In this document: one piece after another, positions 1 to 64,000 of the stretch
Layout of the letters: the number at the start of each line of letters is the position of its first letter
Position numbering within the stretch: position 1 is the first letter of the stretch
DNA from: Solirubrobacterales bacterium
Lineage (GTDB): Bacteria; Bacillota; Syntrophomonadia; Syntrophomonadales; DTU052
DNA: 64,000 nt
Assembly: GCA_050258755.1 (NCBI GenBank)
Contig: JBLMZI010000012.1
Location: forward strand, 38,768-102,767
Direction of reading: 5' to 3'
Made by a program: the position numbers and the translations under genes
Notes under the pieces: model-generated
What the model saw: the letters and a program-made list of their open reading frames with translations, nothing else
Database searches by the model: none
Told to the model about the DNA's origin: nothing

Positions 1-1726
1 TCTCCTGAAGATTGATCTGGGGGAGCGCAAATTTTTGCCCCCTTACTTCCACGATCAGTGAAGGAATGATAGCGAGGGTCAAGGGCATGACCAGCCGGAA
101 GGTCGTTCCCCGTCCCGGTGCGGTATACGTTTCTATGGTGCCGCCGAGTTTTTCGATATTGGTTTTAACCACATCCATTCCGACGCCGCGGCCGGACACA
201 TCCGTAATCTGTTCGGCGGTTGAAAAACCGGGCAGGAAAATCAGATTCAGCAGCTCGGATTCCCGCATTTGGGCAACCTCGGCTTCGGTCACAAGCCCCT
301 TTTTTATCGCCGAACGAGCGACCTTTTCAGCGTTAATACCGGCGCCATCGTCCGCGATATCGATATTGACGTGACCCGCCTCATGATAGGCGTTAATCGA
401 AATCCTGCCGATCCGGAATTTGCCGAACGCTTCCCGTTCAGCCGGTTTTTCGATGCCATGATCCAATGCGTTTCGAATCAAATGCGTCATCGGATCAGCC
501 AGGGCCTCGATAATTGACTTGTCCAATTCCACCTCGGTTCCGTCCATCTCCAATTCAATCTCTTTCTCCATCTTGCGGGACAGTTCGCGGACCAGGCGGG
601 GGAATTTGTTAAAAACATTGGCGACTGGCTGCATCCTTGTGTGCATGACTTTGTCCTGCAGCTCTGTGGTGAGGTGATCAATGTTTTGCAGTACCGCATC
701 CAGGCCAGGAATCATCTTCTTTTGAGATTCCAGAATGCGCAGCAACTGATTGCGGCCCAGCACCATCTCACTGGTTAAATCGAGCAGATTGTTCAGCAGC
801 GGGACCGTAACCCGGATTGTTTCCTCGGCCTGAACGACCGCCGATTTCTTGAACGGCTCTTCGCCGGGATGAACGATTGTACGGGTGTCCTGGGACGGGT
901 GCGGTTCAAGCTCGGAATTCAATTCAGCCGGGGGAGTGTCAATAACCCATTCCCCGATCCGGTCTTCGGGCAGGTCCAATGCGATTGAAACCAGGGAGGG
1001 ATCCATCACAGAAGTAAAATAGGTCATGACGGTTTGAGCGCCGGAAGGCCACTCGTCGAGCGGCGGCTGGAGGGCAATGAGATTTCCGATCGAGCCAATA
1101 GTTTGTACCCACACGCCGGGATCAAGCTTCCGGTCGGTAAAATCACTGATCTGGTTCATTTTGATCTTATATGTGTTGTGCCCATGTCTTACCGCATCCT
1201 GGATCAATGACAGCTGGTCTTCAGAAAGGTTTAGGACGTGAGCGAGATCAGAGGGTGGGCCCGGCATGGCTTCGTGGCTCGATGCTGCGGGCGAACCGGT
1301 GACATATTGATTCAAGCGCATGAGATAGGTTTCGATGTCTGATTGATCGCTCTGCGCGACATTTTTAATCATCTCTTTTAGGCAGTCGTTGGACTGCAGA
1401 AGATCGTCAATCATGGGGCTGTTTATGGTCAATTGGTCACTCCGGACCTGACCAAGCAGGTTTTCCATAATATGCGACAGTTCAACGATTTTATTAAGTC
1501 CGAAAAAGCCCGCCGTCCCCTTGATGCTGTGTACCGCCCGGAAGATGCTGTTGACGACCTCGGGATCGTCCGATCCCTTTTCTAGCGCCAGCAGTCCGGT
1601 TTCGCAGGCTTCAACATGCCCCGCGGCTTCCTCAACAAATTCCATGATGAATTCTTCGTTCAACTGCGCTGCCCCCAATCCGGTCTTTGCTAAGATTCGT
1701 GCTGCCCGGTTCGTCCGAACCGACAT
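1..1726 (-). CDS. cheA: Chemotaxis histidine kinase CheA, C-terminally truncated by the window edge
   Basis: Minus-strand frame is open from ATG at 1726 to position 2; it is absent from the ORF track because it is not closed. The translation has an HPt motif (AVHSIKGTAGFFG), the kinase boxes (HLIRNALDHG, DDGAGI, GRGVGMD) and the start of a CheW-like domain. Confidence 0.9.
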   Translation of the reverse strand, partial: MSVRTNRAARILAKTGLGAAQLNEEFIMEFVEEAAGHVEACETGLLALEKGSDDPEVVNSIFRAVHSIKGTAGFFGLNKIVELSHIMENLLGQVRSDQLTINSPMIDDLLQSNDCLKEMIKNVAQSDQSDIETYLMRLNQYVTGSPAASSHEAMPGPPSDLAHVLNLSEDQLSLIQDAVRHGHNTYKIKMNQISDFTDRKLDPGVWVQTIGSIGNLIALQPPLDEWPSGAQTVMTYFTSVMDPSLVSIALDLPEDRIGEWVIDTPPAELNSELEPHPSQDTRTIVHPGEEPFKKSAVVQAEETIRVTVPLLNNLLDLTSEMVLGRNQLLRILESQKKMIPGLDAVLQNIDHLTTELQDKVMHTRMQPVANVFNKFPRLVRELSRKMEKEIELEMDGTEVELDKSIIEALADPMTHLIRNALDHGIEKPAEREAFGKFRIGRISINAYHEAGHVNIDIADDGAGINAEKVARSAIKKGLVTEAEVAQMRESELLNLIFLPGFSTAEQITDVSGRGVGMDVVKTNIEKLGGTIETYTAPGRGTTFRLVMPLTLAIIPSLIVEVRGQKFALPQINLQE

Positions 1727-2007
1727 TTTTTACGCGGTGCTGAATCATGGATAGGCCGCACGGAAAGACGGCCGCCGATGCCAACTGATCCGTAAGCTAA
1801 AAGCATTGGCAAGTAAATGGAAAGGGTTAACAAAAGGGGACAATGTTTATTAATATCATTAATTATATAATAATTCCAACTTTTCCGCACGCCGATAATG
1901 GATGACTGGCAGCGTGGCCGGCAAGAGCAAGGGAACTGAAGAAACGGACGAATTCATTGTGGGATGATGAAATAAGTCGGAAAAATTTAGGGGGTTTTCG
2001 GAATCCA

Positions 2008-2040
2008 AAAATCGGCCTTAAAGCGCCGGTTTTCTTTTTC
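2008..2040 (+). terminator. Orphan intrinsic-terminator-like hairpin with no upstream + strand CDS
   Basis: AAAATCGGC / GCCGGTTTT stem with one T-G wobble that only pairs on the + strand, followed by TTTCTTTTTC. The left arm is also complementary to GCCGAT near 1899. Confidence 0.4.
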
Positions 2041-2388
2041 TGTAACACCGGCCAAATGGATCGGTTTTTACTGTTTGACATTTTTCGCTTCATTACATTA
2101 AGGTGAAAAGGGGAAGTGTGTCGAGGAATGTCGAAAAATCAAAAGAGTCACTCAAAAGGGAAATGCAAGGGGTTTGGCAAACTGTATAATTGTTCGACAA
2201 AAACAGAACGCATTCTGTTTCAGCCGAATGCGAGATATTAATCACGCATCGATTAAGCAAACCACACAATGAGTCCCTGCGGGGCCGCTGCACGAAAAGC
2301 GAACCGACCGGTCCCGCTGTGTTGCTGTGTCCCACGATCACGCGATAAAAGCGGCAACTGAACGCCCGGTGCCGCCAATGAAGGGAAG

Positions 2389-5300
2389 ATGGAGAACGTT
2401 ATGACTTGTCAGGTATGGTTAAAAAGGTTTTTTACTGCTGTTACGCTGGCCGGTTTGATGCTGAGTACGACAGCACAGCCAGCCAGTGCGGCCCTGGTGC
2501 CCGAACTGCCGACAACAGCCCGGACTTATCCCTATGTGGCCTATATGGTCAATCAAAAAATCATGAGCGGGTATCAGGATGGCACGTTCAAACCGGCTGG
2601 TCTGGTTACCAGAGCCGAGATGGCGGTTATTCTGCTTAAAGCAGGGAACCTGAAACCGATCACCCCGAAAAAAGCCTCCTTCTCCGATGTTTCCAAGAAA
2701 CACTGGGCGTACGCATATATTGAAGGCGCTGCCGCCGCCGGTCTGGTGAAGGGAAGCCAGGGCCGATTCCGACCGGATGGAAAAGTGACCCGGGCCGAAC
2801 TTGCGGCGCTCTGTTTTGGACTGTCCCGCGAAGCGGTTCCAGCAGTGGCGCTGCCGCCCGCGGTTTCGGATATTCCTCAAAAACATTGGGCGCGCAATGC
2901 CATTGCCGCGGCCATTGACGCCGAAATGATTCCGACCATTAATCAGAAGTTTCAGCCCAACTGGTTCGCAAGCCGGGCCGATGTTGCCATGGCGCTCGGG
3001 GTTGTAATGACCAAAGCCCCGCAGCTCAGGCAGGCGAGTTTGACTGCGACGCTGCAGCCTTTAAAAGGGAAGACCTACATCCAAGCCAAAGGAAAACCCG
3101 AGGAGCTCGTCAGAACCAATACCGACATTTCGGTGGGCACTTCGATCCGTACCGAAGCGAATGCCGAGGCGGATCTCGTACTGCCGGACGGATCCAGTCT
3201 GTTGTGCAAACCGAACTCCGAAATCGTGCTGAAGAGTACAAAGGGGCAGGCCTATATCAAGGCAGATGGGGCCCAAGGCGCCGCGATTGACGAGATCCGG
3301 GTCGAGGTCAGAAAAGGCCGTATGTTCTTTGTGCTTGCCACCACATACCTGTTTAAGAACTACGATGTCGATCAGACTGGTGAGAAGAAAGCGGCTGCTG
3401 CCGATCCTTCGTCGCAGGCCAGGAGATCCGGTCTGATGAACGGTCCTGCGGCTGATGACGCAAACCGGTCGCTGCTCTTTGCCGGAACGGCTGCGGAATC
3501 GCAGAAAACGGCCTGGTACAAAGAAGCCTCCAGCAAACGGGTCCGCATTAAAGTGGACATGCCCTGGGGGACTGCGGGTGTGCGGGGCTGCATCGGCTCA
3601 GCCAGCGTTGAAGAAGGCAGTCAGAGTCTGAGCTTACTGGAGGGAACCGCGAGTGTAACCTCCACTTCAGGTCAATCCACGACCATGGGAACCGGCCAGG
3701 AGATGCAGCTTTCGTCGTCAAGCGGGCCTCCGGCCGCTCCGACTACGATGCCGAGCAGCGAGCAAGCGGCCTGGTCTGCTGTAGCCAGCTGGGCGATGGG
3801 AGCGGTCGCAACCGTTGCGCAGGTGGCCCCGGCGGAGGCACCGGCCCCGGTGTCGCTGACCCCGGAGCAGGAAAGCGCCATGCAGACATACCAGCAGGCG
3901 ATGGCGCAGGCCCAGACGGCGGCTCAGGCAGCGGCCCAGGCAGCAACCCAAGCGGCTCAGGCCACCAGTCAGGCGGAGCGGGCGGCAGCGGCTCAGACAG
4001 CGGCTCAGGCGGCAGCCCAGGCGCAATCGGCCCTGGCAGCGGCTCAGACAGCGGCTCAGCAGGCGCAGTCGGCCCAGCAAGCGGTTGTAACCGCCCCGCC
4101 GGCGGCACCGTCCGCGCCGGGCCAGGCGGGACCAACAGCACCACCAAGCTTATCTGAAGTATTAAGCGCGGTTGTATCCGCGATCAGCTCGACAACCGGA
4201 GTTACGCCGCCCGCCAGCGTGACGGAGGCGATTCAGGCCGTGGCGCCCTCGGCGTCCACGCCAGCTTCAACGCCGTCCACCGGGACACAACCGGCGTCAA
4301 CGTCCCAGTCCACCCATGGAGGCTTCTGGTCCGGCGGGAGCTCGGGCGGTTCGGGCAGCAGCGACACCACCGCCGCTGCCACCGATAACACCAGTACATC
4401 GTCTTTAGCCGCGCTGGGAACCCCGGTATCCATCGCGAGCGGGCAGACGGTCACGTTTACCAACGGGGTCAGCCTGAATTGCAGCGGCGTTACCCTTTCA
4501 GCGGGCGCGACGATTACCGCGTCTCAAGCGGTCAATCCGACGGCACCTGAAAACTGTACGGTAACCGGCCCGGTGATGAGCTTTACCCTGAATGGCACGA
4601 TCACGAGCGGCACCATTCGGCTGACGATCCCGGTGAATCAAGGTGCGGATGCCTCCAATTCGGCGATTTTCTATGAGGCCGCTTCCGGCCAATGGCAGAT
4701 GCTGAAGACAACGTTGGATGGAAGCAACCTGATCGCGGATGTCAGCCATTTCAGCACCTATGGCGCATGGTTGGCACCGAGGGCCGAGGCTCCAGTTTCC
4801 TTGAATGAGCTTGGCTGGGTCGCCGCAAATGACGTTATATTTCTAACGGAACCGACGGTGGGCGCCACGGTTTACTATTCGAGCGATGGGAGCACGCCAA
4901 CTGTGGCTTTCGGGCTGAAATACGATCCGGCTGTTGGAATAATCATCCCCGCCGAAGGATGCACCGTGAAAGCCATCGCGGTCAAAGAGAACATGCGGGA
5001 CAGTCTGCTGAGCCAGTTCCAATTCCAGATCGGCACCCCGTTGTTTACCGAGTCATTTGAGTCCGGGCTGAACGGCTGGACGGCAACGGAAAATGGACTT
5101 TGGACGGCGGTGTCCAACGACAGCAACATTCATAACAATGCTTATCCGAATTACGTTCAACTTGGTGTCGGCGATACCTCCGAAGGGTGTTTGCCGGATA
5201 CCGCATTTGGCACCAGTTACGCGTGGTTTGGGAAGGCATCTGATATTAGCAACACGTATTGCATTGGAAATTATCTCAATGAACAGTCTCCCAACGATCC

Positions 5301-7128
5301 GGTTTTGGAGGGCGGCCACGGAACGGAAGCGATCAGCGGCTCCCTGACATCCACGTCGGTTAATATTCCGAACACCGCCGGCTCGAACCTGATTCTGCGG
5401 TTTAACAGCTGGTGGGAAATCGAAGGCGTGGCGCCGAGCAGCTTTGATATGATGAAGGTTTTCGCGCTGATAGACGGGCAGGAAATCCTTCTGACCACTT
5501 TAAATCCGCAGGGTGCCAACGGCGGCCAACCCGCGCTGCCGTATACCAGCGGCGGGGGATATAACAAGGCGCCGGAATGGATGTCCTATTCGTGCGATTT
5601 AACGGCATATCAAGGGACCACGCTGCAGCTGGTTTTCCGGTTTGCATCCGAAGATGCCAATTTTAACGGCTTCCGGGGCTGGATCGTCGATAACGTACAG
5701 ATCATAGAGACCAACCCGCCTCCGCCCACTTTCGACGCCATTTCGGTGCAAAGTGTAGGCCAGAATGCCAATGTCGTCCGACTGGCTTTCAGTGCGCCGA
5801 TCTGGTTTACCGATCTGACGGAGGGAACTGAGATTACCGCAACAGTCGCCGGCGAAACCAGAAATATTGCGAATACAGGTGCCAGGGCGAAAGAGGCGGC
5901 AAGCTCAACCCTGGATATCACGCTTGACGGCGCGGCGATGACCAACGGCCAGGAGGTCGTCATCGCGATTTCCAACGCCGGGGCAGGAAAAATCAAGCAG
6001 GGCTCTTCACTGGCTTCATTGAAAGAAGCGCAGTCGTGGTCGGTCACCTATGTGGATACAACCCCGCCGGCATTTAACAGCATTTCGGTGCAAAGTATCG
6101 GCCAGGATGCCAATGTCGTGCGGTTGACCTTCAGTGAACCGGTATGGTTTAACGATTTAACGGAAGGTGTTCTCGGTGCCGAAGGCACTGAAATATGGGC
6201 GACTGTTGCCGGTGGATCGAGAAATGTATCAAACACCGGAACCAGGCTCCAAACCGAGAGTTTGACGAGCCTCGATATAACCCTGGAAGGCCCTCCGATC
6301 GGGGACGCCGATGAAGTAATCGTCGGGATTGCCGGGACCGGTCCCGCAAAAATCAAGGATCTTTCTAGTAACGCGCTGGTGGGCGAACCATCGTGTTCGA
6401 TAATGTATACGGTGGCGGACACTCTCCCGCCGACGGTAAACCCGGCTAAATTTACGGTGGAGAGTGTGGGCAGCCCACTTCTGGATCGGATCATCGGGGC
6501 CAGCGGGGCGGTTGGTGAGGCAGGCGCTCTCGTCAACGCTTACCTTTGGACGGATGCGGGCATGATCGGTACGGTCGAGGATGGCGAACTTGGTCCGGCT
6601 ATCAGTCTGGGTATGAGTCTGGAGGACGGATCGCTGGCTCAAACCGCCCTGGCGAATTTGGATGAGGGTACATACGCTTATGTGATTACTGCGACTGATG
6701 AGTGTGCAAACGAATCGGCAAAAACAGCGGGATTCGCAGTCCTGATCACGATCGGCCCTGATACTACGGCACCAACGGTTAACCCGGCACTGTTCACCCC
6801 GGAGGAAAGCTTGGAAGTCCCGGGGCTGTTCCAGATCAGCGGCGCCGAAGGAGCCGTCAGCGAGGCAGGCGCTGTGGTTAATGCCTATTTGTGGACCGAC
6901 AGCAGTGAAACCGGGACAGTTGACACCGTTGACCCCGATGAAATCGGCCCTGGGATCCCGCTGGGAATCAGTGTTGAAAACGGCGTAGTAGCGCTAACAG
7001 ACCTGGCTACTTTGAGCGAAGGCACCAATAAATACTTGATTACGGCAACCGATGCGGCGGGGAACGAATCAGCCAGGGACGCCGCGGCGACGGTTGAATT
7101 ATTACCGGTCATGCCGAAGGTTTGTTAA
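2389..7128 (+). CDS. Large cell-surface protein with an N-terminal signal peptide, three SLH repeats, a FecR-like region, an Ala/Gln low-complexity linker, an S/T/P linker and tandem Ig-like repeats
   Basis: 1579-aa ORF. Signal peptide ends ...AQPASA. SLH-type repeats include YQDGTFKPAGLVTRAEMAVILLKA and GRFRPDGKVTRAELAAL. The C-terminal half carries repeated ITATDxxxNES Ig-like modules. Confidence 0.85.
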   Translation: MENVMTCQVWLKRFFTAVTLAGLMLSTTAQPASAALVPELPTTARTYPYVAYMVNQKIMSGYQDGTFKPAGLVTRAEMAVILLKAGNLKPITPKKASFSDVSKKHWAYAYIEGAAAAGLVKGSQGRFRPDGKVTRAELAALCFGLSREAVPAVALPPAVSDIPQKHWARNAIAAAIDAEMIPTINQKFQPNWFASRADVAMALGVVMTKAPQLRQASLTATLQPLKGKTYIQAKGKPEELVRTNTDISVGTSIRTEANAEADLVLPDGSSLLCKPNSEIVLKSTKGQAYIKADGAQGAAIDEIRVEVRKGRMFFVLATTYLFKNYDVDQTGEKKAAAADPSSQARRSGLMNGPAADDANRSLLFAGTAAESQKTAWYKEASSKRVRIKVDMPWGTAGVRGCIGSASVEEGSQSLSLLEGTASVTSTSGQSTTMGTGQEMQLSSSSGPPAAPTTMPSSEQAAWSAVASWAMGAVATVAQVAPAEAPAPVSLTPEQESAMQTYQQAMAQAQTAAQAAAQAATQAAQATSQAERAAAAQTAAQAAAQAQSALAAAQTAAQQAQSAQQAVVTAPPAAPSAPGQAGPTAPPSLSEVLSAVVSAISSTTGVTPPASVTEAIQAVAPSASTPASTPSTGTQPASTSQSTHGGFWSGGSSGGSGSSDTTAAATDNTSTSSLAALGTPVSIASGQTVTFTNGVSLNCSGVTLSAGATITASQAVNPTAPENCTVTGPVMSFTLNGTITSGTIRLTIPVNQGADASNSAIFYEAASGQWQMLKTTLDGSNLIADVSHFSTYGAWLAPRAEAPVSLNELGWVAANDVIFLTEPTVGATVYYSSDGSTPTVAFGLKYDPAVGIIIPAEGCTVKAIAVKENMRDSLLSQFQFQIGTPLFTESFESGLNGWTATENGLWTAVSNDSNIHNNAYPNYVQLGVGDTSEGCLPDTAFGTSYAWFGKASDISNTYCIGNYLNEQSPNDPVLEGGHGTEAISGSLTSTSVNIPNTAGSNLILRFNSWWEIEGVAPSSFDMMKVFALIDGQEILLTTLNPQGANGGQPALPYTSGGGYNKAPEWMSYSCDLTAYQGTTLQLVFRFASEDANFNGFRGWIVDNVQIIETNPPPPTFDAISVQSVGQNANVVRLAFSAPIWFTDLTEGTEITATVAGETRNIANTGARAKEAASSTLDITLDGAAMTNGQEVVIAISNAGAGKIKQGSSLASLKEAQSWSVTYVDTTPPAFNSISVQSIGQDANVVRLTFSEPVWFNDLTEGVLGAEGTEIWATVAGGSRNVSNTGTRLQTESLTSLDITLEGPPIGDADEVIVGIAGTGPAKIKDLSSNALVGEPSCSIMYTVADTLPPTVNPAKFTVESVGSPLLDRIIGASGAVGEAGALVNAYLWTDAGMIGTVEDGELGPAISLGMSLEDGSLAQTALANLDEGTYAYVITATDECANESAKTAGFAVLITIGPDTTAPTVNPALFTPEESLEVPGLFQISGAEGAVSEAGAVVNAYLWTDSSETGTVDTVDPDEIGPGIPLGISVENGVVALTDLATLSEGTNKYLITATDAAGNESARDAAATVELLPVMPKVC
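3892..4083 (+). repeat. In-frame low-complexity (A-A-Q/T)n coding repeat inside the SLH protein
   Basis: Reiterated GCGGCTCAGGC-type 9-12-nt units encoding QAQTAAQAAAQAATQAAQA...AAQTAAQQAQSAQQA. Confidence 0.8.
5716..6417 (+). repeat. Tandem duplication of two approx. 340-360-nt units encoding paralogous Ig-like modules
   Basis: PTFDAISVQSVGQNANVVRLAFSAPIWFTDLTEG... versus PAFNSISVQSIGQDANVVRLTFSEPVWFNDLTEG.... Nucleotide similarity is obvious by eye, e.g. catttcggtgcaaagt...gccaatgtcgt in both. Confidence 0.75.
6418..7104 (+). repeat. Second tandem duplication of two approx. 345-nt units
   Basis: DTLPPTVNPAKFT...GAVGEAGALVNAYLWTD...ITATDECANESAK versus DTTAPTVNPALFT...GAVSEAGAVVNAYLWTD...ITATDAAGNESAR. 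Confidence 0.75.
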
Positions 7129-7233
7129 GCCGCCTTCAAGGGGACAGGCTGAATGGACAGAACCAGTTAAATCGCCCATAATGGTTTAAAGGCTTACTTT
7201 TGCCGGAAAAGACTTATCGAAGGAGGAAACGCG

Positions 7234-7638
7234 ATGTCAATCCTTAAGAAAATCGGGGACACCATTGCTTCCACCGCACAGACGGTTGGGGAAAAATCAG
7301 TAGAATTGGTCAGCCAGGGCAAACACAAGGTGGAACAGATGCAGCTCGAAGCCAAGGCCAATGAAAAGCTGCGTGAATTGGGAAGTCTGATTTATCACGC
7401 CGCGCTGCTGGGACAGCCCGCGGAAGACGATGCCGTGAAAACGCTCTGCGACGAAGTGAAGGCGTTAAAAGATCAAGCCGAATCCCTGGAAAAGCTTATA
7501 AAGGAAACCCCGGAAGCGAAGGCGGAGGCCGCTCCTGAAGCTGCGCCGGTGGCAGCCCGGTTCTGTACCAAGTGCGGGGCGCAAATCTTAGATGAGAACA
7601 AATTCTGCGGTGGCTGCGGCAGCAAAGTAGACGCGTAG
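7234..7638 (+). CDS. Small coiled-coil protein with a C-terminal zinc ribbon
   Basis: 134-aa ORF with SD GAAGGAGGA upstream. The C-terminus FCTKCGAQILDENKFCGGCGSKV is a CxxC...CxxC zinc-ribbon. Confidence 0.7.
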   Translation: MSILKKIGDTIASTAQTVGEKSVELVSQGKHKVEQMQLEAKANEKLRELGSLIYHAALLGQPAEDDAVKTLCDEVKALKDQAESLEKLIKETPEAKAEAAPEAAPVAARFCTKCGAQILDENKFCGGCGSKVDA

Positions 7639-7669
7639 CCGCGATCATCCTGGTTATTAACTGTGTACC

Positions 7670-7716
7670 AAAAAGCCCCCGGACTCAGTGCTGAACTGAG
7701 CCGGGGGCTTTCTTCA
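7670..7716. terminator. Bidirectional intrinsic terminator between convergent genes
   Basis: AAGCCCCCGG...CCGGGGGCTT stem with inner CTCAG/CTGAG pairing, flanked by an A-run upstream and TTTCTTC downstream. Confidence 0.7.
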
Positions 7717-7726
7717 CGGCATTTGG

Positions 7727-8851
7727 CTACTCCAGGACTTCTGCCACATGGATGTGCGACTGGCGGGAAAGATCGTACAGCTGGCCTTCTACATCCACCA
7801 CCGGGCGGGTCGGCAGGGACGGATTGATGTACACCACCGATCCGGTGCGGCCGTCCGAAAGCTGGATGGTACTGCCGATGGAAAACTTGGTCATGTGGTT
7901 GTACAGGATTTGAATGACTTTGGGATCCAGCTTGCCAAACCCCTCGCTTCGAAGCGTTTCCGCCGCCATAAATGGACTTTCTTTCGCCGCATAGGCGCGT
8001 TTTGAGGTGATCGCGTCATATACATCGGCGACCGCGATCACGCGGGCCAATTGACTGGTGGCTTCACCGATTAATCGGCCGGGATAGCCAGAGCCGTCCA
8101 TCCGCTCATGATGCTGAAGAACAGCATCCATCAGTTCCGGTTTTTCCGGGTACAGCATACCGACAATGTTCGCCCCGGCCCGGGGATGCTTTTTCATGGT
8201 TTCAAATTCCTCGTCGGTCAGACGGTCAGGTTTCGTAAAAATCGTCTGGTCCAGGGTTGCTTTGCCGATATCGTGCAGTAAGGCGGCGGTAACCAGATCC
8301 TTATTGACCCAGACCGGCAATTTCATCCATCGTCCGATGACACCGCTTACAAACGCGACGTTGATCGGGTGTGCGTTGAAGTAGTCCACATGATCCTTCA
8401 TCTTGCGAATGCGTTGGAGCGGACTGACATTGCCACGCAGCAGGACCACCAGAATGGCCTCCACGGTGCGTTCAATCTGGGCCCGTTCAAGCGGACGCCC
8501 ACCTTTGGTTTTTTCAAAGAAATCCTTCATCCGGACGATGAATTCCGTGTAGGCTTCCTCGAAACTGATTATGGTCCAGTCCGGTTCGAAAACCACATCC
8601 AGGTCAGGACCGGCGGATTTCGGTTTGTCCAGGACAACAGCCGTCATTTGGGACTGTGAACCATGCGAAGATTTCGCGGTTTCTTCCGGCAGGTAAACAA
8701 AATCATGCCCATCAACCCGGGCTTTTACGATTTCATACTCGGAAAGAACAACATCCCGGGCAAAAAGAATCCGGCCGTCAACCGCATAATAGTCTCTGGG
8801 TAGCGGCATGCCCAGAGGAACCAAACGAATATCCGTTTTCCTGAGCCTCAT
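7727..8851 (-). CDS. HD-GYP domain c-di-GMP phosphodiesterase
   Basis: 374 aa with HDIGK and HHERMDGSGYPGRL motifs. SD GGAGG lies 9 nt upstream of the ATG. Confidence 0.9.
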   Translation of the reverse strand: MRLRKTDIRLVPLGMPLPRDYYAVDGRILFARDVVLSEYEIVKARVDGHDFVYLPEETAKSSHGSQSQMTAVVLDKPKSAGPDLDVVFEPDWTIISFEEAYTEFIVRMKDFFEKTKGGRPLERAQIERTVEAILVVLLRGNVSPLQRIRKMKDHVDYFNAHPINVAFVSGVIGRWMKLPVWVNKDLVTAALLHDIGKATLDQTIFTKPDRLTDEEFETMKKHPRAGANIVGMLYPEKPELMDAVLQHHERMDGSGYPGRLIGEATSQLARVIAVADVYDAITSKRAYAAKESPFMAAETLRSEGFGKLDPKVIQILYNHMTKFSIGSTIQLSDGRTGSVVYINPSLPTRPVVDVEGQLYDLSRQSHIHVAEVLE

Positions 8852-9024
8852 TCAATAAACCTCCATACGGGGTTCCCCATACCGGCGATTCAGCCGGTTC
8901 GGTTAACCATATTTTCGCCATGATCCGGAAATGTCCTTTGAGATGGGCCATCACTAATAGTTATGGAAAAGATCGAGACGAACACTTTTACTGAAGGAAG
9001 CGTTGACCATGCCGGGGCATAGGG

Positions 9025-11160
9025 TCAGGAAAGGGGGCGATGGACGGGAAATTGGTCTTCGCGGGCTTCCACTTCCAGGATGTCGATGAAAACAGAGACA
9101 AGGTCGGGATCAAACTGTGTACCAGCACAGGAACGGAGTTCGGCGATGGCAGCCGTCCTCGGGAGGGGTTCCTGGTAAGGCCTGGGATGCGTCATAGCGT
9201 CAAAGGCGTCCACGACGGCCAGAATTCTGCATGCCAGCGGAATATCGACGCCGGCGATACCAGCAGGATACCCACTGCCATCCCAGCGTTCGTGGTGGGA
9301 TTCGATCCAATCCCCCAGATGGTTCAGTTCAGGAACGATGCCGGCAATCTGCCGCCCAAAGCTGCAGTGTTCCTGCATGGTTTGGCGTTCGCTTTCAGTG
9401 AAGGGCCCTTCTTTAAACAAAACCGAATCAGGGACCGCAATTGTGCCGATATCGTGGAACTCGGCGAGCAGCTTCAGGTTTTCCAGGCTTTCAATGCTCA
9501 AACCAAGCCGTGCGCCCATTTTCAGGGTGTAAGTGATCAAATTGCGGGCATGGCCTTCTTTAAAATGATCCCTGGTCGCCAAAGCAATCCGGATCAGCGT
9601 AATCAGGCGATTGCGGTTGCTTGAGGCGCTGTGGGCTTTCTCAATTTGCATCATGCGGTCGGCCTGCTTCACCACCTGCTGGATTGGAATCGTGCCGCTT
9701 TCGTTGCCGGCATAGCCGACTGAGGCTCCCAGAGGATGCTGATCCGGTGGCAGGCCCACATTTTGAGCGGCAATCTTCTGCTGAATCCGATCACACAGTT
9801 GCTTCAGAATGGCATGCTGGTCGGTTTCCAGGATCACCGCAAATTCGTCCCCGCCGATGCGGCAGAGAACGCCTGTATCATCCGTTATCTCAGTAAGGAT
9901 GCCAGCGAACCGTTGAATCAAGCGGTCGCCGTACTGGTGTCCCATCGTGTCATTGGCCAGTTTCAAGCCATTCATATCACAGATAATGATGCCGGCTGAA
10001 GTATTTTTCGCCCTGTCGATTTCCCGAAGGGTTTTTTCGTAATACAACCGGTTATGGAGACCGGTCAGCGCATCATGGTTGCTGAGGTAGTACAACTGAT
10101 AGTGGGCATACCGAAGCTGGTGAAACATGCGCCGGATATTGTCCGAAAGGGTTGAGATCTCGTCATTCCCGCCGTAGTCAAGCACGACCAGCGAGTCAAA
10201 ACTCTGGATCGACGCTATTTCATTGGACATAAACAGGAGCCGATTCAGAACGTTCGACCTGAGCAGCAGAAAGATGGTACCCGCCATTAACAGAATACCG
10301 AGCAAGAACGTGGCGGTCAGGAGGATAAATAGGCCGGTGGTTTGCTGGTACAGCGTTCGTTCCATGGTTATCGAAAGCGAATATACTGGAATACCGTCAA
10401 TGTCGATCAGGTTGATCTTACCCCGAATCATATGGGCGCCGGCCGGATTCACGAATGTGCTGAAGACCAGATTGACCTTTGGCTGAATGATGCTGAGACT
10501 CAGTCCGTCACGATTTCCGGCCGGCAGGCTAACCGGTTCTGAGATATCGATCATGTTTCCCATGGTGTCGGAGATTCGCTGTAATTCAGTCTGGTTGAGA
10601 TAGCGGCCGACCATCAGATTTCCGATCGGTATTGAATTGCGGTCAGAAGTAGTCACCGGATACGATACGATCAACATTGGCCCGTTCGGGGTTCTAACCA
10701 GGCCTTTTACCGGCAGGCCGATCCCGCGATTCCGGATCAGCCGCTCCCGCTTATAAAGCAGGGCGGTTGTGAACACGCCATCTTTCACTTCGCAGTGGTT
10801 TTCGTAATCGTAGTATTTTTGATAGCGTGGCATGCCTGAAGAATCGGTGATCACAATAACATTGAAATGCTGGATTTCAAAGAAATCGTCGGACATATTG
10901 TCATCGATGTAGCGGGGGTTTTTGTTTTGAAGGAAGTAGTAGGTATCGTTCCATTCGGCCCAATCGGCGGCAAAGCGTTCCATACCGGTGAGGTTTAATC
11001 GAATGTCATTGGCTCCCCAAAGCACGCGTGAGTGCAAGGATTCCTGTTCAAAACTCAGCAGTTTGGGATTCAGCACGAAATAAAGAATGACCATGATCGC
11101 AGAAAATGCGACCAGGATCCCGAGCAGCTGTATCAACACAACTTTCCTGGTAATACTCAT
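9025..11160 (-). CDS. Membrane sensor with CHASE4-like, GGDEF and HD-GYP domains (hybrid c-di-GMP cyclase/phosphodiesterase)
   Basis: 711 aa. N-terminal TM then WAEWNDTYYF (CHASE4-like), a second TM, an intact RIGGDEFAV, then HDIGT and HHERWDGSGYP. Confidence 0.9.
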   Translation of the reverse strand: MSITRKVVLIQLLGILVAFSAIMVILYFVLNPKLLSFEQESLHSRVLWGANDIRLNLTGMERFAADWAEWNDTYYFLQNKNPRYIDDNMSDDFFEIQHFNVIVITDSSGMPRYQKYYDYENHCEVKDGVFTTALLYKRERLIRNRGIGLPVKGLVRTPNGPMLIVSYPVTTSDRNSIPIGNLMVGRYLNQTELQRISDTMGNMIDISEPVSLPAGNRDGLSLSIIQPKVNLVFSTFVNPAGAHMIRGKINLIDIDGIPVYSLSITMERTLYQQTTGLFILLTATFLLGILLMAGTIFLLLRSNVLNRLLFMSNEIASIQSFDSLVVLDYGGNDEISTLSDNIRRMFHQLRYAHYQLYYLSNHDALTGLHNRLYYEKTLREIDRAKNTSAGIIICDMNGLKLANDTMGHQYGDRLIQRFAGILTEITDDTGVLCRIGGDEFAVILETDQHAILKQLCDRIQQKIAAQNVGLPPDQHPLGASVGYAGNESGTIPIQQVVKQADRMMQIEKAHSASSNRNRLITLIRIALATRDHFKEGHARNLITYTLKMGARLGLSIESLENLKLLAEFHDIGTIAVPDSVLFKEGPFTESERQTMQEHCSFGRQIAGIVPELNHLGDWIESHHERWDGSGYPAGIAGVDIPLACRILAVVDAFDAMTHPRPYQEPLPRTAAIAELRSCAGTQFDPDLVSVFIDILEVEAREDQFPVHRPLS

Positions 11161-11323
11161 CGACAGCTCCGGCCGTAAAGCGGCTTGATCGTGGCATTGC
11201 GGGCAAATGGCATCAACGGAGAAATCCAGGGCGGATGTGAATGCGTCTCGTTCTATATTGATTCGATTTCGACAGAAAAGATTTGAATCCCTCCTTCAGG
11301 CTTGCGATTTCGCGTTTGGGACG

Positions 11324-11355
11324 CAAAAAAGCCACCCCGGAAGGGGTGGCTTTTT
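11324..11355. terminator. Intrinsic terminator, strongest for the minus-strand gene ending at 11381
   Basis: AGCCACCCC-GGAA-GGGGTGGCT hairpin flanked by A6 and T4 runs. Confidence 0.8.
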
Positions 11356-11380
11356 ACAAGCCGGTTTCATGCCTTACAAT

Positions 11381-11740
11381 TCAGTCAAGTCCTTGTGAGA
11401 CCAGGCGTTCTTCCATCTGGGCGGTCAGATTGTCGGTAAGATATTCGATGATTTCCACCATCCGTTTGTAAGCCAGGCCATCCACAAGATCAGAGAATTT
11501 CCCGCGTTTCACAATCCGACGGCGGTCGCATTCCGCAATATACGCATGTTTGTGGCGGAATATGATATTCATACCGAGTTCATCGAGCTGCGGCGCCACA
11601 TTCATGATCTGGTCCCCTTTGTCCAGCAGCACATAAGCGCCGGTCTTATCAATAAACACTGTGGAAACGATTTTATTGGTCAACAGAGTTTCACGATAGG
11701 AAACGAGCCCATCTGAACCGCGTACAAATGTCCATTTCAC
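11381..11740 (-). CDS. Hypothetical 119-aa cytoplasmic protein
   Basis: GTG start with SD AGGTGGTG 7 nt upstream and a terminator downstream. I recognise no family. Confidence 0.6.
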   Translation of the reverse strand: MKWTFVRGSDGLVSYRETLLTNKIVSTVFIDKTGAYVLLDKGDQIMNVAPQLDELGMNIIFRHKHAYIAECDRRRIVKRGKFSDLVDGLAYKRMVEIIEYLTDNLTAQMEERLVSQGLD

Positions 11741-12039
11741 GAGCTTACACCACCTGTAATTATTCCTAAAATCGATTCGGTATTCAATAACGAGTGACCG
11801 AAGCTTTGCCGTTTTATCAGAGACAGCGGCATATTCTTGAACGCCGTACCGGAATCTCCCAAAAACATGGTGCTGTTATTATACCATGTTCGGTTCATTC
11901 ATCTCCATGTCTATTAAAAATTCCGAACATTCGGGCGTCGAACGAAGGAATCATCGCCGTTCGTGAAGAAATAAGGGTCAAGCAAGCGGATTGCGCGCCG
12001 GCCTCGGTTAGCCGGCTGAACATGCCCAGGAGGGATTTC

Positions 12040-14697
12040 ATGTCCGCAGACAACCAGGTGAAACAACTGGCCCGGGATTTCGTAATCAGTGGGACGCTGT
12101 ACTGTGGCAGCGTCTGTCTGCCGTTTGCGCTGATTTTCTGTTACCTGGCCGGGATCGTGGACTGGATGAACGTTGTCCTGACGACGTTGGCCTATGTTTC
12201 CGGGGGACTGCTCATTCCACTGTTGACCGGCATGGAAAACGTCCGTCGTTTTATTCGCCCGATTGCGATTATGATTCGTTTTGTCGAAGATATTACGCAC
12301 GGCAATCTGACCGCAGGCTTACAGGGCTTCCAGTTCGGCGTTTTGGAGATGATGAAAGCGTCTTTTGAGGACATGAAGGTTGGCGTTCGCCAATTGATCG
12401 GCACCCTGCTGCACAACATCGGCGTGATCCACCAGGCTATGCAGACCTTCGAACAAGAAACCATCATGGCGGGCCGGGCGCACGAGGAAACGGCCGCTTC
12501 AATCCTGCAGGTCGCGGAAGGCACATCTGCGGAAGTGGGTGCGATTGACGAAATCCTGGTGCGCATTCAGCGGATGCTGGAACATACCTCGGCGCTGGAA
12601 TTGGACAGCCAGGATGTCGCCACAACCCTGAATGAGCTTCGGGTACAGCATCAATCCGGGCGGAACGCGGTGGAAACCCAGCGGATGCAGATGCGCGCCA
12701 ACCAGGGCGTCATTGATCAAATGGCCGAAGATATTGAATATCTTCACCAAACCTCTGAACTGATCGAAAAAGTTATGGATACGATCAGCCAGATTGCGGC
12801 CCACACTAATCTTCTGGCGTTGAATTCCAGTATTGAAGCGTCAAAGGCCGGTTTACAGGGAACCGGGTTTCGGGATGTCGCCATGGAACTGCGGTCGTTG
12901 GCCCATAAAACGGCGACCACAGTACGCCAGACTGGACGGATCATCCGATCGATCCAGGGCCGTATCCGGCATGTTGCCCAGGAAACCGAAACGGCCCGCG
13001 AGGCTGTGGTTGCGCAGGAAACGGCCAACCGGGAAATCCGGCGGGTCATTGTTCGGGTCGGGGAGCAGTTTACTCGGATGAGTGCGCAGATGGATACGGT
13101 TATTTTGGGCGTCAGCAGGATTCGCTCCTCGATTAGCCAGATGAGCGACTCGGTCTCGGCCCTGGACGGTGTTACCCGCCGGACGGCGGCAGGCGCTCAG
13201 AAAGTGGCGCAGGCGACAGCCCAGCAGAGAGCCCTGACTGATGGCATGAATGATGTCGCCAGAGAACTGAACCGGAACGTGGTGAGGCTTGAGCGGCATG
13301 CCGCACTGTTTAAACTCCCGCCGGACTGGAGCGAATCGGTTCCGGCGAAAGAGGAGACCGTCGATCTGCACTACCTGCGCAATATCGCCTGGAATTACAC
13401 CCGTACCACGCTGATGATGGCCATTCCTGCCGCCGTGATTTTATTTGGCCCCTTCGTGTATCTGGCCTCCGGTATTCCCGGGACGAAAGGGCTTTTTACC
13501 GCGATACTTGGGGCCGCTTCGGCTGCTGTGCTGATCGGTGGGACTTCCACGGTTCGAAACAGTGTTATTTTTATCTATCCCGCCGGCATCCTGGTCCGGC
13601 ACGCAAAATATGTGGCCAGCGGTGACCTGAGGCACCGGATCGGACAGGATGTCAATATGGGCAATCTGGCGATTGTCGGCACTTATTTTAATGCCATGCT
13701 GGACGAGCTATCCCAGGTTGTCAGGGAGATTGAAAAAAGCGCGGCTCAGGTCAATGTCAGCGCCGTCCGGGCGATGGACATCGCCGGGGAAAGAATCCGG
13801 CTCAATTACGAAATGGCGGCTAATGTCCGAATGGTCACTGAGGCTTCGGTCGGTCAACTGAATGACATGCGCGCAACGCTGGGGCTGGCCGGGCAGACGG
13901 TTTCGGCGGTTGACGAAATCACGGCAACAATCCGTGAGGTTGACAGTTATGCCCAGGAAACCGAACGAATCGTCGTGGAAGGCCTGGAAGCCTTTGCATA
14001 CCAACAGGCAAAGGTCAACGAAAACCGGGAGATCATGCGCAGCATCAGCCGCACCATTAATGAAATGGAAGAGAGCGCGGTCTATATCGAAAAGGTGCTG
14101 GAAACGATAACCGACATCGCGGAGCAGACCAATGTGCTTGCCATGAACGCGGCGCTGGAGGCAACCCGGGCTGAACGGGAAGGACTTGGGTTTGCCGTGG
14201 TGGCGGGCGAAATTAAAAAACTCTCGGAACAGACCGCCGCGGCGGTGCTTGGTATTCTTGATTTGATCGCCGACGTGCAGGCCCGGTCACAGGCGGTGGT
14301 CGCAAATATGGAATCAGCCGGCGTGATCCTGGAAAGCCAGACGTTGGCCGCGCTCCAGGCGCGGGAAGGTTTGGAGCAAATGAGTGAAGTGGTGGGCCCG
14401 ATCCATGCCCGGACCCGGCAGATTTCAGAGATCACCAGGGCCATTTCGGCAGCGTCCGAATCCATTTTTGGCGACCTTGCCTCGATTTCCGCGGCATGTG
14501 AAGAGAACACGGTGGTTGCCGAACGATTGCTCGAAACCGCCGATGGTCAGCGGGAAGCCGGCCGCAAGCAGTTTGTCATGATCCAGGAGTTTGCCCAGCT
14601 GGCTTCCGAAATGCACAATCAAGCACGGCGGTTTGAACTGCTGCCCGAAACGCAAAAGATGATCACGATTTTTCCGGCACCGCAAACCGAATCGTAA
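12040..14697 (+). CDS. Methyl-accepting chemotaxis protein made of two complete TM-hairpin/HAMP/MA-signalling modules in tandem
   Basis: The track ORF begins at 11794, but SD AGGAGGG sits 6 nt before the ATG at 12040. There are two signalling tips: LLALNSSIEASKAGLQGTGFRDVAMELRSLAHKT and NVLAMNAALEATRAEREGLGFAVVAGEIKKLSEQT. Each is preceded by two TM helices and a HAMP-like segment. Confidence 0.85.
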   Translation: MSADNQVKQLARDFVISGTLYCGSVCLPFALIFCYLAGIVDWMNVVLTTLAYVSGGLLIPLLTGMENVRRFIRPIAIMIRFVEDITHGNLTAGLQGFQFGVLEMMKASFEDMKVGVRQLIGTLLHNIGVIHQAMQTFEQETIMAGRAHEETAASILQVAEGTSAEVGAIDEILVRIQRMLEHTSALELDSQDVATTLNELRVQHQSGRNAVETQRMQMRANQGVIDQMAEDIEYLHQTSELIEKVMDTISQIAAHTNLLALNSSIEASKAGLQGTGFRDVAMELRSLAHKTATTVRQTGRIIRSIQGRIRHVAQETETAREAVVAQETANREIRRVIVRVGEQFTRMSAQMDTVILGVSRIRSSISQMSDSVSALDGVTRRTAAGAQKVAQATAQQRALTDGMNDVARELNRNVVRLERHAALFKLPPDWSESVPAKEETVDLHYLRNIAWNYTRTTLMMAIPAAVILFGPFVYLASGIPGTKGLFTAILGAASAAVLIGGTSTVRNSVIFIYPAGILVRHAKYVASGDLRHRIGQDVNMGNLAIVGTYFNAMLDELSQVVREIEKSAAQVNVSAVRAMDIAGERIRLNYEMAANVRMVTEASVGQLNDMRATLGLAGQTVSAVDEITATIREVDSYAQETERIVVEGLEAFAYQQAKVNENREIMRSISRTINEMEESAVYIEKVLETITDIAEQTNVLAMNAALEATRAEREGLGFAVVAGEIKKLSEQTAAAVLGILDLIADVQARSQAVVANMESAGVILESQTLAALQAREGLEQMSEVVGPIHARTRQISEITRAISAASESIFGDLASISAACEENTVVAERLLETADGQREAGRKQFVMIQEFAQLASEMHNQARRFELLPETQKMITIFPAPQTES

Positions 14698-15838
14698 TGA
14701 CCACGATTTCGGGCCGATTCCCGGTCCGAATCGGCGGCCCCCAGGTGCCGTATCCGCACGAAACAATGGCGTGAAACGCCCCATTCCGATACATCCCCCA
14801 GTCCTGTTCAAAGATCCGCTGAGTCATGAAACCATTGGGAAACAACTGCCCCCGATGCGTATGCCCGGACAACTGGAGATCCACTCCGGCCGCTGCCGCT
14901 TCGGCGAAACGGGCGGGTTTATGGTCCATAATCAGGATTGGCTGAGAGCAATCCACGTTCTTTAAAATCTCGTTCAGTGGGACCCGGTTCGGCTTGCCGG
15001 TCATCTGCTCGCGGGTGGAATCATCCCGCCCGGCGACCACGATCCCGCCGGCGATTGTCACCGCCTGATCGCGCAGTAGGGTGACGCCGGCTTCGGCAAG
15101 ATAATGCTGGATCGCGTCAATGTGGCCGCTGTAATATTCGTGGTTGCCCAGGCTGGCAAAGCTTCCGTACCGGCTTTTAATCCGCTGAAAATTATCGGCC
15201 ATATTTTGTTCAACAAACGGTTTCACACTCTCGTCGATCAGGTCACCGGGGAACAGGACCAGATCCGGGTGTTCTTCATTGATCATGTTCACCAGCCGGG
15301 TCAGCATGCCATTATGAACGATCAGCCCCAGATGGATGTCGGAGACCATAACGACCCGCATCGACTGCATCGAGCCGGCCGGCTTGGCCACCGTGACCTC
15401 ATAGCGGGTAACAATCGGATGACGGGCATTCCAAAGGCCGTACAACACGGTGCCGCCAACCAGCACCATGACTGCCACCGTGATCCATTCCGGCCGGGTG
15501 AGTGCCGCCGGCAGAACGTTTCCAGCCAGCCGGTTGATCAATCGGGCCAGGTCCAGGAAAAGCAGTACGAAAAGCAAATAGAAAAAGACGGCAAACCAGT
15601 AAGAGCCGATCACGGATAGTGTCTGGTTCAGCCAATCCGGAAACCAGGCTGATCCGAACCGTCCCACTAGGTAGGATACGGAAAGCAGCCAGAAAGTGAC
15701 CCAGTAGCCCAGCCGGACCTGACCGAGCCCTGGATACAGCCGTGATAAGCCCTGATAAGCGCGCAGCCCGACATAGTAATTTAGCAGCAGGAAAAGCGCC
15801 AGGACGGATAGTAATAGGAAAAGATTGATCCATTTCAT
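14663..15838 (-). CDS. Membrane-anchored metallophosphoesterase (YkuE/calcineurin-like)
   Basis: Motifs MVSDIHLG, GDLID, GNHEY and GHTHRGQ, with N-terminal TM helices. The ATG at 15838 is preferred over the track TTG at 15850. Confidence 0.85.
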   Translation of the reverse strand: MKWINLFLLLSVLALFLLLNYYVGLRAYQGLSRLYPGLGQVRLGYWVTFWLLSVSYLVGRFGSAWFPDWLNQTLSVIGSYWFAVFFYLLFVLLFLDLARLINRLAGNVLPAALTRPEWITVAVMVLVGGTVLYGLWNARHPIVTRYEVTVAKPAGSMQSMRVVMVSDIHLGLIVHNGMLTRLVNMINEEHPDLVLFPGDLIDESVKPFVEQNMADNFQRIKSRYGSFASLGNHEYYSGHIDAIQHYLAEAGVTLLRDQAVTIAGGIVVAGRDDSTREQMTGKPNRVPLNEILKNVDCSQPILIMDHKPARFAEAAAAGVDLQLSGHTHRGQLFPNGFMTQRIFEQDWGMYRNGAFHAIVSCGYGTWGPPIRTGNRPEIVVITIRFAVPEKS

Positions 15839-16078
15839 GGTTTTTCTCAACCTCGCAGTAGACTCATTTCAAGTTTGTATTCAGTGACACACCGCTATTA
15901 TGCCCTTTCTAGCCTTGAGCCGCAAGGGACCGGACTATCCCGGGGTGCCTGGCCGGGGAGCCATAGGATTTGTGGGCGGAAAGGCGGTCGGGTATAATCA
16001 ACTCACCGGACAACAAGCGCAAAAGCGAGCGTGAATGCCGGGGTTGAACAGGATTGACCGGGTCAAGGAGAACAGCGG

Positions 16079-17992
16079 ATGAAATCAAGCCAAAACATGT
16101 TTTTACCAATAAATCGAAAAGATCTTGCTGCGCGGGGCTGGGATCAAGCAGACATCATTCTGGTTTCCGGGGATGCCTATGTCGATCACCCGTCGTTTGG
16201 CGCCGCTATTTTGGGCCGTTTTCTGGAAAGCAAAGGGTTCCGGGTGGGGATTATTGCCCAGCCGGACTGGCGCGGAACCCAGGATTTTATGGCCCTTGGG
16301 CAGCCCAAACTTTTTTTCGGGGTGACCGCCGGCAACCTGGACAGCATGCTGAACCATTATACCGCGGATAAAAAGCGGCGCCGCGAGGATGCTTATTCAC
16401 CGGGCGGCAGTTCCGGCTGCCGGCCGGATCGGGCCGCGATCGTGTACACCAACCGAATCCGGGAATGTTTCCCTGGTGTACCGGTGGTGCTTGGCGGCAT
16501 TGAAGCCAGTATGCGCCGATTAGCCCATTACGATTACTGGAGCGACAGCGTTCGGCGCTCGGTTTTGCTTGACGCCAAAGCCGATCTGCTGGTTTACGGC
16601 ATGGGGGAATACGTGCTGGCGGAGATCGCCGACATTCTGGCGTCCGGAAAGCCGTTGTCGGCCGCGCATGGCCTGCGCGGCACCGTTTACGCCGCGGCCC
16701 AGCTTCCCGAGGAGGAAGAGGCCGTTGTCCTGCCAGCTTATGATCAGGTCCGGGATGATCCGGCCGCTTTTACCGAGAGCTATCGCTTGATTTACCGGGA
16801 AAGCAACCCATACTCGGCTCGGCCGCTGGCACAGGCCGCGGGGAGCCGGTGGGTGATCCAGAACCCGCCGGCGTTTCCGCTGGCACCGGAACAGCTTGAC
16901 GCGGTATACGAGCTTCCTTACCTTCGAAAAGCGCACCCGAGTTACCCGGAGGGCGTGCCGGCCCTGCGGACAGTGCTCAACTCCGTGACTTCGCACCGAG
17001 GCTGCTTCGGCGGCTGCACGTTCTGCACCCTGGCCTTGCACCAGGGACGGTTTATTCAGACCCGCACTGTGAACAGCATCGTCCGGGAAGTTGAAACCAT
17101 CGCCCGGCAGACGGGCTTTGACGGCACCATTACCGATATCGGCGGGCCAACCGCAAACATGTTCGGAATGAAGGGGAAAAAAATCGAGCGCTGCCAGCAG
17201 TGCCGCCGGACCAGCTGCTTGTCACCCGATGTCTGCAATAACCTGAATGTGTCACATACCCATTCGGTAAAACTGCTGCGGGCAGCGCGCCAGGTGCCGG
17301 GCGTCAAGCATGTCTTTATTCAATCCGGGCTGCGGCATGATCTGATGATGGCCGATTCAAAAGACGAATACCTGGAGGAACTGTGCCGGCACCATGTCAG
17401 CGGGCAGATGAAGCTCGCGGTGGAGCACGTATCGCCCGGTGTGACCCGGGTCATGGGAAAACCGGGCCCGGAGACTTTTCTGGCTTTTGCCGGGCGGTTC
17501 GACCGGATCAATCAGAAGCTAAAAAAACAGCAGTATATCGTTTCGTATTTCATGTCCGCACATCCGGGCTGCGGGGTGCGGGAGACGATTGAGCTGGCCG
17601 AGTTTATCCGCGATCATCTCGGCTATAGTCCGGAACAGGTGCAAAACTTTACACCAACCCCCATGTCACTGGCGACCTGTATATACCACACCGGTATTCA
17701 TCCACTGACCGGCGAGAAAATATATGTGCCGAGATCGGCCAAAGAACGATCCCTACAGCGGGCGGTGATTCAGCACCGGAATCCGGATAACCGGGAGTTG
17801 GTGCTGGAAGCTTTAAGCGCATACGGACGGCGCGACTTGATCGGCCACCACCCCAAATGCCTGATTCGCCCGAGCGAAGAGCGTTCCGGAACCCGGTCCG
17901 GACCGGGCGGCGGGGATCGGCGGAAAACAAGGGGAACGAATCCTGGGCCAAAAGGGAATACAAAGCCGGGCGGAAAGGGAAAATCAAAATAG
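16079..17992 (+). CDS. ygiQ: YgiQ-family (UPF0313) radical SAM protein
   Basis: N-terminus [56 protein letters not shown] is the YgiQ signature. Also a CFGGCTFC cluster motif, a basic Gly/Lys-rich tail and SD AAGGAG upstream. Confidence 0.9.
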
Positions 17993-18108
17993 CTCTTCCA
18001 ACCTGGCTGATCGATTGGGTTTCCAGGGTTTTGCCTTGACAGCTTCCTTTATAGCCTGATAATATTTTACTTTGGACGGCCGGTTTCGGCTGAACCCTCG
18101 AATGTCGG

Positions 18109-18137
18109 TTGAACTGCGGTATTTCGTAGTGTATAAT
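18109..18137 (+). promoter_or_regulatory. SigA-type promoter for the tRNA cluster
   Basis: TTGAAC, a 17-nt spacer, then TATAAT, ending about 17 nt before the first tRNA. Confidence 0.6.
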
Positions 18138-18153
18138 ATTGAAGCGGTTAGAT

Positions 18154-18227
18154 GCGGGTGTAGCTCAATGGCAGAGCTCCAGCCTTCCAAGCTGATTGCG
18201 TGGGTTCGATTCCCATCACCCGCTCCA
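18154..18227 (+). tRNA. tRNA-Gly (anticodon TCC), CCA encoded
   Basis: Hand-folded cloverleaf. Acceptor GCGGGTG/CACCCGC, anticodon loop CTTCCAA, T-loop GGTTCGATTCC. Confidence 0.85.
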
Positions 18228-18232
18228 ATATT

Positions 18233-18309
18233 GTCCCTGTAGCTCAGCCGGACAGAGCAACGGCCTTCTAAGCCGTGGGTCGGGGGTTCGAATCCCTCCG
18301 GGGACGCCA
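18233..18309 (+). tRNA. tRNA-Arg (anticodon TCT), CCA encoded
   Basis: Acceptor GTCCCTG/CGGGGAC, anticodon stem ACGGC/GCCGT with loop CTTCTAA, T-loop GGTTCGAATCC. Confidence 0.9.
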
Positions 18310-18313
18310 ATAT

Positions 18314-18391
18314 GGTGGGCGTAGCTCAGTTGGATAGAGCACCAGATTGTGGCTCTGGGGGTCGTGGGTTCAAGCCCCATCGCTCACCCCA
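18314..18391 (+). tRNA. tRNA-His (anticodon GTG) with encoded G-1 and CCA
   Basis: Extra 5' G, anticodon stem CCAGA/TCTGG with loop TTGTGGC, T-loop GGTTCAAGCCC. Confidence 0.9.
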
Positions 18392-18451
18392 AATTCAAAT
18401 TGACATGAGGTTTTGCCTCGTTATATGATATTTAGCGTTGGGAAATCGCGC

Positions 18452-18526
18452 GGGGGTGTAGCCAAACGGCAAGGCAACGGACTCTGACTCCGTCATCTGT
18501 TGGTTCGAATCCAGCCACCCCTGCCA
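18452..18526 (+). tRNA. tRNA-Gln (anticodon CTG), CCA encoded
   Basis: Anticodon stem ACGGA/TCCGT with loop CTCTGAC, T-loop GGTTCGAATCC, acceptor GGGGGTG/CACCCCT. Confidence 0.85.
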
Positions 18527-18561
18527 AATTATTGAGGGTTCGGACGACATTCATAACGCGG

Positions 18562-18636
18562 TGGGGTGTCGCCAAGCGGTAAGGCACCAGACTTTGACTC
18601 TGGCATGCGTTGGTTCGAATCCAGCCACCCCAGCCA
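18562..18636 (+). tRNA. tRNA-Gln (anticodon TTG), CCA encoded
   Basis: Acceptor TGGGGTG/CACCCCA, anticodon stem CCAGA/TCTGG with loop CTTTGAC. Confidence 0.9.
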
Positions 18637-18657
18637 TCTTTGGAAACAGAATTGTGT

Positions 18658-18733
18658 GGGCCATTAGCTCAGCCGGTAGAGCACCTGACTTTTAATCAGG
18701 GTGTCGTTGGTTCGAGTCCAACATGGCTCACCA
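18658..18733 (+). tRNA. tRNA-Lys (anticodon TTT), CCA encoded
   Basis: Acceptor GGGCCAT/ATGGCTC, anticodon stem CCTGA/TCAGG with loop CTTTTAA, T-loop GGTTCGAGTCC. Confidence 0.9.
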
Positions 18734-18742
18734 GTCATTCAT

Positions 18743-18779
18743 AAAAAAGGACCGTCATTGCTTGACGGTCCTTTTTTTA
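18743..18779 (+). terminator. Intrinsic terminator of the tRNA cluster
   Basis: AAGGACCGTCA-TTGCT-TGACGGTCCTT hairpin followed by a T7 run. Confidence 0.85.
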
Positions 18780-19011
18780 TGCTCTTCCGGCGCTGTGTTT
18801 GCACCGGGTATTTCACAGAACCTTGCCGATCTGAACGGATCGGTTATTTTTATGTCCGGAATTTTCGAAAGAGGAAGGAAAATGGCGGAAAAGAGGGAAT
18901 CAAATATACACCAATATATGCATGATCTTGAATCGCTTCAACCATAACGACTGCATGTTTTGAACCAGCGGGGCGGCTTTGAGCGCAATAATGATCTTTT
19001 GGAGGGAACAG

Positions 19012-19626
19012 ATGGGCAGCGGTCAATTGTTTCAAGGGGTTTATTCGGCGGATAAGTATCAATCGGGAAATCCGATCGCACGCGCGATGGTCAACCATTT
19101 CCTCGCTTCGGTTTCGGACTTTGCCAGGCGAACCGGCGCGTCCCGGGTCCATGAAATCGGCTGCGGCGAGGGGCAGATCTGCGGAATCCTCGCCAATCAG
19201 GGTTTTACAGTTAGAGGCTGCGACTTGTCGGAAGCCTCGCTGGCGGTTGCCCGGTCCGAAGTTGAGCGGAGCAATCTGAATATTGAACTCAAATGTGCCA
19301 GCATCTACGAATTGGATCCAGCCATTGATGCGGAAGAGCTCATAATTTGCTGTGAAGTTCTGGAACATCTTGAGGAACCGGATAAGGCACTGCAGAAGCT
19401 TCGCCAAATCGCCAAACCGTATTTGATTGTCAGCGTTCCGAACGAACCGCTGTGGCGGATTCTGAACATGGCCAGAGGGAAATACCTTCGGGATTTCGGC
19501 AACACCCCGGACCATATTCAGCACTGGTCCCGGGGGGCGTTTATTCGGTTAGTAGAGCAATATGCGGATGTTCTTGCGGTGAAAAACCCGATCCCGTGGA
19601 CGGTTTTACTCTGTAAGGTTCGATAA
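19012..19626 (+). CDS. Class I SAM-dependent methyltransferase
   Basis: VHEIGCGEGQ (motif I) and CCEVLEHLEEP. SD GGAGGG lies 5 nt before the ATG at 19012; the track ORF starts at 18979. Confidence 0.8.
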   Translation: MGSGQLFQGVYSADKYQSGNPIARAMVNHFLASVSDFARRTGASRVHEIGCGEGQICGILANQGFTVRGCDLSEASLAVARSEVERSNLNIELKCASIYELDPAIDAEELIICCEVLEHLEEPDKALQKLRQIAKPYLIVSVPNEPLWRILNMARGKYLRDFGNTPDHIQHWSRGAFIRLVEQYADVLAVKNPIPWTVLLCKVR

Positions 19627-19675
19627 ACGATTTGCCGCCTGAGTGCGGTAGTGTCGGGAAGGAGATGACTGTTTA

Positions 19676-20617
19676 ATGAGACTCCTTGTTGCGATTCCCT
19701 GTCTGAATGAGGAAGACTCTATTCAAAATGTGATTGAACGGATTCCCCGGCAAATTGACAGCGTTGATTCAATTTCGGTGCTGGTGATTGACGACGGGTC
19801 AACCGATGCCACCGTGGAGGTTGCCAAGCGATCGGGAGCGGCGGTCATTCAGCATTACACCAACTACGGTGTCGGTTATGCTTTCAACTCGGCGCTGAAT
19901 TATGCGATTGAAAAAGGGTACGACATTATGGTGAATATTGACGGGGACGGGCAGTTTGATCCGGCGGACATTCCGAGGCTGGTCCAGCCAATCGTTGATA
20001 AAATGGCCGATTTTGTCACTGGCTCACGCTTCTTTGACCGCGGGCCAATCGAAAACATGTCCAAGGTTAAGCTGTATGGGAACTATGCCATGTCTTACCT
20101 GATCGGAAGGCTTTGTCAGCAGAAGTTCAAAGATGTTTCGTGCGGTTTTCGGGCGTATTCCCGGGAGACACTGTTAAACCTGAATTTACATGCTCACTTT
20201 ACCTACACGCAGGAGACCTTTTTGGATCTGTCGTCCAAAAGCATTCGCATCGTCGAAGTGCCGATCCAGGTCAAGTACTTCAAAGACCGGCAGTCCAGGG
20301 TGGCGAGAAGCATCTGGGACTACTTCAAAAAGACTTCTTCAATTATCCTGACTGTATACCGGGATTACTACCCGATGCGGTTTTTTGGAAATCTTTCCGC
20401 CTTGTCAGGATTGATCGCCTTATTATTCGGGCTGCTGTTCTTCTGGCACTTTTATAACACCGGGCAATTCAGCGGGTACTTGTTTGCCGGCTTTCTTTCC
20501 GGGTTTTTTATCGTGCTGTCCCTGGTTTTTGCGCTGAGTGCCGTTGCTATGGACATGCTGGTGCGCATCCGGAAAAACCAGGAAAAGATGCTGTATCTGA
20601 TCAAGAAAAAGGGCTGA
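19676..20617 (+). CDS. Family-2 glycosyltransferase with C-terminal TM helices (polyprenyl-phosphate sugar synthase-like)
   Basis: VAIPCLNEEDSI, VIDDGSTD and NIDGDGQ motifs, with two C-terminal hydrophobic helices. Confidence 0.85.
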   Translation: MRLLVAIPCLNEEDSIQNVIERIPRQIDSVDSISVLVIDDGSTDATVEVAKRSGAAVIQHYTNYGVGYAFNSALNYAIEKGYDIMVNIDGDGQFDPADIPRLVQPIVDKMADFVTGSRFFDRGPIENMSKVKLYGNYAMSYLIGRLCQQKFKDVSCGFRAYSRETLLNLNLHAHFTYTQETFLDLSSKSIRIVEVPIQVKYFKDRQSRVARSIWDYFKKTSSIILTVYRDYYPMRFFGNLSALSGLIALLFGLLFFWHFYNTGQFSGYLFAGFLSGFFIVLSLVFALSAVAMDMLVRIRKNQEKMLYLIKKKG

Positions 20618-20668
20618 TTTTCTGACAGGCAAACAGGGTAATAAATCGTTTCGTTTTAAGGATGAACC

Positions 20669-21973
20669 ATGAATGTGCTAAAGCGAATCAAAACGGATTC
20701 AGTCAACAGCTTTGTGGACGAAAAATTTGCCCGGGGTGTTGCCTGGAATCTGATCAGCTTCGTGATCATGGGGATTGCCGGGGTTCTTCTGAACGTGGTG
20801 ATTGCCCGGTTTTACCCGCCTGAAACCCTTGGCGTTTTCAACATATTTTTCGCGTCATATGTCGTCATATCCCAGGCGTCGGTATTGGGGCTGCACGCAT
20901 CGGTGCTGCGCCATACGACGCTTTACGCGGCTGATCGAAAAACCTTATCGACGCTGGTTACTTCAGCGCTCGTGCTGACCGCCGCGTCTTCCGGCATTAC
21001 CTGCGCAATTCTCTGGCTGGGCAGAAATCTGCTCGGCAGCATCTTCGGCTCACCCGGTGTTTCGGTGGCCTTCACAGCTGGTATGCTCGGCATGTTCTTT
21101 TTCCCGATTAACAAGGTTCTTTTGTCTCATTTGAACGGATTGCGCCGTATGGCGTCTTTTGCCGTCGGAAATTCCTCGCGCTACCTCTTGATTATTATTG
21201 CGGTCATCTGCCTTTACGGCTTCAAACAGCCGGGCAACACCCTAACAGCCTCATTTTCCATTGCCGAAGGCTTTCTGTTTGTCTACCTGATTGCGGCCAA
21301 CTGGCGCAATTTGGGGATCGGAGACCCTGGGGACTGGGGCTTTTGGGTGAAAAAACACTTGAGTTTCGGCATCCGCGGGATGTTCGGCGGGATTTTGAAC
21401 GAGCTGAACTCGCGCATCGATATTTTGGTGGCCGGATTGTTCCTGGATGTTAAAACCGTGGGGATCTACAGTTTCGCTGCGTTTATTGCCATGGGGATCA
21501 GCCAGGTGCTGAATGTTTTTCGTTCCAATTACGATCCGATTATCGCCAGACTCAGCCATGAGGGCCTTTTAGATGACCTTCACAGCATGATCAGCAAGGG
21601 CAAGATGACCGTATTGAAAGGGATGCTGGCAGTTGCGATCCTGGGGATTGGACTTTATCCCTGGATCATTCCGCGGGTTACCGGTGGAAACGAATATGAT
21701 TCAAGCTGGCTGCCGTTCGCAATCCTGATGTTTGGAATTTGGATGCGCTCCGGATTTACACCCTTTGAAGGATTGCTGGTGCAAAGCGGACACCCGGCCA
21801 AACAATCAGGCCTGATTTTAAGCGTTGCCTTCGTGAGTTTGGTGGGCAATTTATGCTTCATTCCGCTCTGGGGAATGGTTGGCGGCGCGTTGGCCTCCCT
21901 TGTTTCGCAAGTGTTTTTTATTTTCATGTTGAAGGCATTGGTCTACCGGGTATTTCACCGGAGTATGATTTAG
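20669..21973 (+). CDS. Polysaccharide biosynthesis / Wzx-like MOP flippase
   Basis: 434 aa with roughly 12-14 hydrophobic helices, adjacent to glycosyltransferases. Confidence 0.8.
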   Translation: MNVLKRIKTDSVNSFVDEKFARGVAWNLISFVIMGIAGVLLNVVIARFYPPETLGVFNIFFASYVVISQASVLGLHASVLRHTTLYAADRKTLSTLVTSALVLTAASSGITCAILWLGRNLLGSIFGSPGVSVAFTAGMLGMFFFPINKVLLSHLNGLRRMASFAVGNSSRYLLIIIAVICLYGFKQPGNTLTASFSIAEGFLFVYLIAANWRNLGIGDPGDWGFWVKKHLSFGIRGMFGGILNELNSRIDILVAGLFLDVKTVGIYSFAAFIAMGISQVLNVFRSNYDPIIARLSHEGLLDDLHSMISKGKMTVLKGMLAVAILGIGLYPWIIPRVTGGNEYDSSWLPFAILMFGIWMRSGFTPFEGLLVQSGHPAKQSGLILSVAFVSLVGNLCFIPLWGMVGGALASLVSQVFFIFMLKALVYRVFHRSMI

Positions 21974-22292
21974 CCCGTTTTTAAACGGGGACAAGAAGCC
22001 TGGGTAAATGGAAAATGCAGTGCTTTATGGCCTGTGAATCCAGGCGGTCCGCGCGTGAAAAGAAGCCGATTGCGCACCAAATTGGGTCAGTGCCATTCCC
22101 GGCTAACACTTGTTTTGATTAGATCGCAAAGGTTGAGCATTTTTTTTAATGTTAAATTATTGTCATTTTTCAGACAAAATGCAACAATAGACTAGGAATT
22201 TGTGGTATTTTGGACATAGTATCGTGTCGCAATCTAGGGTAAAACACTGCCAATATATATCAAACAATGCAATTATCAGGAGGTAATATTGG

Positions 22293-22796
22293 ATGGTCGA
22301 CCAGGCGGTTGTCACGTTTAGACGAGCACTGTTTGGATATAAGCCTGAAGAGGTTATCCAGGAAATACAGCGGCTTCAGCAGCTTCGTATCGAGAAAGAA
22401 GCCGAATATCGAGCGCAGGTAGAGCAGGCGCACGCAGAACAAAATAAACTGCTTTCCGAACTGGGAAGTCTGCGGGAACAATTAGATGAACTGAGAAAGC
22501 GTGAACGCGGAATGCTGGATGTTCTGGCCCGCGCACAGTCCAACGCATCCTCGATTGAGGAACAGGCCCGGTCCGAAGCGATGCGGATCATTACCGACGC
22601 GAGCCGGGAAATGGAACAAAAGCAATACCAGCTCGCGCGGCTGCATGACCACTATTTCCGCTTCCGGCAGGATTTTGTAGAGCTTCTTCAGCGTTACTCC
22701 GCTTCCATTCCGGAAGCGGCTTCCAGCATGCTCTCGAAGAGTTTTGAGCCGGGAAATCCGGACAAGGACAAGAATAACAAGGGCGTAATGGGCTAA
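22293..22796 (+). CDS. DivIVA-domain protein
   Basis: N-terminal FRRALFGYKPEEVIQEIQRL (DivIVA lipid-binding type motif) followed by coiled coil. SD AGGAGG upstream. Confidence 0.75.
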   Translation: MVDQAVVTFRRALFGYKPEEVIQEIQRLQQLRIEKEAEYRAQVEQAHAEQNKLLSELGSLREQLDELRKRERGMLDVLARAQSNASSIEEQARSEAMRIITDASREMEQKQYQLARLHDHYFRFRQDFVELLQRYSASIPEAASSMLSKSFEPGNPDKDKNNKGVMG

Positions 22797-22843
22797 ACGC
22801 TGCGTCCGTTTAAGCGCAGCAGGCACGAAAGTGCGGGTGATCG

Positions 22844-24043
22844 TTGATGCAGAAACAGTTTTTTGGACTGGCCCAAAAAAAAGTGAATCGCTACCTGGGC
22901 GTGCTCAAGAATAGGGTTGAGGACGTTCTTTTCAAGTTGGACAAACAGCGTGAAACGATGCTGCGCGATTTCGAGCGGATGACGAAGGAAAAGGAAACGA
23001 TTGAAGCCGAACTGGCCCGTGCACAGATGTATGCCAACCCGAAGCTGGACGTGCTGGTTCATAAAATGGCAGGCGACATTATTTTGGAGGCCCTGCAAAA
23101 GGCCGAAAAAATGAAGGCTGAAGCCATTGAAAAGACACAGTCCTTTACCCACGATAAAATCCAATTGGAAATGGATCTGGCCGATTTTATCGCCGACTTT
23201 TCGGATACTTTGGCTGATGCCCAGATGGTCCTTCAGCCAACACGCCAACCGGGCCAGACAGGCCGGAGTTCCAGAATCCGCACGCAGGAAGCCGCCGCGG
23301 AAGCTGCCGCAGCACGTAGTGACAAGATTATTCAATTCCCGAAGTCAAACATGAACGCCAATCCGGCCATCCGGCGGATTCACACCCGAATCCATGCGGA
23401 ATTCGGGGCTGGCCAGGATGACTTTACCGAAAGCCAGCCTGAGGTCTTTGCGCTCGCCAATTACCTTGATTTCATCCGAGTTGTTATGCTGGATTCCGAT
23501 CTGGATACGGAACCGAAAATCCGGCGGGCCACGGCAGAAGCTAACATCCGGGCCGACGGTTCTGTTGGCGAGTTTTCGGATTTGAGCATGAAGGCGATCG
23601 CGTTTTTAAATGCGAAGCATTATGTGGTTTTCAATAACAACAAAGGGCCGACTCACGGCCATTCCTGGCAGATTCAAATGGAAGCCGAAATTCCGTATGA
23701 TGCCAGTTCGGTCATTCGCTTCAATCATTTTGAGGAGATGCTGCGCTTCGCGCTGGAACCTTTCCAGCGCAAGGTGCTCAACGATATCGATCCGTTCGGC
23801 ACGGTTCAGCCGCTGACCGAAAATATTGCGATCTATATCTTCAATACGATGGACGAACAGCTCGAAGCCCACAACGCTCGGCTGAAAAAGATCTCGGTGT
23901 GGGAGAACCCCACCAAAGGGATCGAAGTCATGTCCCGGATTGCCAACTACTTTGGCACTGAAAAGGACGATATCGACGAAATGGACGAACAGGAAGCCGA
24001 TAACGACAAAGACGATGATTTCACCTTGGGGTTTGGGGAATAG
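22844..24043 (+). CDS. Fusion protein: DivIVA-like coiled-coil N-terminus plus a C-terminal 6-pyruvoyl-tetrahydropterin synthase/QueD-fold domain
   Basis: The C-terminus aligns by eye with QueD: AKH...THGHSWQIQMEAEI...VLNDIDPF...PLTENIAIYIF...ISVWENPTKG. The start is ambiguous (TTG 22844 or ATG 22847). Confidence 0.75.
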   Translation: MMQKQFFGLAQKKVNRYLGVLKNRVEDVLFKLDKQRETMLRDFERMTKEKETIEAELARAQMYANPKLDVLVHKMAGDIILEALQKAEKMKAEAIEKTQSFTHDKIQLEMDLADFIADFSDTLADAQMVLQPTRQPGQTGRSSRIRTQEAAAEAAAARSDKIIQFPKSNMNANPAIRRIHTRIHAEFGAGQDDFTESQPEVFALANYLDFIRVVMLDSDLDTEPKIRRATAEANIRADGSVGEFSDLSMKAIAFLNAKHYVVFNNNKGPTHGHSWQIQMEAEIPYDASSVIRFNHFEEMLRFALEPFQRKVLNDIDPFGTVQPLTENIAIYIFNTMDEQLEAHNARLKKISVWENPTKGIEVMSRIANYFGTEKDDIDEMDEQEADNDKDDDFTLGFGE

Positions 24044-24140
24044 CAACTGAATTCAGAAACGAAGCAGCAATTGTCGGATGGCGAGAACAGCCTCCGGCAT
24101 TCGTTTTTCTTGGCCGTCCAGGATTGGACCAGGCCGCTGC

Positions 24141-26708
24141 CTAGTGGGTATCGTGGGGATAGTCCACCAGTTTCCTTAGATCGACGGTTACCGGTGTGGT
24201 GCGGAAAGAGATATAAAGCGCGGCGAGCGCGGCCACAAGCGTTAAGATGGACAGATAGCGGCCGATGATATAAATTGGGGTATCCTTCAAAACCAGCGAG
24301 AAGGTGTGTTCGCCGCGCGGCAGCCGAACGATCGGATGATTCTCGTATCGGCCAGCGGGCAGCGGTTTTCCGTCCAAATACGTCTTAAATCCCTCCAGTG
24401 CCGCGACTGGAACGATAACATCGGTATCTTGATCGATCCGGTACGTCATTTTATAACCGAGTTTACTCCACGAATATGACTGCATCGGAATGATTTCTGG
24501 CTTGATGTATGCGGGCGAAAGTCCGAGATACTTTTTCAACAGTTTTTGCGCGTTTGCGTCATGCGTTAGAAAGACGTGATAGGCGATGTTTCCGCCCAAA
24601 AAGTAAATCGGAACATCTGGGGCCGCGTATTTAAATCCGATCAAGGCGGCTCTGCTCCCGTAACAATTGAATTCAACGAATTGTCCGTCCAAACACTGCG
24701 GGGCCAGAAAACGCCATGCGGGCTGGGCAAAAGGTTCCAGCGGGATGGTTTCATCGGTATAGGTGATAGCGGTGATCGGACGGGAGAAGGTGACAGATTC
24801 ACCATATACGCCAAAGAACTTGGGCTCTCCGGATAAAAGGTCAGCCGGAAATCCGGTGAGATCAACGATGACTTTCCCGCCGCCCATCGCATATTTCTTA
24901 ATCAGAGTCTCGGCTTGATGACGGGAAGACCAGGTCACACTGGTCAGGATCACCGTGTGATACGGCTTGAGGTCGGACAGGGTGTAATCGTTGAGATCGC
25001 CCGATGAAGCGGCTTCGACTTCGGGATAAAGCAGGGAATAAATAGTGGCCGCCCGGCCGATGGCAAGCGCGCGTTTCTCGTGTTTCACGAAATAGTGCCC
25101 AACGTCCTGCTTGTGCCAGTAGTCGATTCGCTGGTCCAGGATAATGGGGCGGTACCCGGCCCGATGAGCCAGGTTCCGAAAGGTCATTTTCGCTTTGATT
25201 TTCGAGTTGAAGACGACGATATCCGTGCTTCCCATAATATCCAAGCGGTGAAAGAGATAAGGATACCACCGCTTTTCGATTGCCTCGTTCAGCAGCATGA
25301 CGTTTTCAGCGGTCTTGGCGCCTTGCCAGGCCCACCCGAAGACCTGTTCCCGGTCAGACTTCGTGGAAAACCAGTAGGAGGGAACGGCACCGAAACGAGC
25401 CAGATCAAGGGCCGCCACTCGCCATCCCGGGTGCTTCGGGAGTTCCTTCAGAACATCATTGAGATACTTGGGGGGCGAAACCGTCCGGGCCAGTACGTTC
25501 ACGGACACAGCACAGTCGGCCGCCACCACAGCAAAGATCAACCCGGCAACGATAACGGCCGGGACCTGGCGTTTTATTCCTGGAAGCTTGACCGCCGGTG
25601 CGGCGAATGACAGGCCGGAAAGGATGAGAACCATACTCCAGAAAGTGGAGAATCGAATCGGCCATAAGTAAGATGACAGCGGCAACAGGCTGTGAATAGG
25701 CTGAAATATTGGGTTGTTCATGAACAGAAAGATGGTTCCGCAGATAAAAAGGCTTTTGGTCCAGGTGGAGCGCTTAGACCAGGTAAAGTACATCAGGAGA
25801 AAAACAACAATCATACTGATGCCCCAGTAGTCAGCCGTCCGAACGAACGGATTCATGGCTTTCCACATCGGGAGGAAGTCGGCGTTGGCGCCCATCGCCG
25901 AAGTGCTGAAGCCCGCGCCGCCTTCTGTTAGGGAAGGCAGCAGCCACCATGAGGCGGTAATCAGTCCGGTGGTTAGGGCGACTGCTCCGCGTACGATGGA
26001 CAAAAATTCGACACCGCCAAGAAACCAATAAATAATGGCGTAAATCATCAGTCCCACACAGTACGTGGCCGCGACCATCGGATGACAGAGGACAACGATG
26101 TGGGCCAGGACCATGATCAGGATGAAATAGAACCGCCAACGGGTTTCTTCAATGAGCAAAGTGAAGCAATAAAGCATAATGGGCAGAATTGCAATGGTTA
26201 ACGTTCGGGGGTAGTTCCCGGACAGGAAGTAAACGGTAAGATTATCACACCAGATGACCCACAGCGCGCCGCCCATTGCAGCGGGCCACAGCCCCATCCG
26301 CCGATAATAGATCAGCCAGGAGAGCCCGCCAAGGATGGAACAGATTGTAATGTAATACGCGACGGCGCGGAATACATTGTGGGTATGAAGGGATATAGCT
26401 GCAATGATAGAATAAGTAAGAGGCGCCCAGTATCGAAACGGCTGAACCCCCTCGTGCCAGAACGGGTAGAACTGGGGGAAATAGTTTCCCTGGCGCATTT
26501 GCTGGGCCAGGAATTCGGCTTTGAAGACATGGCACCAGGAGTCGGAACCATAAGGATACAGCGCGCTCTCCGGGGCGTGCAGCAACCGCCAGTAAGCGGC
26601 GAGGCCGATTGCGATGATGCCCGCGGCGGCAAGCAGAAACTGCCACCATCGGGCTTGATGGCGGTATTCGTTCAGGGCCTTGTTAGGATCCGGTGGGGCT
26701 GTTTGCAT
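24141..26708 (-). CDS. Large polytopic membrane protein with a C-terminal extracytoplasmic domain (GT-C-like; resembles the family annotated as PTPS-related membrane protein)
   Basis: 855 aa. About 13 hydrophobic helices in the first 480 aa, an early-loop motif YPYGSDSWCHVFKAEF, a soluble region of about 330 aa and a final TM anchor. Family assignment is from memory and not verified. Confidence 0.7.
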   Translation of the reverse strand: MQTAPPDPNKALNEYRHQARWWQFLLAAAGIIAIGLAAYWRLLHAPESALYPYGSDSWCHVFKAEFLAQQMRQGNYFPQFYPFWHEGVQPFRYWAPLTYSIIAAISLHTHNVFRAVAYYITICSILGGLSWLIYYRRMGLWPAAMGGALWVIWCDNLTVYFLSGNYPRTLTIAILPIMLYCFTLLIEETRWRFYFILIMVLAHIVVLCHPMVAATYCVGLMIYAIIYWFLGGVEFLSIVRGAVALTTGLITASWWLLPSLTEGGAGFSTSAMGANADFLPMWKAMNPFVRTADYWGISMIVVFLLMYFTWSKRSTWTKSLFICGTIFLFMNNPIFQPIHSLLPLSSYLWPIRFSTFWSMVLILSGLSFAAPAVKLPGIKRQVPAVIVAGLIFAVVAADCAVSVNVLARTVSPPKYLNDVLKELPKHPGWRVAALDLARFGAVPSYWFSTKSDREQVFGWAWQGAKTAENVMLLNEAIEKRWYPYLFHRLDIMGSTDIVVFNSKIKAKMTFRNLAHRAGYRPIILDQRIDYWHKQDVGHYFVKHEKRALAIGRAATIYSLLYPEVEAASSGDLNDYTLSDLKPYHTVILTSVTWSSRHQAETLIKKYAMGGGKVIVDLTGFPADLLSGEPKFFGVYGESVTFSRPITAITYTDETIPLEPFAQPAWRFLAPQCLDGQFVEFNCYGSRAALIGFKYAAPDVPIYFLGGNIAYHVFLTHDANAQKLLKKYLGLSPAYIKPEIIPMQSYSWSKLGYKMTYRIDQDTDVIVPVAALEGFKTYLDGKPLPAGRYENHPIVRLPRGEHTFSLVLKDTPIYIIGRYLSILTLVAALAALYISFRTTPVTVDLRKLVDYPHDTH

Positions 26709-26792
26709 GGTGCTCCTTTTAATTGCCGTAAGAATCCGTGACCGCTTGTCTTGTTTTCTATTGAATTAATTATATAAGGAGAATGAGATAAG

Positions 26793-27515
26793 GTGAAGCG
26801 AACGTGTGATGCTTCCAAGCGAAGCCTGGGGAAACGCGCCGGAATTATAGTCATCCTGGCGGTTTTGGGCTGCCTTTTTTTCGCTGCGCCAGCCATGGCG
26901 GCCCTGGCAGTCGACGGCAGTTTTGCTGACTGGACCGGCCAGCCAAACATTCCGGACGGCCTCGGTGATGCGGCAGCCTACGCAGATGTGGACGCCTTTT
27001 TCTATGCCAACAACCCAAATGATGAAAATCTCTATTTCATGATCAAGCGCAGGGATAACGGCTTAAACTATTCAAGCGCCGTTATTTATAAGATGCTCTT
27101 TGATATCGACCGTGACGGCAAGTATAACAAAAACACAGACCGATACGCCACCGTTTCCTACACACCGGGGAACAAAACGAATTTAGGGACCGTTAGCGTT
27201 GCCTTGTACCGGGGCAATGGCGGCAAAAGTATCGCTTCTTACAGCGGGACCTGGGGGGAGTCAAGCGCGGTCGGTGGGCAAAGATGCGAATTCTCTATTT
27301 CAATGGCGAATCTGGGAACCTACCCGTATAACCCGATTCATATCTACACGACCAGCATACCGAGCCTGTACAGCACGACAACGTTGGACCGGGTTCCGGG
27401 CACCTCTTATCTTCAGTGGTCTCCGATTCCCACGCTTGGTTGGGTGCTGTTGGGGGTATTTGTCGTCGGTGCGGTCATCTTTGGCGTTCGCCGTATGAGG
27501 ATGGCTGCACAATGA
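26793..27515 (+). CDS. Secreted protein with a Sec signal peptide and a C-terminal tripartite sorting signal (candidate exosortase substrate)
   Basis: N-terminus KRSLGKRAGIIVILAVLGCLFFAAPAMA-AL. C-terminus LQWSPIPTLG-WVLLGVFVVGAVIFGV-RRMRMAAQ. DxDxDG-type loop FDIDRDGKYNKNTD. The stop overlaps the next ATG (ATGA). Confidence 0.75.
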   Translation: MKRTCDASKRSLGKRAGIIVILAVLGCLFFAAPAMAALAVDGSFADWTGQPNIPDGLGDAAAYADVDAFFYANNPNDENLYFMIKRRDNGLNYSSAVIYKMLFDIDRDGKYNKNTDRYATVSYTPGNKTNLGTVSVALYRGNGGKSIASYSGTWGESSAVGGQRCEFSISMANLGTYPYNPIHIYTTSIPSLYSTTTLDRVPGTSYLQWSPIPTLGWVLLGVFVVGAVIFGVRRMRMAAQ

Positions 27516-28105
27516 TTAGCTGGTCGATTACCGCGGTCCTCTGGGCCGTCTCCGTTTTCTACATGTGGAAGCGCAAGATTTGGCTGCTGTATTATATCAT
27601 TGGCGCGGTGGGGTTTGCCTTGCTGGCCATCACCCTGATGCGGGGTACGGTGATGGAATTCACCCTGGCCCGGGGAACCACGATGATCCTTCACCGGCTG
27701 CTCAGCGGCATGGCCATCCCGTCCTATCTCTTTGAACAAGCCCCGCAGACGATTCTGGTGCTGATCGGGTTGGATAATGGCTGGACCACAATCAATATTG
27801 ACATCGAGTGTTCCGGGCTGCTGGAAGCGTGTGTACTGTCCGGGCTGATTCTCTTTTATCCCGGGTATGCGTTCAAACGCACGGTGTACTACACGGCGCT
27901 GGGACTGGCCATGCTGTATTTGGCCAACATCATCCGCATGATCACGATTATCGCCGTCATGGACGTAGGTGGCAGGGAATTGATCTATGTCTCCCATACG
28001 CTCATCGGCCGGCTGGTGTTTTTTGTCCTAATGATCGCCATTTACTGGTTCGTCTTAACCGGACCGTCACTTAGAATCATCAGGGATAAGGTGAAAGATG
28101 CTTGA
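27512..28105 (+). CDS. xrtG: Exosortase/archaeosortase-family intramembrane transpeptidase, Gram-positive XrtG-like
   Basis: Polytopic 197-aa protein with family-type Cys (IDIECSGL), Arg (LANIIRM) and His (VSHTLIGR) positions. The start at 27512 is coupled by ATGA to the upstream gene. The G subclass is inferred from gene neighbourhood as I remember it. Confidence 0.7.
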   Translation: MISWSITAVLWAVSVFYMWKRKIWLLYYIIGAVGFALLAITLMRGTVMEFTLARGTTMILHRLLSGMAIPSYLFEQAPQTILVLIGLDNGWTTINIDIECSGLLEACVLSGLILFYPGYAFKRTVYYTALGLAMLYLANIIRMITIIAVMDVGGRELIYVSHTLIGRLVFFVLMIAIYWFVLTGPSLRIIRDKVKDA

Positions 28106-29510
28106 GCTTTTCCTTGACCGTGTGATCGCTTTCGTCCTTTTCTGGGGAGTATGGATGCTGGCCCCGCTTTTAATCGACGCTGCGACCGCGGCGATTTATA
28201 TCTCCTTTATGTTCATTTATTCGGACCAGGATGAGGACGTCTCATCGGAGGACGTGACGTACTATCCCAGGATTTCGATCGTCATTCCGATCCATAATTC
28301 GGCGGATACCCTTGGGGCCTGTCTGCAGTCCATCTTTCGCCAAACCTATCCGGTTTCCAATATCCAGATTATCTGTGTCAATAATGGCACGACGGACAAC
28401 AGCTTTGAAATTTACGGCCAGATTCAGCATGATCACCCACACGCCAACCTGACCTGGGTCGATATGGACCGGGCTGGAAAGTCAATCGCGTTGAACGCCG
28501 GATTATACCTGATGAACGGGGAGTATGTCATCAATCTGGACTCGGATGCCTGGCTGGACCGGCGGGCGATCTGGAATGTTGTGGCGGCTTTTGAGAAAGA
28601 CCATGACCTGGTCGCGGCCACCGGTGCGATTCATATCGACAAGGAACTCGGGAAAGGCTCCTCCTTTCTTGACGTTATTCACTACTGCGAAGCGATCGAG
28701 TATCTGGTCGCTTTTCAAATCGGGCGGCGCTACCAGACGTTCACCAATAAACTGTTCACCTTGTCCGGGGCCTTTTCGGTGTTTCGGCGTGATGTCATCC
28801 TGAAAACTTTCCTGTATTCCGAGCGAACCGTATCGGAGGACACTGACCTCACTTTCCATATCCGGAACCAGTCTAAAGGGTCTCGCCTGGCCTGTATTTC
28901 CAATGCGGTCGCCTATGTTGAGCCGATTTCCTCGATGAAGAAGCTGTATTCCCAGCGGGTTCGGTGGCAGCGGGGCCAAATTGAGGTTTCCGCCATGTAT
29001 GGATCGGAGTGGAAAGGGTTCCTGCAGGCCCTGGCCAGCTTTACCGGGCGGATTCTGATCGAGGATCATACCCTGGCCTTTTCCCGGTTGACCTGGACAT
29101 TTTTGGTGCCGTTCATGTATTTTCTGGGTTATCCGCTGCCGCTGGTTTTTGCGGCGATCGGCGGACTGATTCTTTGTTATATGTTCCTGGACGCGCTCTA
29201 TTTTTTAGTTGCTTATCGAGGCGCAAGCAACAGCTACAGGAAGGAACTGAGGCGTATCTGGTGGGTGGTCTTCTTCCTGCCGATTTTCAGATACTTTACC
29301 TATTGGTTCCGGCTCGGGGGGATTGTGTTAACCGTGACGGAAAAGGCCGGATGGGGCGTTACCGACCCGTTCGAGCAGCTGCAAAAGGCCTTTCGAAAGG
29401 ATATCAACCAATTGAAAAAGGAGGTCGCCCGCATTCGGAAGCGGTTGGGCCTGGCTGACCCGGAGCATACCATACACGAACAGCCGCATGGACCGCACCA
29501 CAATGGGTAG
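28098..29510 (+). CDS. Processive family-2 glycosyltransferase (polysaccharide-synthase type, membrane-embedded)
   Basis: N- and C-terminal TM helices, NLDSDAWLD (DxD) and QRVRWQRGQ (QxxRW). The gene overlaps the xrtG end by 8 nt. Confidence 0.85.
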   Translation: MLELFLDRVIAFVLFWGVWMLAPLLIDAATAAIYISFMFIYSDQDEDVSSEDVTYYPRISIVIPIHNSADTLGACLQSIFRQTYPVSNIQIICVNNGTTDNSFEIYGQIQHDHPHANLTWVDMDRAGKSIALNAGLYLMNGEYVINLDSDAWLDRRAIWNVVAAFEKDHDLVAATGAIHIDKELGKGSSFLDVIHYCEAIEYLVAFQIGRRYQTFTNKLFTLSGAFSVFRRDVILKTFLYSERTVSEDTDLTFHIRNQSKGSRLACISNAVAYVEPISSMKKLYSQRVRWQRGQIEVSAMYGSEWKGFLQALASFTGRILIEDHTLAFSRLTWTFLVPFMYFLGYPLPLVFAAIGGLILCYMFLDALYFLVAYRGASNSYRKELRRIWWVVFFLPIFRYFTYWFRLGGIVLTVTEKAGWGVTDPFEQLQKAFRKDINQLKKEVARIRKRLGLADPEHTIHEQPHGPHHNG

Positions 29511-29566
29511 CGGTCCCAATAAACGGGTTGGTCCTTTTACCTGTAATCGTTGGAGGCATTGGAAAT

Positions 29567-30781
29567 ATGATTGACCGTCAACTGGTGGAAACGATGTTCG
29601 AGGCGGCCAGCATGCAGCGCTGGAATGATCACATCCGCCCGCACCGGGGGTTTACTGAGCTGGATAAGCAGGCCCATAAAATCGTTTTCGCTTATGTCAT
29701 TGCCCGAATTGAGGAATCGGACCGCGGAGCGGTGATCGACTGGAAGGCTTTAATCGAAGGCGGTATTTTTGAGTTTTTACATCGGCTTCGGCTGACGGAC
29801 CTGAAGCCGCACGTGTTTCACCAGTTGATGGATCGCAAGCGCGACGAATTGAATCGCTGGGTTCTCGCTGGACTGGAGTCCAGCGCGGGGCAAATCGGGG
29901 GCGGCTTTTTTGAACGGATGAAGGCGTACTGGTTCGAACCGGAAACGTTCCGGCTGGAGCGGCGAATTCTGAAAGCGGCGCATTACCTGGCGACAAACTG
30001 GGAGTTCGAAATCGTATACCGCATGAACGAGCAGCTGACCGGGATCGAGCAGACCCGGGCCGCCATCGGGAATGAGATCGAGGAGCATTATGATCTGGCC
30101 GGTGTTCAAAAAATCTCGCTGGGGAAGAAAACCCACCAGTTTCTGGACCTGATCGGCCAAATGCGGTTCCAGCAGCGCTGGGCGCAGACGCCGCGGGTGC
30201 CGGAAACCTCGGTTCTGGGTCATATGCTGCTGGTGGCGGTGCTGTCCTATCTGGTCTCGCTGGAACTCGGGGCGTGTGAAAAGCGGCTTTATCACAATTT
30301 CTTCGGGGGCTTGTTTCACGATCTGCCCGAAGTTCTGACCCGGGATATCATCTCGCCGGTCAAAGGCTCGGTGGAGGGGCTGGATGAGATTATTAAGGAA
30401 ATCGAGCGGCGGGAGCTGGAAGAAAAGGTTTTGCCGCTGCTGCCCGAGTCATGGCGTCCTGAAATGCGTTACTTCGTAGCTGATGAATTCGCCAGCCGGA
30501 TTCGCCGGGAAGACGGCACGGTTCAGCATTGCTCCTCGGATGAGATTCAAGCCAGTTACAACGAAGATCGGTATCTTCCGATCGATGGTGAGATTATCCG
30601 GGCCTGTGACAAGTTTGCAGCCTTTGTCGAGGCCTCGCTGTCGATTCACTATGGGATTAAGTCCCCGCCTTTGTTGGATGGCGTCCGCAGCGGCTATGAG
30701 CGCTTTGCGTCGGCCAGCCCTGCCGGATATGCTTTCCGCGCGCTTTATGACGCGCTTCGCCCGGAGCCGAGCCAAATGTAG
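29567..30781 (+). CDS. HD-domain phosphohydrolase (YfbR-like N-terminus with an extended C-terminal region)
   Basis: ASMQRWNDH..., HMLLVAV and LFHDLPEVLTRD (the H...HD motif). The ATG at 29567 is preferred, with GGAGG 10 nt upstream; the track ORF starts at 29528. Confidence 0.7.
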   Translation: MIDRQLVETMFEAASMQRWNDHIRPHRGFTELDKQAHKIVFAYVIARIEESDRGAVIDWKALIEGGIFEFLHRLRLTDLKPHVFHQLMDRKRDELNRWVLAGLESSAGQIGGGFFERMKAYWFEPETFRLERRILKAAHYLATNWEFEIVYRMNEQLTGIEQTRAAIGNEIEEHYDLAGVQKISLGKKTHQFLDLIGQMRFQQRWAQTPRVPETSVLGHMLLVAVLSYLVSLELGACEKRLYHNFFGGLFHDLPEVLTRDIISPVKGSVEGLDEIIKEIERRELEEKVLPLLPESWRPEMRYFVADEFASRIRREDGTVQHCSSDEIQASYNEDRYLPIDGEIIRACDKFAAFVEASLSIHYGIKSPPLLDGVRSGYERFASASPAGYAFRALYDALRPEPSQM

Positions 30782-30880
30782 CCGCGCATTGAGCGCGTAT
30801 CGGCTCTGGCGTCATCGTTTTTCCTCGAATACGGGTAAAATAAGGGTAAACGTTCTGGGCGCTTAAGAAAGCACTGCAGG

Positions 30881-30907
30881 GCGGTCTGCGGTCAAAGACC
30901 GTTTTTT
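30881..30907 (+). terminator. Intrinsic terminator after the HD gene
   Basis: CGGTCT-GCGGTCAA-AGACCG followed by T6. Confidence 0.6.
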
Positions 30908-30953
30908 GCGTGAGCAGATGAAACCAAAGACATGGCAGAGGGAGGTTTTTATC

Positions 30954-31166
30954 ATGACGGCAAAAGTTGAGAAGCTCAATGTGGAAGGGATGTCCTGCGG
31001 CCACTGCGAAGCCAGTGTGAAAAAGGCGGTTGGCGCCCTGGCGGGCGTGGACGAGGTGGATGTGGACCTGAAAGGGAAATCGGTCTCGGTGAAGTTTGAC
31101 CCGGAAAAAGTTTCATTGAACGCGATCAAGGAGGCCATCGAAGAACAGGGTTACGACGTTAAATAA
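30954..31166 (+). CDS. copZ: Copper chaperone CopZ (single HMA domain)
   Basis: MTAKVEKLNVEGMSCGHCEASVKKAV.... SD GAGGGAGG lies before the ATG at 30954; the track ORF starts at 30906. Confidence 0.9.
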   Translation: MTAKVEKLNVEGMSCGHCEASVKKAVGALAGVDEVDVDLKGKSVSVKFDPEKVSLNAIKEAIEEQGYDVK

Positions 31167-31205
31167 GGCTGATCGGTCTTTGCGGGAATCAAATCATAAA
31201 CGACG

Positions 31206-31235
31206 ATGAAGGCGCCAAGGCGCCTTCATTTTTTT
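31206..31235 (+). terminator. Intrinsic terminator of copZ
   Basis: 10-bp stem ATGAAGGCGC/GCGCCTTCAT followed by T7. Confidence 0.85.
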
Positions 31236-31276
31236 GCCCCGCAGGCCGCGGCATGGCGAACAGATGGGAAGGACGC

Positions 31277-31487
31277 GGGGAAAGGCGTTTGGTACCTGGG
31301 CCCCGCCCCGACGCCTATACTTCTCCGGCTTACTTCGGGTTGCAGAACCAACCTGGGACACCCGGCGTCCTTGCCGGGTCCCAGGAAACCGGCATCCATG
31401 CCGGTCTGAACCTGCAACGGTTCCGAAAGCCTCACCGGGAAGTATGACGGCGCCGGGGCGGGGCCCAGGTACCGAACGCCTTTCCCC
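31277..31487. other. 211-nt near-perfect extended inverted repeat / branched hairpin of unknown function (structured RNA or MITE-like element)
   Basis: 34-nt arms at 31277-31310 and 31454-31487 are complementary at 33 positions plus one T-G. Pairing continues inward (4, 7, 4, 6 and 7 bp segments) to a junction bearing two hairpins (31352-31385; 31388-31405 with a TCCA loop). There is no credible CDS. Confidence 0.6.
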
Positions 31488-31532
31488 ACTGGGCATACCT
31501 ATGGGCGGAATCCGCCTCGTGTGATGCTGTTG

Positions 31533-31725
31533 TGCATTGGCGAAACCCGAGGCGCTGCAGTCGTGGGAATTAGATAATGCAATGGCGCATCGATCCGACT
31601 GGAGCGGCAGAGTGTAATAATGCCAGGGAAAACGGAATGCAATGGGATGAGACGAACTGGCTTGCCGCGGCCATCACAGGCTGATCGATGCAACAATGCA
31701 TCAACAAACAATGCCAAAACGCATT
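31533..31725. promoter_or_regulatory. Candidate upstream activator sequences for the sigma-54 promoter
   Basis: TGCAWTGGSR at 31533, 31578 and 31638. Palindrome GATGCA-ACAA-TGCATC at 31687-31702. AATGC-N6-GCATT at 31710-31725. All lie 100-290 bp upstream of the -24 element. Confidence 0.4.
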
Positions 31726-31822
31726 AAAGAAGACGAAAGGCGATCACCCGGAGGCGAGGGGGCGACCAAGAATTCAGACAATTTAGGCATATTTCGCCCG
31801 TTTACTGTGCCACAGAAAATCT

Positions 31823-31838
31823 TGGCACGGGTTTTGCA
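31823..31838 (+). promoter_or_regulatory. Sigma-54 (-24/-12) promoter
   Basis: TGGCAC-GGGTT-TTGCA matches the consensus TGGCAC-N5-TTGCW exactly. It faces the acyl-CoA dehydrogenase operon, and a bEBP gene lies at the end of that operon. Confidence 0.8.
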
Positions 31839-32171
31839 TTTTAAGTTTGCGGGAGACCGAACCCCTTCAATATCCTTCATGCGGCGGGGCAAATGGCCCA
31901 GATACTGCTCTGATGTGGCATGGCAGGCCGTGCGCGCAGAGCAGTATTCCCTCTCTTTTCGGGGCCGCGCAGGGGGCCGGTGGGAAAACAGGGGGAACGA
32001 CCGGGAGAGCAATCATTTCGGGCAGCACCATCAGCAGCAGACAAGAGCGAACACGTTTGAGGAGGCAGGAACCATGAGCTGCAAGGTAAGCCAGGGCTAC
32101 GGGTAGCCATAGAATGCTGGAAGCGTTGGTTTCAAATTGGTCTTTAGACCGTGAAAAAAGGGGGTTATCAC

Positions 32172-34004
32172 ATGGCGCACAATCAGTATCTGTTAAACAC
32201 CCGTGACATCAAGTTCGTGATCAAAGAATGGCTTCCCATGGATCAGCTTTTGTCACTGGATGCTTATAAGGACTACTACGGCATCGATGATATCGACAAT
32301 TTTCTCAGTGTGAACTATAAGGTCTGCCGTGATGTGATTTGTCCGGCCAATAAAGATGCCGACGAAATCGGCTGTACTTATGTTGGGGGCAATGAGCACG
32401 CTGTCATAACGCCTGATTCCTTCAAATCTGTGTACAAGACGGTCATGGATGCCGAGTTGGGACCCCAGTTCGGCTTCCGCGGCGAGGGGAAGATGCCCCT
32501 GTCCTGGTATGCGCCGATTCTGGAAATGCAGTCCGCCGCATCCGCGGGTATCGTTATGTTTTGGTGTCTGACGCAGGGCGCCACCACGGTGCTCCAGGAA
32601 TTCGGCACGCAAACGCAGCAAGACCGGTTCCTGCCTAAGATGTACACCGGTGAATGGGGAGGGACGATGGGCCTGACCGAACCAGGCGCGGGATCCGAGG
32701 TCGGCGCGTGCGCCAGCAAGGCCTACCCCACCGAGACGCCCGGCCTGTATAAGCTGAAAGGCCAGAAATGCTTTATCACCTCCGGTGACCATGACCTGGC
32801 GGAAAATATTATTCACCTGATGCTGGCCAAAACTCCGGGCGCGCAAGAAGGCACCGCCGGCATTTCGCTGTTCATCGTGCCCAAGTTCTGGGTAAACGAA
32901 GATGGCTCTATGGGTGCATGGAATGACGTAACCTCCGTGGGCATCGAGCACAAGCTGGGCATCCACGGTTCGTCCACCCTGACCTTGTCCATGGGCGAAA
33001 ACGACAACTGCTACGGCTGGATGGTCGGTGATGTGGAAGTAAAAGATGGCCGCGGCAAAGGGATGCCGCAGATGTTCGCTTATATGAACGAAGAGCGTCT
33101 GAATACGGGTTTGTTCACCCTGGGATGCATCACTTCGGCGTACTATGCGGCGCTGGAATACACCAAGGTCCGCGTCCAGAGCAAGAAATCGACTGATCCT
33201 AAAGGCCCCAGTGTAAGGATCATTGAACATGAAGATGTCCGCCGGATGCTGTTGTACCAGAAGGCCGGAATGGAAGCCATCCGGGCTTTGATCTACACCT
33301 CCTATTTTTTCCGCGACCTGGCCGTCGATGCGGCCACGCCGGAAGCGAGAAAATACTACGATGACATGTTCGCGATCAACAACCCACTGTGTAAGGCCTA
33401 TTCATCGGACATGGCCAGGCTGCTCACCGGGGAGTCGATTCAATGCCACGGCGGCTACGGATTCATGGAAGAGTACGCCTCGGCTCAATTGTACCGGGAT
33501 TGTGTGATCCACGGCATCTGGGAAGGCACCAATTTTATCCAGTCCCAGGATTTTTCCGGACGCAAGTTCACCATGGACGGGGGGGAACCGTTCAAGAAAT
33601 GGGTCGCCGAAATCGATGACTTCGTCACCAACGAGAAGACGGCCGAATTCGCGGCGGAATTTGCCATGTTGGCGGAGGCAATGACTGCTTTCAAGCGCAT
33701 TGTCGATATGAATGCCGCCTGGACCGCCGGTGATAAGCAAATGAAACAGCTTTTCGCCACTCGGACCCTGCATTCGGCCGCAAGGGTCTACTGCGGCAAG
33801 CTTTTGCTCTCCCAGGCCTTGCTGGCGGCTAAGAGGCTGGCCGAGCAGGGCGAAGACCACTTCGACGCCGATTTCTATAGAGGCAAGATCGCCAGTGCCA
33901 GGTTCTATGTCATGAACCATGTTACTGATGTCTTCGGGTTCGAGAAGGCCATGAAGGCCGGCGACCGGAGCGCCATCGATGTTCCAGAAAGCGCTCTGCT
34001 GTAA
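32172..34004 (+). CDS. Long-form acyl-CoA dehydrogenase (about 610 aa, with a C-terminal extension domain)
   Basis: ACAD-type motifs GLTEPGAGSE, CFITSGDHD and IWEGTNFIQ. SD AAGGGGG lies before the ATG at 32172. Confidence 0.9.
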   Translation: MAHNQYLLNTRDIKFVIKEWLPMDQLLSLDAYKDYYGIDDIDNFLSVNYKVCRDVICPANKDADEIGCTYVGGNEHAVITPDSFKSVYKTVMDAELGPQFGFRGEGKMPLSWYAPILEMQSAASAGIVMFWCLTQGATTVLQEFGTQTQQDRFLPKMYTGEWGGTMGLTEPGAGSEVGACASKAYPTETPGLYKLKGQKCFITSGDHDLAENIIHLMLAKTPGAQEGTAGISLFIVPKFWVNEDGSMGAWNDVTSVGIEHKLGIHGSSTLTLSMGENDNCYGWMVGDVEVKDGRGKGMPQMFAYMNEERLNTGLFTLGCITSAYYAALEYTKVRVQSKKSTDPKGPSVRIIEHEDVRRMLLYQKAGMEAIRALIYTSYFFRDLAVDAATPEARKYYDDMFAINNPLCKAYSSDMARLLTGESIQCHGGYGFMEEYASAQLYRDCVIHGIWEGTNFIQSQDFSGRKFTMDGGEPFKKWVAEIDDFVTNEKTAEFAAEFAMLAEAMTAFKRIVDMNAAWTAGDKQMKQLFATRTLHSAARVYCGKLLLSQALLAAKRLAEQGEDHFDADFYRGKIASARFYVMNHVTDVFGFEKAMKAGDRSAIDVPESALL

Positions 34005-34049
34005 GTGGGGTACATTGCGGAAAGTGAAAAGAATGGGAGGGTTTGAATC

Positions 34050-35228
34050 ATGAGAGACGCTGTGATCGTAAGCGCATGCCGCACCCCGGTCGGGAATTTT
34101 GGCGGCAGTTTGAAAGATATACCGGCTCGGAAGCTCGGTGCGGCAGTTATCGCGGAAGCCTTGAAACGGGCCGGCGTCAGCCCTGAGCAGGTGGATGAGG
34201 TCATCTTCGGCTGTGTGCTGCAGGGTGGACTGGGGCAGAACGTTTCGCGCCAGTGTGCGCTGGATGCCGGGCTGCCGGTCGAGGTGCCGACCTTTACCAT
34301 CAATAAGGTCTGCGGATCGGGATTAAAGGCGGTGGAACTGGCGGCACAAGCCATTCGGGCCGGGGATGCCGACATCATCGTCGCGGGCGGAACCGAAAAC
34401 ATGTCCGCCGCTTACTACGCCTTGGATAACGCTCGATGGGGGTACCGGATGGGCAATGTGCCAATGATTGATTTGATGATCAAAGACGGCCTGTGGTGCG
34501 CATTCAATAACTATCACATGGGCGTCACCGCCGAGAATATCAACGAGAAGTGGGGCAATACCCGCGAGGAACAGGACGGGTTCGCGCTGCGGAGCCAAAT
34601 CCGCGCGGCTGAAGCCTCCAAAGCCGGGCGCTTCATGGAAGAGATCGTTCCGGTGATGGTTAAGACAAAAAAAGGCGAGGCGGTTTTCGACCAGGATGAA
34701 TACATCAAGACCGATGCAACCGCCGAGGGACTGGCGAAGCTGAAACCGGCGTTCAAGAAAGACGGCTCGGTGACCGCCGGCAATGCTTCCGGGATCAATG
34801 ACGCTGCCGCCGCGGTGGTGGTCATGTCCGCGGAAAAGGCGAAGGAACTGGGAGTTAAGCCGATGGTCCGCATCGCCGCCTATGCATCAGCGGGCGTTGA
34901 CCCGGCCATCATGGGAATCGGGCCCTGGCCGGCCTCGATGAAGGCCCTGGACAAAGCCGGACTGACGATTGAAGATATCGATCTAATTGAGGCCAATGAA
35001 GCGTTTGCGGCGCAATCGCTCGCGGTCGGCAAAGAACTGAACTTTGACATGGAAAAGGTGAATGTCAATGGCGGTGCGATTGCGATCGGGCATCCGATCG
35101 GCGCCTCCGGCTGCCGGATCCTGGTATCCCTGTTGTACGAAATGAAACGGCGCAAGGTCAAGCGCGGGCTGGCCACCCTGTGTATCGGCGGCGGAATGGG
35201 GACCGCGCTGGTGGTTGAATTGCCATAG
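34050..35228 (+). CDS. Acetyl-CoA C-acetyltransferase (thiolase II)
   Basis: [41 protein letters not shown] and CIGGGMG. Confidence 0.95.
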
Positions 35229-35269
35229 AGGGAATCACGTTCGTAAAGTTTTGAAGGGGGTTGATCAGA

Positions 35270-36610
35270 ATGACGACATACCGTAACGAATACGAGCAAA
35301 AGCGAATCACGGCCGATGAGGCGGCCAAACTGGTCAAATCGAACGATTGGGTGGAATACAGCCACTTTGCGATGGCTCCCAGGGCGCTTGACGAAGCGCT
35401 GGCGAAACGGGTCAATGAATTGAACAATGTCCGGATTCGGGCCTGCACCACCCTGTTTGTCCCGAAAACGGTCGAGGCTGATCCGGAACGGAAACACTTT
35501 ATCTACGGCAGTTGGCATTTTTCCGGCGCGGAACGGAAGCTTCATGACAAAGGGCTGTGCAACTATTTCCCGTTCCTGTTCCACGAAGCGCCCAGACTGT
35601 ATCGGAATTACGAGGAGCCCGACGTTGCCTTTATCACGGTCACCCCGATGGACGAACACGGTTTCTTCAATTTCGGGACCTCGAACGATTTCACCCGTGC
35701 GATGGCAGACAAGTCGAAGCTGGTCGTGGTCGAGGTGAACGATCAAGCGCCGTTCTGTCCGGGCGGAATTAACGAGTCGATTCACATTTCCGCAGTGGAT
35801 TACATCGTTGAATCCAGCTGGAAGATGCCGGAGATTCCGAATCCGGTGGTCAGCGAGACCGACCGGCGGATCGCCCGGCTGGTGCTGGACGAGATCGAAG
35901 ACGGGGCATGCCTTCAGTTGGGGATCGGGGCGATGCCCAACGCGGTCGGCGCCATGATCGCCGCTTCAGACTTGAAGAACCTGGGTGTGCACACCGAGAT
36001 GCTGGTGGATTCCTATGTCGATATGTACGAAGCAGGGCGGGTCACCGGGCTGAACAAAACCATCGACCGGGGCAAGATGGTGTATACTTTCGCGATGGGC
36101 ACGAACAAACTTTACGAATTCCTGGCCCACAACCCGGTTTGTGCATCCTACGATGTCGAGTACACCAATGACCCGAACCGCATCTGCCAGAATGACAAAG
36201 TGGTTGCGGTCAACAATGCGGTGGAAGTCGACCTGTACGGGCAGATCTGTTCCGAGTCTTCGGGAACCCGTCACATTTCCGGAACCGGCGGGCAATTTGA
36301 CTTTATCTTCGGCGCGTTCCATTCCCGGGGCGGCAAAGGCTTGATCTGCCTGAGCTCGACCTATACCGATCACTTTGGCCATCCGGCTTCCCGGATCAAA
36401 CCGATTCTGACGCCGGGGGCGATTGTAACAGTGCCGCGCACCGTTGTGGAATTTGTCATCACCGAATATGGGAAAGCGATTCTGAAAGGGAAATCGACCT
36501 GGGAACGTGCTGAATCCCTGATTGCGATCGCCGATCCCCGGTTCCAGGATCACCTGGTCCGGGAGGCTGAAGCGATGGGAATCTGGCTGAGAACCAATAA
36601 AATTGCCTGA
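35270..36610 (+). CDS. Acetyl-CoA hydrolase/transferase-family CoA-transferase (butyryl-CoA:acetate / 4-hydroxybutyrate CoA-transferase-like)
   Basis: 446 aa with family-typical LQLGIGAMPNAV and GTGGQFDF segments. SD GAAGGGGG upstream. Confidence 0.85.
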   Translation: MTTYRNEYEQKRITADEAAKLVKSNDWVEYSHFAMAPRALDEALAKRVNELNNVRIRACTTLFVPKTVEADPERKHFIYGSWHFSGAERKLHDKGLCNYFPFLFHEAPRLYRNYEEPDVAFITVTPMDEHGFFNFGTSNDFTRAMADKSKLVVVEVNDQAPFCPGGINESIHISAVDYIVESSWKMPEIPNPVVSETDRRIARLVLDEIEDGACLQLGIGAMPNAVGAMIAASDLKNLGVHTEMLVDSYVDMYEAGRVTGLNKTIDRGKMVYTFAMGTNKLYEFLAHNPVCASYDVEYTNDPNRICQNDKVVAVNNAVEVDLYGQICSESSGTRHISGTGGQFDFIFGAFHSRGGKGLICLSSTYTDHFGHPASRIKPILTPGAIVTVPRTVVEFVITEYGKAILKGKSTWERAESLIAIADPRFQDHLVREAEAMGIWLRTNKIA

Positions 36611-36704
36611 TATTCACGATACATCCACGCCTTCCCCTTGCAAGCGGCTGGTCTGGGCTTAAAGCCCGGCTGGCCGTGCTGCTTTTCAGGATTCATGCGG
36701 GACG

Positions 36705-38783
36705 CTATTGCTGGGGTTTGATGCCGTATTTGGCGGCTTTGCGGACAATGGTGGATTGGTTGACTTTGAGGGCCTTGGCGATTTGATAGGTGGAATCGTA
36801 CCGCGCGAAGGCGGCTTTTAGAATTTGATGCTCCAGGCTATCCATGGCGTCTTTGAGCGGCATGATTTCCGGTTCGGCAGCGGCCGCAGCCGGAATGGTC
36901 TGCAGATAGGCGGGCAGTTCGCCGGCATCAATGACGTTTTCTACGCTGGTGACCATCATCCGCTCGATCAGGTTTTCCAGCTCACGGACATTGCCCGGCC
37001 AGTCATAGCGCATCAGGCTATCGATCACTTCCGGACTGACCCGCTTGTTCATGTGATAACGCTGGTTAAAAAGATCGAGGAAATGGAGAATCAGCGCCGG
37101 AATATCTTCTCTGCGCTCTCTGAGCGGCGGGACCTGAATCGGGACCACGTTCAGACGGTAGAACAAATCCATCCGGAACTGTTTGGTCTTGATCATTTCG
37201 GTCAGATCCTGATTGGTGCCGGCCAGAATGCGGATGTCGATGTTGATCGGCTTGGTGCCGCCGACCCGGGTCAGCTGGCGCTCCTGAAGCACCCGGAGCA
37301 GTTTGACCTGCAGGTTCATGGGCAGTTCGGCGATTTCGTCCAGGAAGATGGTGCCGCCGCCGGCCAGCTCGAACAGGCCGGGTTTTCCCGTTTTGCTGGC
37401 GCCGGTGAAGGCGCCGGGTTCATAGCCGAACAGCTCGGATTCCAGCAGGTTTTCCGGGATGGCGCCGCAGTTGACCTTGATAAACGGGCCGTCCCGGCGT
37501 TCGCTGTTGGCGTGGATGATGTCGGCGATCATTTCTTTGCCCACACCGGATTCGCCCTGAATAAAAACGGTCGAATCGACCGCCGCCAATCGGACCGCCA
37601 GTTGGAGCAAATCCTGCATTTTGCCGGAACGTGCCACGACCTTCCGGGTGCTGCTCAGAGTCAGCTGTTCCAGTTTGGTCCGGTAGAACTGGCTCAAGCC
37701 TTCAGCCTGCTCAAGCTTGCGCTGGAGATCGCTTAATTCGGTGACGTCCCGGACATTGGTGACCACTAGGACAATATTGCCGGCTTCATCAAAGATCGGA
37801 TTGCTGGTGACCAGGACCCACTTGCCGGTCCGGGCCTGCAGGGTAATGGTGACCCGTTCACGCTTTTCGATCGCCAGCAGGGAACCGGAACGGGAATAGA
37901 CCCCGGTTTCCACCAGTTCTGCCATGTTCCGCCCGATACATTCCTCTTTAGGCACGCCGGTGATACGGCAGAAGCCCTGATTCACCCGAAGGGTGGTTCC
38001 TTCGCCGTCAGTGACGTACAGCCCGTCAAAAGAGGATTCGATGATCGCATCCAGCTCGCTCGCCAGCCGTTTGGTGGATTCGAGTTCCTGGGAAATGGTT
38101 TCGAGTTCTGAAACGTCCTGCATGACGGCAACCGCGCCGACGATCTGACCATTTTTAATAATCGGGGAGCGGTTGGAAATGAAGACCCGGTCGCCAACCA
38201 CAATTTTCTGGGTGGAACGCGCCTCGCCGGTTTCGAGGATTTCCAGCAATCCGGTATTTTTAAAGATTTCTTTGATATTGCGGCCTTGAATATTCCTGGC
38301 GGTCCGCCCCAGAATCTTTTCCAGGGCTTTGTTGAAGCTTCTGATGTTTCCCTGTGCGTCGATGGAAACCAGGGGATTGTGCATGGCATTGCCGATCGCC
38401 TGCAGGTCTTCGCTGGCGCGGGCCCACATCTGTCCCATAGCGGTTAGCATGTCCGAGCGGGTGATATAGCCGGTCAATTTCCCGTCTTTTATCACGGGCA
38501 GGCTGGATTGGGCGCTTTCCCAGAAGTCTCGAATGTCGTCCTCTTCGGACAAGGTGTTGACGTTGGCAGCGGTAAGCCGAATGACTGGCGTTTCGGGGGA
38601 AAGCCCCTTGAAAAGAACCTCCAGCAGGCGGCTTTTTGAGACAATGCCCAGCAGCCGGTGTTCGGCATCCAAAACCGGGGCGTCGTCAATCCCGTGTTCA
38701 TTCAGCAGACGCGCTACTTCGACGGCGGTCTGATTCGGACGGACGGTGATCGGATTCGGATTCATCAGGTTACGGCTGAGCAT
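36705..38783 (-). CDS. Sigma-54-dependent transcriptional activator (CBS pair, two PAS, AAA+, Fis-type HTH)
   Basis: GESGVGKE Walker A, an intact GAFTGA loop, a C-terminal HTH (STYQIAKALKVNQSTIVRK) and an N-terminal CBS pair. The ATG at 38783 is preferred over the track start at 39005. Confidence 0.9.
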   Translation of the reverse strand: MLSRNLMNPNPITVRPNQTAVEVARLLNEHGIDDAPVLDAEHRLLGIVSKSRLLEVLFKGLSPETPVIRLTAANVNTLSEEDDIRDFWESAQSSLPVIKDGKLTGYITRSDMLTAMGQMWARASEDLQAIGNAMHNPLVSIDAQGNIRSFNKALEKILGRTARNIQGRNIKEIFKNTGLLEILETGEARSTQKIVVGDRVFISNRSPIIKNGQIVGAVAVMQDVSELETISQELESTKRLASELDAIIESSFDGLYVTDGEGTTLRVNQGFCRITGVPKEECIGRNMAELVETGVYSRSGSLLAIEKRERVTITLQARTGKWVLVTSNPIFDEAGNIVLVVTNVRDVTELSDLQRKLEQAEGLSQFYRTKLEQLTLSSTRKVVARSGKMQDLLQLAVRLAAVDSTVFIQGESGVGKEMIADIIHANSERRDGPFIKVNCGAIPENLLESELFGYEPGAFTGASKTGKPGLFELAGGGTIFLDEIAELPMNLQVKLLRVLQERQLTRVGGTKPINIDIRILAGTNQDLTEMIKTKQFRMDLFYRLNVVPIQVPPLRERREDIPALILHFLDLFNQRYHMNKRVSPEVIDSLMRYDWPGNVRELENLIERMMVTSVENVIDAGELPAYLQTIPAAAAAEPEIMPLKDAMDSLEHQILKAAFARYDSTYQIAKALKVNQSTIVRKAAKYGIKPQQ

Positions 38784-39059
38784 GCCAGATCCCCAGTCTT
38801 TTTCCAGTTTCCTAAACCTTATTATACCATGCCGGGTGTGCATTTTTCGGGTGTAGCTGGCTGTCAGCCGATTGAAAAACTGGCCGCATGATCCGATGCG
38901 TTTCGGCGAATGCACTATTTTTCGCCAGATTATTAAGCGATGTTCGTGAAGAATTAACCTTCTGTTAACGTTGCCGGGCAAGCAATTTATTAGAATAAGA
39001 AACAAACGGAATGCTTGTATCTATTTTAGCCCTGCTTTCACGGGTAAGGGCATGGCCAA

Positions 39060-39266
39060 ATGAAACCGGGCCTGAACCCGTTGATGGATAGAGAAAAGGG
39101 GGACGCTGAAGTGAGATCAAATGACCAAACGGCGGTTTGCGAGAAATGCAAGTGTAAAATTTGCGCGAATCAGACCTGCCGTTCCACCGAGTGCGAGAAC
39201 TGTTCCTGCAGTCAGGCTGCCCTGGACAATGCGCGGTTTGCCTGTTATGAACCGATGGACGATTAA
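39060..39266 (+). CDS. Small cysteine-rich protein (9 Cys; start uncertain, ATG 39060 or GTG 39111)
   Basis: ...AVCEKCKCKICANQTCRSTECENCSCSQAALDNARFACYEPMDD. SD AAGGGGG lies 8 nt before the GTG at 39111, and an intrinsic terminator follows. Confidence 0.5.
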   Translation: MKPGLNPLMDREKGDAEVRSNDQTAVCEKCKCKICANQTCRSTECENCSCSQAALDNARFACYEPMDD

Positions 39267-39299
39267 CCCGCTGGCGCAACCTGTGACTGATGACAATTG

Positions 39300-39345
39300 A
39301 AAAGCCCTGGCCAGTTTGTACTGGTCCAGGGCTTATTTTATTTTG
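39300..39345 (+). terminator. Intrinsic terminator between convergent small genes
   Basis: 13-bp stem AAGCCCTGGCCAG/CTGG(T)CCAGGGCTT followed by TATTTTATTTT. Confidence 0.7.
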
Positions 39346-39364
39346 TGAGGAATATCGCAAACCG

Positions 39365-39541
39365 TTACATCGCACTCAACGCCGCCTGGCACTGGTTGAT
39401 GCAGGCATCAATGGATTGGACCGCTTTACTCAGCTCATCCTTGGCTTTTGGGGCAGTCGTGCCCTGGCTCAAACTCTGGATGTCGGTTTTGGTGTTCCGG
39501 CAGTGATTCAGGCAGGATTGCAGCATCATTTTGTCGTCCAT
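39365..39541 (-). CDS. Unlisted 58-aa helical protein with two CxxxC motifs (possibly DUF1657-like)
   Basis: Not in the ORF track (under 60 aa). SD AGGAGGTG lies 5 nt before the ATG. Translation: MDDKMMLQSCLNHCRNTKTDIQSLSQGTTAPKAKDELSKAVQSIDACINQCQAALSAM. It starts 54 nt downstream of the response-regulator gene. Confidence 0.6.
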   Translation of the reverse strand: MDDKMMLQSCLNHCRNTKTDIQSLSQGTTAPKAKDELSKAVQSIDACINQCQAALSAM

Positions 39542-39595
39542 ATACTCACCTCCTGGGTGGAGGATGCCCGGTTTTACGCCTGATTATCCGATTAA

Positions 39596-40948
39596 TTATC
39601 TCAGCCCGTGTTTTTCCATCCGATAAATCAAGGTATAGCGGGTCATTCCCAGCAGGGCTGCCGCCCGGGTTTGATTGCCGCCCGCGCGTTCCAGCGCTTG
39701 AACGATCAGACTTCGCTCCAAGGCCTCCAGGTTCATTCCTCCGGGCGGAAGGGTGAGGCCGGATTCACCGGTGACGCCGCCGGGGTGAAGCACTTCGGCG
39801 GGCAGCAGTTCGGGACCGATCACAGATTGGGTGGTCAGGATCACTGCCCGCTCCAAAACGTTCTGCAGTTCGCGGACATTACCGGGCCAGGGATAGGCTG
39901 TCAGCAGCCGCAGGGTCTCGTCCGCGAGGCGCAGCGGCGGACGGCCCAATTCCGCCGCATAATGCTTAACAAAAAAAACGGCAAGATCGGGTATGTCTTC
40001 ACGCCTTAACCGAAGCGGCGGAACTTCGATGCGCACCACGTTCAGCCGGTAGTACAGGTCTTCCCGGAATTGACCGGTCTGAATTGCGGCGGTCAGGTCC
40101 CGGTTGGTTGCGGCGATGACCCGAACGTCGACTTTGATCGTCTCGGTGCCGCCAACCCGTTCGAATTCCTTTTCCTGCAGTATCCGCAGCAATTTGACCT
40201 GCATATTTAACGGCAGTTCGCCGATCTCGTCCAGAAAGAGGGTCCCGTGATCGGCGCGCTCGAAACGGCCGGCTTTCCTGGATACGGCCCCGGTAAAGGC
40301 GCCTTTTTCATGGCCAAACAGTTCGCTTTCGATCAGGTTTTCCGGAATGGCGGCACAGTTGACCTTGATCATCGGTTGGTCGCGGCGCGGGCTGAGCCGG
40401 TGCACCGAAAGCGCTACCAGTTCTTTGCCGGTGCCGCTTTCGCCGGTAACCAGGACGGTTGCCGGAGCCGCGGCGACCTGTTGAATCAGCATGCCGAGGT
40501 TTTTCATCGCCGGGGAACTGCCCACGACATCGGGCAGCGCTTCGCTGGCGGCTTCCTGTCGCCAGAATCGGACTTCATCCTTTAATTTTTCGATTCCCAG
40601 CGCTTTGGCAACGGAAAGCTTGACCGCCTCGATTTCAAACGGTTTCAAAATGACGTCGCTGGCGCCGCGTTTCATCGCCTCAACCGCGGTTTCGATGGTT
40701 CCAAAGCCGGTGATCATTATTAAGGGCAAACCGGGTTCGGTTTCCCGGATTCGGGCCAGTAATTCCAGGCCGTCCATTCCGGGCATTTTGTAATCACACA
40801 GAATCAGGTCGGGGGTTTCTTTCCGAACCGCCGCTAAAGCGGTTTGGCCGTTTTCGCGGGAGATGATCTGATGCCCGTCCTTTTTCAGGGCTTTTTCCAG
40901 GGCCCAACGCATGTTGGCATCGTCATCGACGATGAGAATCAAAGCCAT
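39596..40948 (-). CDS. NtrC-family sigma-54-dependent response regulator (REC, AAA+, Fis HTH)
   Basis: MALILIVDDD... receiver domain, GESGTGKE, an intact GAFTGA and a C-terminal HTH. Confidence 0.9.
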   Translation of the reverse strand: MALILIVDDDANMRWALEKALKKDGHQIISRENGQTALAAVRKETPDLILCDYKMPGMDGLELLARIRETEPGLPLIMITGFGTIETAVEAMKRGASDVILKPFEIEAVKLSVAKALGIEKLKDEVRFWRQEAASEALPDVVGSSPAMKNLGMLIQQVAAAPATVLVTGESGTGKELVALSVHRLSPRRDQPMIKVNCAAIPENLIESELFGHEKGAFTGAVSRKAGRFERADHGTLFLDEIGELPLNMQVKLLRILQEKEFERVGGTETIKVDVRVIAATNRDLTAAIQTGQFREDLYYRLNVVRIEVPPLRLRREDIPDLAVFFVKHYAAELGRPPLRLADETLRLLTAYPWPGNVRELQNVLERAVILTTQSVIGPELLPAEVLHPGGVTGESGLTLPPGGMNLEALERSLIVQALERAGGNQTRAAALLGMTRYTLIYRMEKHGLR

Positions 40949-40950
40949 GA

Positions 40951-42069
40951 TCAGACCTCCTTTGCCGGGAGAATGAGGCGCACAATGGTTCCGGCGCCTT
41001 CACTGCTCTGGATTTCGATCTGGCCGCAATGATCGCGGACAATCCGCTGTACGATTGCCAGGCCAAGCCCGGTTCCCTGGTCCCGGGTGGTAAAAAACGG
41101 GTCGAAGACCTGGGACAGCAGTTCGGGTGGAATACCCGATCCCTGGTCGGCGATTTCGATCACGGCTTGCGGCCGTCCCGGCCGGGGACCAGTGAGCCGC
41201 ATGGTGATTCGGCTGCCGGCCTGCGAAGCCTGCACGGCGTTGAGACCGAGGTTTACGATGGCTTGCTTGAGCATTTCCGCATCCCCGAGCAGCACGAGCG
41301 GCTTCCCATACGGGTCATAATCCACCGGAACTTGATGGTGAACGCCATACCGGTTCAGCAGTTGGACCGATTGGTCCAGCACCGCGGCCAGATCGATTTC
41401 GGAAACCGCGGGAAGCTGTGGCCGGGAAAAGTCCAGCAAGCCTCGTACGACTTGATTGGCCCGGTCGACCTCCTGCACGATCACATCGAGTGATTCCGAT
41501 ATTTCACGGTTATCGGGCTTTTCATCCCGGGCCAGCTGGGCGGCGGCTTTAATAACCCCAAGCGGGCTGCGGATTTCGTGGGCGACCCCGGCAGCCAGCC
41601 GGCCGACCGCAGCCAGCCGGTCGGCGGCACGGACTTCGGCTTCCATCGCCTCCAATTGGGCGACTTTCGCGGCAAGTTGGAGCCGCTGGCGCCGTTCGGA
41701 ACCGGCCAAAATGCCGGTTACGGTTCCAACCACCACAAAAAGGGCGATTTCCATCAGCTGATTGACGACTTCCAGTTCCGGGGTTCCCAGATACAGAACC
41801 AGATGCGGCGCGTACGCCAGACCGCATAGGATTGAAGCCAGAAGACCGCCCCGCAGGCCGAAACGATACGCGGCGAGAATGATGGGAATGTAGTATAGCC
41901 GGCGCAGAAATTCATGCACCGCAAAGGCATTGATCACCGTGTTCATGTGGGCGAAGGTGATCACAGTTATGGTGATGAAAATGGCCAGCACCCAACCCCA
42001 TTGGGCAGTGCTGGCCGGGGATACGGCCGTTTGAGCCGGGTTGTCAAAACGAAGCCTGAAATTCGCCAC
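40951..42069 (-). CDS. Membrane sensor histidine kinase, partner of the NtrC-type regulator
   Basis: N-terminal TM bundle, H-box AHEIRSPL and an HATPase_c domain (DQGSGI, GTGLGL). The GTG at 42069 with GGAGG 5 nt upstream is preferred over the track TTG at 42081. Confidence 0.85.
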   Translation of the reverse strand: MANFRLRFDNPAQTAVSPASTAQWGWVLAIFITITVITFAHMNTVINAFAVHEFLRRLYYIPIILAAYRFGLRGGLLASILCGLAYAPHLVLYLGTPELEVVNQLMEIALFVVVGTVTGILAGSERRQRLQLAAKVAQLEAMEAEVRAADRLAAVGRLAAGVAHEIRSPLGVIKAAAQLARDEKPDNREISESLDVIVQEVDRANQVVRGLLDFSRPQLPAVSEIDLAAVLDQSVQLLNRYGVHHQVPVDYDPYGKPLVLLGDAEMLKQAIVNLGLNAVQASQAGSRITMRLTGPRPGRPQAVIEIADQGSGIPPELLSQVFDPFFTTRDQGTGLGLAIVQRIVRDHCGQIEIQSSEGAGTIVRLILPAKEV

Positions 42070-42110
42070 AAGAGCCTCCAAAGCCGCCTCCGGCTTTCCG
42101 CCAGTTGGTT

Positions 42111-44510
42111 CTATGCGAGCTTGACCCGTTTGAGGCGCAGCGCGTTGCTGACGACCGAGACAGAACTCAAAGCCATCGCGCCTCCGGCCAGGATTGGGCT
42201 TAACAGTCCGCTCGCGGCCAGCGGGATTCCGATGATGTTGTAGATAAAGGCCCAGAACAGGTTTTGCTTGATGTTGCGCATGGTGACGCGGCTGAGTTGA
42301 ATGGCGGTCACAATGGTGCGCAAATCACCGCGCATCAGTGTGATGTCGGCTGCTTCCATGGCGACATCGGTTCCGGTTCCCATGGCGATGCCGACATCAG
42401 CGGTGGCCAGGGCAGGAGCATCATTGATGCCGTCGCCCACCATCGCGACAATACGCCCGGCATCGCGTAGTTTTTGCACTTCATTGGCCTTTTCTTCCGG
42501 CAGCACTTCAGCCAGGATGTTGGTGATGCCGACTTCTTTCGCGATGGCGGATGCGGTCCGCCGGTTATCGCCGGTGATCATCCAGACATCAATACCCATT
42601 CCAGTCAGTTCCCGAATCGCCTGTGCTGAGGATTCCTTGACCCGGTCAGCCACCGCGAGCACCGCGGCCGGAGACTGGTCAACGGCCATAACGACCGTGG
42701 TTTTCCCGGAACCTTCAAGGGATTCAACCACCTGCCGCACCGGAGCGGTATCAACGCCCTCACTGGCCAGAAAGCGAAGCGTCCCAATCAAAACCGATTT
42801 GGATCCGATCCGGGCAGTCACCCCGTGTCCGGGAATGGCGTTGAATTCGTCCGGATCGTCGATCGTGGCCCCGGACAGCCGTTCCCGGACTCCGGCTACG
42901 ATTGCCTGCGCAATCGGGTGTTCCGACATTTTTTCGACCCGGGCGGCCAGGAGCAGTACTTCGCTTTCCTGTCCGGTGTAGGCTTCCAAGGGATGCACAT
43001 CAGTCAGTTCCGGCTCCCCTTTGGTGATGGTTCCGGTCTTATCAAGCACCACGGCAGTAATGCGGTGCGCTTGCTCCAGGTGTTCGCCCCCGCGGATGAG
43101 AATGCCGTTCTCAGCGCCGCGCCCGGTTCCAACCATGATGGAGGTCGGGGTCGCAAGCCCCATCGCGCAGGGACAGGCGATGACCAGGACGGCCGTGGCG
43201 TTGATCAGCGCATGGGCCAGATTGCCCGGGTCCAGCCACCAGAACCAGACCGCAAAGGTGGCCAGTGCGATAGCGATGACCGCCGGAACAAAATACCCAG
43301 CCACGATATCAGCGATCCGCTGAATGGGCGCCTTGGACCCCTGCGCTTCCTGAACCACGCGGATAATCTGCGCCAGGACCGTATCCCGCCCGACCCGGGT
43401 CGCTTCGACTTTCAGCAGGCCAAATTTATTAACCGTGGCGCCTGCGACCGGGTCCCCCGTATTTTTGTCAATCGGGACGCTCTCGCCGGTCAGCATGGAT
43501 TCGTCCACCGCGGAATAGCCTTCCCGCACGATGCCGTCAACCGGTATGCGCTCACCGGGGCGAACGATAACCAGGTCGCCGACCAGTACTTCGCCCGTCG
43601 GAATGTCCATCTCGATTCCGTCCCGAACCACCCGGGCGGTTTTTGGGGCCAATCCGACCAACTTCCGAATCGCGTCCGAGGTCCGGCCTTTGGCCAGGGC
43701 TTCAAGGTATTTGCCCAGCAGGATTAAAGTGATCAAAAGGGCGCTGACTTCAAAGTATAAGTGCGCTCCCGGCAGCCAAATTGCGGCTGCCAGGCTGTAA
43801 AAATAGGCGACACTGGTCCCCAGGGCCACCAGAACGTCCATATTGGCACTGCCGCTGCGCAGAGCCGCGAAGGCCCCGCGGTAAAAGATTGCTCCGGCGC
43901 CGAATTGGACCGGTGTCGCGAGCAGCAGCATAAATGGCAGCGACATCATCCAGGCCGGGAAATGGATGTTCAACGGCTCAAGAACCATCATCAATACAAA
44001 GGGGATCGAAAGAACCGCCGAAAAAAGAAGCATTCTCCGGCGGGTTTTCATTTCCTCAGATACATTGGGCGCGCTCAGTTCGTCGGCCAGGTTCTCCATG
44101 ATCCGGGCGCCATATCCGACCCGTTCAACCGCTTTGATGATCATGGACGGCGTCAATTCACCGGAAAAGAATTCAACCGCGGCGGTTTCCGTGGCCAGAT
44201 TGACAGCCGCTTTTTTGATGCCCGGCAGCCCGGCCAGCGATTTTTCAACCCGGGCGGAACAGGACGCGCAGGTCATTCCGTCGATCTTAAGATCCAATCG
44301 TTCCGGGGGAACCGAGTAGCCCAGATCTTCGATCCGATGAACAAAATCGGATACTCTGGCCTGGTCCGGGTCATATTCGACCGAGGCCTGCTCCATCGCC
44401 AGGTTGACATTGGCCCGCAGAACGCCGGGCGCCTTATTCAAGCCTTTTTCGATGCGGGCGGCGCAGGCGGCGCAGGTCATGCCCCCGATTTTCAGCATTA
44501 CTTTTTCCAT
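42111..44510 (-). CDS. copA: Cu(I)-type P1B heavy-metal translocating ATPase with two N-terminal HMA domains
   Basis: [15 protein letters not shown] and [15 protein letters not shown], a CPC motif ([11 protein letters not shown]), DKTGT and [15 protein letters not shown] lies 8 nt before the ATG at 44510. Confidence 0.9.
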
Positions 44511-44747
44511 CGCGGCTGCCTCCAATAATCTGCGGCGGGGAAACCATGCACCAGCCTTCCGCAGACGGGTTATTCATATTATTCCGGATTCGCTTCAGAA
44601 CCTATCATTAGAGGGGAAGACGAAACGAACACGCTTCACCACGAGTATATCATTTGCAGTTCGACATCCCTTGCGCCGGTCGGCCGATGCCTGCTTACGC
44701 CGGGACGATAGCGCGGGGCGGGGATTGATATCCGCGTCCCATCGGGC

Positions 44748-45242
44748 TTACATTTTCATCGGGCCGCTGCTGTGAAAGCTTAAGACGTTGGGATCGAGCA
44801 TGCCAAAGATCATCGCGATGTGAGCCACGACCAGGAAAATCGCAACAAAGGTCGCATGCAGCTTTAGCTTTTCCAGGTCTGTGCGGTTTTTACCGACCAG
44901 TCCAAACTCCAGCAGGGTAAGGCCGCCCAGTGGGATAATGCCGGCCAGATAGAAACCAACCGCGATCACGTCCGCAATACCTCGCCAGCCGCCGTTGGCC
45001 GTCAGCGGAATGACCGCATTGGCCATGAGATAGACAAAGACACCGGAAAAGTAGATGCCGGCAATGGCACCGGCCCATTTGTTCAGCCGGCGAACCCAGG
45101 TGTCCAGCAAACTGCGGTCGAACAGAATGAACAGTTCGGTGACAGCCACCGTTTCCGCCAGTATGACGGGAATCGCCATAAAGAAAATCAGGTGCCAGGG
45201 CTGGGCGGTTGCCAGCAGTTCCATGTAGTGGGTCATGTTCAT
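44748..45242 (-). CDS. Small integral membrane protein (4-5 TM), unknown function
   Basis: SD GAGGAGG lies 8 nt before the ATG at 45242. The protein is hydrophobic throughout, and it is the first gene downstream of the minus-strand sigma-54 promoter. Confidence 0.7.
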   Translation of the reverse strand: MNMTHYMELLATAQPWHLIFFMAIPVILAETVAVTELFILFDRSLLDTWVRRLNKWAGAIAGIYFSGVFVYLMANAVIPLTANGGWRGIADVIAVGFYLAGIIPLGGLTLLEFGLVGKNRTDLEKLKLHATFVAIFLVVAHIAMIFGMLDPNVLSFHSSGPMKM

Positions 45243-45301
45243 TGGATTATCCTCCTCTTTTTCGGGCGCTTTTTTGTTCTGCACGCCTTCTTTCTAACGA
45301 T

Positions 45302-45317
45302 TGCAATAACCGTGCCA
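45302..45317 (-). promoter_or_regulatory. Sigma-54 (-24/-12) promoter on the minus strand
   Basis: The reverse complement reads TGGCAC-GGTTA-TTGCA, an exact consensus, about 60 nt upstream of the 45242 start. Confidence 0.75.
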
Positions 45318-45540
45318 AGCCGGTTTTGGCCCGGTATTAATAAGATCCTTGCGGATGGGCCGCTTTTTCTCACCGTATGTTTCGGACAGACTGGGGGATA
45401 TAACACGGTTTTCTGTGGCATTTCGCCCACCGGCGTCCGGCCTGTAAACGGAAAAATCCAGCCCGCCTGCCGTACAGCAAGTGGACTGGATGAAGCAAAG
45501 ATCAGCTATAGCGGCGTATTTAAATATCGGCGCGGTTTGC

Positions 45541-45972
45541 TTATTCCTCGTGAGCTTCTTCGTCATGATGGTCGTGAACCCCGCAGGCGCCGGTATCGCA
45601 CAGGGCCCGCTGCTGGCGGTAACTCTCGATCGCCAGATGCAGCGCATCAGCCGCCAGGTTGGAACAGTGCATCTTGACCGGCGGCAGACCATCGAGGGAT
45701 TCTGCTACCTTACGGTTGGTGACCTCACTGGCTTCCTCAAGGGTCTTTCCTTTGACCATCTCGGTGACCATGCTGCTGGTTGCAATCGCGGCCGCACAGC
45801 CGAAGGTCTTGAATTTAATATCCGCAATCCGCTGCTGGTCGTCGACCTTGATTTCAATGTGCATGATGTCGCCGCAGACCGGGTTGCCCACTTCGCCGAT
45901 CCCGTCGGCATTCTTGATTTCTCCGACGTTCCGAGGGTTCATAAAATGATCCATGACTTTCTGTGAGTACAT
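45541..45972 (-). CDS. Fe-S cluster scaffold IscU/NifU-like, with a Cys/His/acidic C-terminal tail
   Basis: NPVCGD, FGCAAAIA and MHCSNLA motifs. The ATG at 45972 has SD AAGGAAGGTGA. The tail is CDTGACGVHDHHDEEAHEE. Confidence 0.9.
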   Translation of the reverse strand: MYSQKVMDHFMNPRNVGEIKNADGIGEVGNPVCGDIMHIEIKVDDQQRIADIKFKTFGCAAAIATSSMVTEMVKGKTLEEASEVTNRKVAESLDGLPPVKMHCSNLAADALHLAIESYRQQRALCDTGACGVHDHHDEEAHEE

Positions 45973-45980
45973 GATCTTCG

Positions 45981-47147
45981 TCACCTTCCTTTTGCAGTTA
46001 ACGGGGACATATTCCGAAGCCGCTCCACAATCGGCGGCAGGGTTTGGAGAACATAATCGACCTGTTCTTCCGTGGTACCTTTGCCCATCGTCAGGCGGAC
46101 TGAGCCATGGGCGATTTCGTGCGGCAGGCCGATCGCCAGCAGGACATGGGACGGGTCCAGGGAACCCGAGGTGCACGCCGATCCGCTGGAAGCCATAATT
46201 CCGAACTGGTCCAGGAGCAGCAGAATCGATTCGCCTTCGATATACCGGAAGCAGAAGCTGACATGCCCGGGGAGCCGCTGTTCCGGATGCCCGGTAAGCA
46301 TCGATTCCGTAATCCCGGCTGTGAGTCCTTCGATAAGCTTGGATCCGAGCCGGGTAAGCCGTTCCGAAACCTCGGCCATGTTGGCCTGAGCGAGTTCGGC
46401 GGCTTTGGCGAACCCGACGATGCCCGCCACGTTTTCGGTTCCGGCACGCCGGTTTCGTTCCTGGGCTCCGCCAATTAAGTAGCGGCCTGGCTTGAAGCCT
46501 TTCCGGATATACAGCATGCCGACGCCCTTGGGGCCGTACAGCTTGTGAGCCGATGCCGAGAGCATGTCAACCCCCAGGGCTTTGACATCGACCGGAATCC
46601 GACCGACGCTCTGTACCGCATCGGTATGGAAAACCGCGCCGCGCTCATGCGCAATCGCGGCTAAGGCCTGAATGGGTTCAATGGTGCCTATTTCATTGTT
46701 GGTGTGCATGACCGAAACCAGTTTCGTATTCGGCCGAATCGCGTCACGCAGAGCAGCCGGGCTGACCAGGCCGTATGAATCCACCGGAAGCAGAGTCGTT
46801 TCATAACCGAATTGCTTGAGCGATTCCACCGCGTCCAATACCGCATGATGCTCGATGGACGAGGTAATAATATGGTCACCCGGTTTCAGGTGATTGCGGG
46901 CATAGCCGATGACAGCCTGGTTGTCAGCTTCGGTGCCGCTCCCCGTGAACACGATTTCCTCTGGGGAGGCATTGATCAAAGAAGCCACCTTGGCCCGGGA
47001 TTCTTCAACCGCGCGCCGCGCGGCTTGACCCGCCTGGTGAACGCTCGAAGGGTTACCAAACCAATCTTTATAGTAGGGAATCATGGCGTCAAAAACCGCC
47101 GGATCAACCGGCGTGGTTGCACTGTGGTCCAGATAGACCTGTTCCAT
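45981..47147 (-). CDS. Cysteine desulfurase (NifS/IscS class)
   Basis: YLDHSATTP, a SAHKLYGPKG Lys-PLP motif and active-site SSGSACTSG. SD GGAGGTG lies before the ATG at 47147. Confidence 0.9.
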   Translation of the reverse strand: MEQVYLDHSATTPVDPAVFDAMIPYYKDWFGNPSSVHQAGQAARRAVEESRAKVASLINASPEEIVFTGSGTEADNQAVIGYARNHLKPGDHIITSSIEHHAVLDAVESLKQFGYETTLLPVDSYGLVSPAALRDAIRPNTKLVSVMHTNNEIGTIEPIQALAAIAHERGAVFHTDAVQSVGRIPVDVKALGVDMLSASAHKLYGPKGVGMLYIRKGFKPGRYLIGGAQERNRRAGTENVAGIVGFAKAAELAQANMAEVSERLTRLGSKLIEGLTAGITESMLTGHPEQRLPGHVSFCFRYIEGESILLLLDQFGIMASSGSACTSGSLDPSHVLLAIGLPHEIAHGSVRLTMGKGTTEEQVDYVLQTLPPIVERLRNMSPLTAKGR

Positions 47148-47162
47148 CCCAAACACCTCCGA

Positions 47163-47612
47163 TTAAATGTAATACATTCCGGGTTCCCGGTTTGCCAAGG
47201 CCTTGGATTCTTCCACCAGATCTGCCAGGGTCCACGCGTCCAGCACCTGTGCGATGGAATCCCTGACTTTGCTCCAAACCACCCGGGTGACGCAAATCTC
47301 TGAACGGCTGCAGGCCTCGGGCTGTTCCTCGCTGACACAGTCCACTGGTGCGATCGGGCCTTCGAGGGTCCTGATGATTTCGCCGACGGTAATATCTTTT
47401 GGATCCCGCGCCAATTTATACCCGCCCTGCGCGCCACGAACGCTCTTCACCAGTCCGGCCTTTTTCAGGATGGCCATCAACTGCTCCAGATAGCGGTCCG
47501 AAAGGTTCTCGCGTTCAGCAATGCTGTGAACGGTAATCGGCCCTTCGTCGGCATTGGTAGCCATGTCGAGCATGGCACGCAGCCCGTAGCGGCCTTTTGT
47601 CGATAATTTCAT
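47163..47612 (-). CDS. Rrf2-family transcriptional regulator (IscR-like, three clustered Cys)
   Basis: MKLSTKGRYGLRAMLDMA... winged HTH, with Cys triplet VDCVSEEQPEACSRSEICV. The ATG at 47612 is preferred. Confidence 0.9.
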   Translation of the reverse strand: MKLSTKGRYGLRAMLDMATNADEGPITVHSIAERENLSDRYLEQLMAILKKAGLVKSVRGAQGGYKLARDPKDITVGEIIRTLEGPIAPVDCVSEEQPEACSRSEICVTRVVWSKVRDSIAQVLDAWTLADLVEESKALANREPGMYYI

Positions 47613-47755
47613 TGTTAACCACCTTCTACTCCATATCCTAGCACTACGCTGGGGAATGGTCAAGGGTTTTAACCAAATGCCCCTTCAACTGGAAAAAACA
47701 CTTGCATTGGAATCCCGGGATAATTTATCATAATTAAAACCAAGTAAATTAATAG

Positions 47756-49078
<1,323 letters not shown>

Positions 49079-49159
49079 GGCACTGACGGCCCGGTTGACG
49101 AATCCGATCCAGCGCTTCTAAACTGGGAAGGTATTCTGTAATTATTAGGAACGAAGGAC

Positions 49160-49939
49160 ATGCAGCACGAATTCTCGCGAACTGAATTGTTGATCGGTAA
49201 AGAGGCGCTGGAAAGACTGGCTTCCTGCAAAGTGGCCGTGTTCGGCATTGGCGGCGTTGGGGCTTTTGCGGTCGAAGGGCTGGTTCGCGCCGGGGTCGGG
49301 AAACTGGTCCTGGTGGATGACGATCTGATCTGCCTGACCAACCTCAACCGGCAGCTGCATGCCACCCATGAAACCATCGGCCGTCCCAAAGTCGAAGTCA
49401 TGCGGCAACGTGTGCTTTCGATCAATCCAAAAGCCGAGGTTGAGATTCACCAGGCATTTTACCTGCCGGAGAATGGTCATGCGCTGATTCGGTCCGATTA
49501 CGACTATATCATTGATGCCGTCGATACGGTGACCGCCAAAATCGATCTGGTGGTCCGGGCTGCGGAGCACGGGATTCCGGTCATCAGTGCGATGGGCGCA
49601 GGAAACAAACTGGATCCGACCCGATTTGAGGTGGCCGATATTTATGAAACCTCGGTCTGCCCGCTTGCCAAGGTGATGCGCAAGGAATTGAAGGCCAGAG
49701 GCATTCAAGGCCTGAAAGTGGTTTATTCCCGTGAGCTGCCGCGAAAACCCGAGCAATCGGACGAGACGAGCTGTGCGGAACACTGCGTGTGTCCGGACGG
49801 CTCCAGCCGGCACTGCGCGGTCCGAAGACAAGTGCCCGGCAGCATCTCCTTTGTTCCCTCAGTCGCCGGCCTGATTATTGCCGGTGAAGTGGTGAAGGAC
49901 TTGATCAAACCCATCATTGATCTGTCGGCAGATCGCTAG
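49160..49939 (+). CDS. tcdA: tRNA threonylcarbamoyladenosine dehydratase (TcdA/CsdL, ThiF-fold)
   Basis: VAVFGIGGVGAFAVEGLVRAGVGKLVLVDDDLICLTNLNRQ. Length and C-terminus are typical of TcdA. Confidence 0.85.
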   Translation: MQHEFSRTELLIGKEALERLASCKVAVFGIGGVGAFAVEGLVRAGVGKLVLVDDDLICLTNLNRQLHATHETIGRPKVEVMRQRVLSINPKAEVEIHQAFYLPENGHALIRSDYDYIIDAVDTVTAKIDLVVRAAEHGIPVISAMGAGNKLDPTRFEVADIYETSVCPLAKVMRKELKARGIQGLKVVYSRELPRKPEQSDETSCAEHCVCPDGSSRHCAVRRQVPGSISFVPSVAGLIIAGEVVKDLIKPIIDLSADR

Positions 49940-49962
49940 AATGTGAACAGGAGGCTTAATCC

Positions 49963-50898
49963 GTGAGCAAAATCGCAAAGAGTTTGACGGACTTAATCGG
50001 AAACACGCCGCTGCTGGAGCTGAGCAACTACAATCGGGCGCAGTCTCTGAAAGCGCAGCTGATTGCGAAATTGGAATACTTCAACCCGGCCGGCAGTGTG
50101 AAAGACCGGATCGGTTTTGCCATGATCCAGGACGGGGAAGAAAAAGGTCTGATAAAAAAAGGCACTGTCATTATCGAACCGACCAGCGGCAATACCGGCA
50201 TTGGGCTGGCGTTTGTCGCGGCCGCGCGCGGGTACCGGCTCATTCTGACGATGCCGGATACAATGAGCATGGAACGGCGTAATCTGCTAAAAGCCCTGGG
50301 CGCGGAACTTGTTTTGACACCGGGGGCCGAGGGGATGAAAGGCGCGATCAAAAGGTCCGAGGAACTCGCGGCCGAAATCCCGAACGCCTATATACCACAG
50401 CAGTTTAAAAACCCTGCCAATCCCGAAATTCACCGGAAGACCACGGCCGAGGAAATCTGGCGCGACACTGACGGAAAGGTCGATATCTTCGTGGCCGGGG
50501 TCGGAACCGGCGGGACCGTAACCGGGGTAGGCGAGGCCTTGAAATCCCGCAAACCGGGCGTTCAGATCATCGCGGTGGAACCCTTTGATTCGCCGGTGCT
50601 CTCCGGCGGGAGTCCGGGCGCACATAAAATTCAAGGCATCGGTGCCGGGTTTGTGCCAGACATCTTTAACCCAAAGACGGTGGACGAGATTTTTAAAGTG
50701 AAGAACGAAGAAGCGTTTGACACCGCGCGCGCACTGGCAGCGACGGAAGGGCTGCTGGTCGGCATTTCTTCCGGCGCCGCGGTGTTTGCCGCTGCTCAGG
50801 CGGCCAAACGGCCCGGGAATGAAGGAAAGACGATTGTCGTGCTGCTGCCGGATACCGGCGAACGGTACCTTTCAACCCCGCTCTGGCAGGAAGCATAA
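49963..50898 (+). CDS. cysK: Cysteine synthase A (O-acetylserine sulfhydrylase)
   Basis: [25 protein letters not shown] and [10 protein letters not shown] motifs. GTG start with GGAGG upstream. Confidence 0.9.
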
Positions 50899-50927
50899 AC
50901 CAGAGCGAACCCGGATCAAGGCACAAG

Positions 50928-50970
50928 AAACCCCGTTACCGGCTGCATAGCGTATAACGGGGTTTTTCTT
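50928..50970. terminator. Bidirectional intrinsic terminator between cysK and metA
   Basis: 11-bp stem AAACCCCGTTA/TAACGGGGTTT followed by TTTTTCTT. Confidence 0.75.
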
Positions 50971-51007
50971 CGTCCCAATGCTCCCTGGGCGCGGCCGCGG
51001 TCTGCGG

Positions 51008-51925
51008 CTATCCAATCTTCTGCAGATCGTACGGCGTTTCCTGATAGACGTGGTAGTTCAGCCAGTTTGAGAACAGCAGATGGCCGTGGCTGCGCCACAG
51101 AACCCGGGGCGGCCGGTTGGGATCATCCTCCGGGAAGTAATTCACCGGAACATTGATGTTTATTCCTTTGCCGATATCCCGGTCATACTCGTTTTTCAAG
51201 GATTCCGGATCGTATTCCGAATGGCCCATGGCAAAGACCTGGCGGCCGTCCCGGCTGGCAGCCAGATAAACCCCGGCTTCGTCTGATTCGGCCAGGATTT
51301 CCAGCACAGGGACTTTTTCAATATCGCTGCGCAGCACCTCGGTGTGCCGGGAATGGGGCGCGAAGAACAGATCGTCGAATCCGCGAAGCAGCGGTTTGTT
51401 CAGGGCGCAAACCCGATGCTCGAAGATCCCGAACATTTTCCGCGGCAGACCGCGCTTCGGGATGCCGTAATGGTAATACAGACCGGCCTGGGCGCCGACG
51501 CAGATATGGAAGGTTGAATAGACATGGGTCCGGGTCCAGATCATGATGTCTTTCAATTCCTCCCAATAGGTCCATTCCTCGTATTCCAACTGCTCGACCG
51601 GCGCGCCGGTGATGATCATGCCGTCAAAACGGCGGCTGCTGACCTCGGCAAAGGTTTGATAGAAAAGGTCCAGGTGATCCTGGTCCGTATTCCTGGACTG
51701 GTGACTTTCCGGGCGAAGCAAAGTGACCTCCACCTGAAGCGGGGTATTTGCCAGCATGCGCAGCAGTTGGGTTTCGGTGACTTCTTTCTTCGGCATGATG
51801 TTCAGAATCGCGATTTTCAGGGGACGGATATCCTGGTGTTCCGCCCGCGCCTCGTTCATCACGAAAACGTTTTCGCTTTGCAGGATACTGCTGGCCGGCA
51901 GCCCGTCGGGAATAATAATTGGCAT
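51008..51925 (-). CDS. metA: Homoserine O-acyltransferase, MetA family
   Basis: [47 protein letters not shown].... The ATG at 51925 is preferred over the track start at 52006. Confidence 0.9.
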
Positions 51926-51961
51926 GGGTCGACACTCCTTTTTGTGGTGGATGTCCAGGTC

Positions 51962-52100
51962 CTGCGAAAAAGAAAAACCCCTTCCGCGAAGAGGCCGGGC
52001 CCTCATCTCTCGGAATCAATCCGCAGGAGTTAGCACCGTGCTGTGAAAAGCCGGTTGCCGGGCTTCATCGGGCCGTTCCCTCCGCCGCTCTTGATGAGAA
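51962..52100 (-). promoter_or_regulatory. SAM-I (S-box) riboswitch with terminator, leader of metA
   Basis: The minus-strand RNA reads TTCTCATCAAGAGCGGCGGAGGGAACGGCCCGATGAAGCCCGGCAACC...ACGGTGCTAACTCCTGCGG...GAGAGATGAG. This matches the S-box core. A CCTCTTC-GCG-GAAGGGG hairpin and TTTTTCTTTTT follow. Confidence 0.85.
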
Positions 52101-52156
52101 AATATTTTATTACTACAAAAATCATAGGAATTATAGGAATATTATAGGGCGCCGTT

Positions 52157-53269
52157 CTAACGGGTGTCAAGCGGATTTCCCACCCCCGCGTCAGAAGGCG
52201 GAACCCGGGCAATGGTGCCGCCGCCCAGCACGCGGTCCCCGTCATACAGCACAACCGCCTGCCCGGGGGTGATGGCACGCTGCGGTTTGTCAAAATCGAC
52301 CCGAAGCAAGCCGCTCGAAAGCGATTGCGCAATCGCCCCGGCCGGGGGTGCGGCGGAACGAATCTTTGCGGATACCCTGACAGGTTCCGAAAAGGGTTCT
52401 CCGCTGACGTAACAGGCGTCTTCGGCGATCAGGCTGTTGTGCATTAATTCGTCGGATTCGCCAAGCACCACTGTATTGGTTTCCGGATCAATGCCGGTGA
52501 CAAAAACCGGGTGGCCCAGCGCGATGCCCAGGCCTTTGCGCTGGCCGATGGTGTACCGGTGAATCCCCTGATGGGTGCCAAGGACTCGGCCGGAACGGTC
52601 GCGAAACGAACCCGGCGGGGGAGTATCGCCCGCGAATGATTCCACAAAATCGCTGTAGCGGCCGCTCTCAACAAAACAAATCTCCTGACTGTCGTGTTTG
52701 TCCGCAACCGAAAGCCCGGCCTCTCGGGCGATCTCGCGGATTTCCGGTTTGGTGTAGGTGCCCAGGGGAAAGAGTGTGTGACGCAGTTCTTCCTGGCCCA
52801 TTTGAAATAGGAAATAACTCTGATCTTTGGCAGGTACAATCCCGCGCCAGAGTTCAAAACTGCTGTCTCCAGCCGCTCTGATTTGCGCGTAATGACCGGT
52901 GGCGAGGTAATCCATCCCCATTGCCCGCGCTTTTGCGAGCAGGGAAGAAAACTTGATCCAGCGGTTGCAGGCGACACATGGATTCGGTGTTCGGCCGCGC
53001 TGGTATTCTTCGCAGAACAAACGAATCACCCGATCGGCGAATTCATCCCGGAAGTTCATCACGTAATGCGGAATCTCGAGCTTCCAGGCAACCCGCCGCG
53101 CGTCATCCACGGCGGACAGGCTGCAGCAGGACTTCGAATCCTCGTCCGGCCTGGGCCAGATCTGCATGGTAATCCCGGTCACCGCGTATCCCTGCCGCTT
53201 TAACAGCAAGGCCGCCGCTGAACTGTCCACGCCGCCACTCATTGCGACCATGACCTTTAGCTGGCTCAT
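52157..53269 (-). CDS. mnmA: tRNA 2-thiouridine(34) synthase MnmA
   Basis: VAMSGGVDSS PP-loop and CNRWIKF. The ATG overlaps the upstream stop (ATGA). Confidence 0.9.
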   Translation of the reverse strand: MSQLKVMVAMSGGVDSSAAALLLKRQGYAVTGITMQIWPRPDEDSKSCCSLSAVDDARRVAWKLEIPHYVMNFRDEFADRVIRLFCEEYQRGRTPNPCVACNRWIKFSSLLAKARAMGMDYLATGHYAQIRAAGDSSFELWRGIVPAKDQSYFLFQMGQEELRHTLFPLGTYTKPEIREIAREAGLSVADKHDSQEICFVESGRYSDFVESFAGDTPPPGSFRDRSGRVLGTHQGIHRYTIGQRKGLGIALGHPVFVTGIDPETNTVVLGESDELMHNSLIAEDACYVSGEPFSEPVRVSAKIRSAAPPAGAIAQSLSSGLLRVDFDKPQRAITPGQAVVLYDGDRVLGGGTIARVPPSDAGVGNPLDTR

Positions 53270-54447
53270 GGCACCCTCGTTTTTTGTGGCCGCAGGCGCG
53301 CAAGCGCTTCGATCAGTGCCCGGGCCGTCAGTTCGATGTCTTCAGGCGTGGTTCGGGCCGAAAGGCTGATCCGAATGGTGCCTTCCGCTTTTTCACGCGG
53401 AAGGTTCAGCGCTTTAAGCACATGTGACAGCTTCACGCTGCGGGAATGGCAGGCTGAGCCGGTGGAAACGAAGATGTTCCGCGCTTCCAGGAAATGCGTC
53501 AGGACCTCGCCGCGCACGCCGGGGAAGGCCAGGCTCAGAATCTGTGGTAGGCCTTGATCGGGCAAGGGACCGTTCACAGCAAAGTCAACCCCGGCTTCGT
53601 GCAGCCGGGACACCAAATCGAGTTTCAATTGGCGCAGTCGATCACCCGTTTCAGCCAGGCCGGCTACAGCGGCTTCAGCCGCCATGCCAAAGCCTGCGAT
53701 CCCCGGAACGTTTTCGGTGCCGGAGCGCAGCTCGCGTTCCTGACCGCCGCCGGTCAACTGGCTTTCGAGGACAGTGCCGGTCTTGATGAATAAAAGGCCA
53801 ACCCCTTTGGGACCATGCAGCTTATGGGCACTGACCGCCGCCAGGTCCATCCCGAGGATGTCCGGCTGAAAGGGGATTTTACCAAAAGCCTGCACTGCGT
53901 CCGTATGGAAGATCAATGCGGGGTTCACCGCTTTTACCGCCGCAGCCAGCGCGGCCAGCGGCTGAATGCTTCCAATCTCGTTATTCACTGCCATGACACT
54001 GACCAGAATCGTGTCTGGCGTAACCAGTGCGGCAAGCCGGTCAGGGTTTATCGAACCATTTGAGCCGGCCGGGCACAAAACCGTCTCGAAACCGCGTTTC
54101 TCCAGCCGGTTCAAGGTCTCAAGAACCGAGGTATGTTCGATGGCCGTACTGACGATCCGGTTTCCGCGGCGCCGATTGGCCTCAGCCGCGCCGGCCAGGG
54201 CGAGGTGGTTCGCTTCGGTACCGCCCGAGGTGAAGACGATTTCATCGGTTTTACAGCGCAGCGCCCCGCCCAGCTGTTTGCGGGCCTGGGTCACCAGCAG
54301 CTCGGCTTCCACGCCTTTTTTGTGCAGCGAAGACGGATTGCCGTACTGAGAAACCATGATCTCGCGGACCCGGTCGGCGATATCGGGATGAACTGCCGTG
54401 GTAGCGGCATTATCAAGATAGATTTCACGATTTTGTGGCGGATGCAT
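53266..54447 (-). CDS. Cysteine desulfurase (NifZ/YrvO/IscS-like) within the tRNA-thiolation operon
   Basis: YLDNAATT, SAHKLHGPKG and STGSACHS. The ATG at 54447 is preferred over the track start at 54573. Confidence 0.9.
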   Translation of the reverse strand: MHPPQNREIYLDNAATTAVHPDIADRVREIMVSQYGNPSSLHKKGVEAELLVTQARKQLGGALRCKTDEIVFTSGGTEANHLALAGAAEANRRRGNRIVSTAIEHTSVLETLNRLEKRGFETVLCPAGSNGSINPDRLAALVTPDTILVSVMAVNNEIGSIQPLAALAAAVKAVNPALIFHTDAVQAFGKIPFQPDILGMDLAAVSAHKLHGPKGVGLLFIKTGTVLESQLTGGGQERELRSGTENVPGIAGFGMAAEAAVAGLAETGDRLRQLKLDLVSRLHEAGVDFAVNGPLPDQGLPQILSLAFPGVRGEVLTHFLEARNIFVSTGSACHSRSVKLSHVLKALNLPREKAEGTIRISLSARTTPEDIELTARALIEALARLRPQKTRVP

Positions 54448-55201
54448 GATGCTTCTCCATTCCAAGCCGGCCGCAGACCGGGCAGTCCGGATCGCGTTCG
54501 ATGGGTACTTCGGTCCATTGGCCGGCCAGCCCGTCAACCAGGAGCAGACGGCCGATGAGCGGCTTGCCGGCACCCGTCAGCAGTTTGATGGCCTCCATGG
54601 CCTGCATGGTACCGATCATTCCGGTAACCGGACCGAGAATGCCTTCCCGGTCGCAGGTTGTGCACTGCTCCGGGCTGTCAGGCAGAAAACACCGCAGGCA
54701 GGGACCACGGCCGGGGTCAACGGAAGTGATTTGGCCGGTAAAGCGAATAGCTCCGCCATGCACCAGGGGTATTTCCCGGTGAACACAATAATCGTTGAGT
54801 GCAAACCGGCCGGGCAGGCCGTCCAGGCAATCCAGCACCAGATCGTAATCCGGGAGTTCCGGTTCGCTGAGATAGGATTCCAATCTTTTCTGAATGTCAC
54901 AAATCGCAATGCCTGGATTCACCTGTTCAAGTTTTTCCCGTGCCGATTCCACTTTCAGGCGATCGGTGTCCCTCGTCCAGTGCAGGATTTGCCGGTTCAG
55001 GTTGCTGGGCAGCACCCAATCGTCATCCAGCAGATCCAGGCTGCCAACCCCGGCCGCGGCAAGATAAAGGGCTGCGGGGGAGCCCAATCCACCAATACCG
55101 GCAATCAGCACCCGGGATCGGATGAGCTTTGCCTGGGCTTCGAGTCCGAATTCGGACAAAACCACCTGCCGGTGGTAGCGTTCATCGGTTGGATTCATCA
55201 T
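54425..55201 (-). CDS. ThiF/MoeB-family E1-like adenylyltransferase
   Basis: RYHRQVVLSEFGLEAQ..., a IAGIGGLGSPAALYLAAAGVG nucleotide-binding loop, and CLRC plus CPVCG zinc motifs. The 3' end overlaps the desulfurase start by 23 nt. Confidence 0.85.
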   Translation of the reverse strand: MMNPTDERYHRQVVLSEFGLEAQAKLIRSRVLIAGIGGLGSPAALYLAAAGVGSLDLLDDDWVLPSNLNRQILHWTRDTDRLKVESAREKLEQVNPGIAICDIQKRLESYLSEPELPDYDLVLDCLDGLPGRFALNDYCVHREIPLVHGGAIRFTGQITSVDPGRGPCLRCFLPDSPEQCTTCDREGILGPVTGMIGTMQAMEAIKLLTGAGKPLIGRLLLVDGLAGQWTEVPIERDPDCPVCGRLGMEKHHASATKS

Positions 55202-55248
55202 ATTCCGCTCCAAAGGTTTTAACGAAGTTCGATTGGGTAACGGTCCGT

Positions 55249-56406
55249 TCAGCCTTCGATCCGCAGCCGTTCCGCCTGAGTGATCGCGGTCTCAACCATC
55301 CGGGTCCAGTCTACTGGCTGTTCTGCCGCCAGGACCTGTTCGAGCCGGGGTTTGGTTGCCGGGTGTTTGGGAACAAACAGGGTGCAGCAGTCTTCATATG
55401 GCTGGATCGAGGTCTCATAGGTCCCAATCTGCTCGGCCAGCCGGGTAATCTCCGATTTATCAAAACAAGCCAGCGGCTTTATCAGCACCATGGATACGGC
55501 CTGCCCGATGGCCTGCATGCTTTCCAGGGTTTGGCTCGCTACCTGACCGACGCTTTCGCCGGTAATTAAGGCCAGGTCCCCGTTTTTGTCCGCAAGCATC
55601 TCCGCAATCCGCAGCATCTGGCGGCGCAGCAGGGTCACCCGCAGTTTTTCCGGGCATTCACGCACAATGGTTTCCTGAATTTCAGCAACGTTGACGATGA
55701 ACAGGTCAAGCCCGCGATGGAATCGTGCAAGGATTCGGGCCAGTTCGATCACTTTCAGCCGGGAGCGTTCGCCAGTGTAGGGAAAACTGTGAAAATGAAC
55801 TGCGGAGATTCGGATGCCGCGTTTCATCGCCATCCAGCCGGCGACTGGGCTGTCGATGCCTCCGGAAAGCAGAAGCATTGCTTTGCCGCTGGTTCCAACC
55901 GGAAGCCCGCCCGGCCCAGGAATCACTTCGCTCCAAACGTAGACTGCTTTGGTTCGGATTTCGATCGTAACGACCAGTTCGGGATGATGAACATCCACCG
56001 AAAGGTGCGGGAATTGATCAAGCAGAAAACCGCCGACAGTCCGGCTCACCTCAGGAGAGGGCATGGGAAACCGCTTGTCGGCCCGCCGGGTTTCCACTTT
56101 AAATCGCCTGGGAGTCGATTCGGCGGCTTCTATCAATTGTTCGCAGGTCTGCTGGATGCTTTCAAGCTCGGGTTGGGCGAAGCGGACCGGGCTGAGCGAG
56201 ACCACGCCGAAAACGGCACGTATGCGCTGGATGATTTCCGCCGGGTCCGGGACCGGCTGAATCAGGATTCGCCCTTCAACGCGGACAACACCGGCTCCGG
56301 TGCCGCGCAAAACCCAGGAAAGATTTTGGATCAGGGCCGCCTCGAATAACCCGCGGTTGTCCCCTTTCAAACCAATTTCCCCGTAACGGACCAGAATCGC
56401 ATCCAT
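55249..56406 (-). CDS. thiI: tRNA 4-thiouridine synthase ThiI (short form, no rhodanese domain)
   Basis: MDAILVRYGEIGLKGDNR (N-terminal ferredoxin-like/THUMP region), a LLSGGIDSPVA PP-loop, and an end at 385 aa with no rhodanese extension. Confidence 0.9.
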   Translation of the reverse strand: MDAILVRYGEIGLKGDNRGLFEAALIQNLSWVLRGTGAGVVRVEGRILIQPVPDPAEIIQRIRAVFGVVSLSPVRFAQPELESIQQTCEQLIEAAESTPRRFKVETRRADKRFPMPSPEVSRTVGGFLLDQFPHLSVDVHHPELVVTIEIRTKAVYVWSEVIPGPGGLPVGTSGKAMLLLSGGIDSPVAGWMAMKRGIRISAVHFHSFPYTGERSRLKVIELARILARFHRGLDLFIVNVAEIQETIVRECPEKLRVTLLRRQMLRIAEMLADKNGDLALITGESVGQVASQTLESMQAIGQAVSMVLIKPLACFDKSEITRLAEQIGTYETSIQPYEDCCTLFVPKHPATKPRLEQVLAAEQPVDWTRMVETAITQAERLRIEG

Positions 56407-56541
56407 CGCGCACCTCCATGCCGGATAGTTTGGCCAGGATTGCCGCAAAACACCCGGAGGTCAGAGAATTGACCATTCTGCCGTTTCGCGCATGTGATAA
56501 AATTGTAAAGAACACTTTGTCATCGAAGAGGAGTCTTTTAT

Positions 56542-57333
56542 ATGGCCGAGATTTACGAACCCAGGCGTGTCCAGAGATACCGCGGCGGAAACGTTGAATC
56601 CTCGGATGACCTGATCGTCAGCGAGGTCCCTGTAACCATCATGTTAAACGACGTGGAACTTGCCACACTGGTTTGTTCTCCTTACGCTTACCGGGAACTG
56701 GTGATCGGCTTTCTGCGGAGCGAAGGCTTGATTGTGAATAAAGAAGATATTCAAGGCATTGACGTGCGCCAGGAACAGGGTGTGATCTGGGTACAGACGA
56801 CCCGGGCGGTGCCGGCGGTGGACAACTTCCTGCGCCGCAATTTTTCCAGCTGCTGCGGCAAGAGCCGGCCGTCACTGTATTTTATCAATGACAGTCATCA
56901 ATTGAGCCCGATTGAAACCCGGGAGCGCTTTTCGGCGAAACGGCTGCTGGAACTGATCGCCGAAATGGAAAAAGGGGCCGAAACCTTTCAGAAAACCGGA
57001 GGGGTACATACGGCCGGATTGGCGGACCGGAACGGCATTGTGATCCGCTATGAGGACATCGGGCGCCACAACGCGCTGGATCGGGTTTTGGGATATTCCA
57101 TGGATCATGGGATCGAACCGTCCGACAAGATGATTCTCCTGTCCGGCCGGGTGGCCTCGGAAATGCTCCTGAAGACGGCTCGAATGGGGGCGCCGGTTCT
57201 GGTGTCGCGTTCGGCGCCGACCGCGCTGGCCCTGGATCTTGCCGAAGAGCTGGGCATAACCGTGGTCGGGTTTGTGCGCGGGGATCGCCTGACGGTTTAT
57301 ACCCACCCGGATCGGGTGGACCTGAGCGAATAG
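56542..57333 (+). CDS. fdhD: Formate dehydrogenase accessory sulfurtransferase FdhD
   Basis: VPVTIMLNDVELATLVCSPYAYRELVIGFLRSEGLI, SSCCGKS, GGVHTAGL and GRHNALD. Confidence 0.85.
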   Translation: MAEIYEPRRVQRYRGGNVESSDDLIVSEVPVTIMLNDVELATLVCSPYAYRELVIGFLRSEGLIVNKEDIQGIDVRQEQGVIWVQTTRAVPAVDNFLRRNFSSCCGKSRPSLYFINDSHQLSPIETRERFSAKRLLELIAEMEKGAETFQKTGGVHTAGLADRNGIVIRYEDIGRHNALDRVLGYSMDHGIEPSDKMILLSGRVASEMLLKTARMGAPVLVSRSAPTALALDLAEELGITVVGFVRGDRLTVYTHPDRVDLSE

Positions 57334-57339
57334 AACGGC

Positions 57340-57372
57340 AGCCGGTCCGGCACAACGGGCCGGCTTTCTTTG
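57340..57372 (+). terminator. Intrinsic terminator after fdhD
   Basis: 10-bp stem AGCCGGTCCG/CGGGCCGGCT (one T-G) followed by TTCTTT. Confidence 0.7.
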
Positions 57373-57441
57373 GTGTCGGGGCCACGCCTAGGCTTCGCAA
57401 AGCGGTGCCTGGCAATGTGTTGTTAAATCAAAAAATATTGT

Positions 57442-57471
57442 TGCATTAGCCCGGGGGCCAGACGTATAATA
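57442..57471 (+). promoter_or_regulatory. SigA-type promoter of hgcAB
   Basis: TTGCAT, an 18-nt spacer, then TATAAT, about 58 nt upstream of the hgcA ATG. Confidence 0.55.
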
Positions 57472-57479
57472 TCAATAAA

Positions 57480-64000: not shown

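Follow-up and report, generated by a model that had tools for sequence, protein, structure and literature searches.

The intergenic hairpin described here is, in our reading, a divergent relative of the TwoAYGGAY RNAs in the form that these take in Bacillota, encoded on the minus strand; we put the probability of this assignment at roughly 55%. In the whole stretch of DNA that was analysed (64 kb, called the window in the following), the hairpin occupies 211 nt and has about 68 closing pairs below a three-way junction, from which two smaller hairpins with GGA-containing loops emerge. This is the architecture, and also the order of hairpins, that has been published for TwoAYGGAY members. Coordinates of the parts are collected in Table 1.

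The hairpin is exceptional within its surroundings. Its outer arms are complementary at 33 of 34 positions, with T31290/G31474 as the sole exception, just as the preliminary description of this DNA had it, and a repeat search extends them to 39 nt at 95% identity. Compared with its own reverse complement the element is about 97% identical over the outer 34 nt and about 70% identical further in. The interior consists of a basal stem that leads to the junction, where one hairpin is bipartite (7+5 bp) and the other has a single helix of 6-7 bp; this inward pairing up to a three-way junction with two hairpins had likewise been described before, and it is seen in the folds of both strands. RNA folding of 31260-31500, which had been proposed as a check, yields a strong hairpin each way, with minimum free energies of -160.5 kcal/mol (z -12.8) on the plus and -171.8 kcal/mol (z -12.6) on the minus strand, and none of 200 shuffles folded as well on either strand. 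The next-best inverted repeat in the window measures 26 nt at 81%, and the hairpin is the only long palindrome there.

Table 1. Parts of the element and the neighbouring terminator, in plus-strand coordinates of the window; minus marks features in the orientation of the proposed RNA.
Feature	Position	Strand	Description
Whole element	31277-31487	minus	Order on the minus strand: basal stem, hairpin 1, hairpin 2, basal stem; 68 closing pairs; MFE -165.6 kcal/mol
Basal stem, outer arm, left (34 nt)	31277-31310		Agrees with the reverse complement of 31454-31487 at all positions but T31290, for which the other arm gives C
Basal stem, outer arm, right (34 nt)	31454-31487		Complementary to 31277-31310
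Basal stem, inner imperfect part, left	31311-31350		Pairs with 31407-31453; bulges and internal loops; last closing pair 31350-31407
Basal stem, inner imperfect part, right	31407-31453		Partner of 31311-31350
Hairpin 1 (5' on minus)	31388-31405	minus	ACCGGC-AUGGAU-GCCGGU; hexaloop 31394-31399 fits AYGGAY; CAUGGAUG equals the Rfam consensus
Hairpin 2 (3' on minus), bipartite	31352-31385	minus	Outer stem CCUGGGAC/GUCCCAGG, GU bulge, inner stem CCGGC/GCCGG, hexaloop AAGGAC 31367-31372
copZ intrinsic terminator	31205-31230		Terminator-like on both strands; 46 nt upstream of the element

The apex carries most of the specific information. On the minus strand the centres of the two GGA motifs lie 27 nt apart, and the inner 16 nt of hairpin 2 are a direct repeat of the core of hairpin 1: CCGGCGTCCTTGCCGG (starting at 31362) and CCGGCATCCATGCCGG (starting at 31389) agree at 14 of 16 positions. 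Because the two loops are alike in direct and not in inverted orientation, the apex is strand-specific. When the window was searched together with 1.3 Mb of other loci, 43 single hairpins with an ANGGAY hexaloop were counted, while pairs of such hairpins (at least 5 bp each, at most 60 nt apart) occurred at the element alone.

TwoAYGGAY (Rfam RF01731) is a family of the Csr/Rsm clan CL00106 that was described by Weinberg et al. (2010; PMC2864571) and has recently been extended (bioRxiv 10.64898/2026.09.22.753630). In the published layout a very long basal stem carries two GGA-loop hairpins in sequence; the family was reported in Clostridia, and its closing stem was called "very large". For matches from Bacillota the recent preprint notes "an elongated basal stem", and it describes dispersed intergenic repeats in some genomes, with a copy number that varies in the manner of mobile elements (bioRxiv 10.64898/2026.09.22.753630). 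Two roles are suspected, that of a CsrA sponge and that of a mobile-element-like repeat. Gardner and Eldai proposed that TwoAYGGAY is a CsrA-binding sRNA of Clostridia. The motif is widespread, with 16,086 matches reported across Pseudomonas genomes, and the family has been without a demonstrated function since 2010. A 34-bp helix had been considered atypical in the preliminary description, which is correct for housekeeping RNAs; for TwoAYGGAY, however, a very large closing stem is a described trait.

The element reproduces this layout in every architectural respect that we measured. Two sequential hairpins arise through a three-way junction from a common, very long basal stem, and the alignments to both covariance models place the simple hairpin 5' and the bipartite hairpin 3'. 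Five published members that we folded with their flanks measure 184-263 nt, have 43-72 closing pairs and carry two apical GGA hairpins, so that the element lies within the published range in size and in closing-pair count. It is also intergenic, sits beside a terminator and comes from an apparently Clostridia-type host. Loop 1 (AUGGAU) fits AYGGAY exactly, whereas loop 2 (AAGGAC) has a purine at position 2, and several published seeds depart from the motif as well (AGGGAU, A-GGAC, ACG-AU). There are clear differences. Tandem G-A pairs, reported for one TwoAYGGAY stem (PMC4333381), are absent from the element, in which no more than a 2-nt GU bulge separates the two helices of hairpin 2; the seeds ABYJ381 and hgutS8 likewise lack such pairs. 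The linker between the hairpins is UU in the element and A in 14 of 14 aligned seeds. The outer stem is unusually perfect over its 34 bp, and the folding energy per nucleotide amounts to -0.78 kcal/mol compared with -0.3 to -0.57 kcal/mol in published members. GMTBT motifs were not found upstream of the element (0 occurrences). Finally, the seed alignment contains at least five copies from NC_008709, which we take to be Psychromonas ingrahamii, and four from NC_009454, presumably Pelotomaculum thermopropionicum, whereas the element is seen once in the window and is without flanking repeats or a duplication of its flanks.

The covariance model scores place the element outside the certified family. 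An Rfam search, suggested in the preliminary description and carried out here, gave no match at gathering threshold at the hairpin site. In a permissive search, 31352-31407 (minus) aligned locally with positions 49-108 of the 168-position TwoAYGGAY model at 21.6 bits, half of the gathering score of 43, and when 601 nt were searched with all families the match was not significant (E 0.97). The clan member RsmZ aligned to the element at 16.3 bits. We also built a covariance model of our own from 14 published seeds, leaving the element out; since a MAFFT alignment of the seeds loses the register of hairpin 2, the published column register was used instead. In a search of the whole window this model matches 31345-31411 (minus) along its full length with 16.3 bits (E 0.038, rank 2), a score at the top edge of the noise: in about 0.9 Mb searched, chance matches reached 15.8-16.8 bits, with 16.8 bits at 40440-40476 and 15.8 bits for a hairpin inside the ACAD gene of locus L004, and in 0.78 Mb of Syntrophomonadaceae DNA searched on both strands with filters off they went up to 15.8 bits. 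The match at 40440-40476 (plus) is a lone GGA-loop hairpin lying over a minus-strand ORF with sigma-54 response-regulator domains, and was treated as a false positive. As these scores are sub-threshold, we class the element as a divergent variant, short of certified membership. The earlier statement that the hairpin is unexplained by any feature stands as far as a match at gathering threshold is concerned, but it overlooks the TwoAYGGAY precedent on the minus strand. The same applies to the earlier choice between a novel RNA, a MITE-like element and a cruciform: a structured and possibly mobile-element-like palindrome it is, but the novelty falls away with the TwoAYGGAY architecture that precedes it. 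With little probability, the element could instead belong to an unrelated class of lineage-restricted structured palindromes.

A second sub-threshold locus bears on the question of divergent members. In Syntrophomonas wolfei subsp. methylbutyratica JCM 14075, the region L027:1894-2046 (minus) matches the full TwoAYGGAY model (1-168) with an Rfam score of 25.6 bits, again below 43, and our own model scores L027:1940-1999 at 23.9 bits (E 6e-4), a clear outlier among the covariance model searches. Like the element in the window it has a basal stem, an AGGAU hairpin and a bipartite AUGGAC hairpin, and lies in intergenic DNA about 80 nt from an intrinsic terminator. It differs in that its primary sequence has no similarity to the window element outside the loops and in that the basal stem is neither as long nor as perfect (z -3.2 as against -12.6). 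Since this locus matches the model over its full length despite a sub-threshold score, divergent TwoAYGGAY-like members do exist in this clade. The Rfam model under-scores the divergent forms of GC-rich syntrophic Clostridia, and therefore TwoAYGGAY is probably under-counted in Bacillota; the S. wolfei locus implies that Rfam detects too few of its members in Syntrophomonadaceae. An intergenic site adjoining an intrinsic terminator is common to the element, to the S. wolfei locus and to the copies in NC_009454. Two of the latter (2842760-2842205 and 444730-444176) show an arrangement of their own, in which a terminator-like hairpin of 24-27 nt stands, directly duplicated, on either side of an element of about 230-250 nt (none of 500 shuffles attained the alignment score). 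Judged from these sequences, intrinsic terminators may have been the insertion targets of the NC_009454 copies, a long stretch of target being duplicated in the process.

The element is located between two transcription units. Upstream lies copZ (30954-31166), which encodes an HMA domain and is followed by its intrinsic terminator; downstream, at a distance of 336 nt, a sigma-54 promoter with a perfect 12/12 match is found (TGGCACGGGTTTTGCA, 31823-31838), so that the position given in the preliminary description, after the copZ terminator and before a sigma-54 region, is correct. The promoter heads an operon for an acyl-CoA dehydrogenase, a thiolase and an acetyl-CoA hydrolase/transferase-family protein. 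Upstream of it the word AATGCAATGG occurs twice (31576, 31636), together with an inverted repeat (31570-31601 / 31677-31708), and these are likely binding sites of an enhancer-binding protein for the acyl-CoA dehydrogenase/thiolase operon. Further along, two genes for sigma-54 activators occupy about 36705-39005 and 39596-40948 (minus strand). The nearest homologues of the ACAD, from Syntrophomonas and Syntrophomonadaceae MAGs, are 86-88% identical, so that the host is probably related to that family, but their genes stand in a different order and have no copZ upstream; blastn of the intergenic DNA gave no match and hence no orthologous site to compare. No transposase, integrase, recombinase, reverse transcriptase or phage gene is encoded in the 64 kb window. 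The ORFs that overlap the hairpin on both strands had already been regarded as artefacts of the palindrome, in agreement with the finding that they have neither a Pfam domain nor a homologue: searches of 5.8 billion protein clusters with the minus-strand ORF and with a six-frame pseudo-protein gave no match and hence no translated copy of the element, and HMMER, run exhaustively on the plus-strand ORF, returned only two tandem-repeat surface proteins by way of a low-complexity stretch. Apart from the element, copZ lies about 11 kb from a copA-type P-type ATPase gene (42111-44525, minus), which is unusual for two genes that normally stand side by side, with the beta-oxidation operon and the sigma-54 regulators in the interval. 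The window further contains a SAM (S-box) riboswitch (52000-52100, minus; 84.7 bits) directly upstream of a gene for homoserine O-succinyltransferase (51008-52006, minus) and a cluster of six tRNA genes (18154-18730, plus).

It is conceivable, although we consider it unlikely, that the element is a lineage-specific MITE or a transposon remnant unrelated to TwoAYGGAY, with the arms as terminal inverted repeats, a transposase encoded elsewhere and GGA loops that arose by coincidence. Its 211 bp and its intergenic position are typical of such elements, and the long, near-perfect terminal repeats look the part, but the pairing runs far beyond a normal terminal repeat. Likewise, identity is 97% over the outer 34 nt and falls to about 70% in the interior, which would fit an element of which only the ends are constrained, whereas at the apex a GGA-loop hairpin is directly duplicated. 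The highest Rfam scores went to MITE-like plant miRNA-precursor hairpins (MIR1437 with 50 bits, and MIR820); we rejected these matches, which mirror the long helix only. What further counts against a plain MITE, one of the options of the preliminary description, is the lack of its usual traces: a target-site duplication of any length was not found (the flanks read GACGC and ACTGG, and their best local alignment equals the shuffle mean), a matching transposase is missing from the window, and a second copy was found neither there nor in the collections searched. The exact 20-mer of the inner half of the arm is absent from 185,579 species genomes, 241 M metagenome records and the viral contigs. 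That of the outer half is absent from the viral contigs and has a single metagenome match (L083), which we discarded as a chance match in coding DNA without an inverted repeat. The tandem apical-hairpin pattern has no occurrence in the viral contigs, and sensitive blastn against plasmids and phages gave nothing beyond a 25-nt chance match. The 20-mer scans require exact words, so that diverged relatives would be missed. Strong hairpins are probably often lost or split in short-read assemblies, so that database searches would miss other copies; in a Logan assembly of the same strain (SRR24085920) a contig ends inside the hairpin at 31362 and confirms only the left arm and 52 nt beyond it.

A palindrome that is neutral or acts at the level of DNA, with no role as RNA, is in our view rather improbable. 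It could be a cruciform, two inverted binding sites of a protein, 177 bp apart, or a quasi-palindrome that template switching perfected during replication. That the element is a single-copy orphan in all searches and that both strands fold nearly equally well would be expected in this case, and promoters near the element were found on neither strand (on the minus strand, no sigma-A or sigma-54 promoter within 230 nt). However, each of the three variants meets with a difficulty. Cruciform extrusion is unlikely with a 133-bp spacer such as the one between the arms, template switching leaves both the directly repeated GGA-loop apex and the close match to a described family unexplained, and for a pair of binding sites there is no known candidate protein.

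If the element acts as an RNA, the minus strand is the better candidate. The single T-G in the arms had been taken as a hint to a plus-strand RNA, and T31290-G31474 is indeed a wobble on the plus strand only. Against this, the mismatch A31311/C31453 becomes a wobble on the minus strand only, and the minus strand of the element forms more pairs (89 vs 83) at a lower energy (-165.6 vs -157.1 kcal/mol). G-U pairs number 6 on the minus and 3 on the plus strand; this asymmetry was dropped as a strand indicator, since it is uninformative. A plus-strand RNA could be a structured 3' extension of copZ read-through, or an sRNA whose UCC loops pair with Shine-Dalgarno sequences. We judge this very improbable. 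Transcription of copZ does head towards the element, but a strong terminator with a 7-T tract separates the two, and on the plus strand nothing of the terminator type was found after the element; the energy sides with the minus strand, and so, nominally, does the wobble count. The best bacterial Rfam match by E-value is on the plus strand, to the Pseudomonas sRNA P36 (E 0.017), but its 24 bits are below the gathering score of 36. P36 is a Pseudomonas family with a 61-position model of two hairpins that lacks a long basal stem. The weak full-length P36 match at 31349-31404 (plus) has the stretches CAACCUG and AAACCGG in common with the family and probably reflects a chance likeness of two GC-rich hairpins. 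For a transcript of the minus strand, the copZ terminator would be the only candidate for a 3' end.

An invertible switch, in which inversion of the 133-bp segment enclosed by the repeats, through a site-specific recombinase, would change expression of the neighbouring operon, is scarcely credible: the inverted repeats of 34-39 bp around a short intergenic segment upstream of an operon do resemble the geometry of the flagellar and cwpV switches of Clostridioides difficile, but in 31311-31453 no site resembling a promoter or a terminator was found, whichever way the segment is read, a recombinase is absent from the 64 kb, the operon has its own perfect sigma-54 promoter, the Logan assembly continues for 47 nt past the repeat in the same orientation without a branch at the boundary, and the segment is itself nearly palindromic, so that its inversion would change little. 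A retron, a single-strand origin, an attC site, 6S RNA, a Y-RNA and an IS200/IS605 end were dropped as candidates, as the window encodes no reverse transcriptase, replication protein, integrase or TnpA/TnpB and Rfam lends none of them support.

Taking the element as a divergent TwoAYGGAY relative, the likeliest working model of its action can be sketched. A transcript of the minus strand would fold into the long hairpin, whose basal stem would present the two GGA loops at a spacing that one CsrA dimer could bridge; Mercante and colleagues are said to have found in 2009 that one dimer can bridge two sites, and 27 nt would be within range. The RNA might then act as a decoy that titrates CsrA, and the long stem might stabilise it or be trimmed by RNase III. 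The gene csrA is absent from the 64 kb window, and a literature search for CsrA in Syntrophomonas or Pelotomaculum yielded nothing useful. One may go further and imagine a domesticated, single-copy RNA of the TwoAYGGAY type whose minus-strand transcription diverges from that of the sigma-54-dependent beta-oxidation operon and draws on the same activator sites; by titrating CsrA, the RNA would couple the fatty-acid catabolism of a syntrophic, Clostridia-type bacterium to global post-transcriptional control. This is a speculative extension to which we give little credence. If it were true, it would be the first function of a TwoAYGGAY RNA and the first CsrA-sponge RNA in Bacillota. With its single copy, its near-perfect 34-bp stem and its simple context, a terminator on one side and a sigma-54 regulatory region on the other, the element would be a convenient test case for transcription, for processing by RNase III and for the binding of CsrA.

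Among the known systems, the bacterial MITEs and palindromic repeats (Correia, ERIC, RUP, REP/BIME) resemble the element as intergenic units of about 200 bp with long terminal inverted repeats and a hairpin at the RNA level. They differ from it in that the element has no target-site duplication, no further copies in the collections searched and no matching transposase in the window, and pairs along its whole length. The sponge sRNAs of the Csr/Rsm type (CsrB, RsmY, RsmZ), which are established only in Gammaproteobacteria (PMC4333381), likewise expose GGA in hairpin loops with C-G closing pairs (CANGGANG), and the element aligns weakly with RsmZ. In contrast to these RNAs, which carry roughly 5 to 20 GGA loops, the element has two, and the long perfect helix on which they stand is absent from the sponge sRNAs; it has no identified promoter or dedicated terminator, only the shared copZ terminator downstream, and its partner CsrA is putative. 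For the annotation of the window, what the comparison with TwoAYGGAY chiefly brings is clarity: there is a plausible known relative of the hairpin, which does not represent a new class of RNA.
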